This document shows positions 1 through 50,465 of a stretch of 50,465 nucleotides of DNA, piece by piece (position 1 is the first letter of the stretch; the number at the start of each line of letters is the position of its first letter). Both the position numbers and the translations under genes were made by a program. This stretch comes from Candidatus Bipolaricaulota bacterium. GTDB taxonomy: Bacteria; Bipolaricaulota; Bipolaricaulia; UBA7950; UBA9294. The stretch is from assembly GCA_034715975.1 (NCBI GenBank), contig JAYEFP010000031.1, forward strand, positions 1 through 50,465, written 5' to 3'. Below the pieces are notes generated by a model. It was not told where the DNA came from. It searched no databases and saw only the letters and a program-made list of their open reading frames with translations.

Positions 1-57
1 AAGCGTCCCATTTACATACCAAGGGATCAGTTCTCGTACCTGTTTGCAATCGATCAT
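1..57 (-). CDS. anti-sigma factor, N-terminal fragment (gene continues beyond window start)
   Basis: Minus-strand ATG at 57 overlaps the sigma-factor stop (ATGA, 54-57). It translates to MIDCKQVRELIPWYVNGTL, the usual N-terminus of zinc-finger (zf-HC2 type) anti-sigma factors that follow ECF sigma genes. Confidence 0.5.
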   Translation of the reverse strand, partial: MIDCKQVRELIPWYVNGTL

Positions 58-564
58 GTTAGTGCCTCCGCGAGCTTCTTCTTCGCATGATACATGCGCG
101 ACTTTACCGTCCCCTCGGGTATTTCACGTAGATGCGCGAGGGTCTTGTAGGGAAGGTTTTCGTAGAACGTGAGAAATACGATCTCGCGCTGATCGCTAGG
201 CAAGCCACTGATTGCTGTCACAACTCGCTCTTGCCGCTCAATTGCCGGAGCTGGATCGTCCGTCCATAAGGGAAGTCACTTCAGTTGCACGCGCTCCCTT
301 CTTCTCGCTACGGAGGATGTCGTAGGCCTTGTGACGGGCGATCCCGAAGATCCATGTAGAGACGCGCGCACGGCCAGAATATGTACCTGCTTTGCTCCAC
401 ACCGTGGTCATCGTCTCCTGCACAACCTCCTCTGTCAGGTGTTGATCCCGTAGCAGCGTGAGTGCGTAGCGGAAGACCCGTTCAGCAAATTCCTCGTACA
501 GCAGCTGAAACGATGATTCGTCCCCGCGGGCAACCATTGCCAGCAGATTGCGTTCGTGAGCCAA
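54..564 (-). pseudogene. ECF-type sigma-70 family RNA polymerase sigma factor, reading frame split in two
   Basis: The 238-564 ORF (TTG start, GGGAGG SD) encodes sigma region 2 (FQLLYEEFAERVFRYA..., VQETMTTVWSK, STWIFGIARHKAYDILR). Region 4 (LPSDQREIVFLTFYENLPYKTLAHLREIPEGTVKSRMYHAKKKL) is in a different frame, open from 275 down to the stop at 54-56. The two frames overlap only at 241-275. Confidence 0.7.
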
Positions 565-573
565 TTGACCTCC

Positions 574-747
574 CTAGCGCAGTGCATCGGCCAACCGTCT
601 TTGCCGGCGCTTTGCAACATCACGCTGTTCGATGACCGGTCTCTTCTTGCGCTTACCAGTGGGAACGGTGTGTTCCGTGATACGAAGAAGGTACCGATAT
701 CGCATGAGCGCTTGATCGGCATCAATTCTACCACATAGCTTCATCAT
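574..747 (-). CDS. small basic hypothetical protein (57 aa)
   Basis: ATGATG at 747 is preceded by AAGGAGGG. Its stop sits just before the SD of the sigma gene. I recognise no family. The longer 172-aa track ORF overlaps the ArsR gene and looks spurious upstream of this start. Confidence 0.3.
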   Translation of the reverse strand: MMKLCGRIDADQALMRYRYLLRITEHTVPTGKRKKRPVIEQRDVAKRRQRRLADALR

Positions 748-820
748 TCCCTCCTTGGTTATCACAAGTAAGTAGCCGTTGACGGCAAAAAGGTTCAATC
801 GGTAAGGAGTGAGTTGTGGA

Positions 821-1132
821 TCAGTGAGGCAGGATTGGGGAGGAGCCGGAATCGCGTCCGGCAAGCTCGGAGGCCAGTTCGAGAAACTCTTGCATCTGTG
901 GCAATCGTAACGAGTAGAAAACCTGCTTCCATTCGTGGCGGCGATCGAGGTAGCCACGGTCATAGAGGATGCGCAGGTGAGAAGAGACGTGCGCCGGGGG
1001 TAGGCCCACCGTTTGGGCGATCTCGGTAACATTCTTCTCTCCTGCAAAGAGAGCACACAGGATGTTAACGCGATAGGGGTTGGATAGGACACCGATGAAT
1101 TCCGATATCGATAGGCAGGTCTCTTCGTTCAC
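821..1132 (-). CDS. ArsR/SmtB-family winged-helix transcriptional regulator
   Basis: 103 aa. LSNPYRVNILCALFAGEKNVTEIAQTVGLPPAHVSSHLRILYDRGYL is the typical ArsR HTH core. Confidence 0.8.
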   Translation of the reverse strand: MNEETCLSISEFIGVLSNPYRVNILCALFAGEKNVTEIAQTVGLPPAHVSSHLRILYDRGYLDRRHEWKQVFYSLRLPQMQEFLELASELAGRDSGSSPILPH

Positions 1133-1180
1133 GTTGCCTCCATGTTCAACGGCGCTAGCACTGGTTGTATATGCCGTCAG

Positions 1181-1209
1181 TTGACAAGATCATAAGATTA
1201 TACTATTGT
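1181..1209 (+). promoter_or_regulatory. candidate sigma-70 promoter for the 1255 gene
   Basis: TTGACA (1181-1186), 17-nt spacer, TATTGT (1204-1209). The ATG at 1255 is preceded by AAGGGGAG. Confidence 0.4.
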
Positions 1210-1254
1210 ACGATGACAGTGTAACAGAATCTTCTAACGAGTGTAAGGGGAGCG

Positions 1255-1929
1255 ATGAGTAATAAGCAGAAAAATGAGAATAGCCGTTGGTTAATGGTTC
1301 TTGTAGTTGTCGTCTCGGTGGCGGTTGTGGGCGTGATAGCGTGGAGCGTGGTCACTCGCCGAGCGTCACCTCCGCAAGGGGCGCAGACTGTGGAGGGGAT
1401 AACGAACGAGCTTTCATCTGCACCAGCGAGTAGCGAGACTCCACTAAGTAGTGTCCGCGCGTCGACACCGGAAGAGCCCGTATTGCCTCCGACTGCTCCG
1501 GTTGGCACGTCGGTTGGGCAGTCGGCGCCCGACTTCACGCTTGACGACCTTAACGGCGAGAGAGTCTCTCTGCATCAGTTTCGTGGACACGTCGTTATTC
1601 TCGACTTCTGGGCGAGTTGGTGCGCTCCTTGTCGTTCCTCGATGCCGACGTTGGAGAAGTTCGCCGCTGAGTACCATGACAAGGGGCTGGTGTTGATTGG
1701 AGTGAGCCTCGATCGGAGTGCAAGCGATGCCAGTTCCTTCCTCGATGAGAACGATTACGACAGCTTGATCGCGCTGTGGGAGTCCGTCAGTGCGTCACAG
1801 GGAGTGGCGAGAACGTATGGAGTAAGCGCGATTCCGCATACGTTCGTCATCGATGCGGATGGGATCATTCGCTTTGTCGATCACCCGATGCGGCTGAGCG
1901 AGTCGGCTCTTGACAAGCTCTTTCAGTAG
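1255..1929 (+). CDS. membrane-anchored TlpA/ResA-like thiol-disulfide oxidoreductase (thioredoxin fold)
   Basis: N-terminal TM helix, then APDFTLDDLNGERVSL...VILDFWASWCAPCRSSMP with a WCxxC redox motif. Confidence 0.85.
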   Translation: MSNKQKNENSRWLMVLVVVVSVAVVGVIAWSVVTRRASPPQGAQTVEGITNELSSAPASSETPLSSVRASTPEEPVLPPTAPVGTSVGQSAPDFTLDDLNGERVSLHQFRGHVVILDFWASWCAPCRSSMPTLEKFAAEYHDKGLVLIGVSLDRSASDASSFLDENDYDSLIALWESVSASQGVARTYGVSAIPHTFVIDADGIIRFVDHPMRLSESALDKLFQ

Positions 1930-2010
1930 CTGTAGTTTGTGTGTTCCTTTCTGCTATAATCACCGAGTGGACCGCGAAACGGTCCCGCATATCTTGTCGG
2001 GAGGAGATGT

Positions 2011-3507
2011 ATGTTGAGCACACTTGTCGCGTACAAGGAACACCTGCGTGAAATCGGGAAGCTGGAGTCGGCGCTTGCTCTCTTGCAGTGGGATCAACGC
2101 ACCAATCTGCCGCGTAAGGGTCATGCCGCGCGCGCCGAGGTGGTCGGGAAGCTGACAAAGATGGTCTTCGAGCTCTCTGTTTCAGATAAGCTAGGAGAAT
2201 ATCTGGATGATCTGCAGGGGCGGGAGGGATTGACCGACGTGGAACGCGCAAGCGTGCGCGCCGTTGGGAAGTCCTACCGACGGCATAAAGCGATCCCGCC
2301 AGCCTTCTACGAGGAGTACGCCATTGCCGCTGCGCGCTCCGAGTCGGCGTGGGAGGACGCGAAGGAGAAGTCGAATTTCAGCCTCTTCCAACCTCACCTT
2401 GCACGCATGGTCAACTACGCGCGCAAGTTCGCTGAGTACTACGGATATGAAGACTCACCGTACGATGCGCTGATCGAGGAGTACGAGCCGGGGATGACGA
2501 GTGCAGAGCTGACGACAATCATCGAACCACTGCGAAGCGAACTCGTGCCGTTCATCAAACGCCTGTTGCAGGATGGGAAATGCCCTGACAATACATTCAT
2601 GCAAGGGGCGTTCCCCGAAGAGATGCAGCGAACACTTTCCTTGAGAGCGCTCACTGCGATGGGGTACGACTTCGATGCCGGCAGGCTGGATCAGACCGTG
2701 CACCCGTTCACCACCAGTATTGGCCCGTCCGACGTACGAGTGACGACTCGCTTCCTTCCCCATGATATCCTCTCCGGATTGGCAAGTTCCATGCACGAGG
2801 GTGGGCACGCCCTCTACGATCAGGGGATACGCGATGATCTTCGTTGGAGCGGGCTCGATCAAGGGTCGTCGTACGGGATACACGAGTCGCAATCGCGAAT
2901 GTGGGAGAATCTCGTTGGTCGCAGCCGTGCGTTCTGGAAGTTCTTTGCACCGATCGCCAGAGAGGTAGTGCCGCAGCTTGCCTCGATCTCTGTTGAAGAC
3001 CTGTACCGTGCGGCGAACATCGCGGAGCCATCTCTCATTCGCGTTGAGGCCGACGAGGTCACGTACAACCTGCACATCATGTTGCGCTTCGAGCTAGAGG
3101 AGGGGCTGATCACCGGAAGTATAGATACCGCTGATCTGCCAGAGCTGTGGCGCGATGCCATGCAGCGCTACCTCGGTGTCGTTCCTGAGGACGACGTACA
3201 CGGGGTACTCCAAGACGTGCACTGGTCTGCCGGCTTGTTTGGGTACTTCCCCTCTTATATGCTTGGAAACCTGTATAGCGCACAGTTCTTTGCCGCAGCG
3301 CGTAAGGAGATCGCAGATCTCGATGCGAAGATTGCCGAGGGAAGGCTCTCAGAATTGCTGGCTTGGCTGCGTGAGAATATCCACCAGTACGGAAAGATGT
3401 ACGAGCCGAAGGAGCTGATCGAGCGCGTCACCGGCCAAGCACCGGACTCTTCTTACTTTGTGCGCTACATCGTGGACAAGTACACCGAGATCTACGCCTT
3501 GCGTTAG
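2011..3507 (+). CDS. M32 carboxypeptidase (carboxypeptidase Taq family)
   Basis: 498 aa with HPFTTSIGPSDVRVTTRF, HEGGHALYDQG (HExxH), HESQSRMWEN and DVHWSAGLFGYFPSY. Confidence 0.9.
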   Translation: MLSTLVAYKEHLREIGKLESALALLQWDQRTNLPRKGHAARAEVVGKLTKMVFELSVSDKLGEYLDDLQGREGLTDVERASVRAVGKSYRRHKAIPPAFYEEYAIAAARSESAWEDAKEKSNFSLFQPHLARMVNYARKFAEYYGYEDSPYDALIEEYEPGMTSAELTTIIEPLRSELVPFIKRLLQDGKCPDNTFMQGAFPEEMQRTLSLRALTAMGYDFDAGRLDQTVHPFTTSIGPSDVRVTTRFLPHDILSGLASSMHEGGHALYDQGIRDDLRWSGLDQGSSYGIHESQSRMWENLVGRSRAFWKFFAPIAREVVPQLASISVEDLYRAANIAEPSLIRVEADEVTYNLHIMLRFELEEGLITGSIDTADLPELWRDAMQRYLGVVPEDDVHGVLQDVHWSAGLFGYFPSYMLGNLYSAQFFAAARKEIADLDAKIAEGRLSELLAWLRENIHQYGKMYEPKELIERVTGQAPDSSYFVRYIVDKYTEIYALR

Positions 3508-3524
3508 CATCCTCTATGTGGAAA

Positions 3525-3564
3525 GCAGTCAGCCTCTAGCTCCAAGAGCATTCAGGCTGACTGC
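3525..3564. terminator. hairpin between convergent genes
   Basis: GCAGTCAGCCT (3525-3535) pairs perfectly with AGGCTGACTGC (3554-3564). It lies between the stops at 3507 (+) and 3579 (-). There is no clear T-run. Confidence 0.45.
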
Positions 3565-3578
3565 TGAAAGCTGATTGC

Positions 3579-4208
3579 TTAGGATCGTCGCCTACGCCGA
3601 TGCGTTGGGCGGCGTTCTTTTCTCTTGGCCGGGCTCAGCTCTGGAATCGGGGGTGCAGCTGCCATTGCCGCGAGGGCGTCGTGGATTGTCTCCAGTTGGT
3701 AGTCGCGCGTGTCGCGAGTTACGGGGATCGTGTCGAAGACCTTTGCCCTGACGCGCAAGGCAAAACGCTCCATCATCGTTAGGCATGAGAGCGTCCCGTG
3801 TCCGGTCCCACCTGCAGCGGCGACGAGCACTGCCGGTTTGTCGGCGAGGATGCTCTTTTCTCCCGCACTATTGTCCTTCGTTGCTTCACAGCGGCGCAGT
3901 CGATCAATCATCGCTTTCATCGGTTCGCTCGGTTCGCCAAAGTAGACGGGTGTAACAAATACGTACCCCTCAGCCTGCTCGATCGTCTTCTGTAGTTTTT
4001 GGAAATCGTCCCGCAATTGGCAATGGTGCTTAGTGTGGCAGGTTCCCCAGCCATCATTATGCACGGCGCAGCGGGAAATGCTCAGTTCATTTAGGTTGAC
4101 TACCCGAGCTGGGCTACGGCTGTCGATCACTCCCTGACGGGCCGCCTCTCCACATGCGGATGTAAGGCCGTTGTCGTTTGGACTGCTTGTGATTATCAGA
4201 ATCTTCAT
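3579..4208 (-). CDS. flavodoxin-like fold protein (NADPH-dependent FMN reductase / iron-sulfur flavoprotein-like)
   Basis: MKILIITSSPNDNGLTS start and FVTPVYFGEPSEPMKAMIDR core. It has an unusual Arg-rich C-terminal tail (RRPTHRRRRRS). Confidence 0.65.
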   Translation of the reverse strand: MKILIITSSPNDNGLTSACGEAARQGVIDSRSPARVVNLNELSISRCAVHNDGWGTCHTKHHCQLRDDFQKLQKTIEQAEGYVFVTPVYFGEPSEPMKAMIDRLRRCEATKDNSAGEKSILADKPAVLVAAAGGTGHGTLSCLTMMERFALRVRAKVFDTIPVTRDTRDYQLETIHDALAAMAAAPPIPELSPAKRKERRPTHRRRRRS

Positions 4209-4255
4209 ACTTCTCCTCTTTATGGAAAGAATGTTCTAGAAAAGATTGTTTCCTT

Positions 4256-5641
4256 CTACGTGCGGGTGACCTGCTCGAAGCGAGCAATGAAATGCCGCAA
4301 TGGGCCTGAGCCTTCTGTGATTCTATATCCTGGCAGATTCTCCTTCATTGAGGCGATCTGCGTCATGCCATCGACGACAGCGTCGAGGTGAGCGCGCGTG
4401 TACATGCGGCGCGGAATCGCCAGTCGCACGAGCTCCATCTTGGGGTAGACTACATGCCCCTCATCGTCTGGATGAGCGAACATCACGCTTCCTACCTCTA
4501 CGGTGCGCACTCCTGCTTGCTCGTACAGTGCGACAACAATGGACAGTGCCGGGAACTGCGATTGGGAAAATCCGGGCAGAAGGCCGAGAGCATCGATGTA
4601 CACAGCGTGTCCGCCTATCGGCTCAATGATAGGGATACCTTGTCTTATCAGGCTCTTTCCCAGGTAACGCACCTGTCCAATCCGATCGCGCAGATAGTCA
4701 AGATCGAGTGCCTCGCGCAGACCGACGGCGATGGCGTCGAGGTCACGACCCGCGAGGCCGCCATAAGTGGGAAACCCCTCCATCAGAATCAGCCGTTCGC
4801 GCGTGGCGGCGAAGATCTCCTCGTCGTTCATCGCGAGGATACCACCGATGTTTGCCAGGCCATCCTTCTTCGCGCTCATGGTCATTCCATCCGCCAAGGA
4901 GAAGATCTCGCGCGCGATCTCAATCGGTTCCTTCTGTGCATATCCTTCCTCGCGCTCACGGATGAAGAACGCGTTCTCTGCGTAACGACAGGCGTCGATG
5001 AAGAACGGGATGTTGTGTGCGTGGGCGATCTTGCTCACCGCGCGGATATTCTCTACAGAGACGGGCTCCCCTCCTCCGCTGTTGTTGGTTATCGTGATCA
5101 TGGTGAGTGGGATACGGTCTCTTCCCACCTTATCGATCAGTGCAGTGAGCTTATCCGTGTCCATGTTTCCCTTGAACGGGAGGTCGAGTTGGGGATCGTA
5201 CGCCTCATCGATCACGAGATCGACGGGCTCTCCGCCGTTGGCGATGATGTTCGCGCGGGTGGTGTCAAAGTGCATGTTGTTGGGGATGATGTCCCCTGGC
5301 TTTACGACGCTCGAGAAGAGGACATTCTCCGCGGCGCGCCCCTGGTGCGTGGGGAGGATGTGCGAGAAGCCGAAGATGTCGCGCGTTGCCTCTTGAAAGC
5401 GAGCGTAGCTACGGCTTCCAGCGTAGGATTCATCTCCAAGGAACATCGCAGCCCACTGTGCCTGACTCATCGCGCCGGTTCCCGAGTCGGTCAGCAAGTC
5501 GACGTAGATGTCACCTGCGTTCAGGTTGAATACGTTGTATCCGGCAGCACGGATCCGTTCCACACGTTGCGCAAGCGTGGGAACAGTGATTGGTTCCACC
5601 ATCTTGATACGATACGGTTTGTAGGTTCCCCCTCGTTCCAC
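4256..5641 (-). CDS. PLP-dependent beta-eliminating lyase (tryptophanase / tyrosine phenol-lyase family)
   Basis: 461 aa with [32 protein letters not shown]-lysine context [13 protein letters not shown], and [10 protein letters not shown]. Confidence 0.9.
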
Positions 5642-5656
5642 CCAGTGCCTCCTTAG

Positions 5657-6136
5657 TTAAAAGTAAAAATGAATCCCTGTGCCGAGTGCCATTGTAAAGT
5701 CTCCAGTGCTTGACATAGTTGCGCCAAACTCCAGGTTCCATGCCAGATTCTTGGCAAACGCGAAGTTGAACTCAATCCCTCCCGCAGCGGAGAAGATGGC
5801 CGGCTCCCCTCCGTAGGCGGAAAACGGAAATGTTGCCCCGCCGGCGACGTAGAAATCAACCGTCGGTGTGTCGCTCAGCTTGTACAATATGCGCCCGGTA
5901 AAGACACCGGAGTAGTCATTGCTCTCTCCCCAGGCAAAAACGATGCCTTCCACTCCGACGCTGTCGTTGAACCAATAGCGGCCGCTCACTAGGCCGCCCC
6001 ACGGGAAACCGATCTGCATCCCGATTCCTATAGTTCGACTATTTGAGAGATTTTCGTCTTGGGCCTGTGCCAAAGTGGCCACGGATACCGAGAAGATGAC
6101 AAATACGATAGTGATTGCAACGGTTGCGGTACGCAT
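5657..6136 (-). CDS. small outer-membrane beta-barrel protein
   Basis: Signal peptide ending ATLAQAQ, alternating Gly/aromatic beta-strand pattern, and C-terminal aromatic residues (...GTGIHFYF). Confidence 0.55.
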   Translation of the reverse strand: MRTATVAITIVFVIFSVSVATLAQAQDENLSNSRTIGIGMQIGFPWGGLVSGRYWFNDSVGVEGIVFAWGESNDYSGVFTGRILYKLSDTPTVDFYVAGGATFPFSAYGGEPAIFSAAGGIEFNFAFAKNLAWNLEFGATMSSTGDFTMALGTGIHFYF

Positions 6137-6271
6137 GTCTTCCTCCTCTTGTTGACGTTGATATTAGTGGAAAGAGAGAATGGCGACAACCAAATGAAGA
6201 GCTTTACCATTTGACTCGCGAGGTGCTTAAAAGTTAAATGGTGCTGCAAGTCTAGTATTGGGAGGAGAGCA

Positions 6272-7117
6272 ATGCACGAGGCGATAGATCGAGTCATTGA
6301 GGCAGGCGAGCTGGAGAAGCTATCTTCTGTGCTTCAGGGGGCTGGGATGCCGGATGTCCACTACGCAGTGAAAAGGATTGCGCGCATGAGCGCTGACGAT
6401 GAGCCGCTGTTGCGTGTTGCGGAGCGGTTCGCTTCCTGCGGAGAGGCGGAGTCGCGTCACGTTGCTTGTGGGCTAATCGCCGAAGGCTATCTCCAGGATC
6501 CAGCGAAGTCGGTTGAGCTACTCTATGGGCTTGTCGACGATCCCGATTGGACTGTGCGCGAATCGGCGGGGGCGGCGTGCGGAAGAGCGTTCCGAAATGA
6601 CTTTGATGGAATGAGTGAAACGCTACGCGAATGGCGAGGTGACCCGTCGGGCAACGTGCGTAGAGCAGTCATCATTGCGGTGATTAAGGCGGCGCAGTCG
6701 CGAACCCCGGGTTGGGGAGAACCGCTCTTGAAACTCATTGAGCCGCTCCTCGTTGACAAAGCAAAGGTGGTGAGGAGGAACCTCGGGCCATTCGCCCTGG
6801 GAAGCGCGATGCTCGGCCACTATCCGAGCATTACCTTCGAGTATCTGGTGAAGTGGTCGACGATGTCTGACGAACAAACGCTGTGGAACGTGGCGATGGC
6901 ATTCTCAGCTTCAGCGGCGCCCTCGCTTGCAAAGCGAGCGCTGATCGTACTGCGCAAACTCTCCCTCGACGAGCGGCGGTACGTTTGGCGGGCTGTTGCC
7001 GCTGCGATGTGGAAGCTAGGGCGGAAGAAGCCGGAGATAGTTCGTCCCGAACTCGCTTACTGGCTGGAAGATGAGCGCCGCGTTCACGTGGCGCGTGAGG
7101 CGCTCAGGTTTCTATAG
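6272..7117 (+). CDS. HEAT-repeat protein, DNA-alkylation-repair (AlkD-like) family candidate
   Basis: Repeated helical units with DPDWTVRESAG, SGNVRRAVI and KVVRRNLG. The assignment rests on pattern resemblance only. Confidence 0.5.
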   Translation: MHEAIDRVIEAGELEKLSSVLQGAGMPDVHYAVKRIARMSADDEPLLRVAERFASCGEAESRHVACGLIAEGYLQDPAKSVELLYGLVDDPDWTVRESAGAACGRAFRNDFDGMSETLREWRGDPSGNVRRAVIIAVIKAAQSRTPGWGEPLLKLIEPLLVDKAKVVRRNLGPFALGSAMLGHYPSITFEYLVKWSTMSDEQTLWNVAMAFSASAAPSLAKRALIVLRKLSLDERRYVWRAVAAAMWKLGRKKPEIVRPELAYWLEDERRVHVAREALRFL

Positions 7118-7477
7118 GGGGGGTGGAGCAGTAATGTGTAATGAGTGACGGGTGATGCGAAAGGACAGAAACATCCTCATTACAGAGACGCGGAGCTTGG
7201 AACACCGAAGTGGGAACGAGAAGCGGGGAAGGCTGAAAGCCAATAGTTGACGGCTGCTTGAACGAGTTGGCGCGAGGAGTACTCTCTGTCTCTTCAGAGA
7301 CGTGAAGGCGTGATGTGCGAGGAGACCAAGCGGTCGTAAGTGATGTTGTAGGCTGATTACTGAGAGCTAAGATCGTGCCTTGAGTGAGCGACAGCGAGCG
7401 GGCGAGAGAAGAGTTTCGTCTCTTGCTGAGATGTAGAGGTCGTTGAGCAAAGAGCAAGACGAGGGTGCGAGCTGTCG

Positions 7478-8683
7478 TTAGGCTTCTTCCCTCTTAGCGT
7501 CGTGGTAGAACATGGCGAGGAACGCGGCGGCTAGGGGAATGAGAGCCATCCATGTCATTACGCTGATTAAACCATAGCGATCGGCGAGGAAGCCCACGGG
7601 CATTAGTGTGAGTCCTGCTACTCCCCACGCCATCCCCATCACCACACCAGAAACGAGGCCAGACTTTCCGGGGAGGATCTCCTGTGCCGCCACGATGCCA
7701 ACGGGCGTTGAGGAGAAGAGAAACAGCCCGGCCAAGGCAAGTGATGGAAGCATAGACCAAGTGGGGCCGTGGAGGAAGATAAGCAGGAACGGAGCGGCGA
7801 GAAGAATGGTAGTGAATATAACCACCTTGCGTCCGAACCGATCGGAAATCCTGCCCGCTATCAGTCCCCCCAGCGCTCCTGCGAGGAGGAATATCGAGAT
7901 CGCTGCCCCACCGATAAGATGCGATCCTCCCTTCTCGGTCACGAGAACAGCGAGGAAGTTGGAGAAAGCCACCCCCGCCATTCCTCGCAAGACGATGATC
8001 CCCCATAGCACAGTAAGTGGACGTGGAATGTTCTTGATCCGCATTCTCTCCTGTGAGCGCTTCTTCCTGATTGGAAGATTGCGTTGCAGAAATATCGCAA
8101 AGACAAGGACTATTGTTAGCCCGGGGATGGTGAGAAATGGTGTCCGCGTGGTCCCGAACGCAGCGACGAATGGAATGATCAAGACTGGTGCGGCAGCAGC
8201 CCCCATCGTTCCGCCGGCGGAGAAGAAAGCCATCATGAGGCCGCGATTTGCCGCGGCCTTTGCTCCTCCGACAAGGGCAGCGGCCGCGGGGTGGAAGAGA
8301 GCCGTGCCGATTCCACCAACGATCAACACGAGGAACAACTGAGTGGATGTCGTCACCGTGCCGATCAACGACATTGCACAGATGGTCAACACCGGCGCGA
8401 GTGCCACGAGGAGCGGTCGCGTCATCCGATCGACGATCTGTCCGAATACCGGCTGCGTGAATGAGTTGATCAGAATGCGGGTGGTCCCCATAATCCCGGC
8501 CATAGCCAGAGACAGATCGAGTCTGTCTATCAGCAGAGGAAGGAGCGGGGCGAATACGTTTCCATACCCGTCGTTGATAAAGTGTCCAAGAAAGAGGAGG
8601 CCTGTTCGCCTCCATGCTCTGCGCTGCGGTTCTTCACTCATGAGAGCGGGATCATAACGCGCGCTACGGTAACAATGCAACAT
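7478..8683 (-). CDS. MFS transporter
   Basis: About 12 predicted TM segments. GHFINDGY...PLLPLL start and RISDRFGRK loop motif. The start could instead be the ATG for MSEEPQ 14 codons downstream. Confidence 0.85.
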   Translation of the reverse strand: MLHCYRSARYDPALMSEEPQRRAWRRTGLLFLGHFINDGYGNVFAPLLPLLIDRLDLSLAMAGIMGTTRILINSFTQPVFGQIVDRMTRPLLVALAPVLTICAMSLIGTVTTSTQLFLVLIVGGIGTALFHPAAAALVGGAKAAANRGLMMAFFSAGGTMGAAAAPVLIIPFVAAFGTTRTPFLTIPGLTIVLVFAIFLQRNLPIRKKRSQERMRIKNIPRPLTVLWGIIVLRGMAGVAFSNFLAVLVTEKGGSHLIGGAAISIFLLAGALGGLIAGRISDRFGRKVVIFTTILLAAPFLLIFLHGPTWSMLPSLALAGLFLFSSTPVGIVAAQEILPGKSGLVSGVVMGMAWGVAGLTLMPVGFLADRYGLISVMTWMALIPLAAAFLAMFYHDAKREEA

Positions 8684-8709
8684 AGATGAGAAGACCTTAC
8701 ACAGGATGC

Positions 8710-8738
8710 TTGATTCTACTTGTTTGCGACGCTAAGAT
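8710..8738 (+). promoter_or_regulatory. candidate sigma-70 promoter for ileS
   Basis: TTGATT (8710-8715), 17-nt spacer, TAAGAT (8733-8738). This implies a leader of about 155 nt. An alternative is TTGTTT-17-TATATT ending at 8799. Confidence 0.35.
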
Positions 8739-8899
8739 GAGTTGTGATCCTTTTATGCCGACGATAAACGTTGTTTTCTTGCCACTTCTGATCTATATTA
8801 GCGTGCCCCGTTAGCGGGGCGTACCGCGGTTGTCCTTGTCGTTTATTCCTGCGTTTCCATAGTTTGTAGTCTAAGAGTGTCTGTGTGAAGGAGAGAGTG

Positions 8900-11800
8900 A
8901 TGTCGCAGTATGAGAAGCTGATCAAGACTCCTGTCGATCGAGAACAGGAAATCCTAGCTTTTTGGAAGGAGAAGCAAACGTTTCAGAAGTCACTGAATGC
9001 GACCAAAGACGGCCCGAGGTACGTCTTCTTTGAGGGGCCGCCGACGGCGAATGGGAAGCCGCACCTTGGGCACCTGATGCCGCGTGTCTACAAGGACCTC
9101 TTTCCCCGCTACAAGACGATGCAGGGGTTCTACGTCGCGCGCAAGGGCGGCTGGGATACGCACGGTCTTCCCGTCGAGATCGAGGTCGAGAAGGCGACCG
9201 GTATCAATAGCAAGCCGGAGATCGAGGCGTACGGTGTGGAGAAGTTCGTTAAGCGCTGCAAGGAATCGGTGTGGAAGTACAAGGGTGAGTGGGAGCGGAT
9301 GATCGACCGGATGGGTTTCTGGATCGATCTTGAGAATGCCTACGTCACCTACACCGATGACTACATCGAGAGCGTGTGGTGGGAGCTTTCGCAGATGTAC
9401 AACCAGGGGCTGCTCTACAAAGGGCACAAGATCCTTCCTTACTGTCCGCGTTGCGGGACCGGCCTTTCCTCTCACGAGGTGGCGCAAGGGTACCGCGTGG
9501 TGAAGGATCCATCCATCTCGGTGAGGATGATGATCGTCTCAGATAGTGATACGCAGTACGAGTTGGAGCTTCCGGGCGCGACGTCTCTCCTTGCCTGGAC
9601 GACAACCCCGTGGACTCTCCCGGCTAACGTTGGACTTGCTGTAGCGGAGGATGCGGCCTACGTCGAGGTTGAACAAGACGGCGAGCGGATCATCCTTGCT
9701 AAGGAGCTACTAGAACGTGCCCTCGATGGGGACTATCGCCTTGTGCGCGAGTTTTCCGGAGCGGATCTGGTCGGTCTCTCCTACGAGCCGCCGTTCCGCT
9801 TGTTGGACGATGAACGCGCCTACCGTGTGCACTCCGCCTCCTTTGTCAACATGGAGGACGGAACGGGAATTGTGCACACGGCACCAGCATTCGGTGAGGA
9901 CGACTACCAGCTTGGTCTGGAGAAGGATCTCCCGTTCTTCCAGCCTGTCGATCTCGCGGGGCGGTTCACTGAGGCGTTCCCTATGTGTGAAGGGGTGTTC
10001 GTCAAGGATGCCGATGCGACAATTATCGAGGACCTGAAGACGCGCAGGATCCTGTATCGGCTTGCTCCATATGAGCACGATTATCCGTTCTGTTGGCGCT
10101 GCGATACACCGCTCCTTTATTATGCTCTCGATTCTTGGTTTGTGAAGACAACAGCGGTGAAGGATCAGATGATCGCCAACAACGAGTCCATCAATTGGTA
10201 TCCCCCACACGTGGGGACCGGACGGCTCGGGGACTTCCTCGTTAACCTGAAGGACTGGGCCCTCTCCCGCGATCGCTATTGGGGGACGCCACTCAACCTG
10301 TGGGTCTGTGAGGAGTGCGGGGAGACGATTGCCGTCGGTAGCCGCGATGAGCTTGTGGAGCGGGCCCTCGATAAGGACCTGGCGAAGAGTGTTGAGCTGC
10401 ACCGCCCGTACATCGATAAGGTGGATCTTAACTGTCCCAAGTGCGGTAAGACGATGCACCGCGTGACGAACGTGATCGATACCTGGTTTGATTCGGGATC
10501 GATGCACACTGCGCAGTGGCACTACCCGTTTGAGAACAAAGAGAAGTTCGAAGATTCGTTCCCTGCCGACTTCATTTGCGAGGCAATGGATCAGACGCGA
10601 GGCTGGTTCTACACTCTCCTTGCCACGAGCACGATCGTCCACGGCCAAGTGCCGTACCGCAACTGCGTCGTCACCGGCCTCGGGCTCGACGAAGATGGAA
10701 TAAAGATGAGTAAGAGTAAGGGAAACGTGATCGATCCCTGGGATCTGATCGACGTCTACGGCGCGGATGCCCTGCGCTGGTACCTGTACTCGTCGAGTGC
10801 GCCCTGGAAATCCAAGCGCTTGGGCGGGGATGTGGTTAAGGATGCACTGTACAAGTTTCTTGATACGTTACGCAACACCTACGACTTCTTCGCTCTGTAC
10901 GCTTCGATCGATGACTTCGATGCGCAGCGCGACAAACTTGTTGAGGATAATCTAACCGCTCTCGATCGTTGGATCCTCTCTCGTCTGGCGACGACGGCGA
11001 AGGAGGTGGCGGACGGTCTGGACGCCTACGATGTGGTATCAGCAACGTCGGCGCTCGACGGATTCCTGGGCGATCTCTCCAACTGGTACGTACGTTCATC
11101 GCGACGGCGCTTCTGGAGAGGAGGGATGGGAAGCGACAAGGTTGCCGCATATGCGACGCTCTATCATGTGCTGATGGAGTTGACTAAGCTCCTCGCCCCG
11201 TTTGTCCCATTCATCAGCGAGGCCATCTACCAGCGACTCCGCATTGCCGATGATGTTGAAAGTGTACACCTGTGCCGCTTCCCGACACCTCCCGCTGATG
11301 CTATTGATCGTGATCTGGAGGATCAGATGGATCTTGCCCGCAGGATCGTCTCCCTTGGGCACCAGGCGCGTAATCAGGCGCAGGTGAAGGTGCGACAGCC
11401 GCTTGCGCGCGTCATCGTCTCCACTGGAGAAGGGGAGATCCCCTACGCGGCGAATCCCTCCGAGGTGAGCCTCTCCGAGGTGAGCCTTTCCGGAGAGGTC
11501 GTGGCTCTAATCGATACGGAACTGAACGTGGAGAAGGTCGAGCTCTCACCCGATCTGTCAAGGTACTTCACAGAGATTCCCACCCCCAACTTTCGCACCC
11601 TCGGCCCGCGACTTGGGCCGCAGGCCAATCGTGCTGCGGAATGGATCAAGCGGCAAAGCGCGAAGTCGATTCGCGACGCGCTGAGCGCCGATGCAACAAC
11701 GGTGAATATCGAAGGTAAAGAGATCACGATCAACACCGATGATGTGATCTTTGAAGCGCAGCTATCGGAGCGATTCGTTCTTGTGCAAGAGGGTGCGATG

Positions 11801-12112
11801 CGCCTGCTCTTGGACACGCAAGTCGATGCTCGACTGCGGGAAATGGGCTGGGTCCGTGAAATTGCCCATCGCGTGCAAGTGCTGCGTAAGGAGGCGGGAT
11901 TCGACGTGACAGACCGCATCGCACTTGCCTACGAGGCGGATGAGGCCACGGGGCAGGTGATGGCGAATAATCGCGAGGCGATCGCCGCTGAGGTGCTGGC
12001 AACTTCGATCGAGGATAAGATCACCGGCGAACAAGAGATTGTGCAAGAACTTGCGCTTGATGGTACAACGCTGAAGATCGGATTACGGCGTGTCGATGCA
12101 AACGGAGGGTGA
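8900..12112 (+). CDS. ileS: isoleucine--tRNA ligase (long, type-2-like form)
   Basis: PPTANGKPHLGHL (HIGH), KMSKSKGN (KMSKS), an editing-domain insertion and a long C-terminal extension. Start placed at ATG 8900 (GAAGGAGAG SD) rather than the track start at 8885. Confidence 0.95.
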   Translation: MSQYEKLIKTPVDREQEILAFWKEKQTFQKSLNATKDGPRYVFFEGPPTANGKPHLGHLMPRVYKDLFPRYKTMQGFYVARKGGWDTHGLPVEIEVEKATGINSKPEIEAYGVEKFVKRCKESVWKYKGEWERMIDRMGFWIDLENAYVTYTDDYIESVWWELSQMYNQGLLYKGHKILPYCPRCGTGLSSHEVAQGYRVVKDPSISVRMMIVSDSDTQYELELPGATSLLAWTTTPWTLPANVGLAVAEDAAYVEVEQDGERIILAKELLERALDGDYRLVREFSGADLVGLSYEPPFRLLDDERAYRVHSASFVNMEDGTGIVHTAPAFGEDDYQLGLEKDLPFFQPVDLAGRFTEAFPMCEGVFVKDADATIIEDLKTRRILYRLAPYEHDYPFCWRCDTPLLYYALDSWFVKTTAVKDQMIANNESINWYPPHVGTGRLGDFLVNLKDWALSRDRYWGTPLNLWVCEECGETIAVGSRDELVERALDKDLAKSVELHRPYIDKVDLNCPKCGKTMHRVTNVIDTWFDSGSMHTAQWHYPFENKEKFEDSFPADFICEAMDQTRGWFYTLLATSTIVHGQVPYRNCVVTGLGLDEDGIKMSKSKGNVIDPWDLIDVYGADALRWYLYSSSAPWKSKRLGGDVVKDALYKFLDTLRNTYDFFALYASIDDFDAQRDKLVEDNLTALDRWILSRLATTAKEVADGLDAYDVVSATSALDGFLGDLSNWYVRSSRRRFWRGGMGSDKVAAYATLYHVLMELTKLLAPFVPFISEAIYQRLRIADDVESVHLCRFPTPPADAIDRDLEDQMDLARRIVSLGHQARNQAQVKVRQPLARVIVSTGEGEIPYAANPSEVSLSEVSLSGEVVALIDTELNVEKVELSPDLSRYFTEIPTPNFRTLGPRLGPQANRAAEWIKRQSAKSIRDALSADATTVNIEGKEITINTDDVIFEAQLSERFVLVQEGAMRLLLDTQVDARLREMGWVREIAHRVQVLRKEAGFDVTDRIALAYEADEATGQVMANNREAIAAEVLATSIEDKITGEQEIVQELALDGTTLKIGLRRVDANGG
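11459..11488 (+). repeat. in-frame 15-bp tandem duplication inside ileS
   Basis: TCCGAGGTGAGCCTC is followed by TCCGAGGTGAGCCTT, giving SEVSL-SEVSL in the protein. Confidence 0.9.
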
Positions 12113-12113
12113 G

Positions 12114-13388
12114 ATGGCAACAGCGGTGTTGGGGATGCAGTGGGGCGACGAGGGGAAGGGGAAGATCACCCACCTGCTCGCAAAGGACGCTAAGATGGTC
12201 GTGCGGTTCAATGGTGGGCCGAACGCAGGGCACACCGTGATCGACCGTAGGGTGAAATTTGGCACGCACCAGATCCCAGCAGGTGCCTTCTATCCTGGTG
12301 TCACATCGGTCCTTGCTACTGGAATGGTCATCGACCTTGCAGTGCTGCGTGAGGAGTACGAGACGGTCGTCAAACACCTTGGCAGGAGGCCGGAACTGCT
12401 CATTGCGGAGAATGCACACCTGATTCTCCCCTATCACCGTATTCTGGAGGACTTGGAGGGGAGTGGAAAGGCAATCGGGACCACGCGGCGCGGGATTGGG
12501 CCCGCCTATCGCGATCGGGCGGCGCGCATCGGGATTCGCACGATCGATCTGCTCGATAGAACGCGCCTGGAGGAGAAACTCAGCAAGCGGTTGGATCTAT
12601 TGCGCCGTACTTGGCCACAGGCGGAATCTATCACGAGCCTTTGTGCAAGTGACCTTGGTGAGGACTTGGTCGCCTCTGCTAAGCCGTTCCTCTCGTCTAT
12701 AGGAGACGTGCCGGGAGCGATTCGGAAAGCGATGGCGCGTGGGGAAGAGGTGCTCTTTGAGGGGGCGCAGGGGGCTCTTCTCGATGTTGACTACGGCACG
12801 TATCCGTATGTTACGTCGTCCTCTACCGTCTATGCGGGCCTGCCGCATGCCGTTGGAATCGGGGCCTTGTCTGTCGAGCGTCGATTGGGAGTGACCAAGG
12901 CGTACACAACGCGCGTGGGAGGTGGGCCGTTCCCCACAGAGCTTGTCGATGATGAGGGGAGCTGGCTGCAGAATGCAGGCTCGGAGTTCGGTGTGACCAC
13001 CGGGCGGCCACGAAGGTGCGGATGGCTGGATCTCGTCGCACTGAGGCACGCGGTGCGCTTGAACGCTCCCACCGGGCTTGCCATCACCAAGCTTGATATT
13101 CTCACTGGCCTGCGCGAGATAAAGATCTGTCGCAGCTACAAGCTACACGGTCGAGAGACCACCACATTCCCTACATTGGCTGAAGATCTTGCTCTGTGTG
13201 AACCGGTCTACGAGAGTGTCGCCGGCTGGGATGATGACATCAGGAATCTGCGAGAGTACGCTGATCTGCCAGTTGCAGCGCGAGCGTATCTCGATACGAT
13301 CTCCGCTGGGCTCGATGTGCCGATCGCCCTCGTTTCCGTCGGTCCATCGTCTGAGGAGACGATCCTTACCGGCTTTGACAGGGGTTAG
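12114..13388 (+). CDS. purA: adenylosuccinate synthase
   Basis: GMQWGDEGKGK, NGGPNAGHT, TTRRGIGPAY and TTGRPRRCGW. Start moved to ATG 12114 (GGAGGG SD, immediately after the ileS stop). Confidence 0.95.
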   Translation: MATAVLGMQWGDEGKGKITHLLAKDAKMVVRFNGGPNAGHTVIDRRVKFGTHQIPAGAFYPGVTSVLATGMVIDLAVLREEYETVVKHLGRRPELLIAENAHLILPYHRILEDLEGSGKAIGTTRRGIGPAYRDRAARIGIRTIDLLDRTRLEEKLSKRLDLLRRTWPQAESITSLCASDLGEDLVASAKPFLSSIGDVPGAIRKAMARGEEVLFEGAQGALLDVDYGTYPYVTSSSTVYAGLPHAVGIGALSVERRLGVTKAYTTRVGGGPFPTELVDDEGSWLQNAGSEFGVTTGRPRRCGWLDLVALRHAVRLNAPTGLAITKLDILTGLREIKICRSYKLHGRETTTFPTLAEDLALCEPVYESVAGWDDDIRNLREYADLPVAARAYLDTISAGLDVPIALVSVGPSSEETILTGFDRG

Positions 13389-13403
13389 TGGGGCGGATAT
13401 AAT
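13375..13403 (+). promoter_or_regulatory. consensus sigma-70 promoter for rplM
   Basis: Perfect TTGACA (13375-13380, inside the purA 3' end), 17-nt spacer, perfect TATAAT (13398-13403). AAGGAG SD precedes the ATG at 13439. Confidence 0.7.
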
Positions 13404-13438
13404 TACGGTCTCAACTGGAAACTCAAGGAGTAACGATC

Positions 13439-13882
13439 ATGCAACGCACGTTTGTGGCAAAGAACGAAGAAATAGGGAAGAGCTGGGATAGGGATTGGTA
13501 CGTAGTTAATGCCGATGGCAAGCCCTTGGGACGAATGGCGAGTGAGATTGCCATAATCCTGCAGGGCAAGCACAAGCCAATCTACACTCCACACGTTGAT
13601 ACGGGAGACTACGTTGTGGTAATTAATGCCGAGAAGGTTGGCTTGAGTGGGAACAAGTGGGATCAGAAGCTCTTCCAGCGTCATACCGGCTATATAGGTG
13701 GTCTAAAGGAGATGACGTATCGTAATCTGGTTGAGCGTCGCCCAACTATGCCTGTGCGCGAGGCGGTTCGCCGTATGCTCCCCAAGAATATACTGGGCAG
13801 GCGGATGTTGCGTAAGCTTAAGGTCTACGCCGGACCCGTGCATCCGCACGAAGCTCAGGGCCCCAAGGAAATCTCCTTCTAG
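13439..13882 (+). CDS. rplM: 50S ribosomal protein L13 (uL13)
   Basis: [47 protein letters not shown] ... GMLPKN-like [11 protein letters not shown]. Confidence 0.95.
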
Positions 13883-13910
13883 CACGTTCCCGCATTCAGC
13901 CATCAGCGCT

Positions 13911-13939
13911 CAGAAGAGGAAACATGTTACTCTCTTCTG
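13911..13939 (+). terminator. weak hairpin downstream of rplM
   Basis: CAGAAGAG (13911-13918) pairs with CTCTTCTG (13932-13939). A T-rich tract follows only about 12 nt later. Confidence 0.3.
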
Positions 13940-14117
13940 TAGGTTGATGGTTGTTTTTCTTCTTTCAGATCCACGGCTGAGCGACAGCAGACATTTGTCT
14001 GCACCTCCCTAGACAAAGCAGGGGACGACTCTCGACACCGTTCCTTTCTCTCAATCACCCATCTGCGCTAGACTTCGAGCAATGAAACACGCATGCACAC
14101 GGGTGGTGGGACGAATT

Positions 14118-14747
14118 ATGTTAAGTAGAACGCGTGGCACGTTGTACGGGCTTATCATCCTCCTGGTTGTTCTGACGGCGGTTGTGCCGGTCTTCGGCCA
14201 GAGGGAGAAAGTAGGTGTCTTCGTACAGGCGGCGGTGCCAGTTCCGGCAGCACAGCTAGAGATCTTGAAGAGCTACGCCAGTCAACACTGCGCGATCATC
14301 ACAGGTTGTGGGGTTGCATCTGCGGGGGAGCTGATGTATGCGCAGCGACTTACGAACACCTACATCGGGAATAGCGTTCCCCTTGCTGGAATGCGGAAAC
14401 TGGCGCAGGCGCTTGATGCGGATCATCTAATTGTGTTTCGCATAGTACGTTGGGAGAATGCCATCTCATTCCGTCCTGAGCGTTCTCTGCTCTTCCTAGG
14501 GGCTAGCTCCTTCCTTGGCGATTCAATGAAGTTGCTCACCAGTCCACTCGGCCTTCTGATGGGCATGGACAAGATAGCAACAGTGAGCGTCTTTGTCACG
14601 GTGTTTAGCTCTTCTGGTGACATAGAGTTTACAACGACAGTTACTACGGAAGACAAGCCTCTCTTCTCGCTATTGACGGCGGACCCGACAGAGGCTGCGA
14701 AACAGGCAATCGATGAAGCGCTGTACCAGTTGGCGGTCTCGCTGTGA
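14118..14747 (+). CDS. exported or membrane-anchored hypothetical protein
   Basis: Start set at ATG 14118 (GGTGGG SD). The N-terminal hydrophobic segment is LYGLIILLVVLTAVVPVFGQ. The KVGVFV...ADHLIVFRIV pattern is reminiscent of small periplasmic lipoprotein-like folds, but I recognise no family. Confidence 0.45.
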   Translation: MLSRTRGTLYGLIILLVVLTAVVPVFGQREKVGVFVQAAVPVPAAQLEILKSYASQHCAIITGCGVASAGELMYAQRLTNTYIGNSVPLAGMRKLAQALDADHLIVFRIVRWENAISFRPERSLLFLGASSFLGDSMKLLTSPLGLLMGMDKIATVSVFVTVFSSSGDIEFTTTVTTEDKPLFSLLTADPTEAAKQAIDEALYQLAVSL

Positions 14748-14801
14748 GTTCTAGTGCGGAGGGGAGGGTAACTGACGTTACAGACTTTCAAGGAAGGTGA
14801 T

Positions 14802-14810
14802 TGGTATAAT
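14802..14810 (+). promoter_or_regulatory. extended -10 promoter (TGgTATAAT) upstream of the 14867 gene
   Basis: TGGTATAAT at 14802-14810 with no good -35. It lies 57 nt upstream of the SD-supported ATG at 14867. Confidence 0.45.
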
Positions 14811-14866
14811 GAATGTGGTGTATTCTTGCAAACTTAGCGAAAAAGATGAGCACAAAGGAGGTAGCA

Positions 14867-17095
14867 ATGAAGGTGTATAAGGTCAGCCTTTACGGCCTTG
14901 TTCTCCTCTTGGTACTCGGCACCCTCCTCTTCCCGGCGAGTGTACTTGCCCAGGAGTCAGGGTACTACACGGTTAGCCAAGGGGACAAACGGGTGCAGAT
15001 TACGCCGCTTGCCGGTCCGACTACTGCTAGTGATTACTATGATTTGACTGACAACCAGTCGAACACCGGCCTGGAAGAAACGAACACCGCGGTGTTGTTC
15101 CTGTATAGCAATACAACGACGGGCGAAGTATCACTGTTCGTTCTTCTGAGCGGTACAGGGGGAACAGCCGGGGCAACGACAATGACGCTCTCCGGTGTAC
15201 CAGCCGCAGCGGGCTTCACAGTACAGGATGACGGTACAATGGACTTCCGCGAGGTATGGGAGCTTACTCCCCCCACAGGGAATGTCTCCTGGACGTGGGA
15301 CGATGGAAAAGCTGACGGAATGGTTCTTGGACCACTCGGTAGAGAATTCGAGATGAACATGTTCCCGCAGTTCACGTCCGGAATCACGGCGGTGAAGTTC
15401 CTCTCCGGAGACCTAGCTTCTCCGCAAGAAGTGGACCTGAATCTGCTTGACGCGATCATCGTCAAGGGCACGCCGAATGAACCGCCGCAGGTGTCGTTTG
15501 GCACCTCGCCGGCCAAGGCACATATCAATGAGCCGGTCGCGTTCGATGCTAGTGCTACGTTCGATCCGGACGGATCAGTAGTTGAGTATGCGTGGGACTT
15601 CGATGGTGACGGGCTCTTCGATCAGACGACCGCTGACCCCATAGTCACTCACAGCTACATCATAGCTGGGACAAAGAGCGTAACCCTGCGGGCGACTGAT
15701 TCTGATGGAGCGACTGAGCGATTGACCATGTCTCTTGACATATCTGACCTCGCGGTCAAGGTTACGCGCACCATCTCCACGGTTGCCGCACTTCCTGGAA
15801 GCACATTTAAGGTTGTTGTCCGCATTGAGCCAGAGATGGATCTTGCCGGTGTTGGGCTAGAAGAGAATCTCCCTGTTGGCTGGAAGATAAAGCCGTTGGA
15901 GAATGCTGGTGCCGCCTTCAAGCGAGCAGCAGTACAGTGGGTATTCATTGACGAGATTAAGTCAGGAACGACCAAGGTCATCTCCTATGAAGTGACGGTT
16001 TCCGATAGCAGCCAGCTGGTCGCTACCACTATCCCTGTATGCTTCGACATCACTGGGATATTCCAGGTTCGAACACCGGGGATTGAGCTTCCTGTTGATG
16101 GCGACTCGACAATCGAGATCACTGACGCGCTTCCGCTGAAAACGGCGATCGCGCACCTCGTCCCGAGAATCGGCGAGGACAGTGAGGACACGATCGATCT
16201 GCGCTTGTCGCAGAAGATAGCGCCGAGTCAGCTGAACCGCGCGCTCGAGATGTGGCAGAACGATGAGTACGTGCCGTGGACACAAGGTGCGACCATCGAC
16301 CTGGAAGGGATAAAAGAGATCTCGGCGTACGCCTACACGTGCACGCCGGTCGATGTCGACCTTCCCGCGGTTCCGCAGGCCAATATTAACGCCGTGCGCA
16401 CAATTGCCACACCTGTACCGTGCAACAATGTGCTGTTGAACTACATTGGTAGTGACGGGAACCTCGCTGGGAACACGTTCACCGTCAAGGTAGAAATCAG
16501 CGCCGATCAGGACATGTACGGGGTCGGTCTGGCTGAGGATCTGCCGACCGGATGGAAGGTAACCCCGATTGAGAACGATGGGTTCATATACAAGCGTTCT
16601 CAGGTGGAATGGGTCTTCCCGAGCAAGATCCCGGCAGGCGCGATGAAGATCATCATCTACCAGGTTGAGGTTCCACAGACACAGCCGTTCGAGACGAACG
16701 CGAGTGATCCTTGTTACGTCAGCAGTGATGACATACAAGGGATCGTCGATTCGGCCCTTCCTTGCCAGGATACGCACGTGACGGGTGACAGCACGATCGT
16801 GATCAGCGATTCGGTCCCCGTCGTTGTCGCTATCTCGCGCTGGGATGTTGAGAATGATACGATCGACATCAACCTTTCTGACAAGATCTCTTTCCAGCAG
16901 GTGCAGCGTGCGATAGCATTCTGGCTGGAGGACGAGGTTGTCCCGCGTACTGGTGGACAGACAGTCACCTATGAAACACTGAAGACGATCATCGCCTACT
17001 GGCTGACGAACACGAATATCTGTGATTCGCTGCCCGGAGGGGTGCAGGGAGCCTGTGATGGCAGCCCCGCTTGCCTCCCATGCGGCGGCAAGTAA
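14867..17095 (+). CDS. exported modular protein: N-terminal beta-rich domain, PKD repeat, 2 x (LPxGW domain + helical WL module), Cys-rich tail
   Basis: AAGGAGG SD and ATG at 14867. Signal peptide ends ...FPASVLAQE. PKD signature is YAWDFDGDGLFD...SVTLRATDSDG. Two copies of the GVGLxExLPxGW domain are each followed by a helical module. Confidence 0.8.
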   Translation: MKVYKVSLYGLVLLLVLGTLLFPASVLAQESGYYTVSQGDKRVQITPLAGPTTASDYYDLTDNQSNTGLEETNTAVLFLYSNTTTGEVSLFVLLSGTGGTAGATTMTLSGVPAAAGFTVQDDGTMDFREVWELTPPTGNVSWTWDDGKADGMVLGPLGREFEMNMFPQFTSGITAVKFLSGDLASPQEVDLNLLDAIIVKGTPNEPPQVSFGTSPAKAHINEPVAFDASATFDPDGSVVEYAWDFDGDGLFDQTTADPIVTHSYIIAGTKSVTLRATDSDGATERLTMSLDISDLAVKVTRTISTVAALPGSTFKVVVRIEPEMDLAGVGLEENLPVGWKIKPLENAGAAFKRAAVQWVFIDEIKSGTTKVISYEVTVSDSSQLVATTIPVCFDITGIFQVRTPGIELPVDGDSTIEITDALPLKTAIAHLVPRIGEDSEDTIDLRLSQKIAPSQLNRALEMWQNDEYVPWTQGATIDLEGIKEISAYAYTCTPVDVDLPAVPQANINAVRTIATPVPCNNVLLNYIGSDGNLAGNTFTVKVEISADQDMYGVGLAEDLPTGWKVTPIENDGFIYKRSQVEWVFPSKIPAGAMKIIIYQVEVPQTQPFETNASDPCYVSSDDIQGIVDSALPCQDTHVTGDSTIVISDSVPVVVAISRWDVENDTIDINLSDKISFQQVQRAIAFWLEDEVVPRTGGQTVTYETLKTIIAYWLTNTNICDSLPGGVQGACDGSPACLPCGGK

Positions 17096-17122
17096 TTTCG
17101 TTCAAGCTTAAGGAGATGATCG

Positions 17123-19273
17123 ATGATGAGACAGAATTGTGTAGCGGCGAGGGGGAGACCCCTCGCTGTCTTCTTACTGGTGCTCGTGCTGCTCGCTCTG
17201 CCGGTCTTTGCGGATGGGACGTATCTGCAGGCACAGCAATCTATTAGTCCGCAGGAGATTTACGTAGCAGGTACAGGGTCGCCAGACACGGCGAACATGA
17301 ATCTTGTCGTGCAGGGTATGGGACATGCACGGCGGTTCCCGATTGACTGTGTGTTCGTGATCGATACATCGGCCACGGCACAACTCGCCTCGGCCAAACA
17401 GTTTGCCTTTGATCTCATGGACACGTTCTCCGAAGAGGATCGCGTTGGAGTCGTTACCTTCTCTACGATGGCTCAGCTTGCCGTCCCGCTTAGTTCAAGT
17501 CGCCTCGCGGTGAAAACGGCGATCGCTGACTTGGAGACGGGAGGAAAGTCTGCATTTGGTGACGCGTTGCAGATCGCTCGCCAGGAACTACTAGCAGATG
17601 GGCGAACGGATGCGATTCTTGTCGAGGTCCTTCTTACCGACGGACAGAATAATGCTGGACGCGATCCAAGTGGAGAGGGTGATGTAGCAAGTGAGGCGGG
17701 GATCAAGATTGTCTCCGTCGGGATCGGCTACTTGATTGACAGTAATCTACTGGAGGAGTTCTCTTCAAAGACCAACGGCCTCTTCTTCAAGCGCATAATC
17801 AGTTCCACGATTGCCAGGATAAATAGCCTGCTGACTGTCAATGCGGCAGGCGAGGACGCGATCGTAAACAAGGTCCTCCCCAGTGACATTCGCTACGTTG
17901 GGGCGACACCGTCTCCTACGCGTGTGATCTCAAATCCTGATGGGACAACGACTCTCACCTTCAACGTCGGAACGATTGGCCTTGGGGAGGAATGGAAGGC
18001 CGAGATCACGATTCAAGCGGCGTATAAGGGTGCGCTTTCAACGGATGCGGGCTCGACAGTTTCGTACGTGAGTTTCCGTGGGGTTAAGAACACAATAGAG
18101 ATTCCCAGCAATTCACTCTCTGCGATCTTGCCTCCCGCACCGCCGTCCCCACCGGTCGCCGGATTCTCCTATTTACCGGCGAGCCTTAGTACAACGGATA
18201 CCGTTGTGTTCAGCGAGGGTTCGACAGACGCTGACGGACGGGTCGTTGCTTGGGCGTGGGACTTTGGTGATGGCACGGGAAGTGACGATCAGAGCCCGCA
18301 GCACAGCTACTCGCACAGTGGGACCTATATGGTGGCGCTTGTCGTCAAGGATGATGACGGTAATACTTCGCCCGTGGCCACGCAAGAGATTGTTGTGGCA
18401 AACACTGCTCCGACGGCAGTGTTCAAGGTGACCCCAGCTGATCCGCGTATCGCGGTCTCTACGTTGTTCGATGCCAGTAGCTCGTACGACGTGGACGGGG
18501 TAATTGCCTCCTACGCCTGGGACTTCGATAATGATGGAGTATTCGATGTTGATAGCGCATCCTCCGAGGTTGAGTACATGTTTGCCGAGGCGGGAGAGGT
18601 GACGCTTACCCTTAAGGTGACAGATGATGAGGGTGCAAGCGCAATTGTGAAGAAGCCGCTTAACATACTTCCTAGCGTGAGCGCGATCAGAGAAATCGAC
18701 ACATGTCTTCCGGGTGATGAGACAATCATCGGCGGAACGGTCAAGGTGACGATAACGATCACTGCGAATACTGAGGTGCACGGTCTAACCTTACATGAGG
18801 ACATCCCAACTGGCTGGACGTTTGCCGAGGCGTACAACGCGAGTGCGACATTCCGCAAGGAGACCACGGATTGGTTGTTCATGGAAACGCTTGAGGACGG
18901 GGATACGCGAGTGATCGAGTACACGTTGACCGCTCCCTCTACGTGCAGTGAATCGGCGAAGGCAGCGCTCGGTGGTATTATCCAGAGCTCCTCGCCACGG
19001 TTATCCCGGATGATCTTCGGCGAGGACAAGGTCTCTCTTGTCCCGACACTTCCGATCAACGTTGTCATTTCGCGCTGGGACAGCGAACAGGCCAAGATCA
19101 ATCTCTGTCTGCCCGAACAGATCTCGTTCGATCAGATTCAGTATGCTGTGTCTCTGTGGCTCAGCGGTGGCTCTGTTACCCACACTGGCGACAAGGTTGT
19201 CACCCTCGATGACATCCGTGATCTGATTGCCTATTGGCTGACCGATACATCGGTGCATGATCCGCTTCCTTAA
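17123..19273 (+). CDS. exported VWA-domain protein with two PKD repeats and one LPxGW + helical WL module
   Basis: Signal peptide ...ALPVFADG. VWA has a MIDAS-like VFVIDTSAT, GGKSAFGDAL and LLTDGQNN. PKD repeats are WAWDFGDGTGSD...VVKDDDGN and YAWDFDNDGVFD...VTDDEGA. The C-terminal module is LHEDIPTGW ... ISRWD ... LIAYWLTDT. Confidence 0.85.
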   Translation: MMRQNCVAARGRPLAVFLLVLVLLALPVFADGTYLQAQQSISPQEIYVAGTGSPDTANMNLVVQGMGHARRFPIDCVFVIDTSATAQLASAKQFAFDLMDTFSEEDRVGVVTFSTMAQLAVPLSSSRLAVKTAIADLETGGKSAFGDALQIARQELLADGRTDAILVEVLLTDGQNNAGRDPSGEGDVASEAGIKIVSVGIGYLIDSNLLEEFSSKTNGLFFKRIISSTIARINSLLTVNAAGEDAIVNKVLPSDIRYVGATPSPTRVISNPDGTTTLTFNVGTIGLGEEWKAEITIQAAYKGALSTDAGSTVSYVSFRGVKNTIEIPSNSLSAILPPAPPSPPVAGFSYLPASLSTTDTVVFSEGSTDADGRVVAWAWDFGDGTGSDDQSPQHSYSHSGTYMVALVVKDDDGNTSPVATQEIVVANTAPTAVFKVTPADPRIAVSTLFDASSSYDVDGVIASYAWDFDNDGVFDVDSASSEVEYMFAEAGEVTLTLKVTDDEGASAIVKKPLNILPSVSAIREIDTCLPGDETIIGGTVKVTITITANTEVHGLTLHEDIPTGWTFAEAYNASATFRKETTDWLFMETLEDGDTRVIEYTLTAPSTCSESAKAALGGIIQSSSPRLSRMIFGEDKVSLVPTLPINVVISRWDSEQAKINLCLPEQISFDQIQYAVSLWLSGGSVTHTGDKVVTLDDIRDLIAYWLTDTSVHDPLP

Positions 19274-19321
19274 AGTGGGAGCGGATTTGCCCGATCCGAA
19301 ATATGTGATTAAGGAGGGGGA

Positions 19322-20011
19322 ATGAATAACAGGTTGAAGGTGCTCCTTGCCGTGACAGTTCTCGTTGTCACGTTGGGGCTGGTCACCCTTGCTGGAACAG
19401 CGGACTATTCCCCGGCGACGTATAACCCAGCAGTGGGAGAAGACACTGGTTTCACGGCGTGTCAGACCTGTCTTTCCTACGACGCTGCAAGCTACGATTG
19501 GGACTTCGACGGAGATGGGGTGTACGACATTTCGACGCCTGATCCGACCGTTGAACACGCGTTTTCCGAAGCCGGTTTCGTTGTTGTGATTCTGAGGGTT
19601 GATGAAGGCGGCGGTCGCTACACCACGTGTCGCAAAGGAATTCTCGTTGGAGAGACTCCTCTCTTCGCTGTACGCAACGTAACAGCGGATGCGAGCGGGT
19701 CGGTGCTGGTGGAGATCACGGTTAGCGCCTATGTTGGTGTGCGAGCGGTTGGTCTGGAGGAGACTCTGCCCATCGGTTGGCAGTGGGAGATTCTCGACGC
19801 CGCTAACGCCATTACGAAGAAGGAAGGACAGAATCTGCAGGTCCTCTGGATGAACCCGATCGAGGCCGGTGAAACGTGGACGGTTTCCTATCGTCTCTAC
19901 CCATCCATCGGGACAGGATCTCCCCTATTGGCGGGGACGGTCAGCGGCTACGACGGCGAGAATGCGCGGGTGAAGGTGTCCATCTGTGGGGACCTTGCCA
20001 TTAAGAAATAG
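19322..20011 (+). CDS. exported small protein: degenerate PKD repeat + one LPxGW domain (no helical module)
   Basis: AAGGAGGGGG SD and an N-terminal hydrophobic anchor or signal. Contains YDWDFDGDGVYD and VGLEETLPIGW...TWTVSYRLYP. Confidence 0.75.
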   Translation: MNNRLKVLLAVTVLVVTLGLVTLAGTADYSPATYNPAVGEDTGFTACQTCLSYDAASYDWDFDGDGVYDISTPDPTVEHAFSEAGFVVVILRVDEGGGRYTTCRKGILVGETPLFAVRNVTADASGSVLVEITVSAYVGVRAVGLEETLPIGWQWEILDAANAITKKEGQNLQVLWMNPIEAGETWTVSYRLYPSIGTGSPLLAGTVSGYDGENARVKVSICGDLAIKK

Positions 20012-20032
20012 CCATGCATAGAGTCATGGATG

Positions 20033-20069
20033 GACGGGCGGTCGCTATGATCGCCCGTCTTTCTTTTTC
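20033..20069 (+). terminator. intrinsic terminator of the 14.8-20.0 kb plus-strand operon
   Basis: GACGGGCGGTC / GATCGCCCGTC stem (20033-20059), then TTTCTTTTT. The hairpin loop contains the stop codon (20045-20047) of the convergent minus-strand gene. Confidence 0.7.
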
Positions 20070-20620
20070 ATCGCTTCTCGCAGGATCGCTAGCCCATCAA
20101 TTACTATCTGGTAACGTCTTGCACTCCGCGTGCTGTGCGTGTCTATCAGCTTCAACAGGACGGCAAGCAGCATGAACGTTCCCAGTCCGAGCCCAAGCGC
20201 TGTGCGGAAACCGATCTGGATGTGGATCTGCAGCGGGATGACGAGAAGAGCAAGGCCAATCACAGCAATGATTCCCATGCGGATAACATGGCGGATTGTG
20301 AATCCCTTCGTCATTTTGGCAGGGAACGAAGCGATTGACGTTTCCGTCAGTGCGAAGTCCCATGACATGACGGCGAGCACGATTGCGATTCCTGCGAGGT
20401 AGACAGACGCTCCGTAGAGGATGTTGACTACAGCTATTGCGGTTTCCGCGCCGAGGAGGATGGTTAACTCGGTCCGCTTCACACTCTTCCACAGTATGAG
20501 AAGCCACATTGCTCCGATTGCGATTGCTGCGCACCCCAAGACGATCGATCCTACACAGAAGCCAGGGAGGGCAAGGATAACAGTGGCGATTATTGCCGAT
20601 ACGAACGCTACCCGTTTCAT
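20045..20620 (-). CDS. polytopic membrane protein (about 5-6 TM), last gene of the MoxR cassette
   Basis: Start set at ATG 20620 (GGAGG SD), overlapping the DUF58 stop as ATGA. Highly hydrophobic, with no family recognised. Confidence 0.6.
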   Translation of the reverse strand: MKRVAFVSAIIATVILALPGFCVGSIVLGCAAIAIGAMWLLILWKSVKRTELTILLGAETAIAVVNILYGASVYLAGIAIVLAVMSWDFALTETSIASFPAKMTKGFTIRHVIRMGIIAVIGLALLVIPLQIHIQIGFRTALGLGLGTFMLLAVLLKLIDTHSTRSARRYQIVIDGLAILREAMKKKDGRS

Positions 20621-21927
20621 GTGATCCTCCGTCCGCGTCTTGAAAGTGTCCAGGAGAGGAGCGATGCGAGCGAATCGGCAACGTCCCACTGAACGACTTC
20701 TACACCGATGCGAGCTAGGGCATCCAGTATCAGTTTGCGGCGTAAAGTGACTATGCGCAGCGCTAGGTCGCGCGCCTCGCTCTTTGGGATCTGGTCGACC
20801 TCATAGCGCAACATATCGGGCATGATCATGATAATCTGGTAACCGTGTGCGCGCAGTACTCCGAGGACCTCCACATCGTGCTCGTCAAGCGCCCCGCTTA
20901 TCATCACAAGTTGCGACCGCGGGGGAAAGAGGCGTGTGGGGACTGCTCGCAGGTCATCGAATACTTCTTTGTCTGATGTCTCAGCGCGGGCGAGGGAGTC
21001 GAGAATCCTTGCCATCTGATCCTTGCCGTATCCGGGAAAGGTCCAATCCATGTACTCACCATAGATGAACAGGCCCACGCTGTTTCCCTGCTTGATAAAG
21101 TACTTGGCCATGCTTGCAGCGGCGCGCACAGCGTAGGTGAAAGTCTTCTCAGTACCGACGCGAGAATTGGCCCGTTCACGGGCATCGAGGAAGACAGTGA
21201 CGTCGGCGATCCTCTCCTGTTCGTATTCGTTCACGATGAGTTCCCGTGTGCGTGCGTAGGCGCGCCAGTTGATGCGGCGAATGTCATCTCCCGTGGTATA
21301 GGCATGGCAACCGAAGAAGTCGATCCCACTCCCTCCACGGTTTGCTTGTACAACCCCGGCATAGGCGCGAGTTCGCCGCGGTCGGATCTCGATGTCATCG
21401 ATAGGTTCGGCGATAGGCACGGCGAGAAACTTCGTTTCATGAGGTGCGAACTGCTGCTGTGACATCAAAGTGATCCGTTGCCACGTAGTGATATCAGCTC
21501 CCGGCAGAGTGTGCAGCCCGCGCGGAGCGCGCAGTGTGTAAGAGAAGGTGGCCATTGCGCCTTCCGCAAGGCTTACGAAGTGGGTTGTCTCCCCACTTGT
21601 TACCTCCAGGTCGCGTGGTATGTGCTCGGCGACGCCGAGCCAGGGTATCGCCGGTCCGGTATTGGCGATGATGACAGTCACATCGAGCGTTTCTCCCTCT
21701 GTTATGTGATCAACGCTGAGGTGTCTGTCTACCGTGATTTGTGGTTTCTTGGATTCACTTGTGGAGATGAGAGCGATCCCGGCATAGAGCAGGAAGGGGA
21801 TGCCAGCGGCGAGCACACGCCCGTCGCGCACGAGAACACCGGCGATCACGAGCGATATGGCGATCGCGAGAATGGCACCGATCTTTCCCGACGTGGACAA
21901 GTTAGCCCACCTTGGGCACAGGGACAA
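20617..21927 (-). CDS. DUF58-family protein (VWA-like, MoxR-associated) with N-terminal TM helices
   Basis: Signature ...TGDDIRRINWRAYARTRELIVNEYEQERIADVTVFLDA. An alternative TTG start at 21900 (AAGGTGG SD) would sit just after the MoxR stop. Confidence 0.8.
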   Translation of the reverse strand: MSLCPRWANLSTSGKIGAILAIAISLVIAGVLVRDGRVLAAGIPFLLYAGIALISTSESKKPQITVDRHLSVDHITEGETLDVTVIIANTGPAIPWLGVAEHIPRDLEVTSGETTHFVSLAEGAMATFSYTLRAPRGLHTLPGADITTWQRITLMSQQQFAPHETKFLAVPIAEPIDDIEIRPRRTRAYAGVVQANRGGSGIDFFGCHAYTTGDDIRRINWRAYARTRELIVNEYEQERIADVTVFLDARERANSRVGTEKTFTYAVRAAASMAKYFIKQGNSVGLFIYGEYMDWTFPGYGKDQMARILDSLARAETSDKEVFDDLRAVPTRLFPPRSQLVMISGALDEHDVEVLGVLRAHGYQIIMIMPDMLRYEVDQIPKSEARDLALRIVTLRRKLILDALARIGVEVVQWDVADSLASLLSWTLSRRGRRIT

Positions 21928-22852
21928 GGCGAAGGATCTTCGTCACAACATCAGCCGCGGTGATCCGCTTTGACCACAGGTCGGGGCTGAGGATCAGGCG
22001 GTGTGATAGCGCTGATCCGGCGAATGCCTTGATGTCATCAGGTAGAACGTAATCGCGTCCGGCGAGGGCTGCCTGTGCTCGGGAGAGCTTCAGTAGAGCG
22101 AGCGACCCGCGTGGGCTCGCTCCCACGTAGACATCGTTATCAGTGCGCGTCTTGCTGACGATGGAGACGATGTACTTCTCGATGTCCGGATCGACGAAAA
22201 CCTCCTCCACAGCATCACGCATCTGCATTAGTGTATCGGCGCTCGTCACTGGGGAGAGGACAATATCGTCCACCTTGCGGACACGCCGTCGCCTGAGGAT
22301 CTCCACCTCGCCCTCTGCATCGGGATAGCCTACGCAGAGGCGAACCATGAATCGATCGAGCTGTGCCTCAGGCAAGGGGAAAGTTCCTTCATACTCGATG
22401 GGATTCTGGGTGGCGATGACGATAAACGGTGATGGCAGAGGATGGGTCTCGCCATCGATTGTCACTTGCGCTTCCTGCATCGCCTCCAGCAGCGCTGACT
22501 GAGTCTTCGGTGTAGCACGGTTGATCTCGTCTGCCAGAATGATATTGGCGAATATCGGTCCGACGGTGAGTGTGAATTCCTCCGTCTCGCGATCGAAGAC
22601 GTGTGAACCAGTGATGTCGCTCGGCAGAAGGTCCGGAGTGAATTGGATGCGTTTGAAATCCATGCCGAGCACCTGGGCAAAGCTGCGGGCGATTAGTGTC
22701 TTTGCTAACCCAGGGTAGTCCTCAAATAGGATGTGCGCACCGGCAAGAATTCCCACCATTACCTGCTCCAACACGTCATCCTTGCCGACTATTGCCTTGC
22801 CTACTTCAGCGATGATCGCGCGACTCTGCGCGCCTACTTCTTTGAGATTCAT
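21902..22852 (-). CDS. MoxR-family AAA+ ATPase
   Basis: 316 aa. Walker A is EDYPGLAKTLIAR and Walker B is IILADEINRATPKTQSALLEAMQE. Also has VIATQNPIEYEGTFPLPEAQLDRF. Confidence 0.9.
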   Translation of the reverse strand: MNLKEVGAQSRAIIAEVGKAIVGKDDVLEQVMVGILAGAHILFEDYPGLAKTLIARSFAQVLGMDFKRIQFTPDLLPSDITGSHVFDRETEEFTLTVGPIFANIILADEINRATPKTQSALLEAMQEAQVTIDGETHPLPSPFIVIATQNPIEYEGTFPLPEAQLDRFMVRLCVGYPDAEGEVEILRRRRVRKVDDIVLSPVTSADTLMQMRDAVEEVFVDPDIEKYIVSIVSKTRTDNDVYVGASPRGSLALLKLSRAQAALAGRDYVLPDDIKAFAGSALSHRLILSPDLWSKRITAADVVTKILRLVPVPKVG

Positions 22853-23443
22853 CTATACCCCCTGATGATAGCGTTCGAGGAACGCGACGATATCGTGCTG
22901 TCTCTCGTCAAATACCCTACCCTTACCCACTCCATAGTACTGCCGGCGGAAGTTGAAGTAGGCCGGGATTGCATCGTCATCACACCAACTAAATGATTCA
23001 AAACGCTCTCGCGCCTCTCGAAGCGGGAGCCTCTCACGTTGCGCGATCAAGTGTACCGACAGTGGGACCAGGCTGCTCGCCATCCTTCGCCGGGCAAACG
23101 GATGCCGCCGAGCGCGATTGATCATTGTGGTTAGTCGCTTCAACTCACTCGCCGTTTCCGATCTGACAAGAACGTATCTTCGCTGTTTACTTGCTCTTGG
23201 TAGAGGAAACGTGCGGGTGAGCATCCGCAGTGTGAGAATCGCCCCCGCGATAACGAGCACACTCCACAGTACGAGTTGTGATATGCGGTGAATGTACCAG
23301 CGCAGCACACGGAACGACTCAATGAGCGGTGTGACAAGGGCGGCCACGAAGGCGCCACGTAGAGGGAAAGCAAACATTACAGCAAGGCCAATGAGGAGAG
23401 CAAAGCTTAGAACGATCAGCCCGAGCGCCAGTTTGTGACTCAT
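22853..23443 (-). CDS. small membrane protein (2-3 TM + basic cytoplasmic tail), hypothetical
   Basis: ATG 23443 overlaps the upstream stop as ATGA (GGAGGAAGG SD). Its TAG stop directly abuts the MoxR ATG. It occupies the slot where DUF4350-type proteins usually sit but is much shorter. Confidence 0.55.
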   Translation of the reverse strand: MSHKLALGLIVLSFALLIGLAVMFAFPLRGAFVAALVTPLIESFRVLRWYIHRISQLVLWSVLVIAGAILTLRMLTRTFPLPRASKQRRYVLVRSETASELKRLTTMINRARRHPFARRRMASSLVPLSVHLIAQRERLPLREARERFESFSWCDDDAIPAYFNFRRQYYGVGKGRVFDERQHDIVAFLERYHQGV

Positions 23444-24348
23444 CCTTCCTCCACTATTTCGTATGCCCGTTGGATTGATTCCAAACACGCAATTGCCTCA
23501 TCAACGAACCCTACACCACTTTGACCTCCGTAGCGAACGGTCTCAAAGATTCCTGTCAGACGGTCGACGTGTTCATCCTTCATTCCCCGCTTGCGTAAAT
23601 GGGTGGCGAACTCGCGCGGTGTGAAGTGGGAATAGTTGGGGATGTGCTGAGTCTGGCTCATAATCTCAGTCATCTCCTGATAGCAGCGGAGGATCGCCTT
23701 CCGCGGATCATCACCTGTAATAATCCGATGGGCGGCGAGCCCCGCGCTCTTCCCCAACTCACCGAGTAGATCGTCCCGATCAGAGCGACGTGATTGGAGT
23801 GCGGGATAGACCTTCAGGAAGAAGAACAGTCCGATAGTTGTGAGGACGAAGGAAGATCCGATGGCGATCAGGATGACCTGCCAGTTCGAAGCGACGACCG
23901 GAGGAATATCCGGGTGCACCTGTTCTACCGGTGGCGCGTCTCCGATTCCCATGTCCGTTGCTTGTTGTGGCTGTGGTGACTGCTCGCTCTGCGGAATGCT
24001 GTGTATCTGCGCCAGGCCTAACGAAATCAACAACAGGATCACGAAGATGATGGCGAATTGCTTGCGGTGCTCTCTTGAGATGATAACAAACAACAGGATC
24101 ACCGCTGCTCCCAAGGCAAATAGCGATTGAATGAAAATGCGCACAGCATTCTCTCCCCAAGCTGGTCCGCCAGGGCTTGTGCCGGGAGATATGTCCGCGA
24201 TATCGGCAAAAGGGTTTGGTAGGGGTTTGCCTGGGAGGGGATGAACACCATTCATCCCCCCGATAAGAACAAAGAGAACACCGAACAGGGCTATGAGAAC
24301 AGCTATAAGAAGCTTTTGCCGATTGATTCTATCCATCTTTTGCCACAA
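23440..24348 (-). CDS. DUF4129-like membrane protein
   Basis: Several TM helices, a Q/P-rich linker, and a C-terminal ...FTPREFATHLRKRG...LTGIFETVRYGGQ pattern typical of DUF4129. The start is either TTG 24348 or ATG 24336. Confidence 0.6.
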   Translation of the reverse strand: MWQKMDRINRQKLLIAVLIALFGVLFVLIGGMNGVHPLPGKPLPNPFADIADISPGTSPGGPAWGENAVRIFIQSLFALGAAVILLFVIISREHRKQFAIIFVILLLISLGLAQIHSIPQSEQSPQPQQATDMGIGDAPPVEQVHPDIPPVVASNWQVILIAIGSSFVLTTIGLFFFLKVYPALQSRRSDRDDLLGELGKSAGLAAHRIITGDDPRKAILRCYQEMTEIMSQTQHIPNYSHFTPREFATHLRKRGMKDEHVDRLTGIFETVRYGGQSGVGFVDEAIACLESIQRAYEIVEEG

Positions 24349-24462
24349 CCAATTGACTAATTATCCGCTCTCCCTTTTTGTGTTTCAATGCGCAGAACTG
24401 TCGAGCCTGTTGGGTAAGTCTCTTTTAGTGCTCATCTTCAAGTTCGAACCCCCATTTCAAGC

Positions 24463-24471
24463 ATTTTACCA
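24463..24471 (-). promoter_or_regulatory. extended -10 promoter (TGgTAAAAT) for the MoxR cassette
   Basis: The reverse complement of 24463-24471 is TGGTAAAAT. The -35 position reads CTCAAT and falls inside the proximal 18-bp direct repeat. Confidence 0.4.
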
Positions 24472-24484
24472 CCTCGATGGGAAA

Positions 24485-24534
24485 AATTGAGAGATCGGGA
24501 GACCGAGGAATTGAATAATTGAGAGATCGGGAGA
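24485..24534. repeat. two 18-bp direct repeats AATTGAGAGATCGGGAGA, 32 bp apart
   Basis: Exact copies at 24485-24502 and 24517-24534. A 10-bp inverted repeat GATTGAGTGA (24533-24542) / TCACTCAATC (24607-24616) and an 11-bp direct repeat CAGTCAATGAT (24580-24590, 24647-24657) flank them. Confidence 0.85.
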
Positions 24535-24674
24535 TTGAGTGATTGGAAGAGCGGAGCAAAGATAACCGCTGTAAACAATCAGTCAATGATTTAATCACTT
24601 ACTTACTCACTCAATCATTCAATCCTGTCTCTTCTCTGCGTACTTCCAGTCAATGATCCACCACAATTTGAGGG

Positions 24675-26417
24675 CTACCCCTTTCGCGCTAGTCCGAGTT
24701 CGGCGAGCTGAGCGTCGTCGACTGGCATCGGGGCATCAGTGAGCGGGCAGATTCCGGTTGTCGTCTTAGGAAAGGCGATTACGTCACGCAAGGATTCCTC
24801 TCCGGCCATGAGCATCACTAACCGATCTATCCCCAGAGCGAAGCCACCATGCGGGGGTGCCCCGTATTCGAGCGCTCGCAGGAAGAATCCGAACCTCTCC
24901 TCTGCCCGTTGTGGCAAGATTCCAAGCAGGCCAAAGATTCTCTCCTGCAGCGCGCGGGAATGGATACGAATGCTCCCGCTTCCCATCTCTACCCCGTTCA
25001 GGACTAGATCGTAGGCATCCGAGCGCACGGCGAGGGGAGACTTGTCAAGGATGCTCATGTCCTCTGCTCTCGGGGCGGTAAATGGATGATGCTCGCTTGT
25101 CAAGCGACCCTCCTCATCCAGGCCGAACAATGGGAAATCTGTTACCCAGAGGAAATTCCAGCCTTCGCGTGCTAGGTTCTGTTCCTCAGCGATCGCTAAA
25201 CGGAGAGCGCCCAATCCCTGTTCGATCCCCTTCCCCGCCAGGATGAGAATCAGATCACCCTGTTTTGCGTCGAAGGCAGCGATGATTTGCTGCATCGTCT
25301 CCGGGGAAAGGAACTTCGTTAGTGGAGAGGAGATCTCCTCCTTGACCTTGATGAACGACATCCCCTTTGCCCCGGTGTGTACGGCGATCTCCTGCAAGCG
25401 ATCGATCTGTGAACGAGAATACCCGGCGCAGCCCTCGGCACAGATCCCCGCCACCTTCCCTCCGCTGGATACGGTGTCTGAGAAGACACGGAAGCCGGCG
25501 TCCTTCACGAGGGGAGAAATGTCGTGGATCTCCATTCCAAAGCGCAGATCCGGCTTGTCCGATCCGTAGCGTGCAAGTGCCTCGGCGTGTGTCATCCGCG
25601 GGAAAGGTGTGGGCAGATCTTCTGCGAGCAGGTCGTGGAAGGTGCGCTGCAGCGCACCTTCTAATAGGGAGAGGATCTCATCCTTACCGCGGGGAAAGGA
25701 GATCTCCAGGTCGAGCTGCGTGAACTCGGGTTGTCGGTCGGCTCGCAGGTCCTCATCGCGGAAGCACTTCACGAGCTGGAAGTAGCGATCAATTCCTCCG
25801 ATCATGAATAACTGTTTGAATAGCTGCGGCGACTGCGGCAGGGCGTAGAACGATCCGCGCGAGAACCTGCTGGGGACGAGGAAGTCACGTGCGCCCTCTG
25901 GAGTGGATTTAGTGAGAAAGGGAGTCTCGATCTCTACAAAGTCTTTCTCCGTGAAGAAGCTACGCAATCCGTGAAAGACTTGATGGCGCAGCCTCAGATT
26001 TCTTTGCATGCGCTCCCGTCGTAGGTCAACGTAACGATAACGCAGGCGGGTCTCTTCTGTCGTGTCCGCCCCCTCTCCTTCGACGAGAAATGGCGGCGTC
26101 AAAGAGCGGTTGAGGATCTCCAGATTCTGTACCTCGACCTCTATCTCACCGGTTTGCATTTCGTTGTTTGCATTTCCTTTGCTGCGGGCGCGTAGCCCTC
26201 CAGAGACGGCGATCACATCCTCACGATTCAGGGTGTGGCCATCAGTGAGAGCGGGGTCATCGCCGGAGAACACTAGCTGAATCACACCGGAGCTGTCACG
26301 GAGATCGACGAACGTCAGCCCTCCCAAATCGCGGCGACGCTTCACCCAACCGCACAGGGTTACTTGTCGACCGATGTCGGTCGCTGACAGCTGGGCACAG
26401 TAATTGCTTCTGTTCAT
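24675..26417 (-). CDS. aspS: aspartate--tRNA ligase (bacterial type)
   Basis: 580 aa. N-terminal OB fold ([21 protein letters not shown]), [18 protein letters not shown], and [12 protein letters not shown]. Confidence 0.95.
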
Positions 26418-26452
26418 GGAACTCTCCTTCGCTCTTTTCGGGTATATTCAAG

Positions 26453-26480
26453 ATTATAGGCGGTTCTCCGCTGCGAGCAA
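26453..26480 (-). promoter_or_regulatory. candidate sigma-70 promoter for aspS
   Basis: On the minus strand: TTGCTC (26480-26475), 16-nt spacer, TATAAT (26458-26453). Confidence 0.5.
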
Positions 26481-26502
26481 GACGAATGTATATTGTGTCG
26501 GC

Positions 26503-26531
26503 TTGTATATACATAATCCATGATCTATACT
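26503..26531 (+). promoter_or_regulatory. candidate sigma-70 promoter for the AbrB-PhoU gene
   Basis: TTGTAT (26503-26508), 17-nt spacer, TATACT (26526-26531). AGGGAGGAGAG SD precedes the ATG at 26549. Confidence 0.5.
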
Positions 26532-26548
26532 CAGGTTAGGGAGGAGAG

Positions 26549-27547
26549 ATGAACAAGAGAAGAGTACAGGTGACAGGTGGCGGAACGTACTTTGTGACGC
26601 TTCCCAAGGCGTGGGCAACGGGCGTTGGGATTCATCGTGGCTCAGAGGTAACAGTGGTGGAGAACGCGACCGGGAGCCTTCTCCTCATGCCCGAAGACCT
26701 AAAGACGGAGAACCGGGTGCAGCTTTCTCTGCGAGGCAAAGACGCTGTATGGATTCAACGGGCGATCATCTCTTGCTACGTAACTGGCTTTGACGTCATT
26801 GAGATGAATGGTGTTCGCATTTCTCCACAGCAGCGCAGTGCAGTGCGGCGGGTGGCTCAATCACTCGTGGGTCTGGAGATTATGGATGAATCGCAGGACT
26901 CCATCGTGCTTTACTGTCTAGCCAGCATGCGCGACTTTACGGCGGAAGCGACGTTGCGTCGCATCTTCGCAATCACGCAGGCGATGTTGAACGATGCAGT
27001 GGCTGCCTTTCTTGCTCGCGACACTATCTTGGCAAACGATGTCGTGGAGAGAGATGTCGAGGCCGATCGCCTTACAAGAGTGATGTCGCGCGAGCTCGGC
27101 CTGCTACTACGAGACCTGTTACTCGAGCAGGAGATCGGGATGAGTCGCCTCCTGTTTCATGAATACCACGGGGTGGCGAAGGTCCTCGAACGGATCGGCG
27201 ACCATGCGGTGCAGATCTCACGAGCCGTCGCCGGGCTGAATGAGCCGATCGAGACAGACACAGTATCCCGTATCAAGCGGCTGAAGACGAGTGCAGTGAA
27301 GGTTGTCTCGCAGAGTGTGGACGCTTTCCTGAAGTCTGATTTGGCGGGGGCAAACGGGGTCTTGAGCGAGCGCGAGCACACACACAAGTGGGAAGAGGAG
27401 GCACAGCTACCAAATGCGGGAAAGAATGCCCTCAGCCTGGCGGTTATCTTCGGCAGCCTCCTGCGAGTGAGGGACTACGCGTTCAACGTTGCGGAGACGG
27501 CACTGAACATGGGTGTACCTCACCTGCAACAGCAAGACAAGAAGTAA
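26549..27547 (+). CDS. AbrB/SpoVT-type DNA-binding domain fused to PhoU-like domains (phosphate-uptake-regulator-like)
   Basis: The N-terminus RRVQVTGGGTYFVTLPKAWATGVGIHRGSEV is a SpoVT/AbrB swapped hairpin. The C-terminal helical repeats contain ...VAKVLERIGDHAVQISR (PhoU motif). Confidence 0.75.
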   Translation: MNKRRVQVTGGGTYFVTLPKAWATGVGIHRGSEVTVVENATGSLLLMPEDLKTENRVQLSLRGKDAVWIQRAIISCYVTGFDVIEMNGVRISPQQRSAVRRVAQSLVGLEIMDESQDSIVLYCLASMRDFTAEATLRRIFAITQAMLNDAVAAFLARDTILANDVVERDVEADRLTRVMSRELGLLLRDLLLEQEIGMSRLLFHEYHGVAKVLERIGDHAVQISRAVAGLNEPIETDTVSRIKRLKTSAVKVVSQSVDAFLKSDLAGANGVLSEREHTHKWEEEAQLPNAGKNALSLAVIFGSLLRVRDYAFNVAETALNMGVPHLQQQDKK

Positions 27548-27561
27548 TAATCACGGCGGCG

Positions 27562-28590
27562 TCAATTGCCTGTGCCCGTGCCCTTGAAGAACTTTCTCCC
27601 TAGAAGCGAGTGCCAGTCAGTGAAATCGCCCTCTTCGTTATCTCGTGCGATGTGCATCTTGACCATGTTTAGCCGTGCAGAGAGATTGTCGAAGTAGTAG
27701 ACTGCTATCGCTTCAGCAGTCTTGGGTACAATGGCGGCACCGAATTCGAGCTCTCCGTGGTGGGAGATGATGATGTGCTCCAGCAATTCAGGAATCTGAG
27801 GATCGGGCCACGAGATCCTCTTCGCTGCATCGCGCACCATGTCGCGGCCGAGGAGCAGGTGGCCGAGTAGCTGACCATCAAAGCTGTAACGAGGAGCGAT
27901 TGGTTTCTCAAGCTCCTTCACCTTCCCAATGTCATGTAGGATGCCCCCAGCTGTGGCCATCCCCTGATCGAGAGTAGAGCAAGTCTTCGCGTATTGATGA
28001 ACTCCGCTTGCTACCTCCAGTGTGTGCTCCAGAAGGCCGCCCAGGTACGCGTGGTGATAGTGCACCGCCGCCGGATATGTTCTAAAGGCTTCTTCGTTCT
28101 CTGTTGTGAGCAACACCGTGAGTTCGCGGAGGGGTTCTGAGGAGATGCTGGAGATCAGGCCCGTGAGCTCGTTCCACATCTCATCAATGTCACGGTCACT
28201 TGCCTGCACGAGGAGGCCGGGATCGAAGCCGCCGATCTTCCCTCGTTCTTGCTCGTATATCTCCAGGCGTCGGATCGACTCGACGATTATCTGGAGCGTG
28301 TTGCGATACGTCTCAGTACGACCTTCGACGAAAACGAAATCACTCTCGTCAAATTGGGAAGCGTAACGCTGCGTTGCCTCTGCCCAAGCACGTGCGGGGA
28401 TCGTCCCCGATTTATCGGCGAGAACGATCTCCAAGTACGCGTCGCCCTTGCGGGTGGCACGCTGTGTCTTCTGTTTGGCGAGGAAACACTGCGAAATACG
28501 TTGACCGGGACGCATATCCTTGATGAGGACATGCATCAAGGGGTAAGGCACTTCATCGTGCAGGTACTGCGCGAGCTTCTCAGCACACAT
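27562..28590 (-). CDS. OB-fold + HD-domain 3'-5' exoribonuclease (YhaM-like)
   Basis: N-terminal OB fold (YLEIVLADKSGTIPARAW...VFVEG) and HD domain (HHAYLGGLLEHTLEV...GILHDIGK). Confidence 0.7.
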   Translation of the reverse strand: MCAEKLAQYLHDEVPYPLMHVLIKDMRPGQRISQCFLAKQKTQRATRKGDAYLEIVLADKSGTIPARAWAEATQRYASQFDESDFVFVEGRTETYRNTLQIIVESIRRLEIYEQERGKIGGFDPGLLVQASDRDIDEMWNELTGLISSISSEPLRELTVLLTTENEEAFRTYPAAVHYHHAYLGGLLEHTLEVASGVHQYAKTCSTLDQGMATAGGILHDIGKVKELEKPIAPRYSFDGQLLGHLLLGRDMVRDAAKRISWPDPQIPELLEHIIISHHGELEFGAAIVPKTAEAIAVYYFDNLSARLNMVKMHIARDNEEGDFTDWHSLLGRKFFKGTGTGN

Positions 28591-28674
28591 TTTAACTCCT
28601 TACTTGTGACATTGACATAGGATGATGGTCGTCAACGATGATGGTTTGAAAGCGAAGAATTACCACCTTCTTGT

Positions 28675-29268
28675 TCACCCTTCCTTGGACTTTTCTCCAT
28701 ATTCTATCGGTTGTACGCTTTCCGCGGGGAGAGGGGAGGGCGCGGCTAGTGTGACCCCGACTTCTTGCAACAGCGAGACCATCTTCTCGATATTAGCGAA
28801 CGTGCCGATCCTTGCGTAGGTGACTTTTCCTGTTTCGTCGATGAATACGGTGAACGGGAAGGCAACTATACGATGCTTGTTTTGCGGTCGCTGTGGTTGG
28901 TACGCCTTGGAGACGATTTTTCCGTCATCGTAGAGGACAAGAAAATTGACTCTCTTGTTCTCCACTAATGCGACGGCCTCCTCCTGCGAGTTGCCGGCGC
29001 AGATCGTCACTAGGCTCACCTGCTCTCCGTAGCGTTGATGGAACTCCTCCAGCACAGGAAACTCATAGGTGCACGCACCACACCAGGTCGTCCAGAAATT
29101 GATGACAAGAGCGTGGCCAAGATAATCGGCGAGTGAGTGTTGCAGCACGGACAAATCGGGAAGATCGAAGCTGGGTGCCTGCATTCCTTCAATAGGGAAA
29201 TTTGTGGCCGTCGTTTGCATCTGCATCAGTGAGCAAACAATAAACACGATCAACACAAGACGCTTCAC
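28675..29268 (-). CDS. exported TlpA-like thioredoxin-fold protein
   Basis: Signal peptide, then APSFDLPDL...LVINFWTTWCGACTYEFP with a WCxxC motif. Confidence 0.8.
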   Translation of the reverse strand: MKRLVLIVFIVCSLMQMQTTATNFPIEGMQAPSFDLPDLSVLQHSLADYLGHALVINFWTTWCGACTYEFPVLEEFHQRYGEQVSLVTICAGNSQEEAVALVENKRVNFLVLYDDGKIVSKAYQPQRPQNKHRIVAFPFTVFIDETGKVTYARIGTFANIEKMVSLLQEVGVTLAAPSPLPAESVQPIEYGEKSKEG

Positions 29269-29327
29269 TGTTCTTCCTTTTTTCTAACGAGCGGCAAGGC
29301 ATTGGAGCCGCAAGCAGGCTCTGTGGA

Positions 29328-30152
29328 CTACATGTCGCCAGTTGTTTTCGACTTTCCCTGCGCTTGTGGTGCGTTTACCAGCGGGAAGTTGTCCTGATCG
29401 CCTTGGCTTCGTATCACATAAGGAGAATCCCAGATTCCGTCGTTGTCAGCGTCGATAACCTTCCAATCCGACCAGTAGTTCCCTCTATCATCCTTGTCCC
29501 ACGTATTGACATCCACCGAGTGAGCGTTGTGGATGTTGTCCACGAAAGCGTTGTCGTAGAGGAGGTTTCCGTTCGCTCCCAGGTCGAGATAGGCGCCCAT
29601 GTGGTTTGATGATATCTCATTTCCGATGATGTCGGAATTGTTCGATGCGTCGAGCCAGATCCCGGTGTCGTTCTTCAACATCACGTTTCTGAGAATCTGA
29701 TTGTCGTGCGAGAAGTAGAGGTGAATCCCATCGGTGTTGGCGCTCAATGTGCATTCCTTGATCAGGTTTGACGAAGCGAAATTGAGAACAATTCCGATCC
29801 AGTTGCCCGATACTTCGCAGTCTTCGACCGTTCCGTTCTCCACGTAACTCAAGAAGATGCCTGCTTGCGATGCACCACTGATGTTGACACCGCTGATCAC
29901 GAAATACCGATCTGTACGGTGGATGCTGATCCCGTAGCGACTGTAGCCGGCATCGATCTTCCAACCAGTGATGATGTATGGATCGTCAACCGTTCCTGAG
30001 CCGGCAGTGACACCATTCTCTGTGGTAAACTCGTAGTTGTTGCCGATAACGATCGGAGCGTGATCGGTCAACACGCCATCCATGGCGACGGCGACCAGCC
30101 CGGCAAACAGGACAAGCGCACAGACGACACCCACGAGGGAACTTATTCTCAT
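29328..30152 (-). CDS. exported right-handed parallel beta-helix repeat protein (NosD-like)
   Basis: Signal peptide and repeated units of about 22 aa (GI.L..S..N.I..N.I). Ends with ...NYWSDW...DNDGIWDSPY. Confidence 0.6.
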   Translation of the reverse strand: MRISSLVGVVCALVLFAGLVAVAMDGVLTDHAPIVIGNNYEFTTENGVTAGSGTVDDPYIITGWKIDAGYSRYGISIHRTDRYFVISGVNISGASQAGIFLSYVENGTVEDCEVSGNWIGIVLNFASSNLIKECTLSANTDGIHLYFSHDNQILRNVMLKNDTGIWLDASNNSDIIGNEISSNHMGAYLDLGANGNLLYDNAFVDNIHNAHSVDVNTWDKDDRGNYWSDWKVIDADNDGIWDSPYVIRSQGDQDNFPLVNAPQAQGKSKTTGDM

Positions 30153-30262
30153 TGCTCATCACCCCTTTATCGATCTCTAGACAGATACCTTATGATACCA
30201 GGTTTGTCTGTTGATGTGAAGTCCCAAACGACGGATGCGTGGTTCGCTTATGTCATGGAGCG

Positions 30263-31075
30263 TCAGCGCCTGCGATGAATCGCTTCCCAGAGGACGACAG
30301 GAACGCTGCGACGACGGAAGATGAACACGAGAAGGCCTCCAGCGATGAACCCTCCGATGTGAGCGAAAAAGGCTACTCCCCCGCCGGAAGCGCCGATTGC
30401 TCCTGCGCCGCTTATCAACTGGAAGAGGAACCAGAGACCGAGGAGGATCACCGCGGGGATACGAATCAACCGGATGAAGAAGAAGATGGGGACAAGGGTG
30501 AGGACGCGTGAATACGGGAAGAGCATGAAGTAGGCGGCGAGAACACCGGCTATTGCCCCGGACGCGCCGATCTGCGGGATGGCACTGTGTGAAGAGATCA
30601 CAGTCTGTGTCGCAGTGGCAATGAGCCCACACAGGAGATAGAACACGAGGAACCTCCCGTGGCCCATGGCGTCTTCTACATTGTCGCCGAAGATCCACAG
30701 GTAGAGCATGTTTCCCAGGATGTGGAGCAAACCTCCGTGGATGAACATTGCACTGAAGAGAGTGATCCACAGCGGAAGAGCAATCGTGGGTGGAAGGTCC
30801 TTCCCCGCAAGAAACTCGCCGGGTATGAATCCGTAGGAGAACACGAATTGCTCGCGCGGGGAAATGCGCACGTAGGAGACGGGCCTCTTCAAATCAGCGA
30901 AGCTAAGATTGTGTACCTGCCAGGACGAGACGTTCAAGGTAAGCATTTCCTGGGAGCTATTCGTTAGTTGGTAGGAGAAAACCAGCAGATTGATGATGAT
31001 CAAGACGACCGTGACGATGGGGAACGTTCTGCTCTGTTGATAGTCTCGTATAGGGATCATGGGCCCATGATACAT
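30263..31075 (-). CDS. rhomboid-family intramembrane serine protease
   Basis: Contains FIHGGLLHILGNMLYLWIFG, a GASGAIAG catalytic Ser motif, and AHIGGFIAG. Confidence 0.85.
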   Translation of the reverse strand: MYHGPMIPIRDYQQSRTFPIVTVVLIIINLLVFSYQLTNSSQEMLTLNVSSWQVHNLSFADLKRPVSYVRISPREQFVFSYGFIPGEFLAGKDLPPTIALPLWITLFSAMFIHGGLLHILGNMLYLWIFGDNVEDAMGHGRFLVFYLLCGLIATATQTVISSHSAIPQIGASGAIAGVLAAYFMLFPYSRVLTLVPIFFFIRLIRIPAVILLGLWFLFQLISGAGAIGASGGGVAFFAHIGGFIAGGLLVFIFRRRSVPVVLWEAIHRRR

Positions 31076-31338
31076 TCTTCTTCACAGTAGCGACAAGGAC
31101 TGAGCACACGCCCCTTCTATCTCGATTGGTGCAGAGAGACAATCGTGCGAAGAGCACGTCGTGAGGAGACAGGCAAGGGTGCGGATTAACGTATTGAGCG
31201 CTTCGAAGAAGGAGCGAGATTCTGCGAGGAGTTGCTGCTTGTATTGATCGCAAGGGAGTCTGTATCATTCACTTGGCTTGTCGTGTTTGGTGTTGTTGGA
31301 GAGCTGAAAGACACGATTGCTGGTTTCAAGGAGGATAT

Positions 31339-32373
31339 ATGGAGCTTCTCAAGCGTTTGAGTGAAGCGGGCGGCGTGCCCGGACATGAGGGAAAGATTCG
31401 AAGCATCATCAGTGAGGTGTTGGAGGGCAAAGCGGAGACGATCGAGACGGACCAACTGGGAAACCTCATTGCTCACTTGCCGGGTGATGGACCGGTGGTG
31501 ATGATCGCCGCGCACATGGATGAGATCGGGTTTATCGTCAGTTACATCGAGAAGGACACTGGTTTTCTGCGCATCCATCCCCTGGGTGGGTTTGATGTCA
31601 AGACACTCATTGCCCAGCGGGTGATTGTGCACACGGAGGCGGGCGATCTGGTCGGATGCATTGGGGCAAAACCGATCCACATCATGACCGCCGAAGAGCG
31701 GAAGAAGCTGCCGGAGATGAAGGATCTGTTTGTCGATCTGGGGCTCACGGAGGAGCGCGTGCGCGAGCTGGTTGCTGTTGGTGATATGGTCACGATGCGG
31801 CAGGACTTCCTTGTCGGTGAAGAAGTTGTTTCCGGGAAGGCACTAGACGACCGCGCCGGTGTGTACATCGGGATTGAAGCGATAAAGCGGGCAAAGAAGA
31901 TCGCTTGTGATCTGTACTTTGTTGGAACGGCGCAGGAAGAGGTGGGCCTGCGCGGGGCGCAGGTGGCCGGATTTGCCGTTCACCCTCAAATCTCGATCGC
32001 CCTTGATACGACGCTGGCGGTTGACATGCCAGGAGTCCCGGGTGCGCAGCAAGTCACGAAGCTCGGAAAGGGTGTGGCGATCAAGATTGCGGACAGCTCG
32101 TCCATCTCGCACGTCGGTCTGGTGCGCGCAATGAAGGACCTGGCAATGGAGCGGAAAATCCCCTATCAGATGGAGATCTTGCCGCGCGGAGGTACGGATG
32201 CCGGTGCGATGCAGCGTGCGCGTTCGGGCTCTGCGGCGATTACTCTTTCCCTCCCCTCACGCTACGTGCACTCAGTAGTGGAGATGGCACATCAGGACGA
32301 CCTCGATGCGGCGATTTCGCTGTTGGCGGCGTTTCTGGAGACGGCGGATAGCGTTGACTTAAGCAGAGGATAG
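31339..32373 (+). CDS. M42-family metallo-aminopeptidase (FrvX / endoglucanase-like)
   Basis: Start set at ATG 31339 (AAGGAGGA SD). Contains LSEAGGVPGHEG, AHMDEIGF, ALDDRAG, QEEVGLRGA and GGTDAG. Confidence 0.85.
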   Translation: MELLKRLSEAGGVPGHEGKIRSIISEVLEGKAETIETDQLGNLIAHLPGDGPVVMIAAHMDEIGFIVSYIEKDTGFLRIHPLGGFDVKTLIAQRVIVHTEAGDLVGCIGAKPIHIMTAEERKKLPEMKDLFVDLGLTEERVRELVAVGDMVTMRQDFLVGEEVVSGKALDDRAGVYIGIEAIKRAKKIACDLYFVGTAQEEVGLRGAQVAGFAVHPQISIALDTTLAVDMPGVPGAQQVTKLGKGVAIKIADSSSISHVGLVRAMKDLAMERKIPYQMEILPRGGTDAGAMQRARSGSAAITLSLPSRYVHSVVEMAHQDDLDAAISLLAAFLETADSVDLSRG

Positions 32374-32376
32374 CCA

Positions 32377-33738
32377 ATGACGCGCACACTCTTCCGCAAC
32401 TTCGACCTTGTAGCGACGATGGATACGGAGCGTCGCGAGATCCGGGGAGGCAGCGTCCTAGTTGATGGTAACGTGATCCGCGCCGTCTCCGACGGTGCAT
32501 TGGCACTGGATGCGGATCGTGTGATCGACGGGAGGGGGAAGATCCTCCTTCCTGGCTTCGTCAACACGCACCATCACCTGTATCAGACCCTGTTCCGGAA
32601 TGTTCCCGGTGCGTCCGATCGCAAGCTGTTCGATTGGCTCGTCTTCCTCTACGAACGGTGGAAGGGGTTGGACGACGAGGCGGTCCGAATCAGCGCGGCC
32701 GTTGGTTGCAGCGAGCTTCTCCTATCGGGGGCGACGACGACCTCTGATCACTTCTACCTCTTTCCCCGCGGGTATCCGGATATCTTCGACGCAGAGGTGG
32801 AGGGGGGGATGATGAGCGGTATCCGCTTTCATCCTTGCCGTGGATCGATGTCGCTATCCAAGAAGGATGGTGGTCTTCCTCCCGACAGCGTAGTGCAATC
32901 GGAGGATGAAATACTGTGCGACTGTCAGCGGGTGATCGAACGTTACCACGATACGCAGCCTTTCTCCATGCTGCGTGTGGCCCTTGCCCCCTGCTCACCG
33001 TTTTCAGTAACTGCGGATTTGATGCGCGAGTCAACGAGGCTTGCCGACGAGTACAACGTGCTTTTGCACACGCACCTTGCCGAGACGGTTGACGAGGAAG
33101 AATTCTGCTTGGAGAGCTTTGGATCGCGTCCAGTTGACTATATGGAAGAGCTTGGCTGGCTCAGGGATGACGCGTGGTTTGCTCATCTCGTGCACGTGAG
33201 CGAGGCTGACATTGCGAAACTCGTGAGTGCTGAGTGTGGCCTTGCCCACTGTCCGAGCTCGAACATGACCCTCGGATCCGGGATCGCTCCGGTGGTGCCG
33301 ATGGCAAAGACCGCGATGCGAATCGGGATTGGAGTCGACGGACCGGCGAGCAACGACACTTCGAGCATGATTCGCGAGGTGAGACAATCGATGCTCTTGC
33401 AGCGTGTGCGCTACGGGGCGGAGTCGTTCTCCGCGCGTGACGCTTTGTATCTTGCGACGATGGGTGGAGCCAGCGTCCTTCGCCGCGAGGATGAAATCGG
33501 TTCGATCGAGGTCGGGAAAGCCGCGGATCTGATCACGTTTGACATGAGCGGAATCGAGTTTGCCGGGGCGCAGTCCGATCCGTTGGCGGCTATCGTTCAC
33601 TGCGGCGCCGAACGTGTCGATACGGCGATGGTGAATGGGCAAATCCGCGTCCGTGAAGGACGCCTTGTCGACGAATCCCTCTATGAGTTGATCCCGCGTC
33701 ACAACGAGATCTCCCTCAAACTCATCAACGGCCGATGA
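32377..33738 (+). CDS. metal-dependent amidohydrolase, 8-oxoguanine/aminohydrolase (SsnA/AtzB-like) family
   Basis: LLPGFVNTHHHLYQTLFRN, HLAET..E and VGIGVDG.ASND are typical of the COG0402 deaminase/chlorohydrolase group. Confidence 0.8.
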   Translation: MTRTLFRNFDLVATMDTERREIRGGSVLVDGNVIRAVSDGALALDADRVIDGRGKILLPGFVNTHHHLYQTLFRNVPGASDRKLFDWLVFLYERWKGLDDEAVRISAAVGCSELLLSGATTTSDHFYLFPRGYPDIFDAEVEGGMMSGIRFHPCRGSMSLSKKDGGLPPDSVVQSEDEILCDCQRVIERYHDTQPFSMLRVALAPCSPFSVTADLMRESTRLADEYNVLLHTHLAETVDEEEFCLESFGSRPVDYMEELGWLRDDAWFAHLVHVSEADIAKLVSAECGLAHCPSSNMTLGSGIAPVVPMAKTAMRIGIGVDGPASNDTSSMIREVRQSMLLQRVRYGAESFSARDALYLATMGGASVLRREDEIGSIEVGKAADLITFDMSGIEFAGAQSDPLAAIVHCGAERVDTAMVNGQIRVREGRLVDESLYELIPRHNEISLKLINGR

Positions 33739-34018
33739 ACGTTACCTTAGAGGTCTCCTTTTCCTTCAAAAACGATCTTGTCGATCACCCGGTGACGCTC
33801 GCGCTTGCAAAAAAAAGAGTGGATGTGAGCACCGCGTTGCGTGCTCTTGTGGTGAAGCACCCCCAGGTGTCGTCGCGCATCTTCACCGATAGAGGGGATG
33901 TGCACCCGTACATCAATGTGCTCAAGAACGGGGGAATGTCAGATTCCAGTGTGGCTTCGAGACCGAACTAAAAGACGGTGATCACCTGACGATCGTTCCG
34001 CCAATTGGTGGCGGCTAG
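33735..34018 (+). pseudogene. ThiS/MoaD-family ubiquitin-like protein, frame broken at a G5 run
   Basis: The ATG overlaps the amidohydrolase stop (ATGA). Frame 0 stops at 33969-33971. The -1 frame continues as NVRFQCGFETELKDGDHLTIVPPIGGG-stop (34016-34018), the classic C-terminal GG end. The frames switch at GGGGG 33930-33934. Confidence 0.6.
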
Positions 34019-34100
34019 AATGACATAGATTTCGGTCCTTGGCCCGGGATACTCAGTTATTTGCGTGAACAACGTGTGTCAGATAGCGGCTGAAAGGGGT

Positions 34101-34126
34101 GAGGGGCTCATTGTGCTGAGCCCCTC
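34101..34126. terminator. perfect 10-bp hairpin in a convergent spacer
   Basis: GAGGGGCTCA (34101-34110), loop TTGTGC, then TGAGCCCCTC (34117-34126). Only a short T/U tract on the minus-strand side. Confidence 0.4.
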
Positions 34127-34321
34127 TGTGCTGGCGTAGTGGGCTGCTCTTCAAGGAGGTCAGCAGGTTTCCCCTGCCTGTTGCCCAATTGAATACTACG
34201 AGCCAGACATGTGGATTCTGTGAACGGGCTGCGGGCTTTCTGTGCGGGAATCTTCCTGGCTACTTTAAGGTGGCGTATTTGGTGATTAAGGTCCCAAGGA
34301 ATATCGGTTTCACACATCGCG

Positions 34322-34377
34322 TCTCCGCGTCTCCCGATCTCCCGATCTCCTGATCTCCCGATCTCCCGATCTAGCTC
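34322..34377. repeat. tandem 8-bp repeat (TCTCCCGA)n, about 7 units, 5 phased GATC sites
   Basis: tctccgcg / tctcccga x2 / tctcctga / tctcccga x2 / tctagctc. GATC recurs every 8 bp. Confidence 0.9.
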
Positions 34378-34407
34378 TCATGACTGCACAGTAGAAAGTA
34401 AATGGGA

Positions 34408-35484
34408 TCAGGATGTGGTACCTAACGCGATATCGAAGATGTCGCGCAACATCGTAGCAGCTGACGGGAGTGGCGTCTCCTCTTTGATAATAGCGGTAAT
34501 CGTTCCGTAGATATCAGTGTAGTACGTGATCCCCATCTCTTTTGGCCCCAGTCTTCCCAGCGGATGATCTTCGGGTAGGACCTGTGGAGTGACGCTGAGT
34601 GAATATCCCGAATCGCTGCGAAGCGCTGTTGCCAGCAAGCGCATGCGCCGGCCGGAGCGAAACTCAGAACGGATAGTCTGATCCGAGAGGTCGCTGATCC
34701 CGCTTCGCTTGACGTCTTCCAACCTCGCGGGATAGGAAAGGACGGCGTTTGCCAGGATCACGAGCTTTGCCGCGGCGTCCCAGCCGTCGAGGTCCCATGT
34801 GGGATCTGCCTCAAGGACGCCTTCGCGCTTGGCGAGACTGATTGCTTCATCCCACGATGTCCCATCGCCGATAAGGTCGAGTATGAACCCGGTGACGAGA
34901 TTGGGGACTGCCTCGATGCGATCGATCGTTGCACCCCGCAGATCGCGGCTGCCGATGTACAGAGCGGGAAGGCCGCCGGCGACAGTTCCACCGAATCGCA
35001 GGTAGACTCCACACTCGCTTGCAAGCTGCGTAAGTTCCTGGTAGAAGAGGATGATCGGTCCCTTGTCCGGTGTCACGACATGCATACCTCTTGCCAAGGC
35101 GGTGCGAATACAGGATGTTGCAGGTTCTGCTCCGCGTGCGAGGTTGACCGGCGTCGCCTCGCACCAGACGTCGGCCTCGACCTGGTGCACAAGATCGAGC
35201 GAGTTCATCCCGACTGTTCCAAGTTGAGGATAGTTTGCTACTGTTCCTGTGGAGGCCTTGGCCTTAAGAATCAGATCCAAATCGAGGCCATGCGGATCCT
35301 GCACTGCACCACGGGAATCGACCGCGGCAACGATCTGTAGATCAAGATTGTAGCGCTCACGCAGCTTCGCCTGCTTGTCAGAGATCAGCTTGATGAACCT
35401 TGTACCGAGGTTCCCTAGCCCCGATATCGCTATACGCACAGTTCTTGCTGTCATGTTGCCTGCATTAAGGTTCAGATCACGCAA
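34408..35484 (-). CDS. homoserine dehydrogenase family protein (no ACT domain)
   Basis: VRIAISGLGNLG Rossmann start and ...LEADPTWDLDGWDAAAKLVILAN catalytic-domain motif. An alternative start is ATG 35454. Confidence 0.75.
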   Translation of the reverse strand: MRDLNLNAGNMTARTVRIAISGLGNLGTRFIKLISDKQAKLRERYNLDLQIVAAVDSRGAVQDPHGLDLDLILKAKASTGTVANYPQLGTVGMNSLDLVHQVEADVWCEATPVNLARGAEPATSCIRTALARGMHVVTPDKGPIILFYQELTQLASECGVYLRFGGTVAGGLPALYIGSRDLRGATIDRIEAVPNLVTGFILDLIGDGTSWDEAISLAKREGVLEADPTWDLDGWDAAAKLVILANAVLSYPARLEDVKRSGISDLSDQTIRSEFRSGRRMRLLATALRSDSGYSLSVTPQVLPEDHPLGRLGPKEMGITYYTDIYGTITAIIKEETPLPSAATMLRDIFDIALGTTS

Positions 35485-36202
35485 CCGTGTTTTTCAAGAT
35501 GCCGATCCCTTCGATTTCCACCTCAACGATGTCTCCGGATACGAGGGGGCCAACCCCGGCTGGTGTCCCCGTGGCGATCACGTCCCCGGGTTCGAGTGTC
35601 ATGTACGATGAGATCTCCTCGATCAACACGGGGATGGGAAAGATGAAATCCGCCGTTGATCCGTCCTGGCGGGTCTCTCCGTTCACCCGTGACATAACGT
35701 GAAACGGCCCTTCGATCTCATCCTTGGTAACGATCATCGGCCCAAGCGGAGCGGATGTGTCGAAACCCTTGGCACGCACCCAGTTTTTGTCCCACTTCTG
35801 CGCCTCGCGGTCGGAGACGTCGTTCATGCACGTGTAGCCGAGAATGACGCTCATCGCCTCCTGGGCTGACACATTGTGGCAGCGTACACCGATGACGACG
35901 GCCAGTTCGGCCTCGTGATGAACGAGACCGCTCTTTGGAAGCACGATCTCATCCTTTGGTCCGATCACCGCCGATGGAGGTTTGAAGAAGAGGAGTGGAC
36001 GCTCCGGCACATCGTTACCGAGTTCTTTGGCGTGTGCCGCATAGTTACGACCGACACAAACCATCTTCGTTGGTGTGCATGGAGGGAGCAGGTGTACCTT
36101 TTCTACACGGAGCTTGCCGGAGGGCGAAACGATTGTGCTGCCTTCGAGCTTGCCCGAAACGGGTAGCTGCGATGTTGGGTCGAAAAAGCGGACAAGTCGC
36201 AT
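35477..36202 (-). CDS. fumarylacetoacetate hydrolase (FAH) family protein
   Basis: Contains VGRNYAAHAKELG, PLLFFKPPSAVIGP, HHEAELAVVIG and GDVIATGTPAGVG. Confidence 0.85.
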   Translation of the reverse strand: MRLVRFFDPTSQLPVSGKLEGSTIVSPSGKLRVEKVHLLPPCTPTKMVCVGRNYAAHAKELGNDVPERPLLFFKPPSAVIGPKDEIVLPKSGLVHHEAELAVVIGVRCHNVSAQEAMSVILGYTCMNDVSDREAQKWDKNWVRAKGFDTSAPLGPMIVTKDEIEGPFHVMSRVNGETRQDGSTADFIFPIPVLIEEISSYMTLEPGDVIATGTPAGVGPLVSGDIVEVEIEGIGILKNTVA

Positions 36203-36321
36203 GGAGCCTCCCTTCTGGGCCTTTCAAGATTTGCAACACCGTACATCTTTGGGTGTGTGTTTGCAAGGGCGCGCGATCTGCCACTTGACCGATCTACGGT
36301 GAGTGGATAGGCTTTGCTATC

Positions 36322-36798
36322 ATGAACAGGCCTTCCTCCTTTACCATCGTGGTCGCCGCCCTCGCGGTCGACCGTCTCCTCAAATGGTGGGTGGGAGGAC
36401 ACCTTGTGCTCTATGAGTCACGGCCTCTGATCGGTCAGACGATTCGACTGACGCGAGTACACAACGTTGGCGGTGCGCTCGGGATATTTCCCGACAGTGG
36501 CCCTCTCTTCCTTGCAGTTTCGATCGTTGTCTCGGCGGTGATTGTCTTTCTTCTCTTGCGGCACAAGACTCAAGGCGTCATCATGGGAACGGGTTTGGCG
36601 CTGCTACTCGGCGGCGCGGTGGGGAACCTGATAGATCGACTTGCGTACGGCTATGTGCTTGATTTCTTGGAAATCAGAGGGCTGTTTGTCAACAACTTTG
36701 CCGATGTTTGCGTGAGCGTGGGAACTGCTTTGATCTTCATCCATGTTCTCTTTGGGGGTGAGAAAGATCGAACTACGCAAGAAGCTGATCGTCTTTGA
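36322..36798 (+). CDS. lspA: lipoprotein signal peptidase II
   Basis: 158 aa with 4 TM segments. Contains VHNVGGALGIF, GGAVGNLIDRL..G.V.DF and NNFADVCVSVG. Confidence 0.85.
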   Translation: MNRPSSFTIVVAALAVDRLLKWWVGGHLVLYESRPLIGQTIRLTRVHNVGGALGIFPDSGPLFLAVSIVVSAVIVFLLLRHKTQGVIMGTGLALLLGGAVGNLIDRLAYGYVLDFLEIRGLFVNNFADVCVSVGTALIFIHVLFGGEKDRTTQEADRL

Positions 36799-37375
36799 GG
36801 GGCTCGATTTTACCGGGAAATCGACCCAGGTGGAAATCCTTGGTAGACATTTACAGAAGATGGATCTTCCGGTTACGACGACACGTGAGCCGGGAGGGAC
36901 TGTGCTTGGTGAGGTGGTGCGGAGTGTGATCCTTTCGAATGAGCACACGGAGCTCCTTCCCTTATCCGAGCTGTCGTTGTTCATCACCTGTCGCGCGCAG
37001 TTATCGGCGGAGGTGATCGAACCGGCGCTTGATGCTGGGCATGTTGTTGTATCGAGCCGATACCGCCTGTCGAGCCTTGGCTACCAGGGCTACGGACGCG
37101 GCCTTGATCTCACTCTGATCGAGCGGATGAATGAGATCGCCACGTCCGGTCGGCAGCCTGATCTGACATTCCTTCTCGACCTTCCCGCGGAGAAAGCATT
37201 GGAGCGGAGGGGCAAAGTGCGTGATCGAATCGAACAGGAGGACTTGGCGTTTTACCGGCGAGTGCGCACGGGGTATCTTGATCTGACGCGCGGTGATCCG
37301 AGGGTACATTTACTTGACGCCACGATATCGATAGACGAGATCGCACGCAAGGTTCTAGAGTACTTGAGCCTGTAG
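36743..37375 (+). CDS. tmk: thymidylate kinase
   Basis: IVFEGLDFTGKSTQ P-loop, TTREPGGT, and SSRYRLSSLGYQG. The true start may be GTG 36757, which would shorten the overlap with lspA. Confidence 0.9.
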   Translation: MFSLGVRKIELRKKLIVFEGLDFTGKSTQVEILGRHLQKMDLPVTTTREPGGTVLGEVVRSVILSNEHTELLPLSELSLFITCRAQLSAEVIEPALDAGHVVVSSRYRLSSLGYQGYGRGLDLTLIERMNEIATSGRQPDLTFLLDLPAEKALERRGKVRDRIEQEDLAFYRRVRTGYLDLTRGDPRVHLLDATISIDEIARKVLEYLSL

Positions 37376-37439
37376 GCTTTGGCAACGGCTGTCAATGGTG
37401 TATGATTAGGATTATTACGAACGCCGCTAAAGGGGGACA

Positions 37440-38594
37440 ATGATGGACTTTGTAAGCATGAAGGATGAGTTGGTCTTTGGCGTGAAATTGGCCAGCTATG
37501 CACTTGGTACACGCAGCAGTATGCCCATTCTTTCTGGGCTTAAGATGGAGATCTCCGGCGACAGCCTTCGCCTCTACGCCACCGATTTGGAGCGTGCAGT
37601 CCATTGCGAGATGCCGATCGAGAACAAAGGGGAAGATGAGGCAGTGGTCCTCAATGGTGCGGTTCTCTCCCAGATTGCCAATCACCTCCCCGAGGATGAT
37701 CGCATCACAATGAAGACAGGCGAAGGAGATGGCACGCTGGTCAAGCTTCGCTGCGGCGAGGCCCTGTTCGACCTGCCGACCCTACCGGTGGAGGACTATC
37801 CGGAGATTGCACCGCTTCCGGAAAGGCGCATTGGACAGATAGACGTGCAGAAGTTCCATCGTGGGCTGGAGCAGACAGCATTTGCCTCGCTCAAGGTAAA
37901 TGAGACGACACGCCTCAGTCTGACTGGGGTGGACATTGTCATCGGCGGCGGGGAGATGAAGATGATTGCCACCAATGGCTACCGTCTGTCGATGAAGACA
38001 CTCCCCATGGATGAGATCCTCGAAGAAGGCGAATTTCTGATCGAGGCGGGCGTGTTGAGCGACCTTGACCGCGTCCTTTCACAGATCAATGCCGCCAGCG
38101 TGGAGATTTACCGCGGCGACGGCCAGGTATTCTTCCGTGCTGGTGGAGTGACGTTTATTGCTAAGACTATTGCCGAGGAGTTCCCCGACTTCGACCGCGT
38201 GATCCCTAAGGACAATACGATCAACCTCACGTTCAACCGGCAGGCGCTATTGGGGAGCTTACAACGGATCGAAATCACGGCTGCCGAGGAATCGGGGGCG
38301 GTGACGTTCCGCGCGACGAGCGATGAGAGCGCTGCGCGGATAAACTCCTCCTCCAAGGACAAGGGTGAGGCAGAAGAACGGGTACGCTTGGCAAAGGTCC
38401 CGTCGGAGGCGATCGAGATATCCTTCAAGGCCGAGTATCTGATAGACGTTCTCAAGCGGATGGACTCAGAACAGATTGCGGTGTGGCTGGCAACATCGGA
38501 GAAGGCTGGATTAATCGAGCCGGCGGGCGATGGGATCTCGCCACTCGATGAGGGCTTTCTTTACGTGTGCATGCCCGTACGCCTTGGTGGATGA
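37440..38594 (+). CDS. dnaN: DNA polymerase III beta sliding clamp
   Basis: 384 aa. Contains MPILSGLKMEISGDSLRLYATDLE, ATNGYRLS, FPDFDRVIP and a C-terminal CMPVRL. Confidence 0.9.
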   Translation: MMDFVSMKDELVFGVKLASYALGTRSSMPILSGLKMEISGDSLRLYATDLERAVHCEMPIENKGEDEAVVLNGAVLSQIANHLPEDDRITMKTGEGDGTLVKLRCGEALFDLPTLPVEDYPEIAPLPERRIGQIDVQKFHRGLEQTAFASLKVNETTRLSLTGVDIVIGGGEMKMIATNGYRLSMKTLPMDEILEEGEFLIEAGVLSDLDRVLSQINAASVEIYRGDGQVFFRAGGVTFIAKTIAEEFPDFDRVIPKDNTINLTFNRQALLGSLQRIEITAAEESGAVTFRATSDESAARINSSSKDKGEAEERVRLAKVPSEAIEISFKAEYLIDVLKRMDSEQIAVWLATSEKAGLIEPAGDGISPLDEGFLYVCMPVRLGG

Positions 38595-38632
38595 TCGATC
38601 AGCGATCCTCTAGGGTTCCTAATGGTGTGTAC

Positions 38633-41212
38633 TTACGCGAGAGCGCTGCGAATCGCCTCTGTGCCTTTCTGTAAGGCCTGGTCGAGTGAGTCTGCACGCA
38701 GACCTCCTCCTTGAGCAAAGGTGCGGTTGCCGCCGCCGCCGCCGCCGAATTTCGCGGTGAGCGTCCGCACGATTTTTCCGGCATTCACTTCCAATTCATC
38801 GCTTATCTTGCAGACAGCGATTCCCTTTCCGCCCGCTTGTGCGAGGAGCAAGACCACTGCCGGGCTCCCCTTCTCTTCTACTAAATCGGCAAGTTCCTTT
38901 AGTTGTGCTCCATCAGCGTCCACTCTTTCGGCGAAGACGTTTGTGCCTCCAATTTCCTCTCTCCGTGCGAGCAAATCATCGCGTATCTGCGTGAGTGATG
39001 CCGTGCTCAGTGTGGCGAGGTTCTCTTCAAGGGATGCCTTCTCCTGTTGCAGACGATTGAGGCCAGTAATTGGGTCGTCGCCAAGTGTCCTCTCAATCTT
39101 GGTTAGCAGCCGATCGCGTCTGCGCACCCAGGCAAGTGTGCCGTCACCGGTGACGGCGCGCATGCGACGCACACCCGCGGCAATGCTCTCCTCAGAGATT
39201 ATCTTGATCAGCCCGATCTCTCCGGTTCTGGAAACGTGCGTTCCGCCGCACAGCTCACGGCTGAAGTCGCCGATGGAGACGACACGTATCACGTCCTTTC
39301 CGCGGTACTCGTCTTCGAAGTGTGCCATCGCTCCGGTTTTCTTCGCCTCGACGAGGGACATCTCGGACGTGGTGACCGGCAGATCCTGTAACGCGACAGC
39401 GTTTGCCAAGTCCTCTACCCGCGCTAGTTCATCTTCGGTGACGCGCTCGAAATGGGAGAAGTCGAACCGCAGCTCGGTGTCTCCAACGTAGGAGCCAGCT
39501 TGAATGACGTGTTCGCCGAGGACTTCACGTAGCGCGGCGTGCAGGAGGTGCGTTGCCGTATGGTTGCGTGCAATTTGCTCGCGGCGAGCGGTATCTACGA
39601 CAAGGTTGCACTCATCAGTCACCTCAAATGTTCCCTCTGTGACTTTCACCGTATGGAGAAAGACATCGGATTTCGTCTTCTTGACGTCGATGATCTCTCC
39701 TCGGCCGGGGCGGGTAAGGTTCTCGATTGTTCCCCTATCTGCTATTTGTCCGCCAGATTCTGCGTAGAACGGCGTGCGGTCGAAAGCAAGCTTCAAGGTA
39801 TCGTCCTCTTGTTGAGCGTTGTGGGCGATCCTTCCACTGGCATTGGTAAGCTTGTAACCGAGAAACTCTGTCGTTGCTACGTCAAGTGTGGCTCTTTCCT
39901 TTCCGTGCGTGTTTTCGTCTGCGCTCTTGCGCGAGCGTTGCCGCTGCTGCGCCATAGCACTACGGAACCCGTCTGTGTCGAGGTCGATATTATGTTCGGA
40001 GACGATCTCTTCTGTCATCTCCATGGGGAAGCCGTAGGTGTCGTAGAGCTCAAAGGCCAGTTCTCCTGGGAGCATGCGTGTGCCCTCGCCAGCGAGCCTC
40101 TGGAGGATGCGTTCCAGACGAGCCTCACCCGCGCGCAGTGTCTTGCGGAACGTTTTCTCTTCGTGGGAGATCACGCGCTGCGCTAGGGGGCGCGCGGTGA
40201 CAATCTCTGGGTAGACATCTCCTAATGTATCTATCACTGGGTCGACAAGGCTGGGGAGGCTCCCCCTCGGCAGCCCGAGCTTCTCTCCGGAACGAATAGC
40301 CCGCCTCAATACGCGACGCAGGACGTATCCCTGTTTCTCGTTTGAGGGAAGAACTCCATCGGCAATGAGGAAGAGAATCCCCTTGATGTGATCGGCGACG
40401 ATATTCCGGTTCAGGGTGTCAGCATCGGTGAGCGAGCGCGGCACGGCAGCCTGAATCGCTTCCAGCGTTGGCAGAAACAGGTTGATGTCGAAATCTGTTT
40501 TCGCGCCCTGCAGTACGGTGGCCGTCCGTTCCAAACCCATCCCTGTGTCGACACTCTTCTTCTTTAGAGGGACGAGTGAACCATCTTCCTGAGCATCGTA
40601 CTGCATGAAGACGAGATTCCAGATCTCGGAGAATCGATCGCAGTCGCAGGCAACGCCGCGGCAGTTTGGGCCGCACGCCCTGTCTTCCCCCGCATCGAAG
40701 AAAATCTCCGTATCCGGGCCACACGGGCCACTGTTTCCCACCGGACCCCACCAGTTGTGCTCCTTCCCCAGCTTAGCGATTCGCTCACGGGGAATGCCGA
40801 TCTCATCGTTCCAGATGGCGAATGCTTCGTCATCTTCTTCATATACGGAGACCCACAGCCGCTCAGCGGGGATATCAAGTGCACTTGTCAAGAAATCCCA
40901 GGCATACTTGATTGCCTGCTCCTTGAAGTAATCGCCAAAGGAGAAATTGCCCAGCATCTCAAAGAACGTGTGGTGATACGCTGTCTTGCCGACGTTTTCG
41001 ATGTCCGTGGTGCGGAAGCACTTCTGGCATGTAGTTACGCGGGGGAACGTCGGAGCCACATGTCCCCAGAAGATGTCCTTGAACTGGACCATCCCCGCTG
41101 CCGTAAACAGCAGACTGGGATCGTTCGGTACGAGAGGCGCGCTCGGTAGGTGATGATGATTGTGTTCGACGAAGTAGCTGATATAGCGTTTACGAAGTTC
41201 GTGAGCCTGCAC
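38633..41212 (-). CDS. alaS: alanine--tRNA ligase
   Basis: 859 aa. Contains FTAAGMVQFK, HHTFFEMLGNFSFGDYFK, the editing-domain HTATHLLH and CGGTHV, and a C-terminal DHHA1-like domain. Confidence 0.95.
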   Translation of the reverse strand: MQAHELRKRYISYFVEHNHHHLPSAPLVPNDPSLLFTAAGMVQFKDIFWGHVAPTFPRVTTCQKCFRTTDIENVGKTAYHHTFFEMLGNFSFGDYFKEQAIKYAWDFLTSALDIPAERLWVSVYEEDDEAFAIWNDEIGIPRERIAKLGKEHNWWGPVGNSGPCGPDTEIFFDAGEDRACGPNCRGVACDCDRFSEIWNLVFMQYDAQEDGSLVPLKKKSVDTGMGLERTATVLQGAKTDFDINLFLPTLEAIQAAVPRSLTDADTLNRNIVADHIKGILFLIADGVLPSNEKQGYVLRRVLRRAIRSGEKLGLPRGSLPSLVDPVIDTLGDVYPEIVTARPLAQRVISHEEKTFRKTLRAGEARLERILQRLAGEGTRMLPGELAFELYDTYGFPMEMTEEIVSEHNIDLDTDGFRSAMAQQRQRSRKSADENTHGKERATLDVATTEFLGYKLTNASGRIAHNAQQEDDTLKLAFDRTPFYAESGGQIADRGTIENLTRPGRGEIIDVKKTKSDVFLHTVKVTEGTFEVTDECNLVVDTARREQIARNHTATHLLHAALREVLGEHVIQAGSYVGDTELRFDFSHFERVTEDELARVEDLANAVALQDLPVTTSEMSLVEAKKTGAMAHFEDEYRGKDVIRVVSIGDFSRELCGGTHVSRTGEIGLIKIISEESIAAGVRRMRAVTGDGTLAWVRRRDRLLTKIERTLGDDPITGLNRLQQEKASLEENLATLSTASLTQIRDDLLARREEIGGTNVFAERVDADGAQLKELADLVEEKGSPAVVLLLAQAGGKGIAVCKISDELEVNAGKIVRTLTAKFGGGGGGNRTFAQGGGLRADSLDQALQKGTEAIRSALA

Positions 41213-41296
41213 TGTATCCCCCTTTACGATAGAGTTGGATTCTAAGTGTCTCTTTGCGAGAAGTCAAAAAGAGAGTCATAATCCCAAATGTGATGC

Positions 41297-41325
41297 TTGA
41301 CATCGCCTATTTGGCTTGCTATCAT
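41297..41325 (+). promoter_or_regulatory. sigma-70 promoter for the ABC importer operon
   Basis: TTGACA (41297-41302), 17-nt spacer, TATCAT (41320-41325). Confidence 0.55.
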
Positions 41326-41388
41326 GGTGAACAGCTGGCGGTATTAGGTGTTTCGGTTTAAAGTCATTTTACCAACAAAAGGACTGAT

Positions 41389-42408
41389 ATGGGGGGCATA
41401 ACCCGGTATGCGTTGCAACGATTGTTATTAACAATCCCGATGCTGCTCATTCTCCTTACGCTTGTCTTCCTTATTCTGAGAGTTATGCCCGGTGATCCGG
41501 TAGCGGCGATGCTCGGCGGGAGAAATGTCTCGCCAGAATTGATGGACGAGTATCGTCACAAGATGGGAGTCGATCGCCCGATTCTTGTGCAGTATGCTGA
41601 ATACCTTGGTAGTATCATTCGTGGCGACTTCGGCAAATCATTCAGTACGGGCCAGCCTGTTGTCTCAGAGGTCTTCCTTCGGTTCCCCGCTACGCTCGAG
41701 CTTGCGTTCTTTGGACTAATCTTTGCCTGGATCTTTGGGTTTGGCACTGGGCTGATTGCAGCTGTCCGCGTTGATCGCCCAATCGATCACATCGTGCGTG
41801 TGTTTCACATCGGATCGTTTGCGATGCCCCTCTTCTGGCTTGGATTGATGCTGCAGGTAATTTTCGCCGTGAAGCTTGGGTGGTTTCCTGTGGCGACGCG
41901 CATTGGTGGAAGGATTGCGTTTACCTTTCAGTCGAAGACTGGTTTCTATCTTCTTGATGCCATCTTGAGTGGAAATGGAAAGGTGATTTTGGACGTCGCG
42001 AGGCACCTAGTTCTTCCATCGATCACTCTGGGATTTGCTCAGGCGGGGCTCCTCGGCCGCATGACACGAGCGAGCATGCTTGAAGTCCTTGATCAGGATT
42101 ACGTTACTACTGCGCGCGCGAAGGGATTGAGCGAGCGCGTGGTTATCATGAGTCACGCGCTGCGTAATGCGATGATCCCCATAATCACCGTCTTCGGTCT
42201 GCAATTCGCCATTCTCATGGGTGGGGCCGTCCTTACCGAGACGGTCTTTTCCTGGCCGGGGATTGCGAGCTTCCTCGTGCGCTCGATCGAGTCGCGCGAT
42301 TGGCCATCCATCCAAGGGGCAATCGTGTTCATTGCAATCTTCATTTCCGTGATTAACTTGCTTGTTGATGTCGCGTATTCGTTCATTGATCCAAGGGTGA
42401 GGTACTGA
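41389..42408 (+). CDS. peptide/nickel ABC transporter permease (DppB/OppB-like)
   Basis: RVMPGDPV N-terminal motif and YVTTARAKGLSERVVIMSHALRNAMIPIITV (EAA loop). Confidence 0.9.
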   Translation: MGGITRYALQRLLLTIPMLLILLTLVFLILRVMPGDPVAAMLGGRNVSPELMDEYRHKMGVDRPILVQYAEYLGSIIRGDFGKSFSTGQPVVSEVFLRFPATLELAFFGLIFAWIFGFGTGLIAAVRVDRPIDHIVRVFHIGSFAMPLFWLGLMLQVIFAVKLGWFPVATRIGGRIAFTFQSKTGFYLLDAILSGNGKVILDVARHLVLPSITLGFAQAGLLGRMTRASMLEVLDQDYVTTARAKGLSERVVIMSHALRNAMIPIITVFGLQFAILMGGAVLTETVFSWPGIASFLVRSIESRDWPSIQGAIVFIAIFISVINLLVDVAYSFIDPRVRY

Positions 42409-42410
42409 GC

Positions 42411-43304
42411 ATGGCACGTGGCATGGTAGGTTTCTTAGACTGGGTAGTTGATAAGGTCTCTCGCGGGAAGCATGGCCTGCGGCACCAAACGGTGCTTAAG
42501 GTGGGACTGGTTATCGTGATTGTGTTTCTCGTGGTGACGGCGCTGGCGCAGTATTCCTGGTTCACGCCATACAGCCCGACCAAGTATCGTAGCGCGCCAA
42601 GACTGGAAGGTCCATCGGTTCAACACTTAATGGGGACCGATCAGCTGCAGCGTGACGTCTTTAGTCGTATCCTCGCGGGTGGAAAGGCGTCCATTATCGT
42701 CGCATTCGGGGCAGTGGCGCTAAGCATGACAATCGGATCAATCCTCGGCTGGATCTCCGGATTCGTTGGAGGATTCCTCGATCGCTTGCTTTCCTTGACT
42801 ATGGATGCGATCTACTCGTTCCCATCGATGATCCTGGCAATTGTTCTTGTGGCCATGTTCGGAGCGGGTTTGGGACCGATGATTTGGGCGGTGGGATTCG
42901 TCTACATCCCGACGTACTTCCGTGTGACGCGTGCTGAGGTATTGCAAGTGCGGGAGACGACGTATGTGGAAGCTGTGCGAGCGCTGGGAGCGAGCAATCT
43001 ACGCATCATCTTGCGGCACATCGCGCCAAACACGGTGAACGCGATCATGGCCGTCTCCTCGTTCAACCTCGCTGACGCGATTCTGACGGTCGCTGCCCTG
43101 TCTTTCCTGGGATTCGGTCTGCCGCCTCCGGCGCCGGACTGGGGATACGACATCCAAAACGGCCAGAAGTTCCTGCAATCTGGCTCGTGGTGGCTGATAA
43201 CATTCCCCGGGATCATGATCATCTCCCTGTCTCTGGGCTTTGGTCTGATCGGCGAAGGGATAAGCGATCTGGTTAATCCAAAGAGGAAGAGGAAGAGGGT
43301 TTGA
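42411..43304 (+). CDS. peptide/nickel ABC transporter permease (DppC/OppC-like)
   Basis: Contains HLMGTDQLQRDVFSRIL and YVEAVRALGASNLRIILRHIAPN. Confidence 0.9.
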   Translation: MARGMVGFLDWVVDKVSRGKHGLRHQTVLKVGLVIVIVFLVVTALAQYSWFTPYSPTKYRSAPRLEGPSVQHLMGTDQLQRDVFSRILAGGKASIIVAFGAVALSMTIGSILGWISGFVGGFLDRLLSLTMDAIYSFPSMILAIVLVAMFGAGLGPMIWAVGFVYIPTYFRVTRAEVLQVRETTYVEAVRALGASNLRIILRHIAPNTVNAIMAVSSFNLADAILTVAALSFLGFGLPPPAPDWGYDIQNGQKFLQSGSWWLITFPGIMIISLSLGFGLIGEGISDLVNPKRKRKRV

Positions 43305-43432
43305 CTTTGTAGATCACTAGTGCTAGAGTAGCAATAGGCGATGTCAATTGGTAGGGGAGGTGGTAAACGGCTCGGGCTACCTGGTTTGAAGAAGGGAAAG
43401 ATCTAACGGCATTAAGAATAAGGAGGCAGAGT

Positions 43433-44986
43433 ATGAAGAAGGTACTAGGTGTTCTTTTGGTAATTGGCGTGCTAGCTATTGTTCCGCTTATGGTTTCAGC
43501 CGCCGAACCGTTGATTATGGGGACGACCGACCGTGTGACCGAGCTTTCGTTTGCTAACAGCTACGATCACTACAGTTGGCATGTCCTGCGTGCAACTACG
43601 GATGCGCTGGTGAAACTGAACGATGAGACCCTGGACATAGAAGGGGCAATTGCCGAATCGTGGGACGTCTCCGCGGACGGTATGGTGTATACGTTCCACA
43701 TTCGCCCAGGGATCACGTTCTGGGATGGTGCTGCGTGTGATGCTGCTGCGGTAAAGTGGTCACTCGACCGTACAATAAGCCTCGATGGACCGGAAGGTGG
43801 AGTAGGGCTGATCAAGGGCGTCATCGATCATATCGATGTCATTGATCCGTTGACCGTTAACATCACTCTGACTCAGGCGGACGCGATCTTCCTGCTGCGT
43901 ATGTCGCAGGAGCTTGCACCGGCGCTGATTTACTCGCCGAAGACGACACCTGCTGATGACTTTGCTGTGGGTGTCTATGCGGGGACCGGGCCGTACAAGC
44001 TGCTGGAATACGTTCCTGACCAGTACGTGAAGTACGAGGCCTACGATGGTTACTATGGCCGGGCACCGAAGACCAAGGATGTCATCGAGAAGATGTACTC
44101 CGATGCTGCCGCGCTGCGTGCAGCACTTGAAGCCGGCGACGTTGACTTCATCTTCCGTACCCTGAGCCCGCAGGACATTCAGGACCTGGAAGACAACCCC
44201 AACGTTGACATCAATTACTATCCGCCGAGCCCTGGTGTTCGCTATCTGCTGTTCAACGTGACGCAACCGCCGGTGGACAATCCGATAGTCCGTCAGGCGA
44301 TCACCTATGCGGTCGACCGCCAGGCGATCATTAGTCAGGTCTTTAGCGGAACTGTTGACCCGATCTATACAATGGTTCCTATGGTCGATCCTCCATTCTT
44401 CGGCGCTATCGATGTCTTCCCGCATCGCGATCTAGATATCGCCCGCGTGTTGCTGCAGAGTGCTGGCTACTCGGAGACGAACAAACTTGAGCTAAACCTC
44501 TGGTACACGCCGAAACACTACGGTACAACCGAGGGCGATGTGGCCACAGTTGTTGCTGGTAGTCTAGAAGAGACGGGAATGATCGATATCTCGATCCAGA
44601 TGCTTGAGTGGGGAGCATATACCGAGCGCATGTCGGGCGGTGGATTTGACATGTTCTTCCTCGGCTGGCACCCGGACTATCTCGAGTCATCCAACTTCCT
44701 TGCTCCATGGACGACGGAGTCGCCGGAAGGATTGGGAACATTCTTCAACGAGAATGAGCACTTCGCTATCTACAAAGAGCTGATGGACATTGCCACGACC
44801 ACTGCCGACACGACAGTGCGTTCGAATATATACAAGGCGGTCCAGCTTCTAAGTGTTCAGGATGTCCCATGGATTCCTCTGTGGGCAATGACTGATGAAA
44901 TGGTCATCGGGTCGCTGCCTGGGGTCCACGGTACAATGTTGAACATCACGATGGATGTCTGTATCTGGAACGTCTACAAAGACTAG
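43433..44986 (+). CDS. ABC transporter substrate-binding protein, family 5 (peptide/oligosaccharide/nickel)
   Basis: Signal peptide, ...FHIRPGITFWDG, GTGPYKL..Y, and 517 aa, the typical SBP_bac_5 size. Confidence 0.9.
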   Translation: MKKVLGVLLVIGVLAIVPLMVSAAEPLIMGTTDRVTELSFANSYDHYSWHVLRATTDALVKLNDETLDIEGAIAESWDVSADGMVYTFHIRPGITFWDGAACDAAAVKWSLDRTISLDGPEGGVGLIKGVIDHIDVIDPLTVNITLTQADAIFLLRMSQELAPALIYSPKTTPADDFAVGVYAGTGPYKLLEYVPDQYVKYEAYDGYYGRAPKTKDVIEKMYSDAAALRAALEAGDVDFIFRTLSPQDIQDLEDNPNVDINYYPPSPGVRYLLFNVTQPPVDNPIVRQAITYAVDRQAIISQVFSGTVDPIYTMVPMVDPPFFGAIDVFPHRDLDIARVLLQSAGYSETNKLELNLWYTPKHYGTTEGDVATVVAGSLEETGMIDISIQMLEWGAYTERMSGGGFDMFFLGWHPDYLESSNFLAPWTTESPEGLGTFFNENEHFAIYKELMDIATTTADTTVRSNIYKAVQLLSVQDVPWIPLWAMTDEMVIGSLPGVHGTMLNITMDVCIWNVYKD

Positions 44987-45013
44987 TTTCGCAGATTTGC
45001 GAATGCTTCACGA

Positions 45014-45041
45014 GGGGCCGAGAAATCGGTCCCTTTTTTTT
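45014..45041 (+). terminator. strong intrinsic terminator after the SBP gene
   Basis: GGGGCCGA, GAAA tetraloop, TCGGTCCC (one G-U pair), followed by T8. Confidence 0.8.
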
Positions 45042-45173
45042 GTTCGGACGGCTGTCGTTGTCCGCCGAGCGGACGCGGCTTATACTTGTAGGCAGAGGGA
45101 ATTTGTAGCGGTGGAGACAAGTTTGTGGCCAAGTACAACCATCGATGTGGATCGGTGAGAAGTACGACCCAGA

Positions 45174-45566
45174 TTGGCGAAATGGCCGGAGTGCTTACGC
45201 CCGCAGTCTGTTTCAAGAGTGGTGAGGCAAGAAGAGGGGGTGTGGCAGTTGTACACGCAGTTGCGAGAGCAGCATAAGCACGTTTCTCATAGACAGATCG
45301 GGCACCGCGCGTTGCTGTGGGTCGTCGTCGTGTCTGTCCTCCTCCTCACCTCGCTCTATGCGATCAGGTTTGTCACAATTAGTCGGTTGCAGCAGCAGGT
45401 AGCTGTCCTTAGCGTGAAGGAGCAAAGTGTACTCGATGAGGAATCAGTGCTCCGCGCGTGTCTCGCTCGGAAAGACGATCCTCAGGCGATCGAGGATGTT
45501 GCCCGCGAGAAGCTTGGGTTGGTGAAGCCGGGAGAGCAGCTCATCATCTTTGTTAAAGGAGACTGA
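45174..45566 (+). CDS. septum formation initiator (FtsB/DivIC-like)
   Basis: Single TM helix, a coiled-coil stretch, and C-terminal IEDVAREKLGLVKPGEQLIIF. The true start is probably further downstream. Confidence 0.6.
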   Translation: MAKWPECLRPQSVSRVVRQEEGVWQLYTQLREQHKHVSHRQIGHRALLWVVVVSVLLLTSLYAIRFVTISRLQQQVAVLSVKEQSVLDEESVLRACLARKDDPQAIEDVAREKLGLVKPGEQLIIFVKGD

Positions 45567-45568
45567 AC

Positions 45569-48500
45569 TTGACAGTAAAGTTTGTTCATCTCCACACACA
45601 TTCGGAGTACAGCATCCTGGACTCCTCATGCAAGATCAAGGCGTTACTGGATCGGACTGAGGAGTACGATATGGACGCCCTCGCCCTCACGGATCATGGT
45701 GTGATGGGCGGCGCAGTCAAGTTCTACCGTGAGGCCAAGCGCCGTGGGATCAAACCGATCATCGGTTGTGAGATCTACCTTGCTCCGGGCGACAGGCGCG
45801 AAAAGAAGGTCCGCAACGGCGCGAAGTACTTTCACCTTGTGCTCCTTGCGGAGAATGAACGCGGTTATTCGAATCTCGTCTCCATTGTCAGTTTGGCACA
45901 GACGGAGGGGTTCTACTACAAGCCGCGCGCAGACAAGCAACTATTGCGACAATACCATGAGGGACTGATTGCTCTCTCCGCCTGTCAGAGCGGGGAAATT
46001 CCACGCCTTCTCCTTGCTGGACGAGGGGACGCTGCGCACACTGCCGCCTTGGAGTATGCGGAGATCTTCGGCCCAGGGAACTTCTACATCGAACTGCAGG
46101 ACCACGGTACGGAGACGGACAAACGGTTGCGGGGTGAACTTGTTTCACTGGCACGCGATCTCGATCTGCCACTCGTGGCGACGAATGACACGCATTATCT
46201 GGCGCCGGAGGATCGCCTGGCGCACGAGGTCTTGCTTAACATTCGCGCTAACAAGAAGATCGATGATGATGACCGGATGAAGTTCGATGGCGATGGCTAC
46301 CACTTCCGAAGTGCTACCGAGATGGAGGAGCTGTTCTCCGATATTCCGGAGGCTATAGATAACACGCGTGTCATTGCCGATCGCTGCAATGTGGAGATAG
46401 AGTTTGGCCACACAGTGATACCACCGTTCCCGTTGCCGGAAGGGATCACCGCTGATGAGTACCTGCGTAAGCTGGCCTATGAAGGGGCACATGCGAAGTA
46501 CGATGAAATTACGCGCGCGATCGAGGAACGCCTGGAGTACGAGCTGTCTGTGATCGAGAGGATGAAGTATGCCACCTACTTCCTTATAGTCTGGGACTTC
46601 GTTCGTTTTTCGAAGGAACAGCATATTCCCGTTGGGCCAGGTCGAGGATCGGCGACGGGGAGCCTTGTCTCCTATTGCATCGGCATCACGCGTGTTGATC
46701 CTCTTCGCTATAGCCTGATCTTTGAGCGCTTCCTCAACCCGGAGCGTGTGAGCATGCCTGATTTCGACATCGATTTCTGCGTCAAGGGGCGCGATCGGGT
46801 GATCGCCTACGTTCGGGAGAAGTACGGTCGCGATTGCACCGCGCAGATCGCCACCTACGACCGCATGGCGGCGCGCAGCGTAGTGCGGGATGTGGGAAGA
46901 GTGCTCGGCGCATCGTATGGCACCACCGACCACCTGGCTAAGCTTATCCCTTATGGCCTCACCCTGCGGGTTGCCGTCGAGCAGGTGGCCGAGCTGCACA
47001 AGCTCTACGAAAGCGATCCCGAGGTCAAGAAGATTGTCGATATCGGCCTGCGTCTGGAGGGATTAGCGCGGAATACGTCCACCCATGCCGCTGGCGTTGT
47101 GGTGGCTACACGTCCGCTGCAGGAGATTGTTCCGCTTCTACGGCTGGGTGAAGGTGAGATTGTCACTCAGTACGATATGACTGACGTCGAAGCGGTTGGG
47201 CTCTTAAAGTTCGATTTCCTCGGTCTACGAAACCTCACGCTGCTCGATGAGGCATGCACTTCGTTGCGGACGCATGCCGGGATCGATGTCGATCTGGATG
47301 AGGTTCCACTCGATGACGAAAAGACCTTCGAGATGATACGCGCCGGCAAGACGGCGGGGATATTCCAGTTAGAAGGATCGGGGATGACCTCCCTGATCCG
47401 GAGAGTGGAACCGGATCGCTTCGAGGACCTTATCGCACTCCTCGCTCTCTACCGGCCCGGGCCTTTGGAGAGCGGGATGACCAATGACTACGTAGAGCGT
47501 CGCCATGGTCGCCAGAAGATCACCTACCCTCATCCGAGCCTGAGCGAGGTCCTCGACGAGACCTACGGCCTGCCAATCTATCAGGATCAGATCATGCTTA
47601 TGGCGCAGAAACTAGCCGGTTTCTCCCTTGCTGAGGCGGACATCCTGCGCAAGGCGATGGGAAAGAAGAACAAGGTGATGATGGCAAGCATGCGCGAGAA
47701 GTTCATGGCTGGCTGCCTGAAGAACGACATCTCGGAGCCGGTCGCCACGCAGAGCTTTGACGACATGGAGAAGTTTTCGCGCTACGGGTTCAACAAATCG
47801 CACACCACCGCCTACGCCTTCATCTCTTACTGGACGGCCTACCTCAAGGCAAACTACCCGACCCACTTTATGGCAAGCTTACTGGCGAGTGTGCAGGGCG
47901 ATCTGGACAAGGTTGCATCCTACATCGGCCAGTGCCGTCGAATGGGAATTGAGGTCCTTCCGCCGGACATCAACGAAAGCGAGGCTAGCTTCACCCCTAC
48001 CTCTGACTCCCGGATCCGCTTTGGCCTGGCGGCGATCAAGCACGTAGGGAAGGGGGCGATTGCCGCGATCCTCGCTGTGCGCAAGGACGGCTTTTCGTCC
48101 TTCTTTGACGTATGCCGACGTGTTGATGGCGCCGACCGGGACACGTTGGAGGCACTGATCAAGGCCGGGGCGTTTGGTAGCTTTGGTTCGTCACGGCGCG
48201 GGCTTCTCATGCATGTCTCACAAGGGGTCGAGATGATGCAGATCGCTCGTCACGAGAGGCAGAGCGGGCAGCAGTCGTTCTTTGGAGGGCTGGAGACGGC
48301 GGCCGTCGATCCGATTGTCTCCGAGGAAGAATTTCCGCAGAGCGAACTGCTCGAATTTGAAAAGGAATTCCTCGGACTGTACATCAGTGCGGACCCGCTC
48401 GATCAGTACCGCGACGTCATCTCGCTCTACTGCAGACCTCTCTCTAGCGTGAGCAGTCTGCGAGAGGCGGAGAGTGCGGTCATCGGAGGACGGATCACTG

Positions 48501-48985
48501 CTATGCGCCGTATTGCAACGAAGAAGGGAGATCAGATGGCGTTTATCACCATGAGCGACGGAGACAGTGAGGCGGAGGTCACGATCTTCCCGCGTGTTCT
48601 TGAAACGGCTTCCTCGTCAATCGACGTTGACCTATTTACCGCGCTACGCGTAACCGCGGGGAGGAGGAACGGAGATATCAACCTTGTTGCCGATGAGGCG
48701 ATCCCCTTGGAGTCATTGGAGAAAAAGATCAGCCTATCGGTAAACGTGACCCTCGGCGAGGAAGAGATAGATTCCGATCGACTGACGCGGCTCAAGGTAT
48801 TCCTTGCGGAGCATCCGGGCGACGCTCCGTTTGTTCTGCGGGTAGATGCCGAAGATGGGCGGTTCCTCGTGCGGGCGGGAAAGGGATTCTGTGTCTGCCC
48901 CACTGTTGAGCTGCAACGCGGTTTAGAGGAGATCGTTGGCGTTGGTCGAGTCCGTGTTTCAAGCGGTGGTATTCGTGAGGATTAG
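45569..48985 (+). CDS. dnaE: DNA polymerase III alpha subunit
   Basis: 1138 aa. TTG start after AAAGGAG. PHP domain FVHLHTHSEYSILDS, GPGRGSATGSLVSYC.GIT, PDFDIDF, and a C-terminal OB fold. Confidence 0.95.
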   Translation: MTVKFVHLHTHSEYSILDSSCKIKALLDRTEEYDMDALALTDHGVMGGAVKFYREAKRRGIKPIIGCEIYLAPGDRREKKVRNGAKYFHLVLLAENERGYSNLVSIVSLAQTEGFYYKPRADKQLLRQYHEGLIALSACQSGEIPRLLLAGRGDAAHTAALEYAEIFGPGNFYIELQDHGTETDKRLRGELVSLARDLDLPLVATNDTHYLAPEDRLAHEVLLNIRANKKIDDDDRMKFDGDGYHFRSATEMEELFSDIPEAIDNTRVIADRCNVEIEFGHTVIPPFPLPEGITADEYLRKLAYEGAHAKYDEITRAIEERLEYELSVIERMKYATYFLIVWDFVRFSKEQHIPVGPGRGSATGSLVSYCIGITRVDPLRYSLIFERFLNPERVSMPDFDIDFCVKGRDRVIAYVREKYGRDCTAQIATYDRMAARSVVRDVGRVLGASYGTTDHLAKLIPYGLTLRVAVEQVAELHKLYESDPEVKKIVDIGLRLEGLARNTSTHAAGVVVATRPLQEIVPLLRLGEGEIVTQYDMTDVEAVGLLKFDFLGLRNLTLLDEACTSLRTHAGIDVDLDEVPLDDEKTFEMIRAGKTAGIFQLEGSGMTSLIRRVEPDRFEDLIALLALYRPGPLESGMTNDYVERRHGRQKITYPHPSLSEVLDETYGLPIYQDQIMLMAQKLAGFSLAEADILRKAMGKKNKVMMASMREKFMAGCLKNDISEPVATQSFDDMEKFSRYGFNKSHTTAYAFISYWTAYLKANYPTHFMASLLASVQGDLDKVASYIGQCRRMGIEVLPPDINESEASFTPTSDSRIRFGLAAIKHVGKGAIAAILAVRKDGFSSFFDVCRRVDGADRDTLEALIKAGAFGSFGSSRRGLLMHVSQGVEMMQIARHERQSGQQSFFGGLETAAVDPIVSEEEFPQSELLEFEKEFLGLYISADPLDQYRDVISLYCRPLSSVSSLREAESAVIGGRITAMRRIATKKGDQMAFITMSDGDSEAEVTIFPRVLETASSSIDVDLFTALRVTAGRRNGDINLVADEAIPLESLEKKISLSVNVTLGEEEIDSDRLTRLKVFLAEHPGDAPFVLRVDAEDGRFLVRAGKGFCVCPTVELQRGLEEIVGVGRVRVSSGGIRED

Positions 48986-50264
48986 GCAGGCACTCCGCTG
49001 GCTCTATCCCGGAATGAGGGTGAAACGGTGGGCGCTTCTTTTGACGATATCGATGTTCTTTGTCGTCTTCGGCATCTTGGAGGTCGTCGGGCGAGTACGG
49101 ATAGGCGAGCTCTACGACATCATCCCCAAGTCACCTGGGCTGCGTTTTCTGATCATCGTTGCCGCATTCGTCATTGGAGTGGGAGGGTTTCTCTTTGCCC
49201 TGTTTCGCCTCGTGCACTCAGTTGCGCGTGGCATCGCCCCCGGACGTGATGAAGAGCCGTCTCAGATCATCTATCGCACGCGCGTCCTACGGCGCGGACC
49301 TCATGTAGTTGCGATCGGTGGTGGGACGGGGTTGTCCACCCTGTTGCGGGGGATGAAGGAAGAGACCTCGAATATCACGGGGATCGTCACGGTGATGGAT
49401 GACGGAGGCAGCTCGGGCAGGCTGCGCTCGGACCTCGACATTCTCCCTCCCGGCGATATTCGTAACTGTATCCTTGCTCTGGCAGAGGATGAGGAGCGCA
49501 TGGCGCAACTCTTCCAGCACCGCTTCTGGGGGAAGCCTGAGCTCGCGGGTCATTCTCTGGGGAACATCCTCCTTGTTGGCCTGGAACAGGCAACAGGTGG
49601 ATTCGATCGAGCGATTGAGGAAATGAGCTACATCCTGAACGTGCGCGGCGAGGTTCTCCCGGCGACCCTCGAAAAGACGCAGCTGCGCGCGGAGATGGAG
49701 GATGGTGACTGGGTGGAGGGTGAGAGCCATATCACCGCTGATCCGCGCAGGATCAGTCGCATTGAGCTATCGAAGAAGAATGTCACGTCGTACTATCGTG
49801 TACTGGACGCGCTTGCATCCGCGGACCTGATCCTTCTCGGTCCGGGAAGCCTGTTTACGAGTATTATCCCGAACCTTCTCGTCGATGATGTTGCTGATGC
49901 TCTCGCTGCCTCTGCCGCGGAGAAGATACTCGTGGGTAACCTGATGACCCAGCCGGGAGAGACTGATGGATTATCGCATCTGGATCATATCGAGGTCCTT
50001 TCAAGTTATGTCGATCTAACGTGTTTTGATAAGGTACTTGTGAGTGATGCCCTGCCGCCTGATGAGTTTATCACGAGCTATCTGGAGGAGGCATCAGAGC
50101 CAGTGATAAACGATCTCCCATTGGAGAACAAGTATCAGATGGAGGTAGTGAGCGCTGATCTTCTTGGCTTCGCTGAGCTGTCCGGGAAGCAGACGGTAAA
50201 GCACGACCCACGTAAATTAGCGAAAGCGATCGTCCACAACTCGAGAGCCTTCTCGCGGCACTGA
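48936..50264 (+). CDS. YvcK/CofD-like (UPF0052, gluconeogenesis factor family) protein with N-terminal 2-TM extension
   Basis: Contains VVAIGGGTGLSTLLRGMK, VTVMDDGGSSGRLR, PGDIRNC and GPGSLFTSIIPNL. The likely real start is GTG 48975 (GGTGG SD) or ATG 49014, which reduces the overlap with dnaE. Confidence 0.85.
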   Translation: MALVESVFQAVVFVRIRQALRWLYPGMRVKRWALLLTISMFFVVFGILEVVGRVRIGELYDIIPKSPGLRFLIIVAAFVIGVGGFLFALFRLVHSVARGIAPGRDEEPSQIIYRTRVLRRGPHVVAIGGGTGLSTLLRGMKEETSNITGIVTVMDDGGSSGRLRSDLDILPPGDIRNCILALAEDEERMAQLFQHRFWGKPELAGHSLGNILLVGLEQATGGFDRAIEEMSYILNVRGEVLPATLEKTQLRAEMEDGDWVEGESHITADPRRISRIELSKKNVTSYYRVLDALASADLILLGPGSLFTSIIPNLLVDDVADALAASAAEKILVGNLMTQPGETDGLSHLDHIEVLSSYVDLTCFDKVLVSDALPPDEFITSYLEEASEPVINDLPLENKYQMEVVSADLLGFAELSGKQTVKHDPRKLAKAIVHNSRAFSRH

Positions 50265-50343
50265 AGCAACGCTAGCATTCAGCTGGCAGCCATCGGATTG
50301 CAGCAAGAAACTTGACAGGAGATCACGTTTTCGCTAGCTTTGC

Positions 50344-50371
50344 AGTTCCGAGTTCCGAGTTCCGAGTTCCG
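50344..50371. repeat. tandem 7-bp repeat (GTTCCGA) x4
   Basis: Four perfect units downstream of the yvcK-like stop. Direct repeats GCT(C/T)GCTAAAG lie nearby, at about 50385-50425. Confidence 0.9.
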
Positions 50372-50465
50372 AACCTCTCGTCCGCTCGCTAAAGCTCGGT
50401 CAAGCTCACCGCGCTTGCTAAAGACTGCCCTAATCACGAATGACACGAATCAGCCAAATGTCACT

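Follow-up and report, generated by a model that had tools for sequence, protein, structure and literature searches.

The window analysed here, a stretch of 50,465 nt from a Candidatus Bipolaricaulota bacterium, contains three neighbouring genes in the same orientation on the forward strand, designated P1, P2 and P3. P1 (positions 14813–17095) is a 760-aa open reading frame encoding a signal peptide, an unassigned N-terminal domain, a PKD domain (PKD_4, aa 222–303, Pfam E 3e-14), two cassettes each made up of a CLIPPER-like beta-domain and a helical module, and a Cys-rich C-terminal tail. By comparison with its ortholog in locus L075, the true start of P1 is probably Met19 at position 14867. 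The tail (17063–17092, forward strand) reads CDGSPACLPCGGK from nt 17054, with the first three residues overlapping the end of the second helical module, and its cysteines are kept in the tails of orthologs. P2 (17123–19273, 716 aa) comprises a signal peptide, a VWA domain (Pfam E 4e-21), two PKD domains (PKD_4, E 1e-30) and a single cassette. Its VWA domain carries the pattern DxSxT...T...D, which reads as a near-canonical MIDAS metal-binding motif, and its C-terminus, ...HDPLP-stop, is kept in dozens of orthologs. P3 (19322–20011, 229 aa) encodes a signal peptide, a weak PKD-like domain (PKD_4, E 1e-4, sub-threshold in Pfam) and a beta-domain only; its orthologs are 226–229 aa long and all terminate directly past the last beta-strand. 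The signal-peptide-like N-termini suggest that all three proteins are exported.

Directly 5' of P1 lies orf221 (14082–14747, forward strand), encoding a 221-aa protein with a hydrophobic N-terminal segment that gave no match in Pfam and NCBIfam searches but is kept at the same position in 62 of 83 related loci (tblastn). Further upstream, a sigma-70-like promoter was found on the forward strand 5' of rplM (13375–13403); it is a consensus match only, and the sole site within 13300–20800 to agree at 12/12 positions. A possible transcription unit, rplM-orf221-P1-P2-P3, may start at this site, and directly 3' of P3 follows a terminator-like hairpin on the same strand (20032–20060; 13-bp stem then a T-run). 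The convergent neighbours on the reverse strand (20045–22852) encode a membrane protein (20045–20689), a DUF58 protein with a weak DUF11/BatD-like N-terminal domain (20617–21927) and a MoxR AAA+ ATPase (21902–22852).

Conservation of this layout was assessed in 44 informative loci, each from a Bipolaricaulota species and flanked by sufficient sequence. P1 occurs together with the beta-only P3 in all 44, and the VWA-bearing P2 is found in 33 and absent from 11. MoxR is present in 29 loci, with a MoxR/DUF58 neighbourhood in 29–31 of the 44, and the complete set of MoxR, DUF58 and VWA protein is present, in convergent orientation, in the window and in 27/44 loci; loci L001–L003 show the same convergent MoxR-DUF58-membrane protein layout past P3. 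An obligate link to MoxR/DUF58 was rejected, as 15 of the 44 loci (e.g. L075) have P1 and P3 but lack MoxR or DUF58, and a neighbourhood found in only 29–31 of them is thus to be regarded as context and not as an obligate part of the system.

In this context the cluster could be read as the extracytoplasmic part of a MoxR-DUF58-VWA system of the Bat type, in which MoxR and DUF58 would mature or assemble P2 and its CLIPPER-like partners. As in the Bat operon, a VWA protein, DUF11-like beta-domains, MoxR and DUF58 share one neighbourhood, with MoxR, DUF58 and the membrane protein located directly past P3 in an arrangement repeated in L001–L003 and in the 29–31 loci above. Furthermore, the P2 VWA domain resembles BatA (NF047508, E 4e-16, far below the cut-off), and the DUF58 protein has its weak BatD/DUF11-like domain. 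On the other hand, P1 and P3 persist in the 15 loci lacking MoxR/DUF58 and in the 11 lacking P2, the genes are convergent and not co-transcribed, and MoxR is presumably cytoplasmic whereas P1, P2 and P3 have signal-peptide-like N-termini. Unlike the membrane-anchored, small BatA/B, P2 is a long secreted PKD/CLIPPER protein; no BatC-type TPR protein was found, and the MoxR link is absent in a third of lineages. A Bat-like role is therefore conceivable, though we consider it unlikely; being a statement about the system and not about the module, it is compatible with the rigid-cassette explanation developed below.

An earlier, sequence-only reading had proposed four copies of a beta-domain marked by L-x-E-x-(L/I)-P-x-G-W, and exactly four were recovered both by motif and by HMM. 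The motif L.E.[LI]P.GW occurs at P1 aa 349 (nt 15857), P1 aa 573 (nt 16529), P2 aa 557 (nt 18791) and P3 aa 145 (nt 19754). The corresponding domains, all on the forward strand, were delimited to 15752–16120 (copy 1, P1, CLIPPER/DUF11-like; Pfam, HMM and BLASTP), 16379–16804 (copy 2, P1; HMM and BLASTP, DUF11 sub-threshold), 18674–19039 (copy 3, P2; Pfam and HMM, with an AlphaFold beta-sandwich) and 19655–20005 (copy 4, P3; HMM E 9e-32). Scanned with HMMs in all six frames, the full window yielded exactly four beta-domains and three helical modules, the only extra signal being a weak beta-like match in the neighbouring DUF58 gene. Since such a scan of the window is circular, pairwise BLASTP was run as well, giving E-values of 6e-29 to 7e-7 among the copies, and of 5e-10 to 7e-7 for the P3 copy against the other three. 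The strands said to follow each copy were only partly recovered: W(V/L)F is present in three of the four but replaced by VLW in P3, and only two of the four match (I/V)xYx(V/L)T exactly. Copy 4 has no helical partner, P3 stopping right past its last beta-strand, in agreement with the proposal that the third gene carries the beta-domain alone.

The beta-domain, which the earlier reading could not place in a named family, belongs to CLIPPER/DUF11 (PF01345) as a divergent Ig-like member. Against a gathering score of 24.6 bits, PF01345 scored 29.8 bits in P1 copy 1 (aa 312–405) and 27.0 bits in the P2 copy; P1 copy 2 remained below the cut-off with 15.1 bits and the P3 copy gave no PF01345 match, yet both are homologous to the copies that pass (BLASTP E 6e-29 to 7e-7, as above). 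In the AlphaFold model of the P2 cassette (pLDDT 93), the beta-domain is predicted to adopt a CnaA-like Ig beta-sandwich. When compared by Foldseek, as had been suggested together with a comparison to DUF11, its best PDB match was the CLIPPER crystal structure 9ifr (E 4e-6, TM 0.63 target-normalised, 132 aligned columns), and the fold matches also included integrin thigh/calf, TRAP-beta and GH123 N-terminal domains. A cohesin identity was rejected, with no Cohesin Pfam match and no cohesin among the top 50 fold matches.

In common with CLIPPER, the domain has the Pfam signature with its acid-x-L-P/G-x-G motif, L-x-E-x-LPxGW representing the family's D-x-L-x-x-G signature, as well as the CnaA-like Ig sandwich and its setting, secreted surface proteins in which it is used in tandem or as a stalk, often alongside PKD domains. 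It differs in that two of the four window copies fall under the Pfam cut-off, in that the beta-domain is followed by a helical domain, which CLIPPER descriptions do not have, and in the residues of the isopeptide bond. In a profile alignment, an invariant Arg aligned to the 9ifr isopeptide Lys and an invariant Glu to the catalytic Asp, positions that agree within one residue of the published 9ifr numbering (PMC12617251). The isopeptide triad (first-strand Lys, last-strand Asn, catalytic Asp) is thus not complete, and with Arg at the Lys position the covalent cross-link cannot form. As the bond is missing from some DUF11 domains (PMC12617251), the triad does not settle CLIPPER membership.

Three helical modules had been claimed, and three were found by the HMM scan, all on the forward strand: h1 in P1 (approximately 16121–16384; HMM domain E 4e-35, BLASTP against copy 2), h2 in P1 (approximately 16805–17062; three helices, the copy modelled alone) and h3 at the P2 C-terminus (approximately 19040–19270; AlphaFold, HMM and BLASTP). 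Pairwise BLASTP related h1 to h2 (E 2e-16) and h2 to h3 (E 8e-24, 44% identity); h1 and h3 gave no direct BLASTP match and are linked through h2 only. The helix endings described as aromatic-W-L (FWL and YWL) are replaced in h1 by MWQ and AYAY. The AlphaFold model of isolated h2 (pLDDT 89.7, pTM 0.77; pLDDT >93 for residues 11–86) has helices at residues 15–20, 39–51 and 65–77, and on this prediction the module is an autonomous three-helix domain of ~75 aa that folds alone. The two tandem helices represent a true internal duplication, as had been proposed: across the helical family, repeat 1 aligned to repeat 2 with a probability of 95% (hhalign E 3e-8, 25 columns).

The helical part also proved to lie outside any named family, with no match in Pfam (2025 copy), NCBIfam (June 2026) or the PDB. 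Its profile gave only chance alcohol dehydrogenase matches among PDB sequences (E about 0.9), Foldseek against viral structures gave no match, and a literature search found no earlier description of the domain. Two candidate families were rejected. Recurrent matches to DUF3717 (PF12512) span 18–20 residues of one helix, and P0147 alone reaches the cut-off, by summed fragments only. Kinship to HdeA was suggested by the weak family match P0173, a triple HdeA/HdeB protein (Pfam E 5e-36), and the fold search returned no HdeA; P0173 is likely a false positive, or a remote resemblance at most, which calls for caution with the weakest family matches.

The duplicated helices and an acidic stretch had been taken to recall the two-helix, Ca-loop logic of dockerins. 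Like a dockerin, the module is ~70 aa long and mostly helical, has a duplicated loop-helix segment of ~24 aa and usually sits C-terminally in multidomain proteins that are secreted; unlike a dockerin, it has an extra N-terminal helix, and the Ca-ligand pattern is missing in the window copies. Neither sequence nor profile comparison related it to dockerins, and no fold similarity to them was significant: Dockerin_1 (PF00404) gave no match even at E up to 10, and hhalign against a 17-sequence dockerin alignment gave a probability of 0.1–0.2%. The best PDB fold match of the isolated helical model, and the sole PDB chain listed above noise, was an X-dockerin (5g5d_B, XDoc), with non-significant values (Foldseek E 5.4, probability 0.06, TM 0.31), although so short a query may hide a weak true similarity.

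Dockerin F-hand loops carry D/N at positions 1, 3, 5 and 9 and D/E at position 12, and the two Ca-binding loops of this type are absent from the window copies. Loop 1 reads D-I-N-L-S-D-K-I-S-F-Q-Q in h2, with Gln at position 12, and N-L-C-L-P-E-Q-I-S-F-D-Q in h3; loop 2, P-x-T-G-G, is without ligand pattern and not EF-like. The loop before helix 2 nevertheless resembles an EF-hand pair in keeping positions 1 (D/N), 8 (Ile) and 9 (Ser/Thr), with family frequencies of 77% for Asp at position 1 and 91% for Ile at position 8. It departs from such a pair in having Gln, not Glu, at position 12 (75% of the family and all three window copies), and positions 3 and 5 are not conserved in the family. Canonical 12-residue DxNxNG..E..E loops are seen in two distant members, P0168 and P0209, which also match EF-hand_7/EF-hand_6 (PF13499/PF13405) below threshold (E 0.002–0.04, 13–19 bits vs cut-offs of 25–30), and the window copies gave no EF-hand match. 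Of the Ca-loop idea, the partial EF-hand pattern and the sub-threshold matches in these two members thus stand, but the full ligand set is absent.

The helical domain is rare, with 151 clusters among 1.84 billion representative proteins. Its carriers are secreted multidomain proteins, at least one of them haloarchaeal, with N-terminal domains as diverse as VWA, malectin, beta-helix and PQQ propeller, and 94 of 174 helical matches lie within 15 residues of the C-terminus. P0132 and P0138 have four helical matches each, the cassette recurring as an internal unit as in P1, and the order of beta-domain, GDSxV and helical domain is also found in the unrelated P0150 (with a T9SS-type CHU_C domain) and P0174 (with a PQQ propeller). 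Among the weaker, distant matches (P0147, P0169, P0181 and P0191), helical domains come after domains of other types or stand in tandem with no beta-domain, so that capping a CLIPPER domain is not an obligatory role.

Such architectures could suggest a retention or anchoring module that keeps P1 and P2 on a component of the envelope, for example the toga, the S-layer or a scaffold such as orf221. P1 and P2 have neither a C-terminal membrane anchor nor a recognisable sorting signal, P2 ends exactly at the module with its conserved HDPLP-stop, most family members carry the module at their C-terminus, and the varied N-terminal domains would be the working parts. Moreover, a toga bearing a hexagonal S-layer is described for a cultured Bipolaricaulota member (bioRxiv 10.1101/2025.11.21.689855). 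The carriers, however, differ widely in envelope (a haloarchaeon, the T9SS-type CHU_C protein, Bipolaricaulota), which makes a common envelope ligand unlikely. The module is internal in P0150, where the CHU_C sorting domain serves as anchor, P1 likewise has an internal copy, and the module was not found to resemble SLH, LysM or any other anchoring module known. 'PLP' or 'HDPLP-stop' was rejected as a sorting signal, since PLP also ends internal copies. Taken together, we regard anchoring as an unlikely function.

The relation between the two parts was addressed by an AlphaFold model of the 202-aa P2 cassette (pLDDT 93.3, pTM 0.83). In this model, the strand GExKVSLV is part of the sandwich and helix 1 begins four residues on, with pLDDT >90. 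By our estimate, a pTM of 0.83 needs an inter-domain error of ~3–4 Å, whereas free domains would give ~0.6, and the value points to a helical part that sits rigidly on its own beta-domain. Of the outcome that had originally been named as speaking against docking, a helical part merely packed onto its own beta-domain as a single fold with no exposed interface, the model thereby supports the first half.

This model bears directly on cohesin-dockerin-like docking in trans, in which the helical module of P1 or P2 would enter an unoccupied beta-domain face, above all that of P3, to build a multi-protein surface complex. The dockerin-like duplicated loop-helix unit, the C-terminal bias in secreted multidomain proteins, the EF-hand-like vestiges with canonical loops in P0168 and P0209, the XDoc chain as best, non-significant fold match, and the presence of P3 alongside P1 in 44/44 loci would all fit. 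Against it stand the dockerin and XDoc comparison values given above, the Gln at loop position 12 in 75% and the second loop without ligand pattern, and the CLIPPER-like nature of the adjoining beta-domain. Furthermore, P0150 has a genuine dockerin and a genuine cohesin domain besides its helical module, and every helical module already has a beta-domain of its own, in a fixed orientation in the cassette model (pTM 0.83), so that none is spare for P3. Docking in trans is therefore very unlikely. A more specific version, in which the helical module is a Ca-independent EF-hand/dockerin-like descendant docking on CLIPPER-type beta-domains, with P3 as dedicated receptor, appears highly improbable. 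If true, it would be a second type of module pairing, sequence-unrelated to cohesin-dockerin, assembling toga or S-layer complexes in a deep-branching phylum and shared with haloarchaea.

With the domain identities, the internal duplication, the autonomous folding and the gene-order conservation established, we favour, at a probability of about one half, a reading of the repeated unit as a rigid two-domain structural cassette of an exported envelope protein complex. Its first part would be the divergent CLIPPER/DUF11 Ig-like beta-sandwich, with the catalytic acid kept as the Glu of L-x-E-x-LPxGW and a buried Arg-Glu pair probably substituting for the isopeptide bond. The second would be a helical domain born from duplication of a loop-helix unit, with EF-hand vestiges and incomplete Ca ligands. 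Given the four-residue linker and the predicted fixed orientation of the two parts, the helical domain would mainly cap its own beta-domain or extend it rigidly. P2 ends with the cassette and P1 contains it twice, with P3 as a putative paralogous beta-only subunit, and the internal repetition of the cassette (P1, P0132, P0138) would fit a role as stalk or building block. The constant pairing of P1 and P3, together with the position 3' of rplM between a strong promoter-like and a terminator-like site, suggests a complex of the envelope or surface that is abundant and made constitutively, and that may be associated with the toga or S-layer; in most lineages P2 would contribute a VWA domain to it, with ligands or partner proteins as possible binding targets. 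Counting against a cap role, the C-terminal bias (94/174) is what would be expected of a docking or anchoring module, and the invariable P1–P3 pairing is equally compatible with an interaction in trans.

The beta-domain is thus of an already known kind, a CLIPPER/DUF11 variant without isopeptide bond and with Arg for Lys, and the combination of an Ig-like stalk domain with an accessory domain is a common pattern, which makes the cassette useful yet unsurprising. The new part is a small family of helical domains, confidently folded in the models, internally duplicated, rare and uncatalogued in Pfam, NCBIfam and the PDB. No protein components were assigned to the Bipolaricaulota toga or S-layer in the description of the cultured member (bioRxiv 10.1101/2025.11.21.689855). 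Defining the helical family, whether as cap, anchor or dock, would annotate hundreds of 'hypothetical' surface proteins and could point to building blocks of the Bipolaricaulota envelope.

P1 (14813-17095, 760 aa), P2 (17123-19273, 716 aa) and P3 (19322-20011, 229 aa), the three neighbouring genes encoding the beta-domain, are co-oriented on the forward strand, and the N-termini of all three products appear by eye to be hydrophobic and signal-peptide-like. The P1 ORF opens with an ATG that lies 18 codons before MKVYKVSLYGLV (14813-14866), and the true start is probably 14867, as the ortholog at locus L075 begins at the equivalent of the second Met. According to Pfam, P1 contains a PKD domain (aa 222-303) and a DUF11 domain (aa 312-405), P2 a VWA domain (aa 75-222, E 4e-21), two PKD domains (aa 343-507) and a DUF11 domain (aa 535-607), and P3 only a weak PKD-like match. 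The ~175-aa N-terminal domain of P1 (aa 47-220, about 14950-15475) found no match in Pfam or NCBIfam and is kept throughout the P1 orthologs, with 34-70% identity at the loci of the 44-locus survey. In the VWA domain of P2 (17345-17788), the MIDAS positions read D-T-S-A-T ... T ... D, close to the canonical DxSxS...T...D, which makes metal-dependent ligand binding plausible.

The sequence-only reading had described four copies of a ~110-aa beta-domain, three of them followed by a ~70-aa helical module, and this observation is confirmed. The pattern L.E.[LI]P.GW occurs exactly four times (nt 15857, 16529, 18791 and 19754), and a six-frame scan of the full 50-kb window with HMMs of both parts returned four beta-domains and three helical modules and no more, the sole further signal being a weak beta-like match inside a DUF58 gene. 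Pairwise BLASTP, independent of these HMMs, related the beta copies to each other at E 6e-29 to 7e-7 and the helical copies (h1 and h2 in P1, h3 in P2) at E 2e-16 (h1-h2) and 8e-24 (h2-h3). Two of the described motifs are only approximately general: the W(V/L)F strand after each beta copy reads VLW in P3, and h1 lacks the aromatic-W-L helix endings.

The beta-domain, which had not been placed in a named family by eye, is CLIPPER/DUF11: two copies scored 29.8 and 27.0 bits against PF01345 (Pfam gathering score 24.6), and an AlphaFold2 model of both parts in P2 (aa 515-716, 202 residues, from a 34-sequence alignment; mean pLDDT 93.3, pTM 0.83) had as its top PDB match 9ifr (E 4e-6, target-normalised TM 0.63), entitled 'CLIPPER domain from the Gram-negative fibrillar adhesin'. 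The authors of that structure renamed DUF11 CLIPPER, a CnaA-like Ig domain in the stalks of surface proteins, in which a Lys-Asn isopeptide bond, formed with Asp as catalyst, is a frequent stabiliser but is missing from some members (PMC12617251). A profile of ten beta-domains aligned with 9ifr weakly (E 2.1) yet in register, placing the invariant Arg of the first strand on the isopeptide Lys and the invariant Glu of L-x-E-x-LPxGW on the Asp of L-N-D-T-L-G-Q-G-L, which agrees with the paper's catalytic Asp-748 give or take one residue in the numbering used here. The L-x-E-x-LPxGW motif is accordingly the CLIPPER/DUF11 family signature, and the beta-domain belongs to that family as a variant without the isopeptide bond, for which the Arg-Glu pair may stand in.

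The helical part, likewise not placed by eye, indeed fits no named family: there was no Pfam match with an E-value of 10 or lower, none in NCBIfam or among PDB sequences, nothing significant in a Foldseek search of the PDB, and none in BFVD. Modelled alone, the second P1 copy was predicted to fold into a short helix 1 followed by two helices of 13 residues each (pLDDT >93 over residues 11-86, pTM 0.77). In the two-part model, helix 1 starts four residues past the last sandwich strand, the conserved G-(D/E)-x-x-V-x-(V/L), and all 10-residue blocks spanning the junction have a pLDDT of at least 92, whereas this strand is disordered in the isolated module (pLDDT 49). Free domains of 125 and 77 aa would be expected to give a pTM of about 0.6, by our estimate, compared to the observed 0.83, which over 202 residues would imply an inter-domain error of ~3-4 Å; as unconstrained domains could not reach this value, the two parts are predicted to constrain each other. 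Packing of the helical part onto its own beta-domain, considered earlier, is thus favoured to the extent of a predicted rigid pairing. In most P1 orthologs, helix 1 is preceded and helix 3 followed by a Cys (D-C-x-S-V ... N-I-C-D-P-L-P), and haloarchaeal members have an analogous pair on either side of the helical domain, suggesting a disulfide staple; in the second P1 copy of the window, Ser replaces the first Cys. The P1 C-terminus (17054-17092) is a short tail whose cysteines, spaced C-x5-C-x2-C, are conserved in a comparison that also took in orthologs P0002, P0003 and P0025-P0028.

When 1.84 billion representative proteins were searched exhaustively with the helical-module profile, only 151 matched with an E-value of 1e-3 or lower, 86 of them at 1e-10 or lower. 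Near relatives are P1- and P2-like proteins, those named being from Bipolaricaulota/Acetothermia, and far relatives share only the two-helix core (consensus x-I-S-L-x-E-I-Q-x-A-I-x-W-W-A-x-G-x-E-V-P-x-T-G-G-x-T-I-x-L-x-x-I-Q-x-L-I-x-x-W-A) and are large secreted proteins that also carry domains of the PKD, malectin, beta-helix/NosD, CARDB or PQQ-propeller type, one such protein being from a Halobacteriales archaeon. The order beta-domain, GDSxV, helical domain also occurs in unrelated carriers (e.g. P0150 and P0174), and an LPxGW-type motif lies upstream of the core (median 108 residues) in at least 88 of 147 testable matches, an undercount that misses variants such as FPETW and WPAGW. Since weaker far matches place it after other domain types or in tandem (P0147), the helical domain is autonomous, with a CLIPPER-like partner often but not always; 94 of 174 domain matches stop no more than 15 residues short of the C-terminus. 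One protein consisting of three HdeA/HdeB repeats (P0173; Pfam E 5e-36) matches the profile at E 3e-6 via a W-x-D-G-Y...T-G-x-x-V-D segment, which is either spurious or a remote resemblance of two small helical periplasmic domains.

Scanning 185,579 species genomes with patterns specific to the close family yielded 144 relatives, and 80 loci were kept, labelled mostly Bipolaricaulota or Acetothermia and otherwise 'uncultured Thermotogae', Neomarinimicrobiota, Atribacteria or 'uncultured bacterium', with identical gene order. The 'uncultured Thermotogae' title stands on many cluster-bearing public MAG records (L006, L008, L010, L011 and others), Neomarinimicrobiota and Atribacteria on one each; as the oddly labelled loci match Bipolaricaulota-labelled ones in gene order and are 65-95% identical to them, these records are probably mislabelled. 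The order rplM-orf221-P1-P2-P3, where orf221 is a 221-aa ORF (14082-14747, +), is widely conserved. Among the 44 loci with sufficient downstream sequence, P1 and P3 occur together in all 44, while 33 have a P2 with a VWA domain and 29 have MoxR; in Acetothermia bacterium 64_32, the beta-only P3 directly follows P1, and P2 and MoxR are both missing. A sigma-70-like promoter upstream of rplM (13375-13403, +; 12/12 consensus match) and a strong terminator-like hairpin right after P3 (20032-20060, +; 13-bp stem) would fit a single, highly expressed transcription unit from rplM through P3, suggesting co-transcription of surface-protein genes with a ribosomal protein gene. After rplM, the forward strand here offers no candidate for rpsI among ORFs of at least 60 aa. 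The N-terminal part of the DUF58 protein (21526-21741, within the gene at 20617-21927, -) weakly matches both the beta-domain HMM (iE 0.004) and the Pfam 'BatD DUF11 like domain' (E 0.013), so a related Ig-like domain may be encoded in the convergent MoxR-DUF58 cluster.

The duplicated helix pair proved real, the first loop-helix aligning with the second across the whole family (hhalign probability 95%, E 3e-8), and the helical module is a real, undescribed, rare and internally duplicated domain. Its duplication had been likened to that of dockerins, and its pairing with the beta-domain to a cohesin-dockerin code. The carrier P0150 has a T9SS-type CHU_C sorting domain and genuine dockerin and cohesin domains beside the helical module; against 17 dockerin sequences seeded from its Dockerin_1 domain, the helical-module profiles reached an hhalign probability of 0.1-0.2%, and the top Foldseek PDB entry, the X-dockerin chain 5g5d_B, was non-significant (E 5.4, probability 0.06, TM 0.31). 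Dockerin identity is accordingly rejected, the cohesin-dockerin reading having failed in every membership test run. Of the proposed Ca-loop logic, an EF-hand-like vestige in the first loop is left: with the loop preceding helix 2 numbered as an EF-hand loop, the family has Asp at position 1 (77%), Ile at 8 (91%) and Ser/Thr at 9 (69%), but Gln occupies position 12 in 75% and Glu in just 23%, conservation is lacking at positions 3 and 5, and no ligand pattern was found in the second loop (P-x-T-G-G). Canonical D-x-N-x-N-G/N-x-L-E-x-x-E loops are present in two far members, P0168 and P0209, along with sub-threshold EF-hand_7 and EF-hand_6 matches (E 0.002-0.04). The loop pattern is read as a vestige of EF-hand-like ancestry and not as evidence for Ca binding or dockerin identity of the window copies.

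Docking of the helical module in trans, or a receptor role for P3, would accord with the invariable pairing of P1 and P3, but the predicted rigid pairing of both parts within one chain further weakens the cohesin-dockerin reading, and we regard such docking as quite improbable. Most likely, the cassette serves as a rigid structural unit within an exported envelope complex. A toga-like outer sheath with a hexagonal S-layer is reported for the phylum's first cultured member (preprint, bioRxiv 10.1101/2025.11.21.689855), and a place for P1 and P3 among the envelope components is offered purely as a suggestion.
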